From a virus (lineage: Duplodnaviria; Caudoviricetes): a DNA stretch of 59,213 nt. The stretch is taken from the IMG/VR virus record IMGVR_UViG_3300033145_001323, positions 1-59,213 of that record; one strand, given 5' to 3'. Numbering within the stretch: the first letter of the stretch is position 1; each line of letters starts with the position of its first letter. Shown piece after piece: positions 1 through 59,213 of the stretch. The translations under genes and the position numbers were made by a program. The notes beneath the pieces were generated by a model that made no database searches, was not told where the DNA came from, and saw only the letters and a program-made list of their open reading frames with translations.

Positions 1-20
1 CATATATTTTAATTCCTTTT

Positions 21-291
21 AATAACTTTAGACTGGAGAGGTAGGGATTTCGGTAGTCACCCTACAAAAATTAATTTTATATTCAGTCGCCATTAGTTTC
101 TCTCTAAATATAAATTATTGCGTTTACTTTCAGCGATACTGTAAAGGGCTAATTGACTATAATACCTCTTAAGAAAGTGTGTTGGACGGACAAAGGAAAG
201 AATTTAAATTCACTCCTTCTGCCGTCCAAATACTTAATATTATAGTTTGCCTCGCCTCCACTATTCCGCCACTCTCCAGTCCAAAATTATT
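21..291 (-). ncRNA. candidate large tRNA-like structured RNA (~250 nt)
   Basis: Ends pair (GACTGGAGAG/CTCTCCAGTC plus imperfect extension); minus-strand 5' GGAGAGTGGCGGAATAG resembles a tRNA 5' half; 3' GTAGGG..CCCTAC-CTCTCCA resembles T-arm plus acceptor; internal hairpin TTGGACGG..CCGTCCAA. Confidence 0.45.
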
Positions 292-948
292 AATTGATGT
301 ATTAAATCTTTTCTAATGTTTGTTCCAGTTCATCTGCTTCCTTATTAAGTTTACTGGCTTCTCTTGTTTTCTGGTCAGCTTTCATTCTTAGTTTTCTTAC
401 TTCTGATTTTATTATTTGTTTTACTTTATACGACATTTTATTTTTTGTTTATTTTAATCCAAAAATTTACTAATGCTTCTTCTGGTGTTTCACCAGTTGA
501 ATAAGATTTTTTGTTTTTATATACCACCCACTCATTTTCACATCTAACTAATTTCCAAAAGTTCTCTCCACACTTCATTTGTCTTCATTGGGACAACAAT
601 CATTCCATTCTCTAACCAAATGACGCTTTTTATTTCCAGAACAAGGAGGGACAGACCAATAACCATCGCCTATTTGCGGAAATCCATTATCCTTTAATTG
701 TTTACATAATTGATAATTCATTTTTTACTATTTTATAGTGTTTGTGTGTTACGATAACCACATTCTGGACAATATACCCATCGACAAGGTGGATTTGAAA
801 GCAACATTGTATCTGGGCTTTCTACTTTCATTTCTGTTCCGCACTTGGGACATAAAACTCCACTATCGTATTTAGTTTCATTTTTTTTGCTATAATATTC
901 TTATCTTTGTTTGTTGTGTTCATCTAATGTTTCCATTGTTTTATTATT

Positions 949-1441
949 TAGTTCTCTAAAAAACTGGGGGTGAGGAGTTGAACTTTGTTATACTATATTT
1001 TATTAGGAAACAATTTACGGGTCGCCTACTATCCTCGCTGATTAAAATACTCACAATTGTTGTTTAGAGCATTCTAATTAGTTTGGCTTTCGCCCCTACA
1101 CTTGGGTGCGACCAAGTTTGGCTTGTAAGTGTTCAGCTTATCCTACACTTGTTTCTTCGGACTACTAATTGCTCACGGATTTCCCGACAGAGTATTCGGG
1201 CGAGCCCTCGCTTTGGTATATCTTCCACCAACTTGCCAAAGTTGGCTTGTCTTTTACCTCCACTAACTCCAACTCCCACCAATACCTTTTGTGTAAATGT
1301 AGAAGTATTTTTGCGTTTAGTATCCCTATAACATAGAGTCACCTCACAGGTGGACATTTTTGGGAGCATTACCCTCGCGTAGCCCACAACCATTTAGGTT
1401 TGCGTTTCTCTTTTCCGCCACCCCAGTTTTTTAGAGAACTA
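949..1441 (-). ncRNA. candidate large tRNA-like structured RNA (~490 nt) closed by a 21-bp perfect inverted repeat
   Basis: TAGTTCTCTAAAAAACTGGGG / CCCCAGTTTTTTAGAGAACTA; D-arm-like GCG-GAAAAGAGAAA-CGC at the 5' end; GTTCAACTCC near the 3' end; GC-richer than the flanks; no convincing ORF. Confidence 0.55.
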
Positions 1442-1548
1442 TAATTGTCGTTTTACATCTTCTAATTGTTCTTCTAATTCCTTAATTTTTTCTTCTATCT
1501 CTTTAAGGTCTTCTTCTAATTGCTTAATCTTGGTATTTTTGTAAGATA

Positions 1549-1935
1549 TTATTCTTTTGTATTCTTTGAAATTGGGCATATTAGTTTACTGATTATTTTC
1601 TTGGCGTGTTTTTCTATAACATCAAAATCTAATTTATTATATAAGAAGCTGTTAATATTTATTGTTGTCCCAGTGATACTCAATTCTTCTGGTATTTGGA
1701 TTTTCATTTCATAAGATTTTTTGCCATCATTTTTGTATTCCACAATCTCGGCATAAACTTTTTCATCTTCATCGTGTGGAATTTCTCTTTGAAGAATTAG
1801 CTTTTGGTAAAAACATTCACTGTGTCTGTGTAATGGATGTGGTAGATGTTTTTTCCAAGTTTGGTTTTTTGTGAATTTTTCCATTTTTTTTGGTGTGCAT
1901 TCTGAAAATAGTGTGACTTTGAGACTATAAGGCAT
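1549..1935 (-). CDS. hypothetical protein
   Basis: 128-aa ORF co-oriented with neighbours. Confidence 0.55.
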   Translation of the reverse strand: MPYSLKVTLFSECTPKKMEKFTKNQTWKKHLPHPLHRHSECFYQKLILQREIPHDEDEKVYAEIVEYKNDGKKSYEMKIQIPEELSITGTTININSFLYNKLDFDVIEKHAKKIISKLICPISKNTKE

Positions 1936-1943
1936 TCTTATAG

Positions 1944-3100
1944 GTTAAACATACATAAGGGCGATACCTTGTTGCCCATAGATTATCGGCTTGCCAATAA
2001 CCCAGTGGCTCTTTGTGTGATATTTATTGCCGCGTTTCTGTCGGCATTGCTTTCATATCCACACTTATTACATTTAAACCTTTCTTGGTTTTTACGATTA
2101 GACCGAGAGATGTATCCGCATTTTGAACACCTACGGCTTGTTTCTTTTGGGTCTATGGCTGACACAGCCACTCCTGAAAGGCGAGCCTTATATTGTATAA
2201 AATCTACCAACTGCCTAAATGACCAATTATGTAGCATTCGATTGGTTTTTTTGTTAGCTTTTATTCGTCCCCTTATTCCTGTTAAATTTTCAATAGCAAC
2301 CGACCGTTTATTTTTAACTGCTATTTTTATTATCTCTTTACTAATTTTGTGATTTGTATTTTTTATCCAGTTTGCCTCTTTTTTACTTATTCTCTTTAAT
2401 AGTTTATAAACATTTCCTTGTTTTATTTTTGGTTGTAATTTTTTACGGAGTTTATAATAATGGTTTCTTTTTGACTTTAATGGTTTGCCATTAAAAAATC
2501 TTGTATTCTTTCCATTCCAATCACATAATACTGCTGTCTTCGCAAGTCCTAAATCTACACCCATATATCTTTTATACTTCTTGATTTTAGGTTCTTCAAT
2601 TTTAACTGACAAAAAACAAAACCAATTATTGCCTATCTTTTTTATTTTACTTTCCCTTATTTGTCCATCTGGAATTGCCTGACTTCTAAATGGTATCCAG
2701 AAATATCCTTCTCCAAAAGAAATTCCTAAATTGTTTTTATCTACTTTTAAGTTAGAAATAGATATAATTTCTTTTTTTAGAAATGGGGCATTTTTTCTTT
2801 TCTTTTTTGATGTTCTAACTAATCTAATAGCAGTATATTCTGCTAATTGTGTCATTAGTGCACCTAACCTAAATTTTTTTCTTGCTGGATAATAAAACCT
2901 TTCTTGAAGTTCTTTAATGTTTGTGCTTTCTATTTCTCGTATTTTGTCTATCCAATAATTAACACAAGCAGTTTGAGTTTTTGCTGTTTTTAATAATAAT
3001 AGTTCCTTGTTTTTTCTTGGAAGATATAATTTTAGTTTTCTTGTTATTATCATATCTCCATTTTATATCAATCAATATAATATGTCAAGTAATACTACCT
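1944..3100 (-). mobile_element. solo-TnpB (IS1341-like) element; boundaries approximate
   Basis: No tnpA in the window; subterminal hairpin GGGC..GCCC (1959-1977) after the stop; TTGACA-17-TAAAAT promoter upstream. Confidence 0.5.
1983..3053 (-). CDS. tnpB: IS200/IS605-family TnpB RNA-guided endonuclease
   Basis: RuvC-I GVDLG, RuvC-II IENL, zinc ribbon CSKC..CNKC, RuvC-III NADRNAAINI. Confidence 0.92.
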   Translation of the reverse strand: MIITRKLKLYLPRKNKELLLLKTAKTQTACVNYWIDKIREIESTNIKELQERFYYPARKKFRLGALMTQLAEYTAIRLVRTSKKKRKNAPFLKKEIISISNLKVDKNNLGISFGEGYFWIPFRSQAIPDGQIRESKIKKIGNNWFCFLSVKIEEPKIKKYKRYMGVDLGLAKTAVLCDWNGKNTRFFNGKPLKSKRNHYYKLRKKLQPKIKQGNVYKLLKRISKKEANWIKNTNHKISKEIIKIAVKNKRSVAIENLTGIRGRIKANKKTNRMLHNWSFRQLVDFIQYKARLSGVAVSAIDPKETSRRCSKCGYISRSNRKNQERFKCNKCGYESNADRNAAINITQRATGLLASR

Positions 3101-3138
3101 TCCTTCCATTGAAATCTTATTCAAAAAATTCAGTACTT

Positions 3139-5115
3139 TTATTTCAGAAGATTCAGAATACTGTCTTTTTCAAGAACCTCAGGTGATAAATCAATGTCAG
3201 CTTTATTTTTGTCTGTAATAAGTTTAGCCTTAGCTTTCTTAAGCACATCCTTTAGATTTATTGTATTCTCATAAAACCCAAAAAGATACTTTCTACTATG
3301 TTCCACAAAATCAGAATCACTTGAAGATATTGATTTCCCTATATTTGTTTCAGCGAAGTAAAATCTGCTTTCATTTTGGGTTGTAATAATCAATCCTAAT
3401 ATCTTTTGTTTTTCTTTGATTTTTGATTCGGCAACCGATACAAGATTATTGGGGTCAACCATATAGTTTTTTCCAAAATCTTCTGCTTTTTCTTTCGCCA
3501 CTATTATCTTAAATGGCACTTCTGTATTGCTATCAAAGTTAAAATAGTTTACAAGAAGTATGAGTGCTTTCTTAGTTTGTTTTTTAACATAAAATAATTC
3601 GGTAGCTCCATTTTTTCCACGGGCATCTGTTATATCACCTGAAAATAATATATCTCCGCTATCTGTTCTGTAATCAGCATCCCAACCAATCTTTTTATCT
3701 TGTGAAATAACTGATAAATCTAAATCAACTACTTTACTTTTTACATTTTTCCAATTTATGCCCACTATCATATCTTTTGGAATTGTTATATAGGTGCCAG
3801 AAGGGAGGTTGCCAGTGAAGCCCTTTTCTGTGGCAGGCAAACTATAATTGACGTGTTGAGGAAGATAGATTTTCTTGCCTTTTACATTCTTGCTAACATC
3901 CTTTACAATGGAATCCAAAACTATGTTTAAGATTCTTTTAGCACTACTTTTGTTTTCAAAGGAGAAATTTTGGGCATAGCCCTTGCCATTTCGCACACGG
4001 TAAAGAATTGAATTTATGTCCTTAGTGCGGAATCGCAACGCGTATGCGAGCCTGATTTTACGAAAAGTGGACACCTTGTCTAATTCTTTATTAAGTTCTT
4101 TTTTGGTTATTCTTTCATTTCTTTTTATTTTAGCAGTGACATCGTTAAGATAGTCCACTGGCATTGGTCGATGGTATTTGACAGCCAATCTTCTCATCCT
4201 ATTGATTGTAGGTTTTAGTTTTTTATTAGAGCGAAGGCTAAGCCATAATGGCTTGAATCTGTAAAAGATTGTAGACAGTCTATTTAATCCATACTTACTT
4301 TCATAATCTTTGAATAACTTGATGATATTCTTATTCTCATTTTCTTTAATCTTATCTATTAGGTCATTGCTTTTGATTAAAAGTGTTTGATTTGTTGTTT
4401 TAAAAATAACAAACCGCAAGAACTCGATTGGATTTTCTGGAAGCATTTTTAAGTGGTCATAAAGAGCTATCTTTACTTCTTTGTTTTTGATTCCATCAAT
4501 ATCATTTTCATCAATGCCTACAAAAACCGCCACATTCATAACATCTTTAATCGTATCCTCACCCAAAGCAATTCCTGAACCAAGTAAGTTTAATAACTTC
4601 TCTTTCAATTCTTTCTTGGTGTAGCCTTTTATAACAGTCAGTTTTATTCCATCTATATCTAAATCTGGGATTTCTAACTTTTCTTTTGGGATATAAACAT
4701 AATTGCCACCGATTTTGTCTGATTTGAAATCTTTTAATCCGATGATTTTTCCGCCTAGATTATCAACATCCCATTGTCCTTCTTTTCCTTCTATGTATTC
4801 TTCTGGTTCTTCTTTGCCATAGGTTGTAAGATAGTGAGCCAATTGTTCTACTACCAGTTGTTCCATATCGGCATCTTTGATTTTACTCCAAGATTTGTGG
4901 AAGGCATTATTCATCTCCTTGGCAGTTATTCCAATGGATTTTTCCACCAATCTAATCAGGCTATTGTGGTCGGGATAGCTATAAATAACTTCAGGGGTGA
5001 AGGCAAATCCTTTTTTAATTGTCCGTTCCATCAATTTCTTGTCGGTTTTCTTTCTTTTGTTTTCTATTGGGACTGCTCGGAATAAATTGATTGTGGATTG
5101 TGTTATTGTTTTCAT
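3139..5115 (-). CDS. 658-aa protein with long, probably helical N-terminal region and TerD-like C-terminal domain (possibly Ro60/TROVE-like RNA-binding)
   Basis: C-terminal VDLDLS..IGWDADYR..ILFSGDITDA..GATELFYV resembles TerD-type domains; directly preceded by repeated RNA hairpins. Confidence 0.55.
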   Translation of the reverse strand: MKTITQSTINLFRAVPIENKRKKTDKKLMERTIKKGFAFTPEVIYSYPDHNSLIRLVEKSIGITAKEMNNAFHKSWSKIKDADMEQLVVEQLAHYLTTYGKEEPEEYIEGKEGQWDVDNLGGKIIGLKDFKSDKIGGNYVYIPKEKLEIPDLDIDGIKLTVIKGYTKKELKEKLLNLLGSGIALGEDTIKDVMNVAVFVGIDENDIDGIKNKEVKIALYDHLKMLPENPIEFLRFVIFKTTNQTLLIKSNDLIDKIKENENKNIIKLFKDYESKYGLNRLSTIFYRFKPLWLSLRSNKKLKPTINRMRRLAVKYHRPMPVDYLNDVTAKIKRNERITKKELNKELDKVSTFRKIRLAYALRFRTKDINSILYRVRNGKGYAQNFSFENKSSAKRILNIVLDSIVKDVSKNVKGKKIYLPQHVNYSLPATEKGFTGNLPSGTYITIPKDMIVGINWKNVKSKVVDLDLSVISQDKKIGWDADYRTDSGDILFSGDITDARGKNGATELFYVKKQTKKALILLVNYFNFDSNTEVPFKIIVAKEKAEDFGKNYMVDPNNLVSVAESKIKEKQKILGLIITTQNESRFYFAETNIGKSISSSDSDFVEHSRKYLFGFYENTINLKDVLKKAKAKLITDKNKADIDLSPEVLEKDSILNLLK

Positions 5116-5129
5116 TTTTTTATAGTTGT

Positions 5130-5180
5130 GGCGGATGGTAGTAAAAGCAAAAATTTATTTGATTAGGAACCATCTGTGCC
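5130..5180 (-). ncRNA. bulged hairpin motif, copy 1
   Basis: GGC-ACA-GATGGT-TCCTA..ACCATC-C-GCC on the minus strand. Confidence 0.7.
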
Positions 5181-5190
5181 AACAAGTTAT

Positions 5191-5412
5191 TTATTTATTT
5201 TGATTTATTAAATAATCTGCTATTTCCTTTATTCTATCTTTCAATTCTTCTATTTCATCTATTCCATCATATAAATCCTCTCTATCAAAATGACGATATT
5301 CGGAAAACCCACAATTTTTACAATTTCCGAATTCTCCTTCTTTCCATTTATCGCAAGGAATAATGTTTTTATTTATTGAAGGTGATATAGAGGGTGAAAC
5401 TTTTGTTTTCAT
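5191..5412 (-). CDS. hypothetical Cys-containing protein
   Basis: 73-aa ORF; N-terminal VSPSISPS; CKNC. Confidence 0.6.
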   Translation of the reverse strand: MKTKVSPSISPSINKNIIPCDKWKEGEFGNCKNCGFSEYRHFDREDLYDGIDEIEELKDRIKEIADYLINQNK

Positions 5413-5450
5413 ATTTTTATTTTATGTGCACCAATGTGCACTTTTATTAA

Positions 5451-5567
5451 TGGAGGAAAGATGGGATTTGAACCCATACTGCCCGAGCCCTGTTTTATAG
5501 GAACTTGTTTTGCTCGAAAGCGATAAGTAAAATAATCGGGCGTTCTACCAATTAAACCACTTTCCTC
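5451..5567 (-). ncRNA. tRNA-like RNA with 49 nt in place of the 7-nt anticodon loop
   Basis: Acceptor AGGAAAG/CTTTCCT then CCA; D-arm GTTT-AATTGGTA-GAAC; anticodon stem CCCGA/TCGGG; T-arm ATGGG-TTCAAAT-CCCAT. Confidence 0.8.
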
Positions 5568-5574
5568 ATTAAAT

Positions 5575-5620
5575 GGCGGGCAATAAATAATAGATTTATA
5601 GAATAGGAATTGCCTTTGCC
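5575..5620 (-). ncRNA. bulged hairpin motif, copy 2
   Basis: GGC-AAA-GGCAAT-TCCTA..ATTGCC-C-GCC. Confidence 0.7.
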
Positions 5621-5640
5621 ATTTGTGAATTATTATTTAA

Positions 5641-5690
5641 GGCGAGTGGTAAATAAATTTTCAAGATTTGATATAGGAACCACTTTTGCC
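5641..5690 (-). ncRNA. bulged hairpin motif, copy 3
   Basis: GGC-AAA-AGTGGT-TCCTA..ACCACT-C-GCC. Confidence 0.7.
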
Positions 5691-5710
5691 CAAGATTATT
5701 ACTATATCCC

Positions 5711-5757
5711 ATTATATACACAGAGATATTTTTGTCAACCCCTGTTCTTGTGGATAA
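5711..5757 (-). promoter_or_regulatory. sigma70-type promoter with upstream DnaA box
   Basis: TTATCCACA-N10-TTGACA-N16-TATAAT. Confidence 0.75.
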
Positions 5758-5760
5758 CTT

Positions 5761-7953
5761 TTATTTTGTTTTTGATAAAAATAATTTCTTCCACCGATAA
5801 AATGAAGCCCTGCTTTCTGTCCACTTTTCCAATCTTTTTATATCATCTGTATGTTTCTCCAATAAATCCTTGATTAGAAATAATCTCTCATCAATCTCAA
5901 GATTTTGTATAACCTCATATCTCCAATCGATGTTAGATTGTTTACTTTCAATTGCAAGAACATATGTTCGTAAATTAAGATTCTTTGAAAATGGGGCAAA
6001 TGTTTTTAAGAAGCCTAATATTTCTTTATCCTCCGCCCATTCTGTGAGATACCTATGTATTTCTATATCAGATGGGCAGAAGTTCAAACAGTGTCCTCTT
6101 GACATTACTGCCCTAATATTGGGGTCTTCTGGCTTTAGTTTGTTGAGTAGTAAGATTACTTTTGCTTTTGTTTCAAATTCCCGTGGGTAATCTTTAAATA
6201 ATGGTGAAGTCGTGGAATATTGCATAACCTTTTCCTCTCTGGAGTCGCAAAGGATTTTTAGCATTGTAACTAACTTGGAATTGCTAAACATTATTTCTGC
6301 CTCATCTATCATTACAAGGACATCTTTTTCTTCCTGTGTTCTTTCGTATATGAGTTGGTAGAATCTCATTGGTGTTACATGAGAATTGATGGTTAATGGT
6401 GCAAATTCTATAAGTGCATTTTCAACCTGAAAACTATTATGGATTATAATGTCGTTAACTAAGAAATTATGTGCAGAATTGTCAATTTCTAAATCATAAA
6501 CTTGAATTGGTTCATTGATTAAATGTTTTTCTTTGATTTTTACCCATCGAATATTATCTTTGCTTTGCCATTTTAATTCAGATAGTAAATGGATGGCTTT
6601 TTTGAATTTTTGTAGTCTTAATTTTTTTTCAAGTTTAAGAATTTTTGAGATTGTATTGCTTGAAACGTTTTTTTGGTTTCTATATACATTCAAAACAGAG
6701 GCATATGTTTTGTTGGAAAACTTGGACATTCCATAAATAGAAACATTAATATCATCTTCGGAGAAGTTTTTAAACAAATCAAGCAATCTTTTAACTTTAT
6801 TTCTACTCAAATTTCCAGTTTTACAATGAAGTTTTAATGTATTCCAATGTGTTTTTGTGAGATAAGTTAGTTCTTGAAACTTTTTTTCTGATAATGGAAT
6901 TACATCCTTGTTGGTATTTATTGCTTTTTTTGATTTAACAATCTTAGTTAGTCTATCTTGTTTTCTTGTTAAATTAAATTTGATGTGCTTGTGATATTTT
7001 GCGAGAGATTCTCTATCTGTGATAACAAGTCTAAAATAAGAATTATCTGGGTAATTTTTGGCTTTTTTGTTGCTTATTTGAGAATGAACTCCAAATCGCA
7101 AAAATAAATGTTTAAGTTGTTTTATTAAGAATTCACTTGCCGATGTTACTTCAATTATATTATTTGCAACACAGCCATCTCCATCCATATATCTTGACAA
7201 ACAATCAGCAATCCTTTGGTTATTCTGAGATAACACTTCATTGGGGAAAAATTTATCTTTAGATAATTTGCCATAAAGTCCTAGTCTTTTTAATTCTACC
7301 TTGAGTGGATTTGGGCATCGTTTTCCTTTGTTTGTTTTTTTCACTATTCTATAAGTATAATGATTTGTTTTATCTTGTTTCAATGTTAATTTTTTATTAA
7401 ATCTTTTTATTTGATATTTAATATCTTTTACACTTTCTTTATCTCCTGAACTAAACATAGGATAATGACCAGTTAATCCTCCTTCTGCTATAAGATGTCC
7501 TAAAATCTTATTTAAACTATTAGAAATTTTGTTTTTATGTTTTATAATTGGATAAACATTGGGCACACAGATAAAATCTCCAATTTTCAATTCTGATACT
7601 GGTTGCCACCCACTGATAGTTAAGAGTGGATGCTCTGGGGTTAATCTGATTTGTCTTCCATCTTCTAATTTTAGCGACAGTGTTTTATTAACTTGTCTTT
7701 TGAAATATTTTTTTATAGGAGAATATTGTAGTCCTTTTTTATTATTAAAACATAGTGTATTATTTTCAACCATTTTCTTGCTGATTTTTGTCATTTCGCC
7801 GTTTTCTGTAATAATGTAATCATTTTTAGACATAGCTACACACTTCCCAAGTCCAGCTCTTGATACAAGTGTTACTAAGTTCATTTTCTTTTGGCTGAAC
7901 GATTCAATATATTTTTGTAGGTTTTTATATTTTTCTATTTTGAGAAATTGCAT
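5761..7953 (-). CDS. P-loop (AAA+-like) ATPase containing an intein
   Basis: Walker A AGLGK|S split by the intein; Walker B VMIDEAE; spliced extein 261 aa with HTH-like C-terminus SRASFYRWKK. Confidence 0.8.
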   Translation of the reverse strand: MQFLKIEKYKNLQKYIESFSQKKMNLVTLVSRAGLGKCVAMSKNDYIITENGEMTKISKKMVENNTLCFNNKKGLQYSPIKKYFKRQVNKTLSLKLEDGRQIRLTPEHPLLTISGWQPVSELKIGDFICVPNVYPIIKHKNKISNSLNKILGHLIAEGGLTGHYPMFSSGDKESVKDIKYQIKRFNKKLTLKQDKTNHYTYRIVKKTNKGKRCPNPLKVELKRLGLYGKLSKDKFFPNEVLSQNNQRIADCLSRYMDGDGCVANNIIEVTSASEFLIKQLKHLFLRFGVHSQISNKKAKNYPDNSYFRLVITDRESLAKYHKHIKFNLTRKQDRLTKIVKSKKAINTNKDVIPLSEKKFQELTYLTKTHWNTLKLHCKTGNLSRNKVKRLLDLFKNFSEDDINVSIYGMSKFSNKTYASVLNVYRNQKNVSSNTISKILKLEKKLRLQKFKKAIHLLSELKWQSKDNIRWVKIKEKHLINEPIQVYDLEIDNSAHNFLVNDIIIHNSFQVENALIEFAPLTINSHVTPMRFYQLIYERTQEEKDVLVMIDEAEIMFSNSKLVTMLKILCDSREEKVMQYSTTSPLFKDYPREFETKAKVILLLNKLKPEDPNIRAVMSRGHCLNFCPSDIEIHRYLTEWAEDKEILGFLKTFAPFSKNLNLRTYVLAIESKQSNIDWRYEVIQNLEIDERLFLIKDLLEKHTDDIKRLEKWTESRASFYRWKKLFLSKTK
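6436..7842 (-). mobile_element. LAGLIDADG intein (469 aa)
   Basis: Starts C-VAMS; block B LTPEHPLL; LGHLIAEGG and YMDGDG endonuclease motifs; block F VYDLEI; ends IIHN followed by S. Confidence 0.92.
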
Positions 7954-7966
7954 TTTGTTTTTTTAT

Positions 7967-8392
7967 TTATAATAGTTGCATCTGTTCTTTTACTAGTTCT
8001 TTTATTTTATTTCTTAATCTACTTTCGTCATAGCCACAAAATTCTTTCCAGCATTCAAACCAAAATATTTCTTTATCTGTCCATTGTAAAACATTTTTAT
8101 ACCATGCTAATAATCTTTTTTTAGCATATCCTAATCTTGATGGATTTTTTATATTTGTTATTAGACAGAAGAAAAAAGCATTTACCACCTTATTCATATT
8201 ATAATCTTCTATCTTGTGACAATTATTTTTATATTGATAAGCATTAGCCATTTTTAGATGATACCATATTGTTTTGGGATGGAGATCGAATTTTTTTGCC
8301 AAATCCGTAATAGTCATTCCATTACGATGTAGTGCTATTATTTCTTCTTTGTCTTTTTGTGATGTTTTTCTGTTTTGTATTTTTTTGTTCAT
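7967..8392 (-). CDS. helix-turn-helix DNA-binding protein
   Basis: IIALHRNGMTITDLAKKFDLHPKTIWYHLK. Confidence 0.7.
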   Translation of the reverse strand: MNKKIQNRKTSQKDKEEIIALHRNGMTITDLAKKFDLHPKTIWYHLKMANAYQYKNNCHKIEDYNMNKVVNAFFFCLITNIKNPSRLGYAKKRLLAWYKNVLQWTDKEIFWFECWKEFCGYDESRLRNKIKELVKEQMQLL

Positions 8393-8503
8393 TTTGTTTG
8401 TGTTTTGTTTGTTATTTTTTAAAAGTAATAGTAATATACCAGTCTAAGATAAAAACACTACCACGGGCAGATTTAGCAATAAAAACCACCATTACATTGC
8501 TCA

Positions 8504-8983
8504 CTACGACCCTAATATTTCCACCTCCAACACTTTCACCCCGAAATCTATGGCTGTTCGCTCGTCAGAATACCAAATATCTATTTTGTGTCCATTGCGT
8601 GGGTGTGTTCTGTCCTCCACTACGAAGATTTTATTCCCATACATTTCTGGCAATCTTATTTTTGTTCCAAATGCCAAGAAGTTGCAGGCTACTACTCCAT
8701 CTCTAACTTGTGTGCCAGATGCCGTAATAAAAGGCGTTGAATCACATTGGGCGACCGTGCTCGAATATGCTGTGATAATCCTTGTTGTAGTTTTGTATGT
8801 AGGGATATATATCAGCATCAATGGGGCGGTGATATATGTTTGAGATGGAGTTGTGAGCAAATCAATCACTTCTGGCTTACTATTAAAATCCCTGAATAAA
8901 TAGGATACCCACAAAAGCCACCCAATTAGGATTAGAAACCCCAGCAAAGCTAAATACCAATTATATTTTGTTGTTTTGTTCAT
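8504..8983 (-). CDS. membrane-anchored 3D-domain (lytic transglycosylase-like) protein
   Basis: N-terminal TM helix; ITAYSS..PFITASG..VACNFLAFGTKI..VEDR..IDIW. Confidence 0.8.
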   Translation of the reverse strand: MNKTTKYNWYLALLGFLILIGWLLWVSYLFRDFNSKPEVIDLLTTPSQTYITAPLMLIYIPTYKTTTRIITAYSSTVAQCDSTPFITASGTQVRDGVVACNFLAFGTKIRLPEMYGNKIFVVEDRTHPRNGHKIDIWYSDERTAIDFGVKVLEVEILGS

Positions 8984-9176
8984 ATTTTTGTTCTTTTGTT
9001 AAAAACTTTTGCATTAAATTTTCCCAGATAGTTTTCCAACTGGCATTATTGGGCAATTTTCCTTCTATGTATTTTCCCCACTTATCAGAATGCTCCCCGC
9101 AAAACCAAAATCTTTTTTGTCCATCTGTCCATATTGCTCTTTTGTGGCATATTTGGCATCGTTTATATTTTTTCAT
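8961..9176 (-). CDS. small Zn-binding hypothetical protein
   Basis: CQIC..CGEH; start moved to ATG at 9176. Confidence 0.55.
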   Translation of the reverse strand: MKKYKRCQICHKRAIWTDGQKRFWFCGEHSDKWGKYIEGKLPNNASWKTIWENLMQKFLTKEQKYEQNNKI

Positions 9177-9313
9177 AGTTATGTGTACCAATGTGCACTC
9201 TTATTTCTTCTTATTTATTTTTTATTTATTTAAGATAAGATGGGCAATCCACTATCCAAACAGGAGCTTTATTTGTCCTATTCGTTTTAATAGCGGATTG
9301 CCCGAATTAAACA

Positions 9314-9499
9314 CTACACTTCATGGATTTCAAGAACGTAAGTATTTTTGCAGTGTTGACAGTACATTGTTATTTCCCTTGCCCTGAAAATCTCTTGGTC
9401 ATTAAGTAAGAGAAGCCTATTCTTACAATTGGGGCAAGAAAACACATCTAAATCACTTTTAATCGGTTCACCCATTTTCATCCTTTTCATTTTTTCCAC
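9314..9499 (-). CDS. small zinc-ribbon protein
   Basis: CPNC..CQHC; start uncertain. Confidence 0.55.
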   Translation of the reverse strand: MEKMKRMKMGEPIKSDLDVFSCPNCKNRLLLLNDQEIFRAREITMYCQHCKNTYVLEIHEV

Positions 9500-9538
9500 C
9501 CCCTCTTTTTTATAGTGTTTGTTTTTTTTAGGAAAGAA

Positions 9539-9964
9539 CTATTTATTCTTTAACTTTTCAGTTTCACCCGCCAGATAATCAAGCATATCAAGAATATTAT
9601 TCATTTTCCACATTGCTACATTATATATTTTATTTTCATCGATGGCAAAACAATGTTCTCGGTTTGCCACTTCTGTGTAGGAAATAAAATCCTTAAATCT
9701 TTTTATTTTATGTTTGACTTTTTCTTTTTTGGGTCTGAACATCTTTTCTGCTTCCCTCATCATTGCTATAATATCTTTTGTGCTAAAGAAATTCAGAGAA
9801 TATTCTCTTAAGTTTCGTGAGGGATAACTCCTGAATTCTTGCCCATCAAATCTGAGTGTATAATGTTTTTCACCCTGCTCCATAAAAGAACTCATATACT
9901 TGCCTATTAGGTCTTTATGGCTACTAAGTTGTGATTTTACTTTGTAATATTTATTTTTTTTCAT
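9539..9964 (-). CDS. hypothetical protein
   Basis: 141-aa ORF. Confidence 0.6.
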   Translation of the reverse strand: MKKNKYYKVKSQLSSHKDLIGKYMSSFMEQGEKHYTLRFDGQEFRSYPSRNLREYSLNFFSTKDIIAMMREAEKMFRPKKEKVKHKIKRFKDFISYTEVANREHCFAIDENKIYNVAMWKMNNILDMLDYLAGETEKLKNK

Positions 9965-10034
9965 AGTTTTTTTGTTTGTGCACCAATGTGCACTTATTTA
10001 TTTTGTAAGTATTTTTTCCACCACTTTTCTTATT

Positions 10035-11258
10035 CTATCCCTTAATTGATGCAAGAGGCCGAAGTTCCACTAATATCTCAACAAGGTCTTCAGAATTTTT
10101 CATTACCTGTGATATATCCTTATACGAACCAACCGCCTCATCTAAATTATCTCTATTTCTTATTCCATGCACTATACCTTGGTCATTTAGTATTTTCATT
10201 TCATTTTCCAATGACAATTCTTCTTTTGCTCTTGTTCTGCTCATTATTCGCCCTGCACCGTGTGGACTTGAATTGAAACTATCTGGGTTTCCTTTCCCTT
10301 TGGTAATATAAGATGGTGAACCCATACTGCCTGGAATTATCCCGATTGTATTTTTGGTTGCCAATGTAGCTCCTTTCCTATGAACCATTACATTGGAATT
10401 GAAGTGATTTTCAAGTTGAGCAAAATTATGATTGATGTTTATCATCTCACCAAATTCTATTCCTGGAAGTTTGTCATTTACTCCTAAATCCCAACCGTGA
10501 AATTCTTTTGTAAAAACTTCCATAACTCTATCCATCATTAGCTTACGATTGGCGAATGCAAACTCCACACAATAATTCATTTCTCTTAAATATGCCTGCC
10601 CTTCTTCACTATCAAGAGGAAGAAAAGCCAACTCCCATTTCTTTGGAACCGAACTATGCCATTTCTCATTCAATTCAACTGCCAACTTATTATAATGATT
10701 AGCAACTTGTAGCCCAAGATTTCTACTGCCTGAATGTATCATAATGTAAATATGATTATCATTTCCTTTTTGGATTTCGATGAAATGATTTCCGTGAGCC
10801 CCCAATGTTCCCAATTGTTTTAGTGCTGAATTATATTCCCGATTTATAATTTTGTATTTTAGTGGATTGACTGCAGGATTAAATTTTGGCATTAAACTTT
10901 CATCTTGTGCTTCTTGGTGGTGTTTTCCTAAACCTATTGGTATAACCTTTCTAACCTCTCCCATTATTTTTTTAAGAGTATCTGTATCTATTTCTTTTAA
11001 GGAAGTTTTAACAGCACATAATCCGCAAGAAATATCAGAACCAATTAGATGAGGAATTACAACCCCCTTTGTAGCTACAACAGAACCAATACTTGCCCCC
11101 CTGCCAAAATGCCCATCCGCCATCAATGCAGTATGGTGATGAATAAATGGAAGTGAACAGACTTTTTCCATTTGTTCGATACATTGTTCTTCTATTGAAT
11201 TTTTTTCTGAAAATACTTTTAATGGTACTTTCATTTCTTTTGTTTTTAATACATACAT
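10035..11258 (-). CDS. rtcB: RtcB-family RNA ligase
   Basis: MADGHFG, GSDISCG, QLGTLG.GNHFIE, MIHSGSR, HN, VHRKGAT, IPGSMG, HGAGR, DEA. Confidence 0.95.
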   Translation of the reverse strand: MYVLKTKEMKVPLKVFSEKNSIEEQCIEQMEKVCSLPFIHHHTALMADGHFGRGASIGSVVATKGVVIPHLIGSDISCGLCAVKTSLKEIDTDTLKKIMGEVRKVIPIGLGKHHQEAQDESLMPKFNPAVNPLKYKIINREYNSALKQLGTLGAHGNHFIEIQKGNDNHIYIMIHSGSRNLGLQVANHYNKLAVELNEKWHSSVPKKWELAFLPLDSEEGQAYLREMNYCVEFAFANRKLMMDRVMEVFTKEFHGWDLGVNDKLPGIEFGEMININHNFAQLENHFNSNVMVHRKGATLATKNTIGIIPGSMGSPSYITKGKGNPDSFNSSPHGAGRIMSRTRAKEELSLENEMKILNDQGIVHGIRNRDNLDEAVGSYKDISQVMKNSEDLVEILVELRPLASIKG

Positions 11259-11287
11259 AGTTATTTCTTCTATTGATGTTATTTTAT

Positions 11288-12139
11288 TTATAGTTTAAGT
11301 TTTTTTGGTATAAATTTTTTATGACAAAAAGGACATTCAATTTGTTTTTCTAATTCTTCTTTTAGTTTTCTTTGTTCAGCTTCGGCTTTTTCTTTGGCGA
11401 TTTTTCTATCTCTTTCAGCTTTTTCTTTTTCCATTTTTGCTTTTTCAATTATCGCTAATTTTTCTTTTTCTATCTTTTTTTGTTCCTCTTTGGCTTTATT
11501 TTCTATGGCTTGTTTTTCTAATTCAGCTCTTTCTCTTTCTTCCTTTGCTTTGTCTTCTATTGCTTTTCTTTTGGCTTTTTCCTTTTGCCTCTCTTTCTCA
11601 ATTTCAGATTCTCTCTCTAATCTTTTTCTTTCTTTTTTTTCTGCTTCTTTTTTAAGTTTTTCATTTTCAGCTTTTATTCTTTTTTGTTCTTTCTTTTCAG
11701 CTTCTTCTCTGGCTAATTCTTCTTCTTCTAATCTCTTTTCTTCTTCAATCTTTTTCTGTTCAGCCTCCTCTTTCTGTTTATTCTCAACAAAGTGTTCTTG
11801 TCGGTCTAAATATTTTTCAATCGGAACAATAAGAGCTTTCAAAACATTAGAAATCCCGTCAATAGCTTTTCCTTCTCTTAATGATTGTTCTTTTAATTGT
11901 TTTCTGACTCTCTCTATGGCAATTCTTTTATCTCGCAAAAAAAGTCGTCCTGCTCTTGCCATTTGCATATCTGCTGTCTGTTTTTCATCTGTAACTATAA
12001 TTGTTTTTGCTTTTTGTTCCCACTCAGCAGCTACTTTAAAATATTCTTGAAAATTATCTAAAAGAATACCAGCTTTTGTTTTTTCAAGACCACTTTCTTG
12101 AATCATTACCTCTAGTTCATTTGTGTATGTTTTTTTCAT
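11288..12139 (-). CDS. coiled-coil protein with C-terminal CPFC
   Basis: E/K/A/R-rich heptads. Confidence 0.7.
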   Translation of the reverse strand: MKKTYTNELEVMIQESGLEKTKAGILLDNFQEYFKVAAEWEQKAKTIIVTDEKQTADMQMARAGRLFLRDKRIAIERVRKQLKEQSLREGKAIDGISNVLKALIVPIEKYLDRQEHFVENKQKEEAEQKKIEEEKRLEEEELAREEAEKKEQKRIKAENEKLKKEAEKKERKRLERESEIEKERQKEKAKRKAIEDKAKEERERAELEKQAIENKAKEEQKKIEKEKLAIIEKAKMEKEKAERDRKIAKEKAEAEQRKLKEELEKQIECPFCHKKFIPKKLKL

Positions 12140-12327
12140 TATTTTATTTTATTTAATTTTTTAATCTGTTTAAGTAAATCTTCTGTTTGGTATGAATGTA
12201 AATCAAACATTCTTAAAGCACTTCCACTCATATTTTCTCTTATCGTTATAATAGCAAATTCAGCACCAGCTATGAATGCTTTTACTTGTTTTATGTTGTT
12301 CTTCTTTTTTGATATTACTTTTTCCAT
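12139..12327 (-). CDS. hypothetical protein
   Basis: Stop overlaps the start of the next gene. Confidence 0.55.
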   Translation of the reverse strand: MEKVISKKKNNIKQVKAFIAGAEFAIITIRENMSGSALRMFDLHSYQTEDLLKQIKKLNKIK

Positions 12328-12509
12328 TATTTTATTTCTTCTATATTTTCAATTTCTATTTTTTTCTTTTCCCATTGTATCTCTTTTTCTTCTTCAAGAA
12401 TAATTGCCAAAGTTTCTGCATTTTCTTTACCTATTGCTTCAACTTTCACAAAACCATATTCTATCTTTTTTACATTAACTTTGTATATGCTCATCTTTAA
12501 TTGGTTATT

Positions 12510-12701
12510 TTACTCTTTAATATGTTTATCAATATTCTTATGACATTCAGGGCATTCTATTTTTTTTGTTTCGAGTGTTTCCTCTATACTACTGTAATTA
12601 ACAATCTTATTCCCTATTAATTCTGCTTTTTGCCAACACTCAGAAAGAACATTAACTCTATTAATTTCTTTTTTACATTTTGGACATTTGAATTGATTCA
12701 T
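12510..12701 (-). CDS. small zinc-ribbon protein
   Basis: CPKC..CPEC. Confidence 0.6.
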   Translation of the reverse strand: MNQFKCPKCKKEINRVNVLSECWQKAELIGNKIVNYSSIEETLETKKIECPECHKNIDKHIKE

Positions 12702-12744
12702 AATTATTTTTCCTTTCTTAATATCTAAAATACTTTAGTAAGTC

Positions 12745-13077
12745 TTAATTGGTATAACCACCACCACCATCAACAGAACAATCACAATTATTACACCATA
12801 AGTATTGTTCGCCATCTCCATCAACTTCGTGCAATTTCCCCTCACCACAAGCTGGACATTTTTCCTTAATCATTTTCTTCTGTATTTTTGATAGTTTATT
12901 TTGTCTTTCTATTACTCTAATCCAATAACTATCATCTTGATTGTCGCCCATATCCAATTCTAATCTATATGGTTTAAGTTCATTGTCTATATCTTCTAGT
13001 AGTCCACTTATATCCTTCCAATCGCTCTCTCTATAATTATCAAGTTGTTTATTTGTTTTTATTTTTGTTTGTTTCAT
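12745..13077 (-). CDS. hypothetical protein with C-terminal zinc ribbon
   Basis: CPAC..CNNC. Confidence 0.6.
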   Translation of the reverse strand: MKQTKIKTNKQLDNYRESDWKDISGLLEDIDNELKPYRLELDMGDNQDDSYWIRVIERQNKLSKIQKKMIKEKCPACGEGKLHEVDGDGEQYLWCNNCDCSVDGGGGYTN

Positions 13078-13372
13078 ATTATAAACTCAATGTTAGATTG
13101 TATCTTACTTGTAGTTGAAATTATGATTTATCTCTTTTTTAATGCTTTCTCAAGGAAAAATAATAGCTGACTCATCTATTGTGAACTTCAAATCATTGAA
13201 CGGGGGATACTAATTTTTTTAGGCTATTACTAACCCCATTCACCGATCCCCGCACTATTATTTTTGCCTTAAGAAAGGATACAACCCCGCTAGGCTACCA
13301 TATTAGCATTGCCTTTACTATATTGCTCAGGGAGAGTTGTAAGTTGCCCGTGTGCACCAATGTTCACACAAT

Positions 13373-13573
13373 TTATTTACTATTTTCAGCCAGTTTTACT
13401 GCATCTATAATAGACCAAACTAAAACAGCAATACCAGGAAGCACTAAGCAAAATATACCAATTACATATCCGATAAATAATAGCACACCTCTACCAGTTC
13501 TTCCACAATAAATCTGTCCCAAACCAGGCATTAGGAAACTTAATATACCAGCCAATGTTTTATCTTTTTTCAT
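13373..13573 (-). CDS. TM2-domain-like membrane protein
   Basis: LAGILSFLMPGLGQIYCG; SD AGGAGGTG upstream of ATG 13573. Confidence 0.75.
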   Translation of the reverse strand: MKKDKTLAGILSFLMPGLGQIYCGRTGRGVLLFIGYVIGIFCLVLPGIAVLVWSIIDAVKLAENSK

Positions 13574-13973
13574 TATATTCACCTCCTTTTTTATGGGTTG
13601 TCTTTTTTGTTTTTTGTCTTATTATTTTTTGTAATCCAAAAACACCTTTCCCCGAAACCCCCATTTTGGGCTTTCTTTTTTTCTCTCTGGTTTTTGCTTT
13701 TTTATTTGCTTTTTCTTCCATTCTTCCTATATTTATTTTATAGTCATCTGATTTTTTAATTTCTTTCAATAGCATCATAACTGCTTTTTCTGGAGTATTT
13801 GGTCCGATTTTATCCCATTTAACATCGGTTGTATTATAATCTTTACCATTACAAAACACACTAGTCCACCAATAGCCCTCTGTTTCACCCAATTTAAATC
13901 CTCCCACTATTCCTGTATTTTTATTTTGTAAAGAGTAAATTTCTTTTATAAGTTGTGATAAGTTCTTTTTCAT
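13560..13973 (-). CDS. hypothetical protein
   Basis: 137-aa ORF with basic C-terminus. Confidence 0.55.
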   Translation of the reverse strand: MKKNLSQLIKEIYSLQNKNTGIVGGFKLGETEGYWWTSVFCNGKDYNTTDVKWDKIGPNTPEKAVMMLLKEIKKSDDYKINIGRMEEKANKKAKTREKKRKPKMGVSGKGVFGLQKIIRQKTKKTTHKKGGEYNEKR

Positions 13974-13977
13974 ATAT

Positions 13978-14229
13978 TTATTTTATTAAATTTATATCTA
14001 TTGTAAATTTACCTCTTTTACTATCATTCACCTCGTAATATACTCCGATTTGTTTTGGCTTTCCAATAATAAGTTTTACATCTCCATCAGCATTAAAGGC
14101 ATTTTTGATAAAATTACACAACTCTGTTCGTTGTTGCTGTTCACTTTTTTTAGCTTCTAATTCCTCTGATTGTTTCATTGGCAACATCTCTCCGTCTTTT
14201 TTTTTATCACTTATTGCTAATATTTTCAT
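13978..14229 (-). CDS. hypothetical protein (paralog of 15906-16094)
   Basis: Shared E.NDSKRGKF motif. Confidence 0.6.
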   Translation of the reverse strand: MKILAISDKKKDGEMLPMKQSEELEAKKSEQQQRTELCNFIKNAFNADGDVKLIIGKPKQIGVYYEVNDSKRGKFTIDINLIK

Positions 14230-14529
14230 ATATTTATTTTACTAAAATCTTCTCTAAATCTTCTAATGATTGAGTTCCTATCCATTCGTTGTAATGGTCG
14301 GGTAAGTCGTCATCTAAAATTTCTGGTGCTATTTCTTTACTGTGATATTCTGTCAATACCTCATTGTTTTCAATAGCAAATCTATCTCTTTTGTTCTCTT
14401 CTTTTATGGTCATATATTTATTTTACTAAAATCTTATTAAGGAAATCAATTGATATTTCTGTTTTATTCATAATATTCCTTTTTGTAAATTAAGTTCTGC
14501 TTAACTTAATCATATTTGTTCATATTTTT

Positions 14530-14868
14530 TTATTCATAATTAAAATAATCATCAATTTGCTTAATCCCCATTTGTTCCATTTTATTCATCCGTTCCCAAC
14601 CATCCTGATTTTCTCTCTCAAAATCATCTTGGGCTTCTTGCATCTCCATCCATTCTCTTTCACTAACACTAAGGTAAATCTGTATATTATTTTCCCAAAT
14701 TTCTTTTGCTAATTCAATAATCTCATCCTTGCTCAAAAGTGGTTCAAGACCATCATATTTTTCACCAGTTTGTTCTTCGGCATATTCTACTAAATCAGAC
14801 CAATTGGCTTTTAGAAATGATTTGAAGTTTTTTACTTTGTAGTTTAGTTTGTTTGTATCTATTTTCAT
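14530..14868 (-). CDS. acidic hypothetical protein
   Basis: 112-aa ORF. Confidence 0.6.
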   Translation of the reverse strand: MKIDTNKLNYKVKNFKSFLKANWSDLVEYAEEQTGEKYDGLEPLLSKDEIIELAKEIWENNIQIYLSVSEREWMEMQEAQDDFERENQDGWERMNKMEQMGIKQIDDYFNYE

Positions 14869-14881
14869 TTTGTATTAATTA

Positions 14882-15157
14882 TTAATGTCTATACATTGTA
14901 AATGCCTTGTTATCGCAAGATACTAATTTTTTAATAGTATCATTATCGTGAACCTTACTACCCATTCGTTTTATCCATTCAAAATCTGGATTGATAGAAC
15001 AATAAATAGCCCAATCGTGGATACCACCTCTAACAGCAACCCAGTGTAATTGTGTGCCAGTATTTGCTATATTAATACCATCAGGCGAATCAATGCTTTG
15101 CCCTTTGGCAAAAATAGTGCCTGATTCCATTTTTTTTAGTTTTTTAATTGTAAGCAT
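14882..15157 (-). CDS. hypothetical phage protein
   Basis: 91-aa ORF, WVAVRGGIHDWAIY. Confidence 0.65.
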   Translation of the reverse strand: MLTIKKLKKMESGTIFAKGQSIDSPDGINIANTGTQLHWVAVRGGIHDWAIYCSINPDFEWIKRMGSKVHDNDTIKKLVSCDNKAFTMYRH

Positions 15158-15160
15158 ATT

Positions 15161-15523
15161 TTATAGTTTATTGGGTAGTTTCTCATGTCTTTTATTATGT
15201 TCTTTTCTTGTTAATATTTCCATATTATGTACTTCTTGGTCTATATTGCCATTAGCCCCACAATTTAAGCATTGCCCACCACTTGTCATTTCGGCATCAC
15301 AACATAATGATTTTTTTAGTATAACCTTTTTTCTATTTGGTTTGCTTTTCATAAATTTATCATCAAATGGGACAAACATTGAAGTCATTGTATGATTGCT
15401 TGGGTTAAGACATTGATATAACCAACCACTTGGTACTCTTATAATATAATATTCAAAAACTCCATCTATCTTTATCTGTTCATGAAGTTTTAAATCATAA
15501 ATTGTTTTTTCTTTTTTACTCAT
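15161..15523 (-). CDS. hypothetical protein
   Basis: 120-aa ORF, Cys-rich C-terminal half. Confidence 0.6.
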   Translation of the reverse strand: MSKKEKTIYDLKLHEQIKIDGVFEYYIIRVPSGWLYQCLNPSNHTMTSMFVPFDDKFMKSKPNRKKVILKKSLCCDAEMTSGGQCLNCGANGNIDQEVHNMEILTRKEHNKRHEKLPNKL

Positions 15524-15909
15524 AAGTTCTTATCCTTTAATAGTTTATAGATTTTATATCTTATTTCAGCAATATCGTTCCATTCTAAATGTCCATCATC
15601 ATAGGGTATTGTTTCAAAAATCTTTTTAATTAACCCAATTGGCTCATACTTGTTCATTATGAAATTATAGCATTTTTGACATATATCAGTATAGTCATAT
15701 TCTACAGATGGTTTAAAATCTTTATTACAATATTTACAGTGATTCATTCTTTTACTTTCTATCTCCTTTTGGCATTTTTTACAAACATAGCTATCCATAT
15801 CTAATTCATTCTCTCTAGTTTGGACAGAAAATTTTTCGGGAATATTATCTTCCAATACAAACTTTTTCCCGCCACAAACTGAACATTTTGCTTTTAAATA
15901 TTTTTTCAT
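15520..15909 (-). CDS. multi-CxxC zinc-finger protein
   Basis: Four CxxC pairs. Confidence 0.6.
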   Translation of the reverse strand: MKKYLKAKCSVCGGKKFVLEDNIPEKFSVQTRENELDMDSYVCKKCQKEIESKRMNHCKYCNKDFKPSVEYDYTDICQKCYNFIMNKYEPIGLIKKIFETIPYDDGHLEWNDIAEIRYKIYKLLKDKNL

Positions 15910-16094
15910 TGATTTTGTTTTAATCTGGCGATGAAGAATTTGCCTCTCTTGCTATCATTCAATTCAATAATGCCATCAATCTGACAGTTTTGTTTATCCA
16001 TTCTTAGGATAATATCTCCATCTACACAGAATGTTTGTTTATAGAAATCCAAAATTTCTTTTTTCTTTTGTTTAAAAGTTTTTTCTTTTTTCAT
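15906..16094 (-). CDS. hypothetical protein (paralog of 13978-14229)
   Basis: ELNDSKRGKF. Confidence 0.55.
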   Translation of the reverse strand: MKKEKTFKQKKKEILDFYKQTFCVDGDIILRMDKQNCQIDGIIELNDSKRGKFFIARLKQNQ

Positions 16095-16109
16095 AATTAT
16101 TTTCTCATT

Positions 16110-16307
16110 TTATTTTATTTCCACATATTCCATTGCTGTTCGTAATAAGTGATCATAATCTCCCTTAACTGCTTCTTCCATAAATTCTTTTGCCTCCTTA
16201 TCCATACCTGCCTTTTTAAGAGCTTTATTTACACTACCTAATATAAAGAAAGCATTACCATCTTGACCTAATAATTTGACTACTGGTTTTTGTTTTTTTG
16301 TTGACAT
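16110..16307 (-). CDS. small hypothetical protein
   Basis: LLGQDGNAFFILG..GDYDHLL, a motif I associate with mobile-element proteins. Confidence 0.7.
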   Translation of the reverse strand: MSTKKQKPVVKLLGQDGNAFFILGSVNKALKKAGMDKEAKEFMEEAVKGDYDHLLRTAMEYVEIK

Positions 16308-16308
16308 A

Positions 16309-16527
16309 TTATTTTTCTTTTAACTTATTCCAAATCATAATTTGATTAAAAATTACCCAATGTATCATTGCTGGTATATTCCCTTGTTTCATTAATTTTT
16401 TTAGGTTTGCTTTGTGTTTTATAATTTCATCCATTCTTTCTTGCACAAATATCTCCATTGGGGGTCTCAAAAAAACAGTTTTTACAGCTATCTGTATATC
16501 TCTTGTATCTTTAATTATATTTTTCAT
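16309..16527 (-). CDS. hypothetical protein
   Basis: 72-aa ORF. Confidence 0.55.
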   Translation of the reverse strand: MKNIIKDTRDIQIAVKTVFLRPPMEIFVQERMDEIIKHKANLKKLMKQGNIPAMIHWVIFNQIMIWNKLKEK

Positions 16528-16734
16528 AGTTTTTAATTAAGAACAAACAGTTCCAGCACAGGGATTATTACTACACCCAAACACAGATGCCCTGATTTAT
16601 TACACAAATGTCTTTAAATCAATAATGGCTTGTTTGAATTCAGATATAATAATCTGAAATTACAAATATTAAATACTGGTTAAACATAATAAAGCTCCAT
16701 TGTGCCAGAATTATTTGCTCTTAATTGTTAATGT

Positions 16735-16929
16735 TTAGATATTTTCGAAATTATGAACTATACTGCCACAATCAGGGCAAAGAACCTGAGTATCATTTTC
16801 CTCTGTGTCATTTTTTATATATTTTTTCCATACATTATCCCACACAAGCCAATCTTTGCCATGAAACAATAGCTCTACTTCATCTAATTCTTTTTTACAA
16901 TTTTTACAATAATATTTTTCTTTTTTCAT
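16735..16929 (-). CDS. small zinc-ribbon protein
   Basis: CKNC..CPDC. Confidence 0.6.
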   Translation of the reverse strand: MKKEKYYCKNCKKELDEVELLFHGKDWLVWDNVWKKYIKNDTEENDTQVLCPDCGSIVHNFENI

Positions 16930-16958
16930 ATCTTTATTATTTAATCTTATTATATCTC

Positions 16959-17005
16959 ATTATATATACCACTATCTTTTTGTCAACCCTTGCTCTTGTG
17001 GATAA
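16959..17005 (-). promoter_or_regulatory. sigma70-type promoter with upstream DnaA box
   Basis: TTATCCACA-N10-TTGACA-N16-TATAAT, same geometry as 5711-5757. Confidence 0.75.
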
Positions 17006-17040
17006 CTTTTTTAATCTTAATTGCTAATTTATTTTGTTAA

Positions 17041-17232
17041 TTAGTATATACAATTAAATCCAAATTGTTTTAATTGCAACTGTTCAATCGCTTGCTCTGC
17101 TTTATGCTTACCATATTCGTTATTAATTTTGTTTAATGTGCAATGAATAATTAATACAGTAAATGGATTTTTATGTTTAATTTGTTTTTTAATTATTATA
17201 TGTAATTGTTTGTAACATTTTGGCATAGCCAT
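17041..17232 (-). CDS. hypothetical early protein
   Basis: Strong SD AAGGAGGTG upstream of ATG 17232. Confidence 0.55.
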   Translation of the reverse strand: MAMPKCYKQLHIIIKKQIKHKNPFTVLIIHCTLNKINNEYGKHKAEQAIEQLQLKQFGFNCIY

Positions 17233-17440
17233 TGTATTCACCTCCTTTCTTTTTTAACCGACATAATAGGAGATTGGACAATTCGCTGGGCTTATCCAAT
17301 CCCTTATACAACGATTAACTAAAAGCTACTACACTACACACAATTGCCCAAAGAATAGTTATATATATTAGTTTCATAATTTTTAAAGAGTCAGCGACCT
17401 CTTGATTAACTACCTCTATATTATCAGAAGACTAAAACCC

Positions 17441-17650
17441 TTATATTACTTTATCAATTTCTTTATCCCACTTTTTACTTAACTTTATCAATATAAACCG
17501 TAACGCTTCCAAAGATACTGACATTCTAGATGCTTCAACTGGCAACTCATTCATCCACCTAACTAATTCAGCATAACAATTACTCGAACCACCATCAATC
17601 CCTTTTTTAAAGATTTGTTCCAAAATATATTTTTGTTGTTTTAGAGTCAT
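17441..17650 (-). CDS. hypothetical early protein
   Basis: SD GAGGTG. Confidence 0.55.
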   Translation of the reverse strand: MTLKQQKYILEQIFKKGIDGGSSNCYAELVRWMNELPVEASRMSVSLEALRFILIKLSKKWDKEIDKVI

Positions 17651-17953
17651 AATATGTTCACCTCACTTTCTTATTAGCTTTTCATCAATGCTTACCAGTA
17701 AAGATTGATAGGCATCGTCAACAGCTAATTATAATTGTTCTTTAATTTCATTCCTTAACCGTTCAACAACTCCCGCCCAGTAAGATAATCCTTTCATATC
17801 AATTAAAGCATTCGGTTCGTCTATTAATGTTTTCACATTTGTTTTTGCTGTTTCTAAGTCCTTAATTAAATCTTTAGTTTTGTTCATAATTTATTCACCT
17901 CCCCTCTTTATTGAATACAATCGGATACAATCGGATATAGTCAATATATCTGA

Positions 17954-18340
17954 TTATTTCTTTATTTTTAGTATCTCTTTTACTAATAAGTCGGTTGCCT
18001 TGTCATACTCCTTATATCCAGCACTTGCAAGATAATCCCATTTACCCCCCATTTTATATGGTAAATCTCCATTCCAACTAATACATCCATCCTTACCATT
18101 GATTATAATCTGGTCTGAATTACGATGTTCATATACACAGAAAGTTTTTGAATTATTAAGATATTTGTCATTTTTCCAACTTGGATAAAAAGTCAAACCC
18201 ACCTCTCGGCAATTAGTAAAACATCCCACATAGATGGTATATCCATTTATTTCTTTTCTTCTTTTTAATCTTTTTAGAATCTCAAAAGAAATTTTAAGTC
18301 CATTTGTAATCTCAATTTTGGCATATTTTCTTTTGTTCAT
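17954..18340 (-). CDS. hypothetical early protein
   Basis: 128 aa; SD AAGGAGGTG. Confidence 0.65.
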   Translation of the reverse strand: MNKRKYAKIEITNGLKISFEILKRLKRRKEINGYTIYVGCFTNCREVGLTFYPSWKNDKYLNNSKTFCVYEHRNSDQIIINGKDGCISWNGDLPYKMGGKWDYLASAGYKEYDKATDLLVKEILKIKK

Positions 18341-18431
18341 AATTTATCACCTCCTTTCATTAATTTAATTGCTATCTTGTAAAATTCTTCATTGAGTGTG
18401 AATGTCAATAAAGAATTCTATAAGAAATCAA

Positions 18432-18641
18432 TTATTGTGGATTGTCTGGATTGTAGTGACGAGAATTAATTAAAATATTTATGATTTTACTGGCTTCATT
18501 TTTTCTTTCTTTAATTGATTTTTCACCAGGTGTATGTTCTGTATCTATAAAATCATCTAGATAATTTAATTCCTTATACAATAAATTTTCTAAAAGAATT
18601 GTATTATCTAATGACATTTTGACTTCTAATAATTGTTCCAT
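18432..18641 (-). CDS. hypothetical early protein
   Basis: SD AAGGAGGTG. Confidence 0.55.
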   Translation of the reverse strand: MEQLLEVKMSLDNTILLENLLYKELNYLDDFIDTEHTPGEKSIKERKNEASKIINILINSRHYNPDNPQ

Positions 18642-18762
18642 AATTATTCACCTCCTTTTTTATATTATTCTCTTACCAAAAGCCATTAAAGATTAACGAC
18701 TTTCAGCAATAGTATAATTTTGTAATAGTAGTAGTTTAGGATACTATTATTGACAAAAATTG

Positions 18763-19038
18763 TTAGTTATTAGTACAATCTATAACATCTAATGGATGAA
18801 AAATAATTTTCTCTCCACATTTCATATCTAAACCAAGGGGCTTATTATCAAGTTCACCTTCCCACTTTTCTCCACTTTCGTTTTTAGTCAACTTAACCCA
18901 CATTCTCTCGCCATTTTCATTGTCTTTATCAGTAAATATTAATTTAACATTATCACCTATCTTTAGTGATGATAATTCTCTCCTTGATGGCATTTCAAAA
19001 CTATCAAGGAAAGGTGGTCTTTTAATTATATAATTCAT
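18763..19038 (-). CDS. DUF2314-like protein
   Basis: GDNVKLIF..GERMWV..GELDNKP. Confidence 0.65.
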   Translation of the reverse strand: MNYIIKRPPFLDSFEMPSRRELSSLKIGDNVKLIFTDKDNENGERMWVKLTKNESGEKWEGELDNKPLGLDMKCGEKIIFHPLDVIDCTNN

Positions 19039-19140
19039 ATTTTATTTTTAAAGTTCCCTAAACAAAACCCTTAATTTATTGCTTTAATTTACAACCTTAA
19101 TTAGTGTTCTTAATTTGTATTCCCAATTGGTTATTATAAT

Positions 19141-19344
19141 TTATATTACCAATTCATTCTTAATGTCAGCAATTGTTTTGACTTCTTTTACATTGACATC
19201 TATATATTCCCATTGCTCTTTGTAATCTGATTTTACAATTCGTTTTGCTTCTTTTTCTGCTTCTTTTTGATTTTTTGCATTGAGCATAAAAGTATAATAT
19301 GGGTATCCCTCGCCAATGTCTGCTTTGATTAAATAGTTTTTCAT
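19141..19344 (-). CDS. hypothetical protein
   Basis: SD AAGGAG. Confidence 0.55.
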   Translation of the reverse strand: MKNYLIKADIGEGYPYYTFMLNAKNQKEAEKEAKRIVKSDYKEQWEYIDVNVKEVKTIADIKNELVI

Positions 19345-19383
19345 TGTTTGTCATCTCCTTTCATTGTTTGTTATTTGCTTGTT

Positions 19384-19689
19384 TTAATCTTTTGTAATAT
19401 CAAAATTGTAAATTTCTGATAAAACAAATTGCCCTTCTTCTGTATCTTCTGTTAGATATTCATTGGTTGAGATAGATGATATAATATATTCATCATTCAA
19501 TGAAAATAGATATTTCAAATCATCTTTCATTATTTCTTTGTCTTTTGTGGCTTCGCTAATCCAATTCACCAAGTGGTCAATTTGGTCTTCTCTTGTAATG
19601 ATAACATAATCAACTTTTTCTTCTTGAAAGATTTTGTCATTAATTATTTTATCATTTATTTTATTTACTCCATTAATTTTATATTTCAT
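19384..19689 (-). CDS. acidic hypothetical protein
   Basis: SD AAGGAGGTG. Confidence 0.6.
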   Translation of the reverse strand: MKYKINGVNKINDKIINDKIFQEEKVDYVIITREDQIDHLVNWISEATKDKEIMKDDLKYLFSLNDEYIISSISTNEYLTEDTEEGQFVLSEIYNFDITKD

Positions 19690-19938
19690 TGTTATTCACC
19701 TCCTTTCAATTTTAATGTTTAATTTGTATTGTTAATTTGTGCACCAATGTGCACACTTTCAATTGATATTCAAATATTTTCAATTGAGAAACTTTATTTT
19801 TTCCAATTGAAAAAGCCCGCTAATTATTATTTACATCGTTCTTGCATGGCAAGTTGTTAAATGCATTAACAATGTATATTATCAACGGGCTCAATGCGTG
19901 GGCTATGAATAGCCGAACCATTAAGGCGGTTTTGGGCT

Positions 19939-20643
19939 TTATTTAGGCAGTTTTTGGGCTTTTAACGCTGTCTGGAGTCCTTTAGTGTGTCGTTTTATGT
20001 CTTGATTTGTTGTTTTACTATGCAACCATTCTAAACCTTTCAACCATTCTTCTGACATTGCTATCTTTTTTCTGGCTGTTCTGTCTTGTTCTTTCTTTTC
20101 AATTGCCTCAACATTTAGCCATCCAAAAAGTTTAAGCATTGGAATCCAATGGTCATCGTCAAAATCATATCCAGCACTCGGAATAAAGAGACAAGCCAAT
20201 GTGTCATCTGTCGGCTCAACAACCCCAATTCTTAATTTGTATAATTCGTCAATGCTATCCATTATCTTTTCAGAATCCACTCGGTCTTTTGCTTCAAAAA
20301 TAGTATTCCACATTGGATACCATCCTCGTTCTGACCAAAATTCGTCAATTTCATTCTGATATAATTCTTGCAACCAATCTCTAAACCCCTCTTGGTTATC
20401 TGGATAACTATTTTCAATGTGATAGTCATCATTTCTTCCTTGGTGAAATTCTATTCTCAATTCTTCTTCATCTTGATTGTCTACCCATTCATTAAGGATT
20501 GTCTCTTTACTTGGTTTTTGTATAAGTTCATTAAGAATATCCTCTCCAATGGCTTTTTTGAACAACCCTAGTCCAATTGAATTAAAACTTCTATCAAACA
20601 ATTGATTGGTTTTACTATAAACTGCCTCACTATATTTACTCAT
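19939..20643 (-). CDS. hypothetical protein
   Basis: 234 aa; YPMWNTIF..SAGYDF..HWIP. Confidence 0.7.
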   Translation of the reverse strand: MSKYSEAVYSKTNQLFDRSFNSIGLGLFKKAIGEDILNELIQKPSKETILNEWVDNQDEEELRIEFHQGRNDDYHIENSYPDNQEGFRDWLQELYQNEIDEFWSERGWYPMWNTIFEAKDRVDSEKIMDSIDELYKLRIGVVEPTDDTLACLFIPSAGYDFDDDHWIPMLKLFGWLNVEAIEKKEQDRTARKKIAMSEEWLKGLEWLHSKTTNQDIKRHTKGLQTALKAQKLPK

Positions 20644-20786
20644 AATTGTAAAAGAACCAATTACTTGCCAGAATTAGCTCTGACTGAGGAATAAACTCCT
20701 CACCATTGCCACTAAATTATTTTAGTAGCAATTCGTGAATAGTTAATAGATAATTAATTCTTAAATAGTCATTGATACTTAAGAAT

Positions 20787-21452
20787 TTAATCCATTGATA
20801 ATCCATATTTCTCTGAAAATACAATACTAAATTGAACGCCACCATTGTATCTTTCCATTTGAATTGCTTTCAGAAGGTCTTTAACTGTTTTGATTTCCAT
20901 TCTTACTGTCAATTGTTTATACCCGCAAAAATCCTTTCCTTCTTTTAGTTTTAATTTGTAATTGTTTAGATATTCTTTTAATTTATCTTTGTAATATGGC
21001 TCTTTAATATCTTTCAATCGCATAAATCTTTTCCTTCCATTTTCTTTATCCTCCAATGCAATATAAATACTAATTTGATGAAAATCATCAAAAATCTTTT
21101 CTAATGGCTTTGCTCTCTTAATTAGATTGGCATATTTCTTTAATCCCCTTTGTGTTATATCCATATAACAATCAACTAAATTTTTGTAATTGTTACCAGA
21201 ATGTTTTACTCCTTTTATTTCCAAACAGTGTCCAGCTATCAATCCAACCCATTCTGTAATCTTGTGCCAAATTGAATATGTCCATCCAAAACTTAAAATA
21301 TTCCAACTTCTTGCTCTTTTTCTTCCCTCATAGCAATTGTTGCTTCCAATTTCGTTTAGAACTAAATAATCCTTATCATATCCTTTTTCATTGCCAAGCT
21401 TATCTTCATTGATAAAATATGCTTTTTGTCTATAATCAATTTCATAACTCAT
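20787..21452 (-). CDS. hypothetical protein
   Basis: Start moved to MSYEIDY; GSNNCYE..RARSW. Confidence 0.65.
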   Translation of the reverse strand: MSYEIDYRQKAYFINEDKLGNEKGYDKDYLVLNEIGSNNCYEGRKRARSWNILSFGWTYSIWHKITEWVGLIAGHCLEIKGVKHSGNNYKNLVDCYMDITQRGLKKYANLIKRAKPLEKIFDDFHQISIYIALEDKENGRKRFMRLKDIKEPYYKDKLKEYLNNYKLKLKEGKDFCGYKQLTVRMEIKTVKDLLKAIQMERYNGGVQFSIVFSEKYGLSMD

Positions 21453-21659
21453 AATTTTGAAAGAACCAACCAATGACAATTGGCTTAGTTAAGAGATAAA
21501 TAATCTCAATCCATTACTTTAGATATCAATGGAATACTAAAGTAATGTCAGAAATCATTTGATTATTTACTTATTTTGTGCTTAATATGTCGTTCTGTGT
21601 TGCTCTCTGTGTCGTTTTCCTCCCTCTGTGGCTTGTTTATATGCTAAGGTAGTAGTTTA

Positions 21660-21878
21660 TTATGGCTTCCAATATAAATCTATATAATCGTAATACCAAT
21701 CACATATACCACTCATTGCAATAATTTCTGCAAGTGGAGATGTTAGTAACATAATCATTGCTCCAGTAAGGGTGATTGCAAACAAAAACACAAATGCATT
21801 TTTATACGAATTGGTTATTAATCTGCAATAATACAAGTCAATTGTAAATACTATTAATGTTAGAATTGTTATTTTCAT
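21660..21878 (-). CDS. small membrane protein
   Basis: Two hydrophobic segments. Confidence 0.5.
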   Translation of the reverse strand: MKITILTLIVFTIDLYYCRLITNSYKNAFVFLFAITLTGAMIMLLTSPLAEIIAMSGICDWYYDYIDLYWKP

Positions 21879-22341
21879 AGTTATTTTTATTAATTAGCAA
21901 CTCATTACTACTGGCAATAACCAATTGTCAGTAGCTATCAATGTCTAATCATTTCTTTTTCTTTTTTTCTTTTTTCCATCCTATTCCATTATCAATTCCA
22001 TTGCATTTTGGGCAACCAATAGAATCTCCTAATTTCCAAGTTGTTTTACATTCATCGCATTCCAATTCTGTATTTGGATCTTCACTCCATCTTTTTCTAC
22101 CCATAAATTATCACCTCCTTTCTAATTGGCAATTTATTGCTACTGGCAACTAATAACTGTCAGTAGTTACCAATGACTAATCATCTTTTTTTATTTCTTC
22201 AACATCAACCATATTCCAATTAATATCTTCGGCAGTTAATTGGGCTTCTTCTTCGTTTTCTGCTTCTACCTCATAAGAGTATTTATGTATTGTTACTTTA
22301 TATTTTTTCATTAATTGTCACCTCCCTTCATAATTGATTTT

Positions 22342-22581
22342 TTATTTTATCCAAAACTTCCACCAATGTTTTTTCTTGTAATATCCGCAATTACCATCTT
22401 TGTTCATTTCAATGTCTTTTTCCATTTTACCCATATAATCTTGATAAATTATATTTGGGTAATTGGGATTTGATTTATCCGTTTCGTAGTGTGGAGCTTT
22501 AATCCAACATTCTGGATAGAAAAAGCCGATTCTATAATACTTGCAGTTTTTACAATGTAATTTTTTCATTATTATTTCCAT
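22342..22581 (-). CDS. Cys-containing hypothetical protein
   Basis: CKNCKY..NKDGNCGYY..WWKFW. Confidence 0.55.
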   Translation of the reverse strand: MEIIMKKLHCKNCKYYRIGFFYPECWIKAPHYETDKSNPNYPNIIYQDYMGKMEKDIEMNKDGNCGYYKKKHWWKFWIK

Positions 22582-22750
22582 TCATTGATTTTTTGCCTAA
22601 AATAACAAATGTAGTTTTAATTACTTCTTTTACTTCTTTCTCTGATAATTTCATTTTAGCACCATTGTCTGTTGTTTTTTTTACCAACTTACCCAATTCA
22701 TCTACAAATTTTTCACCTAATTGTTTTTGTTTCTTTTGTATTATTGTCAA
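22550..22750 (-). CDS. hypothetical protein
   Basis: SD AAGGAGGTG before a TTG start. Confidence 0.5.
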   Translation of the reverse strand: MTIIQKKQKQLGEKFVDELGKLVKKTTDNGAKMKLSEKEVKEVIKTTFVILGKKSMNGNNNEKITL

Positions 22751-22768
22751 TTGTGTTCACCTCCTTTC

Positions 22769-23086
22769 TTATTTATTTAATGTAGGAATATTAAATTCAC
22801 TAATTGGTTTTTCCCCACAATGTAAATCACGCTCAATCCCTAATCCATATCCAACTTCAAGATTTTCCAATTCTTCTAACGAAAAACTACCCCACTCATC
22901 GCAATGGTCACCGAATAAGCTAGCATAACCAAAGAATATTTTTGTTTCTGGATTGTATTCGGTCGCAAACCAAGACTGACCACCACAAGGATTGAAAAAC
23001 TTGGCTACAACAATTGGGTCTTTTTTATCATCTTGACTACCAATTGTTTTAAATCTTTTTTCAATTGCTTTTGTCATTAATTTCAT
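22769..23086 (-). CDS. DUF2958-like protein
   Basis: VVAKFFNPCGGQSWFATEY..EWGSFSLEEL..IERDLH. Confidence 0.75.
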   Translation of the reverse strand: MKLMTKAIEKRFKTIGSQDDKKDPIVVAKFFNPCGGQSWFATEYNPETKIFFGYASLFGDHCDEWGSFSLEELENLEVGYGLGIERDLHCGEKPISEFNIPTLNK

Positions 23087-23156
23087 AATTGTCACCTCCT
23101 CTCAATTTAAACTTTCTATGTTGCCAATTGTTATTTACAACTGGCAATAACAGAGT

Positions 23157-23369
23157 TTAAAGATTGAAATGTGAAGCCCATTGGTCTAATTCCTCTAATC
23201 TTTCTCTAATTTCAATGTCTTTGTTATTTTGCCCATAATGGTTATATCCCTTTTTGACCAATTTACAGGTTAAAACAAACAATTCTTTTTGACCAAAATT
23301 CTCCCATATTCCCCCTTTCTTTTTTGCTTTTTCAATCATTTTCTCTTTGAAATTTTTTAATGTAATCAT
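23157..23369 (-). CDS. hypothetical early protein
   Basis: SD AAGGAGGTG. Confidence 0.55.
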   Translation of the reverse strand: MITLKNFKEKMIEKAKKKGGIWENFGQKELFVLTCKLVKKGYNHYGQNNKDIEIRERLEELDQWASHFNL

Positions 23370-23631
23370 AATTGTCACCTCCTTTTATAAACTTTTTTTA
23401 AGTTCCTCAACAATGTAATCCATTGCATTATCTTGCTCAATTGTATTTTCTAAATCCAATTCACAAATATAATCAGTTAACACTACCCTAACTTGACCAA
23501 TGACATCATCTAAATCTTGTTCAATTTGGTCTTTTAATATTTTTTTCATTGTTTTTCACCTCCCATCTTTAATTACTTAAGTCCTAAATCAATGACACGA
23601 TCGCATCCCTGAATACAATCGTGTCATCTGT

Positions 23632-23820
23632 TTAAGATTTAACAATCTTGATTTTTTTTCCACTTTTAACATACTTTTTAATTAGTTTTTTCCCTTCTGT
23701 CACCCAGCATTGCTTTTCGTAGTCGTAACCTAAAATCAATCTGCCATAGGGTTTAACAGATTGATTAAAAACAAGAATTGTACCATCTTTTTGAATGTAA
23801 AAATCTGGTGATGTTCTCAT
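23632..23820 (-). CDS. hypothetical protein
   Basis: 62 aa; SD GGAGG. Confidence 0.5.
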   Translation of the reverse strand: MRTSPDFYIQKDGTILVFNQSVKPYGRLILGYDYEKQCWVTEGKKLIKKYVKSGKKIKIVKS

Positions 23821-23822
23821 AA

Positions 23823-24008
23823 TTAGTCCTCCATAATTGTTTCGTTAATTATATTTCTAATTTCATTGTCAGCTCCTTCCCATGTGTCCCATAAAATAGA
23901 GGGTAATTTTTCAATTACTGTTCCCTTAATATCTTCATCATCATTTTTCATTGCTTCTCTTGTTAATTGACGAACCAATTTAATATTTTTCTTACCTATT
24001 GTTCGCAT
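23823..24008 (-). CDS. hypothetical protein
   Basis: 61 aa. Confidence 0.5.
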   Translation of the reverse strand: MRTIGKKNIKLVRQLTREAMKNDDEDIKGTVIEKLPSILWDTWEGADNEIRNIINETIMED

Positions 24009-24221
24009 TTAATTGTTAAGTTACAGGGATACTTTGTTTACCCATTCAATGTATATGCTGTGCACCAATGTGCATAAGAACATACATTGAATGACTAAAT
24101 GATTTTTCTGTTTTGCTTTATGTTTTGCCTTGCTTTGCTTTGCTTGCTCTCTTATCGGCTCATTTTGGGGCGTTTGGGGCTTGTTTTGGCGTTTCTGTGG
24201 CTCTTTTTTACTGTTTATTAT

Positions 24222-24258
24222 ATTCTATCACAACCCTCAAAATCTGTCCTGTGGATAA
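24222..24258 (-). promoter_or_regulatory. DnaA box plus extended -10 promoter
   Basis: TTATCCACA-N22-TAGAAT with TGn before the -10. Confidence 0.6.
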
Positions 24259-24339
24259 CTTTTTGTCAGCAATTAATAACAATAACAAGTTAGATAATTA
24301 ATTAGTATCGGATAATCAATTATCTAACTAATATTGCAA

Positions 24340-24792
24340 TTACTTTTCGTATTCTTTTATTTTTTCCCATAGTTCCTTATCGTATATTTCATCCCATTGC
24401 ATGTCTTCTTTAAAACATCTTCCACCGCCCACGCATTCAATCTCAAATGCTTTTTCCTCTCCCAATTTCTCTTTCAATTCCTCTCCATAACTTGATGAAT
24501 GACTCCTATCAATTACGCCTTCCTCTCCATCTGTATTTCTTACAAATTCAATCCAATCATCAAGCCCATCTTCTGTTTGTCCATCTTCAATTGCACCTTT
24601 CCAAAACTCTCTCATATTCTCTGGATCAAAATAACTTTCTACCCTTTCATTGTATTCATCCTCATCCATTGGAGACATTACACTCCCTGTGGCTCCTTTG
24701 AATTTTTTTGTCTCAAAAAACAGATAATCAAGAAAATAGTATTCATTGTCTATTCTCCCAATTAATATGCCATACTTAATTTCTTTCCTCAT
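24340..24792 (-). CDS. highly acidic hypothetical protein
   Basis: D/E-rich; KGATGS..ECVGGGRCF. Confidence 0.65.
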   Translation of the reverse strand: MRKEIKYGILIGRIDNEYYFLDYLFFETKKFKGATGSVMSPMDEDEYNERVESYFDPENMREFWKGAIEDGQTEDGLDDWIEFVRNTDGEEGVIDRSHSSSYGEELKEKLGEEKAFEIECVGGGRCFKEDMQWDEIYDKELWEKIKEYEK

Positions 24793-25029
24793 AATTGTTA
24801 AAGTGCCGATACTCACCAATTAAACTCTCAATTGATAATACAATAAGCCATCCAATTGTATTATCTATAAAAATTCAATGTTATTTTTTATGATTTATTA
24901 CTTGATATACTTTCCCATAATCATTGTCATTTCTGTTCTGGCTTCTGGCATACCAAATACCATCCTCATTGCCTTCCCATATAACAAATCCCTTTTTAAT
25001 AGCTGTATTGTAATTGATTTTGTCTATTT

Positions 25030-25257
25030 TCATTGATTTATCACCTCCACTTCTGGTTTACCACTTTGTTTTGTATAATATTTTTTAACTGGCTTTAATG
25101 TCGTTCCGCACAATTTACAAACATCTGAATTATACAATGCTTTATCTAATGTTCCTCCATTGCATTTTGGATTTGGGCAACGAACTTCATCTCCATTGCT
25201 ATAAACCTTTTTTGGCTTACCATTGAGCCACATTCTAATTGTTGGTGCTTTTTTCAT
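25030..25257 (-). CDS. small zinc-ribbon protein
   Basis: CPNPKC..CKLC; SD AGGAGG. Confidence 0.6.
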   Translation of the reverse strand: MKKAPTIRMWLNGKPKKVYSNGDEVRCPNPKCNGGTLDKALYNSDVCKLCGTTLKPVKKYYTKQSGKPEVEVINQ

Positions 25258-25283
25258 ATCATAACCTCCTTTTTTACTCTTTC

Positions 25284-25320
25284 ATTATAACACAGAAAAA
25301 TGATTTTTCCCTGTGGATAA
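25284..25320 (-). promoter_or_regulatory. DnaA box plus extended -10 promoter
   Basis: TTATCCACA-N22-TATAAT (TGT-TATAAT). Confidence 0.7.
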
Positions 25321-25609
25321 CTTTTGGCTTTCAATTGGATATTATTTGTGCACCATTGGTGCACTCATTTTTGCCGCCCAATTAAACTCCCTACAAAAAG
25401 CAAACAAAATTGTATCGTATAGCATTAAATACATTGAGAAGGGTGGGGACAGTCATCCCCACATTCTCCCCGAATAGTTTTAATTGGAGAATGTTTCGAC
25501 AGCTTCCTTCCATTGTTTGCTCTTTGTAGAGAATTAAATAATTCCCTTATGTTTGCCAACCAAATCAATTAACCTAGTATAATTTATTGATTGGCAACAC
25601 ATAAACTAA

Positions 25610-25867
25610 TTATAATTCCACCCCATCCAATGCTTTATCTAATAATTCGGTATTCAATTCTCCCATCATTTCAATCGCTTTCTTCATTACTGCCATAAAC
25701 TCATTGGCGAACTCAGTATTTTGATTTCCATAAGCACCCCAATTGATTGTCCATCTTTCATTAAGAAGGTATAAATCAATTTTTACCAATGGAGCTTTAT
25801 TAACATCGGGTAGTGTGTATAATTGGATACTGGTATCAAATTTATCCACTTTAATATCATATTTCAT
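25610..25867 (-). CDS. hypothetical protein
   Basis: 85 aa. Confidence 0.55.
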   Translation of the reverse strand: MKYDIKVDKFDTSIQLYTLPDVNKAPLVKIDLYLLNERWTINWGAYGNQNTEFANEFMAVMKKAIEMMGELNTELLDKALDGVEL

Positions 25868-26034
25868 TGATTTTACTAGGTATTAAGAACTTAATTTTAT
25901 ACCCCAATTTTACCATTCTATCAAGTTGTCAATTGTCCACCCATTTTCAATTAATATAAACAATTCAGTTATATTAAATAGCTATTTCAAATAATCAATC
26001 AGCAAGTAATAATCAATGTAATTTGCCGCCCATT

Positions 26035-26613
26035 TTATAAAACTCCCCAATCGTAATCATCAACATATCTAATAGCAATGTCATCTCCTCGCTTTAATGC
26101 TAATACCGATTGCTCAAAACTTCTTCCTGTCCCTTTCAATTCCTTGGTTTTGCCACCCATTTCAATCATAATCCCTTCCCCTATATAACTACTCCTCAAG
26201 AACTTACAATGGATTATAATGCTTTTCTTCATTGCTCTTCTGAACTTTCTTTTTTTGTTTTTTCGTTCTTGTTCTCTTTTTCTATCCTCACCCTCTAAAT
26301 CTTCACCCAAACACTCCCCCATCCCCTCATACCCCAAAACGCCAAGCATATTATCGTTTAATCCTGTAAACATCATTATATCGCCATTTTTAGCCCTTCC
26401 TGCCCTCTTTTTAATGGTTATCTTGGGTATTTTAGACCCTAATAATCCAATTATCCGCTTAACTGTGCCAACTTGCAATCGGTTATCATATAAGAAATCA
26501 GATATATCACTCCTTAGCAATTGATTTTTATATTCTATCTCCGATTGAAATGGAATATCCGATATTTCCATTTCCGATCGCCTCCCGAACTCCTTAAATA
26601 TTTTTATTTTCAT
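26035..26613 (-). CDS. hypothetical protein
   Basis: Probable start MKIKIF at 26613. Confidence 0.5.
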   Translation of the reverse strand: MKIKIFKEFGRRSEMEISDIPFQSEIEYKNQLLRSDISDFLYDNRLQVGTVKRIIGLLGSKIPKITIKKRAGRAKNGDIMMFTGLNDNMLGVLGYEGMGECLGEDLEGEDRKREQERKNKKRKFRRAMKKSIIIHCKFLRSSYIGEGIMIEMGGKTKELKGTGRSFEQSVLALKRGDDIAIRYVDDYDWGVL

Positions 26614-26981
26614 TGTTTTTATGCAGATTAGCAATTTTTCAATTGGCTTACATAAGCCATTCAATTATTGGCTTGATATAACCCCACAAAATTGGACACC
26701 AATGGCTTAACTGTGCCATTGATTTGTCCAGATAATTGCAAAAAACTTAAAATTCATCAAAAACAATGCAATTATCTTTTATTTTTGAAGTATAAAATTA
26801 AACAATGGCTTAGCAAAGCCAATTGACTGTTGTTATTTTTATACTTTACGGAAGCAATTACATTAAAAGCAATTGAAAATTGCTTTCCTTATTACTTACC
26901 GATTACCAACCTGCTGATTGATTATTCTATTATCAATGAACGCCTATCTGTTTATCTCTCGCTCTCCTGTGTTATAACTTT

Positions 26982-27018
26982 ATTATAACATAGAAAATAA
27001 ATATCTCCCTGTGGATAA
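26982..27018 (-). promoter_or_regulatory. DnaA box plus extended -10 promoter
   Basis: TTATCCACA-N22-TATAAT (TGT-TATAAT). Confidence 0.7.
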
Positions 27019-27073
27019 CTTTCGGCATTCAATTACATGTCATTAATTACTCAATTTGCCAGTCGCCTACAAT

Positions 27074-27529
27074 TTACACCGACAATTCAATTCCATGTTT
27101 ATTTAACAATCCCCTCGCTCTCTCAATGTCCAATTCCTTTTGCTCTTTTTCTGCCTTATCGTTAATTGATTTTAGCATTTTATCTGCCTCGTCTTTCATT
27201 ACATTGTTTAAATCCGTATAATCGTCAATTGATCTGTTTGCCATAAACCTCTCAAAAAACAATTGAGTATTCTCTGGCTCTTCAAAATATGTCTGGAAAA
27301 ATCCGAATTGATTATAATGTGCAATGTAGCCACAATGTAAATGCAGATGCTCGTACAATCGTTTTGTAAAATGTCGGAATAGAATTGGGATTGTATTCCC
27401 ATATTTGTCCTGCTCAACCTCTCCTTTGCTAATTGCTAAATGCTTCAGAAAAGCAATCCAATTCTTTAAAACCAATTGCTTTTCTTTAACTGTCATGAAC
27501 TCAACTTCCTTAAATTGATATTTTATCAT
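27074..27529 (-). CDS. hypothetical phage protein
   Basis: FTKRLYEHLHLHCGYIAHYNQFGFFQTYF. Confidence 0.7.
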   Translation of the reverse strand: MIKYQFKEVEFMTVKEKQLVLKNWIAFLKHLAISKGEVEQDKYGNTIPILFRHFTKRLYEHLHLHCGYIAHYNQFGFFQTYFEEPENTQLFFERFMANRSIDDYTDLNNVMKDEADKMLKSINDKAEKEQKELDIERARGLLNKHGIELSV

Positions 27530-27633
27530 AATTGTATCTTTCTCGAACCGCTAATTGAATAATTAGCGACTGGCATAAGCGACTCGCAAATTAAGTAATT
27601 ATCCCCTCATCCGACCAATTGCTATTGTTATTT

Positions 27634-27861
27634 TTAATTGCTGTTTGGGAAGTATTCCTTAATAAATTTCCCCCAACAATTGTCACAATACTCATTTGAA
27701 AATTCATTATTACAATTAACCATATCATCCAATTGAACTCCACAATCCTCACAGAATTTTCCTTTGTTTATAAGACTAGCTTCAATTGCTCTAACCTCTT
27801 CTGGATAATCAATTGTAAATCCAATATCCATGATAATTTCTTTTAATTGCTTATCTAACAT
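27634..27861 (-). CDS. small Cys-rich protein
   Basis: CEDC..CDNC. Confidence 0.55.
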   Translation of the reverse strand: MLDKQLKEIIMDIGFTIDYPEEVRAIEASLINKGKFCEDCGVQLDDMVNCNNEFSNEYCDNCWGKFIKEYFPNSN

Positions 27862-28054
27862 AATTATATCCTTTCTTCAGCCACCAATTAATTATTAATA
27901 ACAATTGATCTGGCAACTGATCGGATAAGGTGATTTATCTATTTAATTGACAATGTGCTTCTTAACTCCTCATTCTTGCCACCAATTGATTACTCTAATT
28001 ACTTAGTGGCAATATTAAAAGTTAATTGGAAACGGAAATATTCGATATTTCGTT

Positions 28055-28240
28055 TCAATTGACCCCGCAAAATTCCCTACATTCTTCAATTGACATCTCA
28101 TCGCCTCCGCAATCGCTGATAAAATCTTCTAAATTATTATGATATTCTGCTGCCATCTCAATTGCTTCTTTCTCACCATATCCCTTACAATCCACCATTA
28201 CATTGATAAAGTTTTCTTTTGTGTTCAATTGTTTTTTCAT
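28055..28240 (-). CDS. small acidic protein
   Basis: SD AAGGAGGTG; directly downstream of a promoter. Confidence 0.55.
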   Translation of the reverse strand: MKKQLNTKENFINVMVDCKGYGEKEAIEMAAEYHNNLEDFISDCGGDEMSIEECREFCGVN

Positions 28241-28266
28241 AATTTATCACCTCCTTTTTTATTTTT

Positions 28267-28303
28267 ATTATAACACGAAAAACAGATTTTCTCCTGTGGA
28301 TAA
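28267..28303 (-). promoter_or_regulatory. DnaA box plus extended -10 promoter
   Basis: TTATCCACA-N22-TATAAT (TGT-TATAAT). Confidence 0.7.
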
Positions 28304-28553
28304 CCTTTATGTTCAATTGTGCACCTGTGTGCACCAATTAGGAAATAGCTTTAATTATCTTTGTTTAGCTAATTATTAATTGATTAATAACTTGATAAAC
28401 AAAACAATTAGAAATGAAATATCAAATATTTCTATTTCAATTGATTTTTGGCTTTAATTATGCTATTTAATTGCTTAATTTGCTTCTTTAATTGTATTTT
28501 TTAATTTGTTCCTTTAATTAGGATCTTCCCTTTTTCATAATCCAATTGTTTTC

Positions 28554-28589
28554 TGTGAAACTTCAAAAATCTGTGAAACTCTGTGAAAC
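28554..28589 (+). repeat. three TGTGAAAC direct repeats
   Basis: At 28554, 28572 and 28582. Confidence 0.7.
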
Positions 28590-28717
28590 ACCCAGGCTCT
28601 AAAATATGCGATTGAATAACTGCCCCCAATCCAAAAAATACATTTTTGCAAATGTTTTTTATTTCTTATTATATCCCGCCAACCCGCCGCCGTTATCTGT
28701 AAAGATAATCGGATATA

Positions 28718-29098
28718 TTATAACTCAACAGGTTCCCACTTCAAGAAGAAAGTACTTCCCTGTCTTTTGATAGCTCTTTTTTTTATCCCTAACACCGTCA
28801 AGACGGTATTAATAGCGGTCAAATCCCCGTTGCTATGTCCTGCCTTTCTACTCGTTGGCAACTCTAATATTTCGGCTTCTTTTTTAACTACTCGTAAAAT
28901 AGGCGTCCCGTAGTGTGATAGCGTTAGCGTTCCTTCTTTGCTTATATTTCCCTCAAATCTTGGTTTTTCTGGGTTTCCATTATATAAAACAGAAGACGCT
29001 TCTTTATGTTGTCGGTAGTTTTTAATGTGGCTTGTTAGCTGTCCCGCAAGTGATAAATCACGAACTGCAAAAGTTTTTTGTTTTTTGTTTTTACTCAT
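28718..29098 (-). CDS. hypothetical protein enclosed by inverted repeats
   Basis: 126 aa; inverted repeats 28664-28697 / 29133-29171. Confidence 0.65.
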   Translation of the reverse strand: MSKNKKQKTFAVRDLSLAGQLTSHIKNYRQHKEASSVLYNGNPEKPRFEGNISKEGTLTLSHYGTPILRVVKKEAEILELPTSRKAGHSNGDLTAINTVLTVLGIKKRAIKRQGSTFFLKWEPVEL

Positions 29099-29323
29099 TT
29101 TTTTATAATAGTCATTAAAAAATTAATAAACTGATAACGGCGGATCGGCGGACTAACGGGATATAATAAGATAACAGGACGAAACGGCAAGCGATCAAAT
29201 ACTAATAAATAACTGCATAAACTTGAAAGAATAACCACTTAATAACTACACCATAAAACCAAACACAAACCCCCGCCGATACAAATATAACTACAACCCC
29301 GATTTTCTTTTTTGTTTTTAACT

Positions 29324-29515
29324 TCATAATAACCCCACTTCCTCATTTAGTTTTAAAAACTCTATCGCCTCGTCTGTGCTTAGATATTCCGTAAGGGTTA
29401 TTGTCTTGACTTCTGGGTGTTTAATGGTCATATATTTTCTATATGCTTTCTTTTCTAACTCTTCAAATCTCTTGACTTTTTTTAACAAAACCTTTGGCTT
29501 AAAATGTTTTAACAT
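29324..29515 (-). CDS. hypothetical protein enclosed by inverted repeats
   Basis: 63 aa; inverted repeats 29174-29198 / 29585-29609. Confidence 0.55.
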   Translation of the reverse strand: MLKHFKPKVLLKKVKRFEELEKKAYRKYMTIKHPEVKTITLTEYLSTDEAIEFLKLNEEVGLL

Positions 29516-29672
29516 AATCTTATAAACTAAAAAGCAATAAATATTTTTTGATAACTTGCCGTTGCTTTTTAGTTTTGTTTTAACTTGGTCGCTTATCGTT
29601 CCGCCCTGTTTTTTTATATTGTCAAGGTTCTCTGTTTTTGGAGTATATCAGACCCCCGTCCCATTACTGCTT

Positions 29673-29716
29673 ATTATAGCATTTTAAAAAATACAACACA
29701 AGCAAAGTTATCCACA
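29673..29716 (-). promoter_or_regulatory. leftward extended -10 promoter with adjacent oppositely oriented DnaA box
   Basis: TGC-TATAAT (-10 at 29673-29678); TTATCCACA on the + strand at 29708-29716. Confidence 0.55.
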
Positions 29717-29824
29717 GGCAAAACTCTTTTATGTCAAGCACATAATAACTTTACTTTGTCAATAGAATATAATCAAATCAAAACAAGCCCGAACTAATAA
29801 ACCTTGACAGTTTATCTTTAATAT

Positions 29825-29896
29825 TGTGAAACATTTGTGAAACTATCGCTTGTTTTATTGTTTGTTGTTGTGTTTGTTTGTTGTTTGTTGTGAAAC
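29825..29896 (+). repeat. three TGTGAAAC direct repeats in a TTG-rich low-complexity tract
   Basis: At 29825, 29836 and 29889. Confidence 0.65.
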
Positions 29897-30126
29897 TTCT
29901 TTTTTTTTATTTATTTATGTTTGTTGTAGAACTTTAACAGATAACCATTTATTCAAAACAAACCAAGAAAAAAAAACAAAAGACAAAAAGAACGCCTCCC
30001 CACCATCATTCCCGACTGAGAAAAATTCCACAGATTCGCCTCTTTACAATAATAAAAAAACAAGGTATAGTATTAAACCACTTACCTTGTCTTTCTACTG
30101 AAAATTTTTTCTCAAAAACGCCTGAT

Positions 30127-30783
30127 TTATAGTATTTTAATCAATAAATCCATAGCTTTTATAAAGTCCTTTACTGTTTTAAGATTTAATATTTTTTTAT
30201 TACTCAATCTCTTAACTATTAAGAATGCTCGTTTATATTGTTTTCTATGACAATTTGTTTTAGAATGGCAACTTCTACATAATGTAATCAAATTATATGG
30301 ATTACAATTCTTTTTATTGTAATCTATATGATGAACATCAAAAATTTGATTATTTTGTTGTTTTATACCACATAAATGACAAGTATATTTATCTCTTTTC
30401 CGAATCGATAATCTGAAAATATTTGTCCAATCTGTGGTATATGGCTTAAAAGACCTACCATCTATCCAAAAATTACATTTTTCTCCCAAATTCGCTTCTC
30501 TTATTTTTTGTTTAGTTTTTTCAGATAATTTTATTCCCACTCTTGCCTCACTTAATTTTCTTTTATGTTTTTTTGATTTTGGTCCTTTAAGTTTCTTTCT
30601 AATATCTTTTCTTTTAGTTGCACAGTTTTTACTCATTTTCCTTTTAGTTGCTTCTGGATTCTTAAACCAACCATTTTGTCTTCTAGTTTCTATTCTTTTT
30701 TGAATAGTCTTTTTTGTAAGCTTATTTCCCAATGCATTTTGTCTACCCAACATACCTTGTCTTTGTTTTTCTTTAGTTGTCAT
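30127..30783 (-). CDS. HNH homing endonuclease with NUMOD3-like N-terminus
   Basis: KHKRKLSEA, SEKTKQKIREA; RDKYTCHLC..DVHHIDY..NLITLCRSCH. Confidence 0.85.
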   Translation of the reverse strand: MTTKEKQRQGMLGRQNALGNKLTKKTIQKRIETRRQNGWFKNPEATKRKMSKNCATKRKDIRKKLKGPKSKKHKRKLSEARVGIKLSEKTKQKIREANLGEKCNFWIDGRSFKPYTTDWTNIFRLSIRKRDKYTCHLCGIKQQNNQIFDVHHIDYNKKNCNPYNLITLCRSCHSKTNCHRKQYKRAFLIVKRLSNKKILNLKTVKDFIKAMDLLIKIL

Positions 30784-30816
30784 TGAGGTTTTTTATCTAT
30801 TTAGTATAGTCCAATT

Positions 30817-31152
30817 TTATAATATTTTAATAAAAAAATTCATTAAATCTATAAACTCTTTTACTGTGTTTAGTTTTATAAATTTTTTATCCATTAGGCC
30901 TTTTATTATTTCGAATGACTCTTTTCCCTTATCTTTAGCTCTGTCTTGGATATAAACTGGATATGATGGGTATATATATGGATGATAATAATTCTGCCAA
31001 TAATCCCAGCAACTTTGCTCACCTAAAACATTAGTGCTATCATAACCACCACAAGTAGTACCACTATCAGTTGTATTGGCCACCATATTAATAGTTAATG
31101 AACTAGCATTAACACTTTTATCTAATATCGACATTACTTCTTTTTTATTCAT
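30817..31152 (-). CDS. hypothetical protein
   Basis: 111 aa; C-terminus duplicated at the end of the adjacent HNH gene. Confidence 0.65.
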   Translation of the reverse strand: MNKKEVMSILDKSVNASSLTINMVANTTDSGTTCGGYDSTNVLGEQSCWDYWQNYYHPYIYPSYPVYIQDRAKDKGKESFEIIKGLMDKKFIKLNTVKEFIDLMNFFIKIL

Positions 31153-31272
31153 TTTTTTTGCTTATTTGTTTCTCTGATAAAAGAGTTAAAAAGCAATTTT
31201 ATAGAAATATCGGATATTTAGTTTCTATTACTTTTATTAAAATTAAACTATTTTATAAAGTTATTAAATAAG

Positions 31273-31470
31273 TTAAATTATTGATTCCGATTTTATTTCT
31301 TTTTCTCTTTTCATTCTTTCCCATGTCTTTGTTTGATGGTCATAGTCATTATTGAGTATATCTCTTGCGAGTTCGATATCTATCCCTAATTTCTGGGATG
31401 TAGATTTTATGGCATCTTTGTCTTCTTTGATTCTTTTGTTTCTATAGGCTTTCCATTCTTGTATAAACAT
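31273..31470 (-). CDS. hypothetical protein
   Basis: 65 aa; downstream of a leftward promoter. Confidence 0.55.
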   Translation of the reverse strand: MFIQEWKAYRNKRIKEDKDAIKSTSQKLGIDIELARDILNNDYDHQTKTWERMKREKEIKSESII

Positions 31471-31528
31471 ATTAATGTTAAGTGCACCAATTGTGCATAA
31501 ATTATTATTATTTTAATTGAATATTTAC

Positions 31529-31622
31529 ATACTATCATTGGATGTTTTTTGTGTCAAGTTACTAATTAAGTGATTGATTTATAAATAAGATATTTGACCC
31601 TTTGGCTAATTGGCTTTATAAG
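31529..31622. promoter_or_regulatory. divergent promoters at the strand switch
   Basis: Leftward TTGACA-N17-TAGTAT (31529-31557); rightward TTGACC-N17-TATAAG from 31594. Confidence 0.6.
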
Positions 31623-31655
31623 TAGTATAGTATAGTATAATTTAAATATTAAAAT

Positions 31656-33248
31656 ATGGCATGGTATAATTTTCTTACAAGAAATACAATTAAAAAACCC
31701 GAACCAAAACCAGAAGACAGTGATAGTGGGAAAAAAGTTTTAACAATTAATGAATTTATGACAGAGATTGGATTATCTCGCTCTGGTGTTATTAGTTCTT
31801 ATGGTGAAGAAGAGAGCCCTGATGATTTAGGTCCTGAAACTTATATCTCAATGCAACACAATGATGGAGAAGTGCAAGCAATTGTTAGATTGCTTTCTTT
31901 GCCGATTCAATCTACACCGATTACTATTATTCCAGGCAAAAATGATAAGGGCGAAAAGGAATTTATTGAAACGGTACTTATGGGACCAGAGTATAATGGT
32001 GGGATGACCACTCCATTACCATTTATTATCGCTGATATGACAAGAGCTATATTTGAGGGTTTTAGATTATATGAAAAAGTTGCTCATATTATAAAAGATG
32101 GTCCATATGCTGGTAAAATAGGATGGAGAAAGTTAGCACCAAGGGATGTTTCAACTATTTCGTTAAGAGCTGATAGTCATGGTGGTTTTAATGGTGCTCA
32201 TCAAGTATGTTCATTTGGGGATAAAACTGTTGATGTCAATATTCCTGCCAATAAGTGTATTTTATATACATTTCAAAAGGAAAAACATTGGCTTTATGGT
32301 GAATCTATATTAAAAGCTGCTTATTATCATTATGATAAGAAACATAAACTTTACTATATTGCCCATAAAAAAGCAGAAATTGAGGCACTTGGATTAAAAA
32401 TATTGAAAATTAATCAGAATATTACTCCTACTGAAAGAGTAGCTGCTGAAAATACAATAGATACTATCGGTGTAAATTCAAGAATTACATTACCACAAGG
32501 ATTGGAGTTAGAAATAGATAGATCAACTGGCGGAATGGATATAATGCCATTAATTGATCATCACAATAATCAGATGGCCATTTCAGCTTTAACCCAGATT
32601 GTATCTCAGGTAAAATATGCTTATCCATATGGAAAAGGAACAGAACAATCAAAATATCTTGGAATGGCTATACATTCTATTATGCGACAAATGGAGACAA
32701 CCTTGAATACTTATGCGGTTGCTCCATTAATAGATTGGAACTTTGCATCAAAGTCTTATCCACAAATCAAACTTCAAAATCTAACAGATGATGTACAAAT
32801 ATTGTTAGCACATGTGTTCGATAAGATCCTTGGTAGGAAAGAAATTGGTATTCCTAGTGATTTTATTGATGAAGTAACTAAAAAGATTGGAAAGAAAATG
32901 GATTTGGAATGGTCTAAGAATAGTACAAAAAAAGAAAAAAAGACAGAATCAGAAAAGAAAGAGAATAACAAAAAAGATGATAAAAAGAAAGACAAAGAAG
33001 AAGATAAGAAAGAAGATAAAGAAAAAGACAAGGAAAAAGATAAAAAAATAAAGAATTCACTAGATGCTTTTGAAAAGGGAAAAATACAGGCATCTAATGC
33101 ATTGGGAATTTCAGCACCATCAACACCAAGTAAAATTAAGAAACAAATATTAAAATTAGATGATGAACCTAAAACTATAGAGAAATGTTTTGATATAGGT
33201 TATCAATATATTTATGAAAAATTCAAACGAGGGAACAGTAAAATGTAA
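31656..33248 (+). CDS. portal protein (Mu gp29/DUF935-like)
   Basis: 530 aa at the head of the head-morphogenesis cluster; GFRLYEKV, YGESILKAAY, VAPLIDWNF..YPQIK. Confidence 0.8.
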   Translation: MAWYNFLTRNTIKKPEPKPEDSDSGKKVLTINEFMTEIGLSRSGVISSYGEEESPDDLGPETYISMQHNDGEVQAIVRLLSLPIQSTPITIIPGKNDKGEKEFIETVLMGPEYNGGMTTPLPFIIADMTRAIFEGFRLYEKVAHIIKDGPYAGKIGWRKLAPRDVSTISLRADSHGGFNGAHQVCSFGDKTVDVNIPANKCILYTFQKEKHWLYGESILKAAYYHYDKKHKLYYIAHKKAEIEALGLKILKINQNITPTERVAAENTIDTIGVNSRITLPQGLELEIDRSTGGMDIMPLIDHHNNQMAISALTQIVSQVKYAYPYGKGTEQSKYLGMAIHSIMRQMETTLNTYAVAPLIDWNFASKSYPQIKLQNLTDDVQILLAHVFDKILGRKEIGIPSDFIDEVTKKIGKKMDLEWSKNSTKKEKKTESEKKENNKKDDKKKDKEEDKKEDKEKDKEKDKKIKNSLDAFEKGKIQASNALGISAPSTPSKIKKQILKLDDEPKTIEKCFDIGYQYIYEKFKRGNSKM

Positions 33249-33413
33249 GTTTTGCGGGGTTAGTAATAAAAAGGGTCGAGAATATTGCTGGAAGTGTGGA
33301 AAATTATTAATTCATATAGTTTATGAGGATGAATAAAGATATGACAGAAATTTAGAAAATTTGACCTTCAAAATCTTTTGGCATAATATGGTAAATATAG
33401 TTACTATATTATT

Positions 33414-34199
33414 ATGAAAAAACTTGATCTGGGAATTAAAAGATGTCTTCAATGTAATAAAAAGATAAGGTTAAATGTTAGAAGGGATATATGGAGGAAG
33501 AAATTTTGTTGCCGAAGTTGTTCAACTAAATATTATCATCCATTTAAGGGTATTTGGGATAACCTTGAAATAGTAGCAAGAATGAAACGAAATATGCGGA
33601 AGCCACATAGGATTACTAAGAAATTATTAAAAGCTGCCAAAGAAAGAGGGTTAAAGAGACAAGGGAAAAGAACAAAATCCAAACAAATTATTTGTCAACA
33701 TTGTGGTAAGGAGTTTTATATTGCTGAATGTAGAATAGATGGGAGAATTGGTAAAAATGGGCACAAACAACTAAGAAAATATTGTAGTAGAAAATGTAGG
33801 ACTTTTGCATCACGAAAGCCCGATGAATTGAAAAGAAATAAAACCAGATTACGAAAGTGGAGAAATGATATTCTAAAAAGAGATAATTATAAGTGTGTAA
33901 TATGTGGAGAGGATAATATAGATTTATTACAGGCAGCACATAAAAAATCAAGAGTAGAATATCCAGAACTTCAATATGACTTAGATAATGGAGAAACATT
34001 ATGTTTACAGTGTCATGCAGACAATTCACCTAAACATCTTAGAAATTTGATATTAAGTTCTAAAAATAAAAATAAGGTTTATCTATATTGTTTAAATTGT
34101 AATAAAAGGTATTATAGAAAACCAAGTCAACAGGGTAAATTTTGTTCTTTTTCTTGTTATATAGATTATAAAAGGAAAGAAAATAAAAGATTACTTTAA
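33414..34199 (+). CDS. HNH endonuclease with multiple zinc fingers
   Basis: CxxC..CSxxC repeats; RDNYKCVIC..LQAAH..NGETLCLQCH. Confidence 0.8.
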   Translation: MKKLDLGIKRCLQCNKKIRLNVRRDIWRKKFCCRSCSTKYYHPFKGIWDNLEIVARMKRNMRKPHRITKKLLKAAKERGLKRQGKRTKSKQIICQHCGKEFYIAECRIDGRIGKNGHKQLRKYCSRKCRTFASRKPDELKRNKTRLRKWRNDILKRDNYKCVICGEDNIDLLQAAHKKSRVEYPELQYDLDNGETLCLQCHADNSPKHLRNLILSSKNKNKVYLYCLNCNKRYYRKPSQQGKFCSFSCYIDYKRKENKRLL

Positions 34200-34299
34200 A
34201 ACCATTCCAAAGAAATTTGATAAATGTGTTCGTGAAAAAGGAAGAGTTAGAAGAATATCAGGCCCAAGTAAAAAATGGAAACTGAAAAAGAATCAGTAT

Positions 34300-34539
34300 A
34301 TGAATATTTGTTGGGATAGAAAAAATATTCCACACCGTGGCGAAAAACACACAAAAAAAATAAAAAAGAGCATAGCTTTATTAGATGATAAGGTATTATT
34401 AAGTATACATCATTATTTACATCAAGTGGAAAAGAAAAAACAAAATAAAATAATTACACATATCCATTCTATTATTGTAAATGAAATGGAAAATAGAAAA
34501 TTAAAACATTATAGAAGAGATAATCTAGATATTATATAA
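34300..34539 (+). CDS. hypothetical basic protein; frame is open upstream past 34204
   Basis: In-frame IPKKFDKCVREKGRVRRIS upstream with no ATG. Confidence 0.5.
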   Translation: MNICWDRKNIPHRGEKHTKKIKKSIALLDDKVLLSIHHYLHQVEKKKQNKIITHIHSIIVNEMENRKLKHYRRDNLDII

Positions 34540-34543
34540 AAAT

Positions 34544-34831
34544 ATGGCTAAAATTACACTAGGAGTATTATCTGAAAAAATAGCGAATTTATCTGAAAAA
34601 ATTGAACAGGGATTTGAAGGTGTTCATAAAAGACAAGATATAGCGAATAATAGAACAAGTAAGCAAGAAGAAAGATCGAATAGACATAAAAAACTAATTA
34701 CTGATCTTGAAAAAACTGATATAAAGATTTATGCAAAAATTAAAACAACAAGACTTTTTTGGATGTCAATGGCAACTCTTGTAACGATTATTTTTACTTT
34801 ATGTGGTTTTATATTTGGTAAGTATTATTAA
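34544..34831 (+). CDS. coiled-coil protein with C-terminal TM helix (holin-like)
   Basis: Heptads followed by a hydrophobic C-terminus. Confidence 0.5.
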   Translation: MAKITLGVLSEKIANLSEKIEQGFEGVHKRQDIANNRTSKQEERSNRHKKLITDLEKTDIKIYAKIKTTRLFWMSMATLVTIIFTLCGFIFGKYY

Positions 34832-34910
34832 AAAGGTGATTGTATAGTTCTTTAAAATAGGAGGATACTATGAAAAAGATAATAATCTGGTGCATAACCA
34901 CAATAGTATG

Positions 34911-34938
34911 GTCGTATGTCGTATGTCGTATGTCGTAT
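34911..34938 (+). repeat. (GTCGTAT)x4 microsatellite
   Basis: Perfect 7-nt tandem repeat inside a short SD-led ORF at 34870-34965. Confidence 0.85.
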
Positions 34939-35137
34939 ATCTTTGGGTTAAACAAATTTTACTGAAAGGAGGATAATTGTGAAATGCTTTATTTGTAAGT
35001 TTCTGTCAGTCAAGATTTCAGACCACCGAAGAGAAGAACCCGTCAGAAAATTCTGTTATAAAAGACGAATTATTCTAACCTTAAACTACATCAAGAAATT
35101 ATCTCATAAATGTAAAGACTTTGAAATGGAGGACTGA

Positions 35138-35353
35138 ATGAAGAGAAAACACCATGTAATTCCTTCAAGTAAAGATGGCTCTAATCACAAATCCAATATC
35201 TCAATGGTAGAGGAACAGACACACCAAGATTTCCATAGACTTTTTAACAATATGCTACCCCAAGAAATAATCGTATTCTTGGTAGAAACATTTTGGAAAG
35301 GGAGATATAGCTACTTAACTGATGTATTAAAAGGGAGGGAAGAAAATGAATAG
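35138..35353 (+). CDS. minimal HNH-like protein
   Basis: HHVIPSSKDGSN..NI..HQDFH. Confidence 0.6.
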   Translation: MKRKHHVIPSSKDGSNHKSNISMVEEQTHQDFHRLFNNMLPQEIIVFLVETFWKGRYSYLTDVLKGREENE

Positions 35354-35543
35354 ACAAGATGAGATTGACAGCTCTTTTCTAACTACAGTCAATATATTAG
35401 CAACCAGATTTAACTGCAAAATAACTATTGATATGGAGAACAGGTCAGTAGAGTTTGATTGCCCTAAAGAAACGGAAGCAGAATGCGCAATAGAACTTGA
35501 TAAGATTTACAGAAATCATTTAGACAATGAGGTGATGATATGA
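35346..35543 (+). CDS. hypothetical protein
   Basis: SD GGAGG; overlaps neighbours. Confidence 0.55.
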   Translation: MNRQDEIDSSFLTTVNILATRFNCKITIDMENRSVEFDCPKETEAECAIELDKIYRNHLDNEVMI

Positions 35544-35734
35544 AAAGCAGGACAGCATTAGCAGATTTTGTAGATAGTTATTATAAGTTCTATCTTGACC
35601 CCACTGCTGAAAATGAAGCGGAGTTTGCCAATGCTTTTCTGTCAGCTCGTAGGGCAGGATACCTCCTAAACGAACTAAATCTCACTAAAAAAACAGTTGA
35701 GAAATTAGTTCAAACACGGGCGACTCATCTTTAG
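35540..35734 (+). CDS. hypothetical protein
   Basis: SD GAGGTG; ATGA overlap. Confidence 0.55.
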   Translation: MKSRTALADFVDSYYKFYLDPTAENEAEFANAFLSARRAGYLLNELNLTKKTVEKLVQTRATHL

Positions 35735-35819
35735 GTAAAACAAAAATAGCTTTTGCCACCGATGATGTCGCCCTAATTCTTTAATAAGTGAAGTCAAGTT
35801 ATAAGTCGAAGTCAAAGTT

Positions 35820-36068
35820 ATGTCAAAAAATGTTAATGTCAAAGAAATAGATTATAGTTATATTGAAGGATTATTAAGAGTTTTGTCTGGTAGGGTGCTG
35901 ACAGTTATTGATGCCTCAATACCAGATGAAAGACAAAACAAAGCGACCAAGGATTTAGTCAAAAAAGAATTCTGGACATCAATCAATAAGGTTCAAGAAT
36001 ATTATTGGAATGGAGATAAGGGGCATTCAGTTAATCTTGAAGGAAAGCCAAGTGACCCATTAAATTAA
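35820..36068 (+). CDS. hypothetical protein enclosed by a 22-bp stem
   Basis: 82 aa; inverted repeat 35777-35798 / 36079-36100. Confidence 0.6.
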   Translation: MSKNVNVKEIDYSYIEGLLRVLSGRVLTVIDASIPDERQNKATKDLVKKEFWTSINKVQEYYWNGDKGHSVNLEGKPSDPLN

Positions 36069-36363
36069 AGACGAAATTCTTGACTTCACTTATTAGGGAA
36101 TATGAAAAAAAAGGTATAAAAAAATGAAAATTACTTCAATATTTGTTATAAGTTTTATTTCAATAATTTTAATGATAATTCATTTAGGTGTAATAGCTGA
36201 AAAAGAATTACTTATTTATATAATTTTATTTGGAATAATTGTAAATTATATTACATTAGCACTTATAGTAACAAGTAAATAATTTAAGTATATTATAAAT
36301 CAAATATTTGACCCTTTTAAGAATTTAAGATTATATATATAAAAACATTGGAGAGCAATTAAT

Positions 36364-38421
36364 ATGAAAATTATACAATTTAGTTTTGATGCTGATATTG
36401 TCAAAACTAGCCATAAAGTAAAAAAAGATAAAAAAATTGAAGAAGGTGACCATATCATTGAGGGATATGTAATGACTTCTGATATTGATTCACAAGGAAC
36501 CATTATTACTAATGAGGCTATTAAGCGTTCTAAGAACGACCTTTTAAAATATTCTACGGTTTTATTTAACCATGATAGAAATCGCCCTATTGGTAAGATA
36601 TTGGAAACTGATTTTGATAAAAAGGGACTTTGGGTAAAAATGAAGTTATCTAGATCTGAATGGGATATATGGGAAAAAGTTCAAGAAGGAATTATTTCTA
36701 AATTTTCTATCAATGGTAGAATTGTAAAAAGTTCATTTGTGGAAAAAGGTAAAAAGGGGAAAACAAAGAAAAATCGTATAATACCTTTTGATAAATTAAT
36801 TAGAAAAATAGATAGATTAGAGCTTTATGAGGCATCATTAGTATCTGTGCCAGCCAATGTGAGGGCTAAGGCAATTAACTGGTATATTCAGAAATCTCTT
36901 GATTTAGCTGAAAAGAAACAATCAAAAGGAAAGGTAGTTATAAAAAAGAAAATTATTAATAATACTATAAAAAAAGAAATTATTAAAGAACTTGAATCTT
37001 TAGTTAATGAATTAAAAAACAAAGATGCTAAAAATATTATTAATAAGACTATTCATATTTTAAAACAATCAAAACACAAAAAGAAAGTACTTGGCTTGTC
37101 TGATAAATCAGATAATATTTATGAAGTTAATAACTCTGATATTATAGAGTTGGATGGTAATAAGTTTAGAAAACAGCTTCTAAAAACTGGACAGTGGTAT
37201 CATTGGGATGCTGAAGGTGGTATATTGGATATTACAAAAAAAGCTATAGGCAATATTGTTAAAAATTTCGAAAAGAAAACAATCGAGCATGTTTATGTCC
37301 CACTTACACATTCCACTAATCCAAGTAAAAATACGGGAGAGGTTACTAAATTAATACAAACAGAAGATGGCTTGGATGCTATTTGTGAAATCAAGGATGA
37401 AAAAGTAGTAAAGAAAATTAAAGATGGTTTGATTAAATGTGTTTCTGCTAGTATTGATGAAGATTATATGAATAAGAAAAGTGGAAAACAAGTAGGACCA
37501 ACATTACTTCATGCTGCATTAGTTGCTGAACCATATATTAAGGGCATGAGTGGATTTACTGAATTATCAGAAAACAGTTGCAAAAAAGTTATTTCATTAT
37601 CTGATACTAAACCAACAATCAAGGATATGATAAATCTTTTAAAAAATGATTTAAAAAAACTTGATAAAAAAGTTAAATTAAAAAAGAAAAATAAAAAGGA
37701 GAGCAAGAAAATGAAGAAAATTAAGAAAAAAGTAAAGAAAGTTATTAAAAAAATTAAGAAATCTGCATATACTAAATGTATTGGTAGAGAAATGAAAGAT
37801 GGTAAAACAATGAAGGAAGCTGCTAAGATTTGTAAGAAAGAAGCACCAAAAGAAACAAAAAAGAAAATAGAAAAAAAGGTCGAAATAAAGAAAACAAAGA
37901 ATAAAGTAATGAAAAAAATTAAAAAAAGTAAAATGATAAAGAAAGACAATAAAGTCAAAGTAAAATCTTTAGAAGATAAAATAAGTAAAGCATTAGGAGT
38001 AAAGTCCAAAGCTAAGCTTAAGAATCGTTCTAAAGCGGTAGTCAGTAAGAAAGTTGATCTTGCTGAAGCCGAAAGGGTGTATTCTATGTATCTTGAGAAA
38101 GGGAAGGTAGTTCCTGCTCAAAGAGATACTATAATCTCGCTCTTAACATCGAAGTCTGCGGTTAATCTTGGAGACGATCAGGTCGACGTTAAAAAGGTTT
38201 TAACTTCTTTCTTAGATAAACAGCCTAAAATAGTTGATTTTGAGGAAAAAGGAACTCAGGAAACTACCAAGCCGAAAATGAAAAAAGCAAAAGGTGTTCC
38301 TCAAGATGTTAAAGAATTTTATGGCAATATGGGATTGGATAAAAAACAAACTCGTGAAGCTTGGAAATTCGCAAAAGAATCAGCAGATAAGGCTAAAGAA
38401 GATAAATCAACTTTGTTTTAA
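36364..38421 (+). CDS. prohead protease/scaffold fusion with two protease domains (HK97-type plus Mu gpI-type)
   Basis: LFNHD..PIGK..FSING..EASLVSVPAN, then VPLTH..VSASI..GPTLLHAALVAEPYIKGM, then a Lys-rich scaffold-like region. Confidence 0.8.
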   Translation: MKIIQFSFDADIVKTSHKVKKDKKIEEGDHIIEGYVMTSDIDSQGTIITNEAIKRSKNDLLKYSTVLFNHDRNRPIGKILETDFDKKGLWVKMKLSRSEWDIWEKVQEGIISKFSINGRIVKSSFVEKGKKGKTKKNRIIPFDKLIRKIDRLELYEASLVSVPANVRAKAINWYIQKSLDLAEKKQSKGKVVIKKKIINNTIKKEIIKELESLVNELKNKDAKNIINKTIHILKQSKHKKKVLGLSDKSDNIYEVNNSDIIELDGNKFRKQLLKTGQWYHWDAEGGILDITKKAIGNIVKNFEKKTIEHVYVPLTHSTNPSKNTGEVTKLIQTEDGLDAICEIKDEKVVKKIKDGLIKCVSASIDEDYMNKKSGKQVGPTLLHAALVAEPYIKGMSGFTELSENSCKKVISLSDTKPTIKDMINLLKNDLKKLDKKVKLKKKNKKESKKMKKIKKKVKKVIKKIKKSAYTKCIGREMKDGKTMKEAAKICKKEAPKETKKKIEKKVEIKKTKNKVMKKIKKSKMIKKDNKVKVKSLEDKISKALGVKSKAKLKNRSKAVVSKKVDLAEAERVYSMYLEKGKVVPAQRDTIISLLTSKSAVNLGDDQVDVKKVLTSFLDKQPKIVDFEEKGTQETTKPKMKKAKGVPQDVKEFYGNMGLDKKQTREAWKFAKESADKAKEDKSTLF

Positions 38422-38443
38422 GTTCATTAATAAAATATAATAT

Positions 38444-38974
38444 ATGAGCGCACTTAGTGCTAACTTAGACACTAAGAGAAAAGATGGAGAAATTATTAGT
38501 TATCCTGTAAAGGCCAGTACTACTATTTACAAAGGTGCTTTAGTTGTAGATTTAGGAACTGGGTATGCTTCAGTAGGAGCTGATACAGATAACTGTGTTT
38601 TTCTCGGCGTTGCGGTAGAAAAAGTGGTTAATAGTGGTAATGATGGAGATGAAAGTATCCGACTTTATAAAACTGGAAGCTTTCTGTATTCAAAAACATC
38701 AGCAGTCCAAACTGATATTACAAGTCCTATGTATATCTCAGATGATCAGACTGTTAGTACTGCTACTAGTCACTTGATTCTTGTTGGTCCTTGCGTAGAT
38801 GTGCCTGATAGTTCTCACGTTAGAGTTAGAATTGATCCAGATGCATTTAGAACAGCATCAGTGGTAGCATCTTTCAGTCCATCAGTATCACCATCCGTTA
38901 GCCCGTCGGTATCACCATCTGTGAGCCCGTCGGTATCACCATCTATAAGCCCATCTGTTAGTCCATCAACATAA
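38444..38974 (+). CDS. capsid decoration/cement protein (DUF2190-like) with Ser-Pro-Ser-x tail
   Basis: Lies between protease and MCP; YPVKASTTIYKGALV..FLGVA..YISDDQTV; C-terminal (SPSV)n. Confidence 0.7.
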   Translation: MSALSANLDTKRKDGEIISYPVKASTTIYKGALVVDLGTGYASVGADTDNCVFLGVAVEKVVNSGNDGDESIRLYKTGSFLYSKTSAVQTDITSPMYISDDQTVSTATSHLILVGPCVDVPDSSHVRVRIDPDAFRTASVVASFSPSVSPSVSPSVSPSVSPSVSPSISPSVSPST

Positions 38975-39915
38975 TGATTACTAGAGGCGATATACCTAAA
39001 TTATTAACAGCTGGAATGAGAACAGAGTTTATGGGTGCATACGAGAAAGCAACTTCGGACTATGATAGAATTACGACTACATTAGATTCTAAAAAGTCTG
39101 AGGAAACATATCCATTTCTTGGGGCTGTTCCTAAGATGAAAGAATGGAAGGATGAAAGAACAGAGGAAGATTTGACCGAATACTACTTTAGTGTGTCAAA
39201 CTATAGCTGGGAAAGTACAATCTCAGTTGATAGGGATGCGATTGAAGATGACCAGTATGGACAAGTCAAAATCCGTGTCAGAGAATTGGCTGTTGAAGCC
39301 AAAAGATTCTTTGATGAATTGGTTTTTGGTTTAATCCTACAGGGCGAAAATACAACTGGTAGTTCTGGTTCTCTTTTTGAGAACAAGACTGTTAGTTGCT
39401 ATGACGCTAAAGCTTTTTACGCAACCAATCACAGTGAAGGAGATTCTGGAACACAATCTAACCTCGGAAGTTCTGCTTTGAGCGCGACCGCTCTGCAGAC
39501 AGCAATCACAGCAATGGTAAACTTCAAGGATGACAAAGGAAAACCATCTCACGTTAGACCTAATGTATTAGTTGTTGCTCCTGGCAATGAATGGGAAGCT
39601 AAGGAACTCTTAAAGTCCACTTACTACCCAGAAGAAGGAACAACTACTACCAAATTAGCAACAAACGTATTAAAAGGTTCTCTCGATTTAGTCATCAGTC
39701 CATACTTGACAGATGCAGACGCCTGGTATCTTTTTGATACTACACATGTAATGCGACCACTCATTCTTCAAATGAGAAGGGCACCTGAATTCAAAAGCCT
39801 AATTGGTGATACCGAATCAGCCTTCTTAAGGAAGAAATGGTATTATGGTTGCGACTGGCGAGGATTTGTTGCTTGGGGTAACTGGCGACTTGGATACGCA
39901 TCCACTCCCGCTTAA
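38974..39915 (+). CDS. major capsid protein (Mu gpT-like)
   Basis: YPFLGAVPKMKEW, ESTISVDRDAIEDDQYG, WYLFD..PLILQMR. Confidence 0.9.
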   Translation: MITRGDIPKLLTAGMRTEFMGAYEKATSDYDRITTTLDSKKSEETYPFLGAVPKMKEWKDERTEEDLTEYYFSVSNYSWESTISVDRDAIEDDQYGQVKIRVRELAVEAKRFFDELVFGLILQGENTTGSSGSLFENKTVSCYDAKAFYATNHSEGDSGTQSNLGSSALSATALQTAITAMVNFKDDKGKPSHVRPNVLVVAPGNEWEAKELLKSTYYPEEGTTTTKLATNVLKGSLDLVISPYLTDADAWYLFDTTHVMRPLILQMRRAPEFKSLIGDTESAFLRKKWYYGCDWRGFVAWGNWRLGYASTPA

Positions 39916-39946
39916 TCTCTTAGTTAGTTAATAGTTATAAATAATC

Positions 39947-40018
39947 CTTGAGTCATCTTATAGCATGCTAACCTATTTCTTATTATGGGTTGTGCTATAA
40001 GATTGGAGAGACCTCAAG
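39947..40018 (+). terminator. long hairpin after the MCP gene (terminator or processing site)
   Basis: CTTGAG..ATCTTATAGCA / TGCTATAAGAT..CTCAAG. Confidence 0.5.
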
Positions 40019-40028
40019 ATTTTGGTCT

Positions 40029-40685
40029 ATGAAAAAAATAATAAAAGAGAGAATAAAAACAAAATTAGCAATAGGGATACCAACATTAGGAACAGTAGAT
40101 TATAGATTCGCAAGTTCTTTAATGACATTAGGAATTCCAGAAAACACAAAAGTGGTTTGGTTGCCACGAGTAATGATAGATTTTGCTCGTAATCAAATTG
40201 TTAGGAAGGTGATAGAAGACCCTGATTATGAGTATGAAAGTGTATTATTTCTAGATGATGATATGACAATCCCACCAGATGTTTATTTTAGATTAAATGA
40301 ACATAATAAGGATATAGTCGGTGTTTTAGCATTTAAACGTAGAGGCGATTTTGCACCATGTGTATATACAAAAAAAGATGAACAGTTTTTTCCGATTATT
40401 CCTAAAGAATTTTGTGAAGTGAATGCGATAGGGTCATCGGTTTTACTTATTAAAACTGAAGTTTTTAAAAAAATAAAATACCCTTGGTTTGAAACTTTTT
40501 TCGATAAAGAAGGAAAACATTGGTCTGTTGATATGGATTTTTCCAAGAAGGCTGAAAAAGCTGGGCTCAAAATACATTGTGACCCGAGTATAGAAATCGG
40601 ACATATCGGTGACCCACCAATTATTACTCATCAAGACTTTTTTAAACAAATTAAATTAATGAAAGGAGAGAATAAAAATGATTAG
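40029..40685 (+). CDS. GT-A fold glycosyltransferase
   Basis: ARNQIV..LFLDDDM..SVDMDFS..IGHIG; start moved to ATG 40029. Confidence 0.8.
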   Translation: MKKIIKERIKTKLAIGIPTLGTVDYRFASSLMTLGIPENTKVVWLPRVMIDFARNQIVRKVIEDPDYEYESVLFLDDDMTIPPDVYFRLNEHNKDIVGVLAFKRRGDFAPCVYTKKDEQFFPIIPKEFCEVNAIGSSVLLIKTEVFKKIKYPWFETFFDKEGKHWSVDMDFSKKAEKAGLKIHCDPSIEIGHIGDPPIITHQDFFKQIKLMKGENKND

Positions 40686-40944
40686 TATAGAAAAAACATC
40701 ATCGGGACTTATAGTTAGTGGCAATACAAGAATGGTTGCTATAATACTTACAGCTGGTTCAGATGCTGCTACTGTGGTAGTAGATGATAGCACGGATGGT
40801 AGTGGAAGTGTTTTAGCTACTTTAAAAACAGTAGCTAATACAAGTAGACCCTTTACGATTGGACATCCTGGAATTAAAGCATCAGATGGATTGTATGTGA
40901 CAATAACAGGTACAGACCCTAAGGTCTATGTTGTTTATAGGTAA
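40678..40944 (+). CDS. small, probably beta-rich virion protein
   Basis: 88 aa; DGLYVTITG; follows the capsid genes. Confidence 0.5.
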   Translation: MISIEKTSSGLIVSGNTRMVAIILTAGSDAATVVVDDSTDGSGSVLATLKTVANTSRPFTIGHPGIKASDGLYVTITGTDPKVYVVYR

Positions 40945-41075
40945 AACATTTTATTAAAAATAAAGGAGAGACTATGAAAAAAGCTATTAAATATAAAATT
41001 AATAGTCATTATTACACTATTAAGTCGAGTGCACATTGGTGCACAGATTTTCAATCAAATATAGACCAAAATATA

Positions 41076-41121
41076 GCCCTGACCATCTTGTAAATTATAT
41101 GGTGTGTGGGGCTTTTTATTT
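41076..41121 (+). terminator. intrinsic terminator candidate
   Basis: AGCCC..GGGCT followed by a T-tract. Confidence 0.5.
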
Positions 41122-41325
41122 GACTTATTTAAAAAAGAAAAATTGACCTTTTAGGGGAATATGTAAGAATAGTATTATCAATGATAATGAAATTTTTAAA
41201 AGTCAGTTAAAGACATTATATATTTACTTTTGGTTATTTATAGAAGAAAGTCTCTCCTAACTTTTGTAAATATTTCAAAAGAATTAATAAATATATAGAG
41301 TCCTAGAGACCATTTTTTAATTATT

Positions 41326-42201
41326 ATGAAATTATCAGTTATTATACCATCATATCGCGACCCACTCTTACAAAAAACTATCGATTCAATCCTCGAAAAT
41401 TCTGAGGGAGATATTGAAGTCATACCTGTTTTAGATGGTTATCGACAAGATATTAAAAAAAACCCCAGAGTTAATGTTATTCAGTATGATAATAATAAAG
41501 GAACTCGAGGAGCTATTAATGCTGGATTAGAAGTGGCTAAAGGAGATTTTGTAGCTAAAATTGATTCTCATTGTATAGTTGCACAGGGTTTTGATAAAAT
41601 TATGTGTGATAATTGTGCTGAAGATTGGCTATTAGTTCCTAGACGTTATTCATTAGATGAAATAAATTGGAAAAGAGATGATAAAAGACCAATATGTGAT
41701 TATCATTTTCTCAATTTTCCAGTAGATTCAGAATATGGTTATGGTATGTTTGCTCAACCTGACTTTAATAAAACACATCACTATAGACACTTAATGATAG
41801 ATGATACAATGAGTATGCAAGCTAGTTGTTGGTTGGCTAATAAAAAGTATTTTATGGAGCATATTGGATTTTTAGATAATAGAAAGGAAAGATATGGATG
41901 TTATGGAGGAGAATATATAGAAATAGGATTAAAATATTGGTTAGGAGGAGGGGTAATGAAGGTTAATAAAAAAACATGGTATGCACACCTTTCGAAACGC
42001 CAACATCATTACGATAAAGAGATATATACTCGATCATATAAACAAATAACTACTGTAAATCGTAATTGGTCAACAAAACATTGGATTAATAATGAAGAAC
42101 CTAATATGAAGTATAAGTTCGAATGGTTTATCGAAAAATTTTGGCCAATACCTACGTGGGAAGATAATTGGCAGGAAATTTGGAATAGTTATAATTTATA
42201 A
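41326..42201 (+). CDS. glycosyltransferase family 2
   Basis: LSVIIPSY..GTRGAINAG..KIDSH. Confidence 0.85.
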   Translation: MKLSVIIPSYRDPLLQKTIDSILENSEGDIEVIPVLDGYRQDIKKNPRVNVIQYDNNKGTRGAINAGLEVAKGDFVAKIDSHCIVAQGFDKIMCDNCAEDWLLVPRRYSLDEINWKRDDKRPICDYHFLNFPVDSEYGYGMFAQPDFNKTHHYRHLMIDDTMSMQASCWLANKKYFMEHIGFLDNRKERYGCYGGEYIEIGLKYWLGGGVMKVNKKTWYAHLSKRQHHYDKEIYTRSYKQITTVNRNWSTKHWINNEEPNMKYKFEWFIEKFWPIPTWEDNWQEIWNSYNL

Positions 42202-42205
42202 TATT

Positions 42206-43018
42206 ATGGATATAAAATTAAGTGTTATACTTCCTTCTTATAAGGATCCTATGCTTCACAAAACAATAGACGATTTATTAAAAAATTCAGAACTTGGAAA
42301 TAAATTAGAAATTATTCCAGTTTTGGATGGTTATTGGCCGACAAAACCAATTAAGAATGATCCAAGAATTAAGATAGTTCATTTAGGAGGAAATAGAGGA
42401 ATGAGAGGAGCAATTAATGCTGGAGTAACTGTTTCGAATGGAGAGTTTTTTATGAGATTAGACGAACATTGTTCTTTTGGAAAGGGATATGACAGAATTT
42501 TAACTGAGTCATGTAAACCTAATCAAATTATGACAGCTAGACGGTATTTCCTAGATCCTGTTAAATGGGAAAAAATAGACATGCCATATATTGATTATGA
42601 AAAACTTGTAATCCAAGATTGTGGAAATGGTGTTAAGAAGTTTGCTGGACAGCGATGGAGAAGCCGAGATAAGGAACGTAAAGATATTATGGTTGATGAA
42701 ACTACTGCTATGCAGGGGAGTATGTGGATAATGCCGAGGAAGTGGTGGGATGATATTATAGGTGGTGAATTACAAACAGAAGGTTATGGACCGACATATC
42801 AAGATTCTGTTGAAGTTACTATGAAAACATGGCAGGCTGGCGGAAAATTAATGCTTAACAAAAATACATGGTTTGCTCATAAACATCGCAGTTTTTCAAG
42901 AACTCATCAAGAGGGTAGTCCAGAGAATCCATCAAATAGAGAAAATAGCTGGAAACATTCATTAGAAGTGTGGGGGGATTATTATCAAAAAGAAATAAAG
43001 CCAAAATGGAAAATATGA
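42206..43018 (+). CDS. glycosyltransferase family 2 (paralog of the preceding gene)
   Basis: LSVILPSY..GMRGAINAG..RLDEH. Confidence 0.85.
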   Translation: MDIKLSVILPSYKDPMLHKTIDDLLKNSELGNKLEIIPVLDGYWPTKPIKNDPRIKIVHLGGNRGMRGAINAGVTVSNGEFFMRLDEHCSFGKGYDRILTESCKPNQIMTARRYFLDPVKWEKIDMPYIDYEKLVIQDCGNGVKKFAGQRWRSRDKERKDIMVDETTAMQGSMWIMPRKWWDDIIGGELQTEGYGPTYQDSVEVTMKTWQAGGKLMLNKNTWFAHKHRSFSRTHQEGSPENPSNRENSWKHSLEVWGDYYQKEIKPKWKI

Positions 43019-43176
43019 AAGAAAAAAAACATACAATTTGTGAAATTTGTGGAAAAGAAATAATTGGTGAAATAACATATTTTGAAGATGGTATGAGAAT
43101 ACATTCAAAAGACGAAAATCCAGAATGTATTGAAGAGGCTGCAAGACAAGATGTAGAAATGTATCCAAGTAAATAA
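43015..43176 (+). CDS. small Zn-binding protein
   Basis: CEIC..H..C; ATG at 43015. Confidence 0.45.
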   Translation: MKEKKHTICEICGKEIIGEITYFEDGMRIHSKDENPECIEEAARQDVEMYPSK

Positions 43177-43177
43177 A

Positions 43178-43852
43178 ATGACCGATTTAACAATTATTTT
43201 CCTTACAATAAATAAAGTTCCTAAAAAATGGGCAGAGTACCAAAAAAAAGTTTTATTGGAAGCAATTGAAGATACGCCTGTTATTACGATTTCAAAGAAA
43301 CCATTAGATTGGGGAACTAATTTAATACAAGATAAGCCAATAAGTTCTTCTAATGTTTATTGGCAAATGTTACAAGGAGCTAAAATGGCTAAAACACCTT
43401 ATATTGCTATAGCCGAAGATGATACTCTATATCCAAAAGAACATTTTAAATTTAGACCAAAACTAGATGAATTTGCTTATAATATGAGTCATTGGGGATT
43501 ATTTACTTGGGGAAAGCCAACATATTTCTGGGGATATAGGATAGTTAATAGTACTTTAATTGCTCCGAGAGATTTATTAATTAAAGCATTAGAAGAAAGA
43601 TTTGATAAGTACCCTAAAGGAACATCAGATGGAAGAACTGGTGAGTTAGGTCGGTATGGTATTGAATCAAAATTAAGATTACCTCACTATAAATGTAAAG
43701 TTTTTCATTCTATTGTTGCAGTTGTTAGTTTCCAACATGATTATTCTCTTGACCATTTACAAAGAAGTCATCGTAAAAAAATGGCTCCAATAAGAGCTTA
43801 TGATATTCCGCATTGGGGCCGAGCAGAGGAACTTGTAAAATATTTTATATGA
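43178..43852 (+). CDS. putative GT-A glycosyltransferase
   Basis: AKTPYIAIAEDDTLYP. Confidence 0.65.
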   Translation: MTDLTIIFLTINKVPKKWAEYQKKVLLEAIEDTPVITISKKPLDWGTNLIQDKPISSSNVYWQMLQGAKMAKTPYIAIAEDDTLYPKEHFKFRPKLDEFAYNMSHWGLFTWGKPTYFWGYRIVNSTLIAPRDLLIKALEERFDKYPKGTSDGRTGELGRYGIESKLRLPHYKCKVFHSIVAVVSFQHDYSLDHLQRSHRKKMAPIRAYDIPHWGRAEELVKYFI

Positions 43853-44451
43853 ATATAATTACTTATACATCTATTACTAATAAAAAAGATGTGATTAGGC
43901 AAGATATAAAAGTTTTTTCAAAATATGACAAGTTCAAAAGTCCAGTACTCAATGCTAAAATCTACAAAATATTACCTCATAAATTCTTAGATTGTGATAT
44001 TAGTATTTGGGTAGATGGAAATATTTATTTAGTAAAAACCCCAGAAGAAGTAGTTAAGGATTGGTTAGGTGATAATGATATGGCATTTTTCAGACATTAT
44101 AAGAGTAAAAATCTTGATTGGGAATTAAAGTGGATAAAATATGTTTGGCGTAGTAGGGATAGAAAGGTCTATGAAGAAGCCATTAAACAAGTCGAACATT
44201 ATGAAAAAATTGGACTACCAAAAAAAGAAGATATGGCAATGGGAGGAGTTATTATTAGAAAACATAGTCCATTAGTAGAAAAATTTAATGAAGCGTGGTG
44301 GTCAGAAATATGTCGATGGGGACAGCGAGATCAATTAAGTCTACCAATGATATTAAAACAATTTCCTGAATTAAAAATTAATCGTATTAATGAAAATATC
44401 AAAACCACTCCGAATTTACGATATGAAACACATAATCATTTTAATACATGA
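43849..44451 (+). CDS. DUF616-like putative glycosyltransferase
   Basis: YTSIT..KILPHKFL..SIWVDGN..RDQLS; start ATG 43849. Confidence 0.7.
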   Translation: MNIITYTSITNKKDVIRQDIKVFSKYDKFKSPVLNAKIYKILPHKFLDCDISIWVDGNIYLVKTPEEVVKDWLGDNDMAFFRHYKSKNLDWELKWIKYVWRSRDRKVYEEAIKQVEHYEKIGLPKKEDMAMGGVIIRKHSPLVEKFNEAWWSEICRWGQRDQLSLPMILKQFPELKINRINENIKTTPNLRYETHNHFNT

Positions 44452-45269
44452 GAATTCTCCTAATACATGCAGATAGATATCCATGGGCAACAACTCATAG
44501 AGCAGAAGCATTTAAAAAAGAATGGAAAGAAGATGAAGTTGATATTGCTTATATCAAAAGCTTACCAGATGGTGATAAGTATAATGTTATTCATGTTTTA
44601 TTTGGATGTGGAATAAGCAAGATAAAGGATTATATTCTGAAATATAAACATAAGACATTTACTTCACTTGCTTCTCGAAGAACATTAGAGTCAATGCTTG
44701 ATAAAAGAGAAGATTTAATAGAAATTTACCAGAAGTCAGTTTGTTGTGTTGCACAAAATCCGCTTTTAGCAAGTCAGTTAAAATCGTTGATCCAACAAGA
44801 TAATGTTGTTTATATTCCTAATGGAGTAGATATAGAACTTTTTAACAGACCATTCATAGTTGGATATGTTGGAGAAGGACATTCTATCAATCGAAAACGC
44901 AAGGGTTACCATATAGTAAAAGAAGTATGTGAAAATTTAGGACTTGATCTTAAAACTGCTAATGATTTGCCCTATGAAAAAATACCTGAATTTTATAGGC
45001 AAATAGATTGTTTGGTAATTTTAAGCGATGATGAGGGCTGTAATAATCCAACTTTAGAAGCATTAGCCATGAATAAGCCAGTAATATCAACCAATGCTGG
45101 AATTGCTGAAGAATTAGAAGGAGTTATCTTAGTTGATAGAAATGTTGAAAGTGTTATAATGGCATTAAGGAAATTAAGTGGAAGAATTCATATTTTAGAG
45201 AAATATACTTGGAAAATTATATCACAGAAATATAAGCAAATATATGTGGAAAAACTCGGAATTAAATAA
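44448..45269 (+). CDS. GT4 (GT-B) glycosyltransferase
   Basis: IPNGVD..RKG..EGCNNPTLEALAMNKPVIST. Confidence 0.85.
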   Translation: MRILLIHADRYPWATTHRAEAFKKEWKEDEVDIAYIKSLPDGDKYNVIHVLFGCGISKIKDYILKYKHKTFTSLASRRTLESMLDKREDLIEIYQKSVCCVAQNPLLASQLKSLIQQDNVVYIPNGVDIELFNRPFIVGYVGEGHSINRKRKGYHIVKEVCENLGLDLKTANDLPYEKIPEFYRQIDCLVILSDDEGCNNPTLEALAMNKPVISTNAGIAEELEGVILVDRNVESVIMALRKLSGRIHILEKYTWKIISQKYKQIYVEKLGIK

Positions 45270-46005
45270 ATTTTATAATCATAAGTTTGATTTTGATAAT
45301 CAATATAAAGATAATTATAATGATTGGTTGAAAGCATTTGAAAAGTCTATTAAGAAACATGCAATAGATAATTGTTTTATAGGATTATCTTCTGGTTATG
45401 ATAGCGGGGTATTAAATAAAGAACTTTTAAAACAAGAAGTAGATTTTAAAGCATATGCTGTTTTTAATAATGAGAATAAAGAAGTGTTGAATAAAAGATT
45501 AAGTTATATTCTTAATTATCAAATAATCACAATGAATAGAATTTTGTGGCAAAAGTATTATGATTTTTTAAAAGGCAAAATAAATGATAAAGCAATAAAA
45601 GACAAAGCATCTATGGGCATAGCTTGTATATTTGAAATAGCTAAAGATGAAGGTAGAACAGTTTTTTTATCAGGGCAAGGAGCCGATGAAATTTATAGCG
45701 ATTATTCGCTTTTTCCTAGGCAAAGTACATTCAAGGGAATATATCCAGATAAATTATATGAGTGGCCGAATTTTCGCGGATATATGCAATTAGAATATCT
45801 TAATGGATTAGAAGATATAGCGAAAGTTTATGATATTGAAATTTGTTATCCATTTTTAGATGTAGATTTAATACAAGAATTTCTTTGGTTGAAAGTAGAA
45901 CTTAAAAATAAAAATTATAAAGCTCCTCTTTATCAGTATTTAACTAGGAATAAAATCCCTTTTGATGAAAATATTAAAAAGGGATTTCGTCCTGTTACTA
46001 CTTAA
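45244..46005 (+). CDS. asparagine synthetase-like ATP-dependent amide ligase (synthetase domain only)
   Basis: LSSGYDS, FLSGQGADE, YPFLD. Confidence 0.75.
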   Translation: MWKNSELNKFYNHKFDFDNQYKDNYNDWLKAFEKSIKKHAIDNCFIGLSSGYDSGVLNKELLKQEVDFKAYAVFNNENKEVLNKRLSYILNYQIITMNRILWQKYYDFLKGKINDKAIKDKASMGIACIFEIAKDEGRTVFLSGQGADEIYSDYSLFPRQSTFKGIYPDKLYEWPNFRGYMQLEYLNGLEDIAKVYDIEICYPFLDVDLIQEFLWLKVELKNKNYKAPLYQYLTRNKIPFDENIKKGFRPVTT

Positions 46006-46009
46006 AATT

Positions 46010-46585
46010 ATGACAAAATTATGTAAATTAGCATATAAATATGGCACTGATAAATGTCCTCAAATATCTCATCCATATACACCCTTTTATTATGAATTAT
46101 TTAAGGATAAAAGAAATTCTATAAAAAAGGTTATTGAGGTTGGAATTGGTTCTAGAAGCACTATGCACTATCATCAAACCCATTATGTAACTGGTGCAAG
46201 TTTATATATGTGGCGTGACTTCTTTCCAAATGCTCAAATTTATGGAGTAGATATTCTTCCAGAAACAATGCTTGAAAGTGAACGAATAGAAACTTTTCTA
46301 TATGACCAAACAAAAAAAGAAGACTTAGAAAAGTTAATTGAAAAGACAGGTTCAGATATTGATATTTTTGTGGATGATGGATTACATTCTATGACTACTC
46401 AGGTAAATCTTTGTGAGGCTATAATGCCTATGCTTAAAAAAGATGTTATTTATATTATTGAAGATGTAATGTGGCCTAATAGAATTATTAGGGTGTTAAC
46501 TCAATATGATTGCTTCTCACCAGTTTTTCATGGGGCACAGCGTAAGGAGAATGTAATTATTATTAAAAACAAAGAAATAGACTAA
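46010..46585 (+). CDS. class I SAM-dependent methyltransferase, probably a sugar O-methyltransferase
   Basis: YGTDK..EVGIG..GASLYMWRDFFPNA..DDGLH..YIIED. Confidence 0.8.
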   Translation: MTKLCKLAYKYGTDKCPQISHPYTPFYYELFKDKRNSIKKVIEVGIGSRSTMHYHQTHYVTGASLYMWRDFFPNAQIYGVDILPETMLESERIETFLYDQTKKEDLEKLIEKTGSDIDIFVDDGLHSMTTQVNLCEAIMPMLKKDVIYIIEDVMWPNRIIRVLTQYDCFSPVFHGAQRKENVIIIKNKEID

Positions 46586-46596
46586 ATATCAAAGAT

Positions 46597-47340
46597 ATGA
46601 AAAATCTTTTAATCTATATAAATGATAGAAAATGGTTCAATAAAGAGAACGAAATTTTTTTTAAGATTCAGATTGATAATAGTTTGGAGTTAGGCTGGAA
46701 ACCTAAGGATATAGTATTTATTGCCAATTTTGATTATGAATATAATGGAGTTAAATCATTATTAGTTCCTGATAATATATGTTGTGAAGGATGGGAAAAG
46801 TCAACAAAGACTATGGCAACTATATATTTATTCGATAATAATCTTATCCATGACGATATATATTGGTGTCATGATTTAGATGCTTGGCAACTAGAACCTA
46901 TTTCGGAGGAAGAATTAGATTTAAACAAAGATGTCGGTTTTTGTGATTATGGTAGAAAGCCAATGTGGCAATTAGGAAGTTATTTTTTTAAAAATACAGC
47001 TGGAGATATTTTTAGGGATATTGCTAATAGAGTAAAGCCAGGTTATGACTTATCTGGTCATGAATACAATGATGAATATGCTTTATTAAGTTTGACCTAT
47101 AATAATATTAATGGTATTAATAATAGAATAAAACGCATGAATATTACTTATGATTTTGGAATGAGGAAAATTGAACTTTGTTATCAAAAAGCCAATAAAC
47201 CCTTAAAAGTATTACATTTTTATCCTTATCTTAAATCAATGAATACACTTAAAATTGCAATGTATGGTAAGAATAGGATAAATAAACCATTAATGAATGA
47301 GAGATTAATTAAGATATTTAAAAAATATGGCATTAAGTAA
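46597..47340 (+). CDS. putative glycosyltransferase-like protein
   Basis: DxD (HDLDAW); paralog of 48021-48803. Confidence 0.55.
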   Translation: MKNLLIYINDRKWFNKENEIFFKIQIDNSLELGWKPKDIVFIANFDYEYNGVKSLLVPDNICCEGWEKSTKTMATIYLFDNNLIHDDIYWCHDLDAWQLEPISEEELDLNKDVGFCDYGRKPMWQLGSYFFKNTAGDIFRDIANRVKPGYDLSGHEYNDEYALLSLTYNNINGINNRIKRMNITYDFGMRKIELCYQKANKPLKVLHFYPYLKSMNTLKIAMYGKNRINKPLMNERLIKIFKKYGIK

Positions 47341-48019
47341 ATTAGTTAGTATTATATATTGTACTAGCAATCAGGAAGCTTTAGAATTTGAACAACGAAT
47401 TAAGGATAATATTTTAAAGGTTTGTGGAAATCTTCCAATTATTAGCGTATCTCAGAAACCTATAGATTTTGGCAAGAATATTTGTGTAGGTGATGATGTG
47501 GGTGTTTCAGGATTCAATTTTTTCCGCCAAGTCCAAATAGCCTGTGAAACAGCAAAAACAAAATTCGTAGTATCAGCCGAAGCAGATTGTTTATATCCTA
47601 AAGATTATTTTGAATTTATTCCACCGACAGATGATAAATGTTATAGAAATAGCAATTTGTACGTTATGGCTCATAAACGACCCATCTTTTGGAAGAAAGA
47701 AGAAGGAGCAACACATGCTCAAATAATTAGTAGAGAGTATTATTTAAAAAGATTAAATAAATTATTTAAAGGAGCACCCCAATGGTGTGCTGAAGAAAAG
47801 AATTTTCCAAGAGAAAGGCATAGAAAAGTAGATGTATTTGAGCCTAATGAAATTATACATTATCAAACTAAAAACCCTGTAGTTCAGATTAAAACAAGTA
47901 GTTCGATGAGGCACTATACTTGTAGTGACAGAAAAGATAGATATAATATTCCATACTGGGGGGGTAGTATAAAATTTAGAGAAAAATATTACGATATAAA
48001 AAAGGGAAGAAAACATTAA
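47327..48019 (+). CDS. putative GT-A glycosyltransferase
   Basis: AKTKFVVSAEADCLYP; related to the 43178 and 50752 genes. Confidence 0.6.
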   Translation: MALSKLVSIIYCTSNQEALEFEQRIKDNILKVCGNLPIISVSQKPIDFGKNICVGDDVGVSGFNFFRQVQIACETAKTKFVVSAEADCLYPKDYFEFIPPTDDKCYRNSNLYVMAHKRPIFWKKEEGATHAQIISREYYLKRLNKLFKGAPQWCAEEKNFPRERHRKVDVFEPNEIIHYQTKNPVVQIKTSSSMRHYTCSDRKDRYNIPYWGGSIKFREKYYDIKKGRKH

Positions 48020-48020
48020 T

Positions 48021-48803
48021 ATGAAAAACTTATTACTTTGGATACATCCTAAAAAGACATTTTGGGACAAATATGAACGAAATCTACCCGCTTTGGTAAA
48101 GATTCAAATTGACAATAGTTTGGATTTGGGTTGGAAAAGAGAAGACATAGTGTTAGTAACTAATTTCCCATATGAATATAATGGTATTAAAGCAAGAGTT
48201 ATAGAGGATTCTTATTATTGTGAACATTGGGGTAAGTCTAGTAAGATTCCCGTAATAATCAAACTTTTAAAAGATGGCACGGTTAAGCCAGGAGAATTGT
48301 GGTGGTTTCATGACTTTGACGCTTTTCAAGTTCACCCCATAACAGAAGAGGAGCTTGAATTGGGTTATGCAGTAGTCGGTTTTACAGACTATGGATGGTT
48401 TAAAAAATGGAATACAGGAAGTATATTTTTTAAAAAGAATTCAATTAAAGTATTTGAATGGTTAAGAAATGAACTTCAGAAACTTCAGATTGATGAAGAA
48501 AGAGCATTGGAATCTTTGACAAAAAGAAATTATCAATATATTAATAGTTATTATAAAAGATTAAATATAACCTATAACTTCCCATGTGGTTTAAATGGAC
48601 AAAGAAGATTACATATTACTGAGCCAATGGCAACAAAACCAATTAAGATACTGCATTTTCATCCAGAATATTCATATTCTTATAATAAAATTAATCTTTT
48701 GAATGGTATATGTGGTGATAATGAGTTAAAAATTAATTTTGTGGGGGATCGGTTACTTAAAATATTTAAGAAACATTTACCTCATTTATGTCCTAAAAAA
48801 TAA
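48021..48803 (+). CDS. putative glycosyltransferase-like protein
   Basis: KIQIDNSLDLGW, HDFDAF, WNTGSIFF..DERAL. Confidence 0.55.
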   Translation: MKNLLLWIHPKKTFWDKYERNLPALVKIQIDNSLDLGWKREDIVLVTNFPYEYNGIKARVIEDSYYCEHWGKSSKIPVIIKLLKDGTVKPGELWWFHDFDAFQVHPITEEELELGYAVVGFTDYGWFKKWNTGSIFFKKNSIKVFEWLRNELQKLQIDEERALESLTKRNYQYINSYYKRLNITYNFPCGLNGQRRLHITEPMATKPIKILHFHPEYSYSYNKINLLNGICGDNELKINFVGDRLLKIFKKHLPHLCPKK

Positions 48804-48816
48804 ATATATTAGTAAT

Positions 48817-49461
48817 ATGAAATTAATTAACGCTATTAATAATGAAAAAGGAAGTCCATATTGGGTCCCAGATTGCACACGTGATGAATTACCTGAATTA
48901 TTTAAAGAACTCGGTTTTAAAATAGGAGCTGAAATAGGAGTTTCATTGGGACTTAATTTAGAATTATATTGTAAGGCTGGTTTTCAAATGTATGGAATTG
49001 ACCAGTGGGAAGATTATGAAGACGAAAAATATAGACCCATATCATGGTTAGCTAGAAGAGGAATAATAACTAAAACATTTGATGATGTATATAGAATGGC
49101 AAATGAAAGATTATCTAAATATTCTAATTGTACTTTAATTAAAAAAATGTCAATGGATGCTCTGGCTGACATTCCTGATTGTAGTCTAGATTTTGTTTAC
49201 ATAGATGGCAACCATATGTATGGATATGTTGCTATGGATCTAATGCAGTGGTCAAAAAAGATTAGAAAAGGTGGAATTATATCGGGGCATGATTATTATG
49301 ATATGAAAGGTGATAAATGTATTCGTCAAGTTGGACATGCAGTTGACGGATTTATTAAATCATTTAACATAGACAATTGGTATGTTTTAGGTCGTAAGCA
49401 TCCAAAAGAAGGAGAAAAAACAGAACGAATATTGAGCTTCATGCTCATTAAAAACTGGTAA
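48817..49461 (+). CDS. class I SAM-dependent methyltransferase
   Basis: GAEIGV..LDFVYIDGNH..GGIISGHDY. Confidence 0.85.
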   Translation: MKLINAINNEKGSPYWVPDCTRDELPELFKELGFKIGAEIGVSLGLNLELYCKAGFQMYGIDQWEDYEDEKYRPISWLARRGIITKTFDDVYRMANERLSKYSNCTLIKKMSMDALADIPDCSLDFVYIDGNHMYGYVAMDLMQWSKKIRKGGIISGHDYYDMKGDKCIRQVGHAVDGFIKSFNIDNWYVLGRKHPKEGEKTERILSFMLIKNW

Positions 49462-49467
49462 AAAAAT

Positions 49468-50100
49468 ATGAAAATTATAGAAGGAATTAAGCATAAAGGT
49501 CATCCATATTACATTCCTGATTGTTCTAGAGATGATTTACCTGAATTTTTTAAGGAATTAGGGTTTAAGGTCGGGGCTGAAATTGGAGTTTCTGATGGTA
49601 AAAATCTTGAAAAATATTGTAAGGCAGGACTTACAATGTATGGTATTGACCCATGGAGTAATGATGATGATGATATTTATAACAATCCTTTCAATAAAAC
49701 TAAACCATATAAAAATATGGGTGATGTTTACAATTTGGCAGTTGAAAAATTATCTTCATATCCTAATTGTACTCTAATCCGCAAAACATCTTTAAATGCA
49801 CTTAAAGATATTCCTAAACGCAGTTTAGATTTTGTTTATATAGATGGTAATCATATGTATGGATATGTTGCTATGGATTTAATGTCATGGGCTCATAAAG
49901 TAAAAAAGAGTGGGATTATAGCAGGACATGATTATTATCGCATTGGGGGTAGTAGAACTACTCGTCAAATTAAACCTGCAGTAGAAGGATATATTAAAGC
50001 ATTTGATATAGACCATTGGTATGTTTTGGGCAAAAAAGAGCCTCGTAGTGGGGAAATTAATGATAAAGAATTAAGTTTTATGTTTTTTAAGCATTGGTAA
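49468..50100 (+). CDS. class I SAM-dependent methyltransferase
   Basis: Tandem paralog with the same motifs. Confidence 0.85.
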   Translation: MKIIEGIKHKGHPYYIPDCSRDDLPEFFKELGFKVGAEIGVSDGKNLEKYCKAGLTMYGIDPWSNDDDDIYNNPFNKTKPYKNMGDVYNLAVEKLSSYPNCTLIRKTSLNALKDIPKRSLDFVYIDGNHMYGYVAMDLMSWAHKVKKSGIIAGHDYYRIGGSRTTRQIKPAVEGYIKAFDIDHWYVLGKKEPRSGEINDKELSFMFFKHW

Positions 50101-50123
50101 TTAATAATTAAAAAAATAAATAT

Positions 50124-50747
50124 ATGAAAATAAAAGAAGCAATTACACAAAAAGGTAGTCCATTTCATATCCCTGACTGTAGTAGAGATGAATTACCTAA
50201 GTTTTTTAAAGAAATAGGTTTTACAGTCGGAGCGGAAATCGGTGCATATAAGGGGGCGTTTACCGAAGTGTTTTGTAAAGAAGGATTAAAAATGTATGCC
50301 ATAGATCCGTGGATGGCATATGGAGGGGCTGGTAGAACACAGAAAAAACAGGATCGACAAGATTTTTTATATAAGCATACTGAACGAACATTAGCGCCAT
50401 ATGATGATTGTAAAATTATTAGAAAAACCTCAGTAGATGCATTAAGTGATTTTAAAGATGATTCACTGGACTTTGTTTATATAGATGGCGACCATGAATT
50501 TAGCCACATTGCTACAGATATAGTAGAATGGACGAAGAAGGTTAAGGTTGGAGGAGTGGTGTCGGGGCATGATTATTTTTGCACCGATCCACATGCAAGA
50601 AACCTTGTATGTCATGTTGGACCTATTATTGATGCTTATGTAAAAGTTTTTGGTATAGAAAATTTCTATACTTTAGGGCGAAGTAAGCCATTAAACAAAG
50701 AAGCCAAAGACGATAAATATTTAAGTTGGATGTTTTTTAGAAAATAA
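50124..50747 (+). CDS. class I SAM-dependent methyltransferase
   Basis: Tandem paralog with the same motifs. Confidence 0.85.
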   Translation: MKIKEAITQKGSPFHIPDCSRDELPKFFKEIGFTVGAEIGAYKGAFTEVFCKEGLKMYAIDPWMAYGGAGRTQKKQDRQDFLYKHTERTLAPYDDCKIIRKTSVDALSDFKDDSLDFVYIDGDHEFSHIATDIVEWTKKVKVGGVVSGHDYFCTDPHARNLVCHVGPIIDAYVKVFGIENFYTLGRSKPLNKEAKDDKYLSWMFFRK

Positions 50748-50751
50748 AATT

Positions 50752-51507
50752 ATGAATAATAAAGAAAAAGGAATTATTTTTTACACTGATAGTAGAATTA
50801 AGTCTCCAGTTAAGGAAGTAGTAATGGACTTGATTAAAAAAGCAGAATTGCCTATTGTTTCGTGTTCACTTCAACCATTAGATTTTGGTAAAAATGTAGT
50901 GTTTGATGGAGAGAGAGGGTATTGTTCTATGATTACGCAAATAAAGATTGCCCTAGAAAACCTTGATACTAAGTATGTTTTCTTTAATGAACATGATGTC
51001 CTTTATCCAAAAAGTCATTACGATTTTACCCCATCAAAAGATGATGTTTTTTATTATAACATTAATGCATGGAGATGGTGGATTGTGGGTGGGTGGGCTA
51101 TCACATATGACCAGCTTCATTCACTTTCAGGAATGTGTTGTAATAGGGAATTTGCTTTAGAGCATTATAAAGCAAGAATAAGGAAGATGGAAGAGTTGGG
51201 ATTGGATAAATTTAGAAGTAGAGAGCCAAGATATGCAAGAAAATTTGGGTACGAACCAGGCACTAAACCAAGGCGAAGAGGAGGATTCTCGGATGATGTA
51301 TTTGAAACTTGGAAATCCGAAAAGCCTATTGTAGACATACGACACACCAGAACATTTTCTGCTCCGAAAATATGTCTGGAGGATTTCAAGCATGTCCCGT
51401 CGAATTGGAAACAAATCGATTACAAGGACATTCCTGGATGGAATCTTGATGAATTATTGGATATAGAGAATATTCCTCTTCCATTTTCACTTTTAAAAAA
51501 CCGATAA
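50752..51507 (+). CDS. putative GT-A glycosyltransferase
   Basis: TKYVFFNEHDVLYP. Confidence 0.6.
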   Translation: MNNKEKGIIFYTDSRIKSPVKEVVMDLIKKAELPIVSCSLQPLDFGKNVVFDGERGYCSMITQIKIALENLDTKYVFFNEHDVLYPKSHYDFTPSKDDVFYYNINAWRWWIVGGWAITYDQLHSLSGMCCNREFALEHYKARIRKMEELGLDKFRSREPRYARKFGYEPGTKPRRRGGFSDDVFETWKSEKPIVDIRHTRTFSAPKICLEDFKHVPSNWKQIDYKDIPGWNLDELLDIENIPLPFSLLKNR

Positions 51508-51509
51508 AT

Positions 51510-51809
51510 ATGAAAGGATATGATATTGATGGAGTTATCACAAATAAAGTTATACCAGAAAAGGGTTCAGTGATTATATCTGGACGAACTTTTGCTGAAT
51601 ATGATGATTTAGTAAAACAATTAGCTCAAACTTATCTAGTGTATATTAGAGGAATTGGAAAATACGGAGATAAGGAAGCTGCTGGTAAATTTAAAGCAAT
51701 GATGATTAAGTATCTTAAAATAACTGAATTTTATGAAGATGATGATGTTCAGATTAAAATTATTAAAAAAGAAAATCCCAATTGTTTAATACATAAAATA
51801 GTTCTTTAA
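51510..51809 (+). CDS. minimal HAD-like hydrolase
   Basis: DIDGV, ISGR, K, YEDD motifs. Confidence 0.6.
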   Translation: MKGYDIDGVITNKVIPEKGSVIISGRTFAEYDDLVKQLAQTYLVYIRGIGKYGDKEAAGKFKAMMIKYLKITEFYEDDDVQIKIIKKENPNCLIHKIVL

Positions 51810-52039
51810 GGAGGTGATAAAGATGAGGCACTTAGTAAATATTCAAATACTTGAAGAAGATGGTTATGAATTGGTTGAGAAAGCATTTATTAAGTATTTA
51901 GAGCAGACTGGCAAGTTTAATGTAACGCAGTTCGACAGGATGGAGATTATTTCTTCAAGGGAAATCAAAAAGGGCAAAGAATCGCCAAAATAACAATGGG
52001 GGGAATTAAAAACTCCCCTCAAATAATAAATAAAATATT

Positions 52040-52471
52040 ATGAAAAATATAAAATTAACACAGGGGAAATCCACATTGGTGGATGATGAGGATTTTGAGT
52101 TTTTGAATCAATGGAAGTGGTATATTAGTAGTCATAATTATGCAACAACGACTGTGGTTCCTCATTTATATATGCATAGAATTGTGAATAAAACTCCAAA
52201 GGGTCTTTTAACAGATCATATTAATAGGAATACACTCGATAATAGAAAAATAAATTTAAGAGTGGCTGATAAAAGATTAAATAGCATAAACAGTGGATTG
52301 CAATCGAATAATACCTCTGGTTATAGGGGTATTTCTTGGAATAAACGACGTAGTAAATGGGAAACTTATATTTGGAATAATGGATTAAGAATCCAGTTAG
52401 GAAATTATAAAATAATAAAAGATGCTGTTTTTGCAAGAAAACAAGCAGAACTAAAATACCATGCAATATAA
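52040..52471 (+). CDS. HNH endonuclease with AP2-like domain
   Basis: YMHR..TDHINRNTLDNRKINLR..NNTSGYRGISW. Confidence 0.85.
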   Translation: MKNIKLTQGKSTLVDDEDFEFLNQWKWYISSHNYATTTVVPHLYMHRIVNKTPKGLLTDHINRNTLDNRKINLRVADKRLNSINSGLQSNNTSGYRGISWNKRRSKWETYIWNNGLRIQLGNYKIIKDAVFARKQAELKYHAI

Positions 52472-53438
52472 ATTATCAGTTTGTTTACCAGCAAGAAACG
52501 AAATGTTTCTTAAAAATACAGTTGAAGATATATTAAAAAACAAGGAAGACGACACAGAAATTATTGTCGGATTAGATGGTGAATGGGCGAATCCTCCACT
52601 AATCCAACACCCAGACGTAAATGTGATTCATGTTCCTAAAGCTATTGGTCAAAGAGGAATCACAAATTTATGTGTAAAACTAAGTAAGGCAAAGTATATA
52701 ATGAAGGCAGATTCACACTGTTCCTTTGATAAGGGCTTTGACCGTAAAATGATAGAAGGATTCAAAAAAACAGGTGATAATGTAACGGCTGTGCCGATTA
52801 TGCGGAATCTCTGGGCCTATGACTGGAAATGTTATCACTGTGGATGGAAGAAATATCAAGGTCCAACTCCTGAAAAATGTGAACAATGTGGTAAAACTGA
52901 TAAAATTAGGAGAAAAATGCTCTGGATAGGTAAACATAATCCTCAATCTGTTAGTTATTGTTTCGATTCAGAACCACATTTTCAATATTTTGAGGATTAT
53001 AAACATAGAGAACCATATTTAACAGATATAAAAACTGGATTCACAGAAACAATGAGTTTACAGGGTTCGTGCTTTATGTGCACAAGAGATAAATATTGGG
53101 AACTCAAATTATGTGATGAAGAGTTTGGTTCATGGGGCAATCAAGGAATAGAATTGACTTGTAAAACATGGTTATCTGGTGGAAAAGTACTAATTAATCA
53201 TAATACTTGGTATGCCCATATGTTTAGAACTCAAGGTGGAGATTTCTCTTTTCCTTATGAACAAAGAGGAGGAGACGTTGCAAGAACAAAGGCAAAAATA
53301 AGAAAACAAGTTTGGTTGGGTAAACTACCTGGACAAAAATTGCCCTTAAGTTGGTTAATAAAGCGTTTTATGCCGATTCCTGGGTGGGATGAAGAGAAAA
53401 TAAAAGAATTGAAGAAAAGTGAAAAAAAGATGAAATAG
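52461..53438 (+). CDS. glycosyltransferase family 2 with zinc-ribbon insert
   Basis: LSVCLPARNE..MKADSH; CYHC..CEQC. Confidence 0.85.
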   Translation: MQYKLSVCLPARNEMFLKNTVEDILKNKEDDTEIIVGLDGEWANPPLIQHPDVNVIHVPKAIGQRGITNLCVKLSKAKYIMKADSHCSFDKGFDRKMIEGFKKTGDNVTAVPIMRNLWAYDWKCYHCGWKKYQGPTPEKCEQCGKTDKIRRKMLWIGKHNPQSVSYCFDSEPHFQYFEDYKHREPYLTDIKTGFTETMSLQGSCFMCTRDKYWELKLCDEEFGSWGNQGIELTCKTWLSGGKVLINHNTWYAHMFRTQGGDFSFPYEQRGGDVARTKAKIRKQVWLGKLPGQKLPLSWLIKRFMPIPGWDEEKIKELKKSEKKMK

Positions 53439-53463
53439 TGCACCATGATGCACATACTAAAAT

Positions 53464-53487
53464 CCCACCCATTACAGGTGGGTTTTT
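53464..53487 (+). terminator. intrinsic terminator
   Basis: CCCACC-loop-GGTGGG-TTTTT. Confidence 0.75.
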
Positions 53488-53755
53488 CTATATTTGACCC
53501 AATGGGTCAAGATTGTATATTATGAAATAAAATCAAGTCAAATAGACAATATTGAAATTGAAACGGATTCACGTTCATATAGAAATAAAATTATAGATTT
53601 AGTTTCTATTGGCGTGGATTTTTTTATTAATAAAGCAGTTCGCCTATTAAATTGGCTAGTAGAATGTTTTATACCAATTTCTGGATGGGATGAGAAAAAA
53701 ATAAAAGAGTTAAAAAAGAATGAAAAGTAATAAGATTCATCAATGATACTTTTAT

Positions 53756-56700
53756 ATGATTGAAATTCAAAAATTACAAGATAAAGAATTTATTGAAAAT
53801 GCTAGAAAAAAAGACAGCATTATTGTTGAACGTGGTTTTACAAAAGAATACAAAAGTAAAGAAAAATCGCTTTTAATACAAGATGAAAATAAAAAGATTG
53901 AACTGGAATTATTATCACCTTATTATAAAATGATTGGAGCAGGTGAGGATATCCTAATTGCTGAAATGAAATTGAAGGACTGGAAAGGCAAAAAGAAGCT
54001 ATTTGATGAGTTAGGATTTTATAATAAGGGTGATTTTGAAAAACTGGACAAGCAATTTGTTTTGAAGTGGTGTGAAGAAAAAACAGTTAAAATTGAACTA
54101 CCAGCAGACTTTCCCGAACAGGCAAAAGGTGACAAGCTCTTTGAAAAAAAAATAGGTGACTGGGACAATGCGATTGAATTTACAAAATTATCAGAACTTC
54201 CGCACAAGAATATAAGAATAGGAATTTTTACAGAAACTATTTTAGGCGAGAAAATAGAATGGTTACCAACGATTGACGGTTTTGATATATACGAATGGGC
54301 GGCTTATGATATCACAGAATTAAATAGCCTAGAACATGATACGGTTAATGGAACTCACAATTCACTCGTAATGATAGACACTACTCATTTTATCTTAGCT
54401 TATACTGGAACAGATGTTGACGGTTTTATTAAGACATTTTCTATAGATGGCTCATATGATATCACAGAATTAAATAGCCTAGAACATGATACGGTTAATG
54501 GGACTGCTAACTCTCTAGTGATGATAGACGCCACTCATTTTATCTTAGCTTATAGAGGAGTTGATGGTGACGGTTATATAAAAACATTCTCAATAGACGG
54601 AAGTTACGCTATTACAGAACTTAATAGTTTAGAACATGATATAGTTGACGGACAATCCGATTCACTCGTAATGATAGATAGTACTCATTTTATTTTGGCT
54701 TACGCTCAATATGATGGCGACAATACCAACGGTTATATAAAAACATTCTCAATAGACGGAAGTTACGCTATTACAGAACTTAATAGTTTAGAACATGATA
54801 CGGTTAATGGAACTCACAATTCACTCGTAATGATAGACACTACTCATTTTATCTTAGCTTACGCTGGAGCGGGTGGTGATGACGGTTATATAAAAACATT
54901 CTCAATAGACGGAAGTTACGCTATTACAGAACTTAATAGTTTAGAACATGATACGGTTAATGGAACTTACAATTCACTCGTAATGATAGATAGTACTCAT
55001 TTTATCTTAGCTTACGCTGGAACGGGTGGTGACGGTTATATAAAAACATTCTCAATAGACGGAAGTTACGCTATTACAGAACTTAATAGTTTAGAACATG
55101 ATACGGTTAATGGAACTTACAATTCACTCGTAATGATAGACACTACTCATTTTATCTTAGCTTGTCAGAATGGAGTGTATCCTTCTTTTACAGGTTATAT
55201 AAAAACATTCTCAATAGACGGAAGTTACGCTATTACAGAACTTAATAGTTTAGAACATGATACGGTTAATGGAGATTACAACTCCCTCGTAATGATAGAC
55301 GCCACTCATTTTATCTTAGCTTATACTGGAACAGATGTTGACGGTTTTATAAAAACATTTTATGTAGAACCGCTACCAGTCGCCCCCACTGTTACAACCC
55401 AATCTGCCACTAATGTAGCTTCAGAAACCTGTACAGGCAATGGAAACATTACAGCTACAGGCGGAGTGAACGCCACTCGTAGAGGTTTTTGCTATATAGT
55501 AGGAACTTCAGGAGACCCTACTACTGCAAATAGTGTAGCCTATGATGACGGAAGTTTTGGAGTAGGAGCATATACGAAAGGGATAACGGGATTAACTCCA
55601 GAAACTGGATATAGAGTTAGAGCCTATGCGATTAATTCAGCGGGGACGAGTTACGGGGTTACGGTTCAGGTGACGACTACTGTGACTAGTCCATCTAGTT
55701 CAATTAGTCCGTCAGCTTCTTTATCTCCAAGCATAAGCCAATCACTTTCACCCTCATTAAGTCCATCAATCAGTCCAAGCATTTCTCCTTCTGTAAGCCC
55801 AAGTGTTTCAATATCGCCTTCTATTTCTATCTCTTTAAGCCCAAGCATATCACCTTCTATTTCTATAAGTATAAGTCCAAGTGTTAGTCCTTCTGTATCT
55901 ATAAGCCCATCAATATCTCCATCTATTTCTCCTAGTATTTCTCCAAGTGTTTCAGTATCACCGAGTGTCTCTCCATCAATCTCCCCTTCAATATCACCAA
56001 GTATATCCTTATCTCCTAGCTTATCCCCATCTCTTTCTCCATCAATTTCACCTAGTGTATCACCATCAGTTTCGCCTAGTGTGTCTTTGAGTCCATCAAT
56101 ATCTCCGAGTGTTTCTCCTTCATTGAGTCCGTCAATCTCACCATCAGTATCCCCATCTATCTCATTATCACCATCTTTAAGCCCATCGATATCTTCTTCT
56201 TTATCACCGAGTTTGTCACCAAGTATAAGTCTATCAATAAGTCCATCTGTAAGTCCTTCTATATCAATTAGTCCATCAATTTCACCATCTGTTTCGCCAC
56301 CAGCAAGTGAATGGGAGAATCCATCATCTTTAACTATTAATACTGGCTCAATAAATTCAGGGCAATTATCTGATATTTATAAAGATAGTGATATTACTGA
56401 ATTAGTATTAAATGAAGTAACTGGAAATCCTGGATTTGATTATGTTTTTGAATTTGGAGAACATGAAGATGTTCCAAGCTCTAATATAGATTTATATATT
56501 AAAGGATATTACGAAGGTAATCCTGCTCATGTTGTAAAAATACAGCAATGGAATTACACAAGCAGTCAATGGGATAATGTTACTGCCGCAGATAAAGACT
56601 TACCGAGTGAAAGTTCTGAACAAGACTATGAGTTCTTTTTATTAGATAGTGCAGACTATATATCAAATGGAAATATCAAAATAAAAGTAATTCACACATC

Positions 56701-58306
56701 TAATGGAAGTGCTGGACATTTTTTACATTTAAATAAGTTTTATATCGCTCTTGGTGGACCATCTGTTTCTGTTAGTCCTTCTATAAGTTCATCTTTAAGT
56801 CCTAGTATTTCCCCCTCTGTAAGTCCATCAATATCTATTTCCCCCTCAGCATCTCCTTCTTTATCTCTTTCATTATCACCAAGTTTGTCTCAATCTCTAT
56901 CACCTTCATTATCTCCAAGTATTAGCCCATCTGTTAGTCCTAGTATTTCTATTTCTCCTTCTCTTAGTCCAAGTTTGAGTTCTTCTATTAGTCCTAGTAT
57001 AAGCCCATCGGTTAGCCCATCAATAAGTATTTCGCCAAGCGTAAGTCCTTCATTATCGCTATCGCTATCACCTTCTGTATCTCCATCTCTTTCACCAAGT
57101 GTTAGTCCTTCCATATCACTTTCTCCATCATTAAGTCCGAGTATATCACCAAGTTTATCTCTATCAATCTCACCGTCTATTAGTCCTTCAATATCTCCGA
57201 GTGTGAGTATTAGTCCTAGTATTAGTCCATCTTTATCACCGTCATTATCTCCATCTATAAGTCTATCAATATCTCCAAGTGTCTCATCTTCAGTTTCTCC
57301 AAGTGTAAGTATATCACCAAGTATATCTCCTTCAGTATCACTTTCACCATCCCTAAGCCCATCATTATCTCCCAGTATTTCATCTTCCATATCGCCATCT
57401 ATAAGTCAATCTGTTTCTCCTAGTGTATCATTAAGTCCATCTTTGTCTCCGAGCATCTCCCTTTCTATTTCCCCAAGTATAAGCCCGTCTATAAGTCAAT
57501 CTGTTTCTCCTAGTATATCATTGAGTCCATCTCTTTCACCGAGTTTTTCACCGAGTTTTTCACCAAGTATCTCTTCATCTATTTCCCCATCAGTAAGTCC
57601 TTCTGTATCTTTGAGTCCCTCTTTGAGTCTCTCTTTGAGTCCTTCTATAAGTCAATCAATCTCACCTTCTACATCTCCATCAGAATCACTTTCACCATCA
57701 TTATCACATAGTATTAGTCCTTCTGTATCACCTAGTGTTTCTTTATCTCCAAGCATTAGTTCATCTATCTCACCTTCTTTAAGTCCAAGTTTAAGTCTAT
57801 CTATTAGTCCTAGTGTTAGCCCTTCAACATCAATCTCTCCCAGTATTAGTTCCAGTATTAGTCTTTCAATTTCACCTTCAACTTCACCATCTCCAAGTCC
57901 AGGTTGGGAAGATTACACAAGAGGGGATAATAATATATTGCCAGTAAACGATACTGAACTAGAAAATGCTTATTCAGAACAAGATTATATAGATGTAAAT
58001 ACTAAAAATGATATAAGAGTGGAACAAACAGCTTCAGACGAATACGCAATTCATCAATTTAAAGATTATGTGACAGGTAATTCTGTAAATTTAGAATGGG
58101 AGGGTCAAACAGATTTAGCCCCATCTTCATCAACTGTAGTTTTACAAATTTACAATAGAAATACCCCAGCTTGGGAAACAGTTGATTCAGATAATACAAC
58201 AGGAGCGGATACTGATTTTTCATTAACTGCTAATATAGCTAATTTAACAAATTATAAAAATGCAAATGGGGTTATTAGTTGTCGAGTGTATCAAGATGCA
58301 ATTTAA
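53756..58306 (+). CDS. large putative virion surface protein: 7 propeller-like repeats, FN3-like domain and two Ser/Pro mucin-like tracts
   Basis: 7 repeats of ~50 aa; PTVTT..YRVRAYAINSAG..YG; long SPS(I/V/L) tracts. Confidence 0.75.
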   Translation: MIEIQKLQDKEFIENARKKDSIIVERGFTKEYKSKEKSLLIQDENKKIELELLSPYYKMIGAGEDILIAEMKLKDWKGKKKLFDELGFYNKGDFEKLDKQFVLKWCEEKTVKIELPADFPEQAKGDKLFEKKIGDWDNAIEFTKLSELPHKNIRIGIFTETILGEKIEWLPTIDGFDIYEWAAYDITELNSLEHDTVNGTHNSLVMIDTTHFILAYTGTDVDGFIKTFSIDGSYDITELNSLEHDTVNGTANSLVMIDATHFILAYRGVDGDGYIKTFSIDGSYAITELNSLEHDIVDGQSDSLVMIDSTHFILAYAQYDGDNTNGYIKTFSIDGSYAITELNSLEHDTVNGTHNSLVMIDTTHFILAYAGAGGDDGYIKTFSIDGSYAITELNSLEHDTVNGTYNSLVMIDSTHFILAYAGTGGDGYIKTFSIDGSYAITELNSLEHDTVNGTYNSLVMIDTTHFILACQNGVYPSFTGYIKTFSIDGSYAITELNSLEHDTVNGDYNSLVMIDATHFILAYTGTDVDGFIKTFYVEPLPVAPTVTTQSATNVASETCTGNGNITATGGVNATRRGFCYIVGTSGDPTTANSVAYDDGSFGVGAYTKGITGLTPETGYRVRAYAINSAGTSYGVTVQVTTTVTSPSSSISPSASLSPSISQSLSPSLSPSISPSISPSVSPSVSISPSISISLSPSISPSISISISPSVSPSVSISPSISPSISPSISPSVSVSPSVSPSISPSISPSISLSPSLSPSLSPSISPSVSPSVSPSVSLSPSISPSVSPSLSPSISPSVSPSISLSPSLSPSISSSLSPSLSPSISLSISPSVSPSISISPSISPSVSPPASEWENPSSLTINTGSINSGQLSDIYKDSDITELVLNEVTGNPGFDYVFEFGEHEDVPSSNIDLYIKGYYEGNPAHVVKIQQWNYTSSQWDNVTAADKDLPSESSEQDYEFFLLDSADYISNGNIKIKVIHTSNGSAGHFLHLNKFYIALGGPSVSVSPSISSSLSPSISPSVSPSISISPSASPSLSLSLSPSLSQSLSPSLSPSISPSVSPSISISPSLSPSLSSSISPSISPSVSPSISISPSVSPSLSLSLSPSVSPSLSPSVSPSISLSPSLSPSISPSLSLSISPSISPSISPSVSISPSISPSLSPSLSPSISLSISPSVSSSVSPSVSISPSISPSVSLSPSLSPSLSPSISSSISPSISQSVSPSVSLSPSLSPSISLSISPSISPSISQSVSPSISLSPSLSPSFSPSFSPSISSSISPSVSPSVSLSPSLSLSLSPSISQSISPSTSPSESLSPSLSHSISPSVSPSVSLSPSISSSISPSLSPSLSLSISPSVSPSTSISPSISSSISLSISPSTSPSPSPGWEDYTRGDNNILPVNDTELENAYSEQDYIDVNTKNDIRVEQTASDEYAIHQFKDYVTGNSVNLEWEGQTDLAPSSSTVVLQIYNRNTPAWETVDSDNTTGADTDFSLTANIANLTNYKNANGVISCRVYQDAI
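54304..55363 (+). repeat. seven near-identical ~150-bp coding repeats
   Basis: YxITELNSLEHDTVNG..SLVMIDxTHFILAY..GYIKTFSIDGS. Confidence 0.9.
55688..57901 (+). repeat. two (S-P-S-I/V/L)n tetrapeptide tracts, ~55688-56300 and ~56758-57901
   Basis: Protein-level repeat with shuffled codons. Confidence 0.9.
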
Positions 58307-58550
58307 AATAAATATGAGAAATAAAGTAAATTTATGACAATATTATTAAAAAATAAAGATTATTTTACTAATTATTTAAAAGTTATTTTGACCCAAAATA
58401 TCAATATTGTATAATAAAAAAATATGGCAACAAATACAAAATATTCATTCAAAGACTTTCTAAACAAAAACTTCAAGGACATTCCTGTGGAAGAATTTAA
58501 TAATACCGAAATAATCGGAAGCTGTTTTTATCAGGAATGTTTAGAAGACG

Positions 58551-58733
58551 ATGAAAATAAAGGTGCAAAATGATTTAATGGATTGGATTTTAGATGACAA
58601 TTTAAAACCCGTAGAGCCGACTAAGAAGAGAAGATATATTGAATTAGATATAAGCATAGACCCAGCACATATACCAACTCCGAAAATGTTAGAGAGTATT
58701 ATTCGTAAAAAAGAAAGGGAATTAGAAGAATAA
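58551..58733 (+). CDS. hypothetical protein, possibly the 3' half of a split gene with 58424-58573
   Basis: Overlapping short ORFs in different frames. Confidence 0.4.
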   Translation: MKIKVQNDLMDWILDDNLKPVEPTKKRRYIELDISIDPAHIPTPKMLESIIRKKERELEE

Positions 58734-58737
58734 AATT

Positions 58738-59213
58738 ATGATATCAGCAAATTGCGTATGGGAAATACGCACAACAGGAAGTAATAATAATGGAGGAGGA
58801 TATGTCGGTGGGGGGACTGATTATTCTCAACAAGATGCGGCTCAACTATCGCTTACGGATTTGGCAATGAAGTCTGTGCCTGATGCTGTTTTTAATGGCG
58901 CTGGCTTAGACGATATGGTAAGTAGTGGAATTGCTACTGCTCTTGGAATTAGTTTCAAAATAGAAATAGATAGCGTAGGAGCGACCGATACTTTCAAATG
59001 GTCAGATGACGGTGGTGCAACTTGGAATGCTACACTTGTAGCAATAACAGGAGGGGCACAAGCTTTAAGCAATGGAGTATCTGTAACCTTTACAGCAACA
59101 ACAGGACATACTGCAGGAGATTATTGGACTTTAACAACTAATTTTAATTTAACTTCAGCGACAGGAGGATTAACTGCGGCAATGGTTGGTAATTTAATTC
59201 AGATTACAGCAGG
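58738..59213 (+). CDS. probable virion/tail protein, truncated by the window end
   Basis: Open from ATG 58738: MISANCVWEIRTTGSNNNGGGY.., Gly/Thr/Ala-rich. Confidence 0.65.
   Translation, partial: MISANCVWEIRTTGSNNNGGGYVGGGTDYSQQDAAQLSLTDLAMKSVPDAVFNGAGLDDMVSSGIATALGISFKIEIDSVGATDTFKWSDDGGATWNATLVAITGGAQALSNGVSVTFTATTGHTAGDYWTLTTNFNLTSATGGLTAAMVGNLIQITA

What the first reader, a model, noticed from the sequence alone, without database searches (positions are those of the whole stretch)
5451..5567. tRNA mimic whose anticodon loop is replaced by a circularly permuted copy of the hairpin motif
Seen: canonical acceptor, D, anticodon and T stems with terminal CCA, but 49 nt replace the 7-nt anticodon loop. 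The insert reads ACTTAT-C-GC-T-TTCG-A-GC-AAA-ACAAGT-TCCTA. This is the neighbours' GC-AAA/C bulged helix plus TCCTA with the strands swapped, a TTCG cap and one stem mismatch. Removing the insert as an intron at 37/38 gives no normal loop (no purine 37). Established: YrlA-class Y RNAs join a tRNA-like domain to a protein-binding stem. Inference: a tRNA-shaped adaptor or decoy, for example for anticodon nucleases, tethered to the motif-binding protein.
Basis: partly seen in the sequence, partly recalled or inferred. Interest (0 to 1): 0.85.

Follow-up and report, generated by a model that had tools for sequence, protein, structure and literature searches.

The report
Phage tRNA look-alike carrying protein-handle module
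This phage gene makes a tRNA-shaped RNA whose anticodon loop holds a small folded RNA module that, in thousands of uncultured phages and a few cultured ones, always sits beside one uncharacterised protein gene, pointing to an undescribed RNA-protein system built around tRNA mimicry.

Summary
The insert is a circularly permuted copy of the bulged hairpins at 5692-5639, 5622-5573 and 5182-5128. The module is a real, covarying RNA structure. It lies next to homologues of the 658-aa gene 3139-5115 in 72 of 80 related phage loci. In four whole records it occurs almost only beside that gene. A pattern for the permuted form hit 30 places in viral contigs, 28 of them inside tRNA-like bodies.

Excision at 33/34, not 37/38, leaves a normal-looking loop. 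Even so, a decoding role looks unlikely. One shared scaffold carries at least 12 different triplets. Two complete phages already hold normal tRNAs with the same triplets. A His-like G-1:C73 pair is kept in 10 of 10 cases with C73. Other module RNAs lack an anticodon or an open acceptor end.

Best reading: a non-decoding tRNA mimic, one RNA of a Y-RNA-like particle. It is not a YrlA/Ro60 member: the partner is a helical-repeat plus TerD-like protein. Function is untested. This scan noted the same module before, on other DNA (e1-6207465). I found it in no family library and no searched paper.

The parts
5711..5738 (-). Promoter-like site (TTGACA, 16 nt, TATAAT) just upstream of the first hairpin. 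Likely start of the RNA cluster transcript.
   Evidence: 12 of 12 consensus positions. The total number of promoter-like sites in 5050-5850 is not above chance (3 found, 4.5 expected), so this is a lead only.
5639..5692 (-). Module hairpin 1 (open form). Order: S1, AAA bulge, S2, UUCCUA, loop, UAC, S2', C, S1'. The loop can form a 4-bp hairpin with an anticodon-like 7-nt loop.
5573..5622 (-). Module hairpin 2 (open form). It ends 5 nt before G-1 of the tRNA-like gene. S2 ends in A-U instead of G-C.
5453..5567 (-). tRNA-shaped RNA gene: G-1, 7-bp acceptor stem, D arm, anticodon stem, 49-nt insert, 4-nt variable loop, T arm, C73.
   Evidence: RF00005, 54.5 bits; aragorn -i; covariation of all stems across 22 relatives; G-1:C73.
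5487..5535 (-). The 49-nt insert between the anticodon-stem strands. The permuted module core is 5529-5498: UAC, S2', C, GC, UUUCGA cap, GC, AAA, S2, UUCCUA.
5426..5441 (.). Palindromic hairpin GTGCAC-N4-GTGCAC just after the tRNA-like gene. The T-run follows it only on the + strand.
   Evidence: Its role for the minus-strand transcript was not shown.
5191..5412 (-). 73-aa ORF with two Cys pairs, between the tRNA-like gene and hairpin 3. No family match.
   Evidence: Whether it belongs to the system was not tested.
5128..5182 (-). Module hairpin 3 (open form, ACA bulge), 12 nt upstream of the protein gene.
3139..5115 (-). 658-aa protein: helical-repeat N-terminal part plus a TerD-like beta domain. 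Inferred partner of the module.
   Evidence: large family, no names; co-location; models; no PDB fold match; TerD-like C-terminal domain; full-length matches to Campylobacter phage proteins.
10035..11258 (-). RtcB RNA ligase gene, 4.5 kb away. Context only, not shown to belong to the system.
   Evidence: PF01139, E 8.4e-102. RtcB found in only 2 of 12 records that carry a tRNA with the module, counting the window.

Best explanation
The gene at 5567-5453 (minus strand) encodes a stable, non-decoding tRNA-shaped RNA. It is one of four module-bearing RNAs made from a small RNA cluster upstream of the 658-aa gene.

The module has a GC/GC stem, an A-N-A bulge opposite one C, a 5-bp covarying stem closed by G-C, then invariant UUCCUA and UA(C). 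I read it as the docking site for the 658-aa helical-repeat/TerD-like protein.

In the free hairpins the module's outer stem carries the RNA ends, and the apex often shows a small anticodon-like stem-loop. In the tRNA form the module is turned round and sits at the tip of the anticodon arm. The particle would then carry an L-shaped tRNA body with an open, 8-bp (G-1:C73) acceptor end.

I think the particle uses these tRNA parts as bait or adaptor for something that recognises tRNAs. Host tRNA-targeting defence nucleases, or tRNA repair and processing enzymes, are the obvious candidates.

Shown: the structure, its conservation, its link to the protein gene, the several topologies, and the misfit with ordinary decoding.
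Inferred: that the RNA is made, that the protein binds the module, and what the particle does.
For: 1. The module is a real RNA structure on this strand. Candidates were picked only by unpaired letters. The four free S2 positions then pair in 92-99% of 207 unique candidates, against 44-77% after shuffling. There are 51 different S2 words, and 71 G-U pairs against 17 A-C. Tool counts agree: type B alignment 93.8% paired against 76.9% shuffled (0 of 500 shuffles reach it) and 41-45% when slid. Four of 5 module pairs change on both sides.

2. The module is linked to the protein gene. 72 of 80 protein-found loci have 1-6 modules on the gene's strand within -600/+400 nt. In whole records G025, G027, G028 and the window, all modules lie within about 1.5 kb of the gene, with one outlier in G028.

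3. The permuted form is widespread. 28 of 30 pattern matches in viral contigs lie inside tRNA-like bodies.

4. Ordinary decoding fits poorly.
- Complete phage G027 already has a normal tRNA-Asn(GUU). Complete phage G028 has a normal long-arm tRNA-Leu(UAG). Their module-bearing tRNAs show the same triplets on a short-arm scaffold.
- Near-identical scaffolds differ only in the triplet: UUC, CUC, UCC.
- G at -1 accompanies C73 in 10 of 10 cases, against 1 of 12 otherwise (Fisher p = 3e-5).
- The window's triplet would start with A34.

5. Other module RNAs cannot decode.
- Whole tRNA-like bodies with a tetraloop in place of the anticodon loop sit in the module loop (L087 3605, L088 4427, L091 4670, L095 6358, L097 5155).
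- Permuted tRNA-like bodies with a closed acceptor stem occur at L026 2861, L037 2421 and in cyanophage S-CRM01.

6. Apical loops of the free hairpins are enriched for anticodon-like hairpins. 51 of 181 have them, against 22 +/- 4 in shuffles (maximum 36).
Against: - No expression data: no sequencing run could be listed.
- No direct test that the protein binds the RNA. Adjacency alone would also fit a cis-regulatory leader.
- One contiguous excision restores a canonical 5-bp stem and 7-nt loop with U33 and a purine at 37 in 18 of 26 unique relatives. In nine sequences, in two distinct scaffold groups, the insert splits the anticodon stem after nt 29 and the exons still complete a perfect arm. 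That is what a spliced intron would look like.
- The bodies keep normal D and T arms. Three of 22 encode CCA. They lie in tRNA arrays.
- Redundancy with a normal tRNA does not exclude decoding.
- The protein has no recognisable RNA-binding or catalytic fold.
- The count used hairpins pre-filtered for pairing.
Confidence: 0.5

Rival explanations
1. It is a true pre-tRNA. The module is a small protein-dependent intron, removed between nt 33 and 34 here and after nt 29 in another subgroup. Removal would give a decoding tRNA, here with anticodon AGG. The 658-aa protein would act as the module-specific endonuclease or maturase, and RtcB (phage or host) as the ligase. The free hairpins would be permuted intron copies that regulate or titrate the enzyme.
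For: -: aragorn -i calls Pro(AGG) with a 42-nt intron.
- a canonical arm is restored in 18 of 26 unique relatives. This includes nine sequences in which the insert splits the stem after nt 29, with four different covarying exon stems.
- RtcB lies 4.5 kb away.
- the genes lie in tRNA arrays.
- UUCC can pair with the start of the 3' exon (mean longest helix 3.95 nt against 2.45 in shuffles, 0 of 500 shuffles reach it), like an exon-binding guide.
- Devoto et al. 2019 (PMC6784885, passages read) report 'enigmatic' introns in Lak phage tRNAs.
Against: -: RtcB occurs in only 2 of 12 records carrying such tRNAs, and in 0 of 3 complete ones.
- No nuclease-like fold or family was found for the protein.
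- There is no bulge-helix-bulge motif, and the splice-site distances to the module are not constant (my reading).
- the triplets duplicate normal tRNAs of the same phage. One is a Leu triplet on a short-arm scaffold.
- G-1:C73 is a His-type mark but sits on non-His triplets.
- In the loop-insert subgroup, the purine at 37 is confounded by the GGA(A) that pairs with UUCC.
- Types with a tetraloop or a closed acceptor stem cannot be pre-tRNAs.
Confidence: 0.25
2. The hairpins are cis-acting operators in the leader of the 658-aa gene's mRNA, giving autoregulation by the protein. The copy inside the tRNA would be a by-product that disables a tRNA gene: a decaying pseudogene or the footprint of a mobile element.
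For: -: the modules lie directly upstream of the gene on the same strand, 1-6 copies.
- a single strong promoter-like site lies ahead of the cluster.
- the insertion site varies (after nt 29, or in the loop) and the scaffolds vary, as expected for repeated insertion events.
Against: -: all tRNA stems and the module covary and stay paired across 22 diverged tRNA forms (acceptor 98%, T stem 99%). A pseudogene would not keep this.
- the G-1:C73 pair is kept.
- elaborate cargo (tetraloop-capped tRNA bodies, permuted bodies with closed acceptor stems) is conserved inside modules.
- modules also follow the gene (S-CRM01 at L110 7842; L001 5897-6163).
- modules are not scattered through the genomes as a mobile repeat would be.
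Confidence: 0.12
3. It is an RNA-protein pair of the toxin/antitoxin type, like type III systems. The tandem structured RNAs upstream would hold an otherwise harmful RNA-acting protein in check, and the tRNA form would mimic its substrate.
For: -: a tandem array of small structured RNAs lies immediately upstream of the protein gene on the same strand.
- the apical loops resemble anticodon loops, as a substrate mimic would.
Against: - The units are not near-identical direct repeats (51 different S2 words).
- The protein is about 650 aa, with no match to any PADLOC defence model (best E 0.061) or to Pfam.
- The system sits in lytic-type phage tRNA arrays.
Confidence: 0.08

Closest known systems
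YrlA-type bacterial and phage Y RNAs with Ro60/Rsr (Chen et al. 2014, PMC4201824; passages read)
   Same: Both have small RNAs encoded next to their protein partner. Both include a simple stem-loop RNA and an RNA that joins a protein-binding bulged stem to a tRNA-like domain with D and T arms. An RtcB gene lies nearby in the window. That RtcB shares an operon with rsr and the Y RNAs in Salmonella is my recollection; PMC7790460 was seen only in a search listing.
   Different: - The partner is not a TROVE/Ro60 protein.
- The module does not carry the GNCGAAN0-1G motif quoted; it has GGC-A-N-A instead.
- The Rfam scan gives no Y-RNA match.
- In YrlA, as I recall it, the acceptor stem is closed and the RNA ends form the protein-binding stem. 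Here the acceptor end is open and the module is capped, which is the opposite permutation. The YrlA-like permutation does exist in relatives (L026, L037, S-CRM01).
'Enigmatic' introns in tRNA genes of Lak megaphages (Devoto et al. 2019, PMC6784885; abstract and passages read)
   Same: Both are short conserved inserts in phage tRNA genes that fit no known intron class. Both are found only when tRNA finders are run with intron settings.
   Different: The sequences of the Lak inserts are in supplementary files that I could not open, so identity with this module is untested. That paper describes no partner protein and no free hairpin copies.
Archaeal and eukaryal tRNA introns (bulge-helix-bulge, mostly at 37/38) and permuted tRNA genes of red algae (recalled)
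   Same: All are short inserts in the anticodon arm. Part of the insert may pair with the anticodon region. Permuted gene forms exist alongside them.
   Different: I saw no 3-nt/4-bp/3-nt bulge-helix-bulge motif. The position is 29/30 or about 33/34. The setting is bacteriophage, and no splicing endonuclease homologue was found.
   Same: All are non-tRNA small RNA genes embedded in phage tRNA arrays with tRNA-like features.
   Different: No homologue of the 658-aa protein was found outside three phages among 50,697 phage records. Whether the T5 RNAs share this module was not tested.

Membership tests
tRNA (Rfam RF00005) | Cloverleaf with acceptor, D, anticodon and T stems and conserved D/T-loop letters | tested here: met
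   54.5 bits, model positions 1-71 of 71; all four stems covary across 22 relatives.
tRNA (Rfam RF00005) | 7-nt anticodon loop with U33, anticodon and purine 37 in the primary transcript | tested here: not met
   49 nt lie between the stem strands. ARAGORN in default mode calls none.
tRNA (decoding, after splicing) | Identity marks consistent with the anticodon, and a non-redundant place in the phage's tRNA set | tested here: inconclusive
   Against: duplicate Asn and Leu triplets; a Leu triplet on a short-arm scaffold; G-1:C73 on non-His triplets. For: (a canonical arm after excision in 18 of 26). Some discriminators fit the triplet by my recollection of E. coli rules.
YrlA / Y RNA with Ro60 | Partner protein with a TROVE domain encoded nearby | tested here: not met
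   no TROVE match for the 658-aa protein or for 22 relatives; no PDB sequence match; 1yvp_B ranks 45th, E 2.3, TM 0.20.
YrlA / Y RNA with Ro60 | Ro-binding sequence GNCGAAN0-1G in the stem (PMC4201824) | tested here: not met
   the module reads GGC-A(A/U/C)A-N5, with no CGAA.
YrlA / Y RNA with Ro60 | Match to the Rfam Y-RNA covariance models | tested here: not met
   only tRNA reached E <= 1 in 5000-6000, both strands.
YrlA / Y RNA with Ro60 | tRNA-like domain joined to a protein-binding bulged stem | tested here: met
   for this gene. for the permuted forms with a closed acceptor stem.
Bulge-helix-bulge tRNA intron | Two 3-nt bulges separated by 4 bp at the exon-intron junctions; usual site 37/38 | tested here: not met
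   By inspection. The bulges (A-N-A, UUCC) lie on one strand, and the sites are 29/30 or about 33/34.
Group I intron in a tRNA anticodon loop | More than 200 nt with the P3-P8 core; Rfam RF00028 match | tested here: not met
   The insert is 42-49 nt. Searches gave no match.
Known small self-cleaving ribozymes | Match to Rfam hammerhead, twister, pistol, hatchet, hairpin or HDV-like models | tested here: not met
   no match at E <= 1. Catalysis itself cannot be tested with these tools.
Type III toxin-antitoxin (ToxIN-like) | Near-identical tandem RNA repeats upstream of a small endoRNase toxin | tested here: not met
   the units differ (51 S2 words); no PADLOC match. The protein is 658 aa.
TerD-domain proteins | TerD beta-sandwich fold | tested here: inconclusive
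   a 194-aa TerD-like phage protein matches the C-terminal part (E 2.4e-4, TM by target 0.59). But Pfam TerD gives no match, and the Atlas and NCBIfam leads are weak.

The most novel reading that the evidence does not exclude
Tailed phages carry an undescribed ribonucleoprotein. It consists of one helical-repeat/TerD-like protein plus a set of RNAs that share a docking module and display exchangeable tRNA parts: bare anticodon stem-loops, anticodon-less tRNA bodies, permuted bodies, or whole tRNA shapes like this one. The displayed triplet varies between otherwise near-identical scaffolds. This suggests a programmable decoy or sensor aimed at host enzymes that cut or bind specific tRNAs, such as anticodon nucleases. 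A bolder alternative of the same weight: the module is a new protein-dependent mini-intron whose open form is a permuted intron-exon unit.
Probability: 0.25. Interest if true: 0.88.

Novelty: new variant of a known kind. Interest (0 to 1): 0.72.

Why it matters
Phage tRNA clusters have long been known to hold odd tRNA-like RNAs with no assigned job. Host defences that cut tRNAs are now recognised as common.

This locus gives a concrete handle on that problem.
- It has a short, easily recognised RNA module.
- It has a single conserved partner gene, found as 1,412 clusters at 50% identity in the whole-library search.
- The module appears in at least five RNA layouts.
- Cultured phages carry the system: Synechococcus phages S-CRM01 and S-CBWM1, and gut phage Phass-1. 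Campylobacter phage proteins match by fold.

If the particle is a decoy or adaptor for tRNA-targeting enzymes, it would be a new counter-defence principle. If the module is spliced, it would be the first protein-dependent small intron class in bacterial viruses.

Either way, tRNA finders run in bacterial mode miss these genes. With introns allowed they mislabel them instead: one search gave Pro, Gly, SeC, Ser and Asn to members of one family.

Tried and rejected
- **Ro60/TROVE identity of the 658-aa protein: rejected.** There is no match in Pfam, PHROGs, NCBIfam, PADLOC or PDB sequences. Two AlphaFold models, the whole protein (pLDDT 78) and residues 160-412 (pLDDT 94.3), gave no significant PDB fold match.
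- **HEPN-type RNase idea: dropped.** I noticed an R-x6-H stretch by eye, but the Arg is not invariant in the wider alignment and no HEPN fold appeared in the listed matches.
- **RtcB as an obligatory partner: not supported**.
- **Intron-less orthologues of the tRNA body.** I looked for them among 349 ARAGORN tRNA calls in the fetched loci, to fix the splice points. Only generic D-arm and T-arm matches turned up.
- **Expression.** No RNA holder was listed and no run was listed at all.
- **Known RNA families.** Rfam gave nothing but tRNA. For 1-1600 the only hit was a chance-level miRNA match.
- **Papers.** Five searches and the passages read gave no description of this module or protein. I saw only as outline and abstract. 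PMC7824862 and PMC9964418 I saw only as passages. Supplementary tables of PMC6784885 and PMC4201824, which list intron and Y-RNA sequences, were not opened and could bear on the claim that this is undescribed.
- **DNA-level readings** (recombinase site, IS200/IS605-type hairpins with the TnpB gene at 1983-3053). I considered these and set them aside. Pairing is kept through G-U pairs (71) far more often than broken by A-C (17) on this strand. The modules also keep a fixed orientation beside the protein gene, and TnpB is not a regular neighbour in the loci I looked at; I did not count it.
- **Complex prediction** was not used, because the partner in question is RNA.
Full report
**1. What is there**

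Rfam's tRNA model matches the minus strand at 5566-5453 over its whole length: 54.5 bits, E 5.4e-09 for the window. It is the only family match in the 59-kb window. The alignment leaves 47 nt unaligned in the anticodon loop.

Reading, the RNA has these parts:
- a 7-bp acceptor stem
- U8
- a 4-bp D stem with a GG-containing loop
- the anticodon stem CCCGA/UCGGG
- a 4-nt variable loop
- a T arm with the UUCAAAU loop
- C73

G at -1 can pair with C73.

Between the anticodon-stem strands lie 49 nt (5535-5487). In order they are:
- a U-rich linker
- UAC
- four nt that pair with the later S2, with one A.C mismatch
- a lone C
- GC
- the cap UUUCGA
- GC
- AAA
- S2
- UUCCUA
- an A-rich linker
- AGGGC

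ARAGORN in default mode finds no tRNA in the window. With introns allowed it calls Pro(AGG) with a 42-nt intron at position 34.

**2. The neighbours**

Three minus-strand hairpins lie at 5692-5639, 5622-5573 and 5182-5128. They hold the same elements in the order S1 (GGC), A-N-A, S2, UUCCUA, variable loop, UA(C/U), S2', C, S1' (GCC).

A perfect sigma-70-type consensus lies at 5738-5711, just ahead of the first hairpin. The order on the minus strand is:
1. promoter-like site
2. hairpin 1
3. hairpin 2
4. tRNA form, after a 5-nt gap
5. a palindrome
6. a 73-aa ORF
7. hairpin 3
8. the 658-aa gene (3139-5115)
9. a TnpB-type gene (1983-3053)

An RtcB ligase gene lies at 10035-11258. The window is a whole IMG/VR virus record with Mu-type portal and prohead protease genes.

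**3. The module is a real RNA structure**

I selected candidates in all fetched loci only by the letters that are unpaired or invariant. The four inner S2 positions and three outer S1 positions were left free. This gave 207 unique candidates.
- The free S2 positions pair in 92, 98, 97 and 99% of them, against 71, 77, 44 and 70% after shuffling partners.
- All four pair in 183 of 207.
- There are 51 different S2 words.
- G-U pairs (71) far outnumber A-C (17), so the constraint acts on RNA of this strand.

The pair-counting tool gives the same picture on 22 tRNA forms. 93.8% of cells are paired against 76.9% in shuffles (0 of 500 reach it) and 41-45% when partners are slid. Four of 5 module pairs change on both sides. 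On 18 hairpins of equal length the figure is 98.1% against 77.1%. Those 18 had been pre-filtered for pairing, so only their covariation counts.

The two pairs I call S3 (UA with UA) never vary, so they are not supported by covariation.

**4. The module goes with one protein**

The 658-aa protein has no match in Pfam, PHROGs, PADLOC or PDB sequences, and only a sub-threshold NCBIfam hit. Yet it belongs to a large family.
- The word-indexed search found 1,464 proteins at E <= 0.001 among the 8,000 candidates scored.
- The exhaustive search found 1,412 representative clusters, 885 of them at E <= 1e-30.
- Where a name is given, it is 'hypothetical protein'.

I fetched 80 viral loci by the protein alone. 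Of these, 72 have one to six modules on the gene's strand within -600/+400 nt. In L004 they lie a little further upstream. L024 has a variant that the strict pattern misses.

In the whole records G025 (35 kb), G027 (173 kb), G028 (147 kb) and the window, every module lies within about 1.5 kb of the gene. The one exception is a long, doubtful match in G028.

The models show a helical-repeat N-terminal part and a beta-rich C-terminal part. Neither has a significant PDB neighbour; Ro60 ranks 45th at E 2.3. Against predicted viral structures the results are:
- The whole protein matches uncharacterised proteins of Campylobacter phages IBB35 and CP21, and a 'tellurium resistant like' phage protein.
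- The C-terminal part matches a TerD-like phage protein (E 2.4e-4, TM 0.59 by target).

The ESM Atlas points to the MXAN_6230/SCO0854 RING family by structure (TM 0.62) and to TerD weakly.

Among 50,697 deposited phage records only three phages carry the protein: Synechococcus phages S-CRM01 and S-CBWM1, and gut phage Phass-1. In S-CRM01 the gene (g174) sits in the middle of the tRNA array. By eye, I found six module-like hairpins around it.

**5. The tRNA form is widespread and comes in two kinds**

A pattern for the permuted core found 27 stretches in IMG/VR. Of the 30 matches in them, 28 lie between a D arm and a T arm. The other two, L086 and L096, look like chance hits in coding DNA.

I parsed 26 unique sequences.
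- In one group (the window, L001, L004, L005, L014, L023, L085, L087a, L088a) the anticodon stem is complete and the module sits in the loop.
- In the other (L083, L087b, L088b, L090, L091a, L095b, L100, L103, L108a) the module interrupts the 5' strand of the stem after nt 29. A complete 2-bp-plus-7-nt anticodon-type hairpin follows it.

A single contiguous excision restores a 5-bp stem and a 7-nt loop with U33 and a purine at 37 in 18 of 26. It restores a 4-bp stem in one more. It fails in seven, and four of those are non-standard bodies that my parser mishandles.

**6. Why I still doubt decoding**

(a) Redundancy. The complete phage G027 has 24 ordinary tRNAs including Asn(GUU), and its module-bearing tRNA shows GUU. 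The complete phage G028 has 23 including a long-arm Leu(UAG), and its module-bearing tRNA shows UAG on a short-arm body.

(b) One scaffold, many triplets. Most bodies share a purine-rich acceptor strand and near-identical D and T arms. Yet they show at least 12 triplets. The near-identical scaffolds L087b, L088b, L103 and L108a differ in the loop only by the triplet: UUC, CUC, UCC, UCC.

(c) An eighth acceptor pair. G at -1 accompanies C73 in 10 of 10 cases, against 1 of 12 with other discriminators (p = 3e-5). In 6 of those 12 the -1 base can also pair with the discriminator. In bacteria an eighth G-1:C73 pair is the mark of tRNA-His (recalled). None of these triplets is His.

(d) A34. The window's triplet would begin with A34, which is unusual in bacteria (recalled).

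(e) A confound. In the loop-insert group the purine at 37 is confounded, because the letters before the 3' stem strand are complementary to UUCC(UA). The helices are 5-7 bp in L014, L017, L023, L085, L087a, L088a and L094, and 4 bp in the window. The mean is 3.95 against 2.45 in shuffles, and 0 of 500 shuffles reach it. Minimum-energy folds place a small hairpin there.

(f) RtcB. It is encoded in only 2 of the 12 records with such tRNAs that I tested: the window and G001 have it, and the ten do not. It is in 4 of 10 large protein-bearing records. Many of these records are fragments, and hosts often have their own RtcB: 10 of 14 control genomes do.

**7. Other layouts of the same module**

The list shows three further forms.

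(i) Hairpins whose loop holds a whole tRNA-like body. The body has a 7-bp acceptor stem and ACCA, but a tetraloop (GCAA, GAAA or UUAU) caps the anticodon stem. Examples are L087 3605, L088 4427, L091 4670, L095 6358 and L097 5155.

(ii) Hairpins whose loop holds a permuted body: 3' half, T arm, acceptor stem closed by a tetraloop, D arm, 5' half. Examples are L026 2861 and L037 2421, and S-CRM01 near L110 5630. This is the YrlA-type permutation.

(iii) Loops with only a T-arm-like hairpin (L035, L036, L087 3852).

The ordinary hairpins are also enriched for apical hairpins with a 7-nt loop.
- 131 of 181 have one, against 91 +/- 6 in shuffles (maximum 109).
- 51 of 181 also have U at loop position 2 and a purine at position 6, against 22 +/- 4 (maximum 36).
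- Loops of the C-U-N-N-N-A-A type recur. The window's hairpin 1 is one of them.

None of these can decode. So the system as a whole uses tRNA parts for something other than translation.

**8. Reading**

The simplest account of all layouts is a particle in which the protein holds the module and the RNA presents tRNA-like parts. The gene under study is the version that presents a whole tRNA body with an open acceptor end.

This works like the Ro60/Y-RNA particle but fails its membership tests: partner fold, binding motif and Rfam model. What the particle does is open. The variable triplets, the place in phage tRNA arrays and the current picture of tRNA-cutting host defences make a decoy or adaptor role attractive. 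That is inference.

A protein-dependent intron remains a serious rival, above all for the subgroup with the insert after nt 29. Only RNA data can decide between them.

**9. Earlier notes of this scan**

- The hairpin array of this window was noted separately (e1-6260984), and my checks agree with it.
- The same module beside an Rnl2-type ligase and a TerD-domain helical protein was noted on other DNA (e1-6207465). I did not re-examine that locus.
- Related notes on phage tRNA shells with inserts (e1-5928543, e1-5747841, e1-5319593) gave me the lead to Devoto et al. 2019. They also show that several different insert families exist in phage tRNA-like genes. I did not test whether any is the same module.

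Noticed in passing
window 949-1441 and 21-291 (minus strand): There are two larger elements with tRNA-like ends: a GGGG...CCCC closing stem, a GGCGGAA D-arm-like start and a T-arm-like end before a T-run. They enclose about 490 and 250 nt. The first holds a GUUUCCUAAUAAA stretch that recalls the module's UUCCUA. Similar GGCGGAA-type expanded tRNA-like genes stand in L014 (2677-2795, 5439-5561). Rfam gives no group I intron or tRNA match at E <= 1.
   Followed up: partly
window 5761-7953 (minus strand): A 730-aa protein is interrupted by an intein with a LAGLIDADG homing endonuclease domain (Pfam Intein_splicing and LAGLIDADG_3; NCBIfam intein models). The host protein looks like a P-loop ATPase or helicase by its flanking sequence, but it was not identified.
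   Followed up: no
window 1983-3053 (minus strand): A TnpB/Cas12f-like gene (OrfB_IS605 plus the Cas12f1-like TNB domain) lies directly downstream of the 658-aa gene. Its guide RNA region was not examined.
   Followed up: no
G028 95858-95948 (L126): Another tRNA-like gene on the same purine-rich scaffold has a 26-nt anticodon loop that starts with a GUA-type loop, followed by a different small hairpin and no UUCCUA module. Phages with this system seem to collect several kinds of expanded tRNA-like genes.
   Followed up: no
G028 105457-105529 (L127): ARAGORN labels a tRNA with anticodon CUA as 'Pyl' in a phage with 23 tRNAs. It may be an amber suppressor, which would hint at stop-codon recoding. 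This was not examined.
   Followed up: no
L091 7666-7777, L095 7197-7307, L108 618-729, L097 near 2970: These module-bearing RNAs have an acceptor-like stem and two T-arm-like hairpins but no D arm. L104 and L105 carry a form with an acceptor stem, a T arm and the module only.
   Followed up: partly
L110 (Synechococcus phage S-CRM01, NC_015569.1) 5530-5960 and 7842-7900: The cultured cyanophage S-CRM01 has about six unannotated module-like hairpins around gene g174, inside its tRNA array. One has a permuted tRNA-like body and one has a T-arm-like loop.
   Followed up: partly
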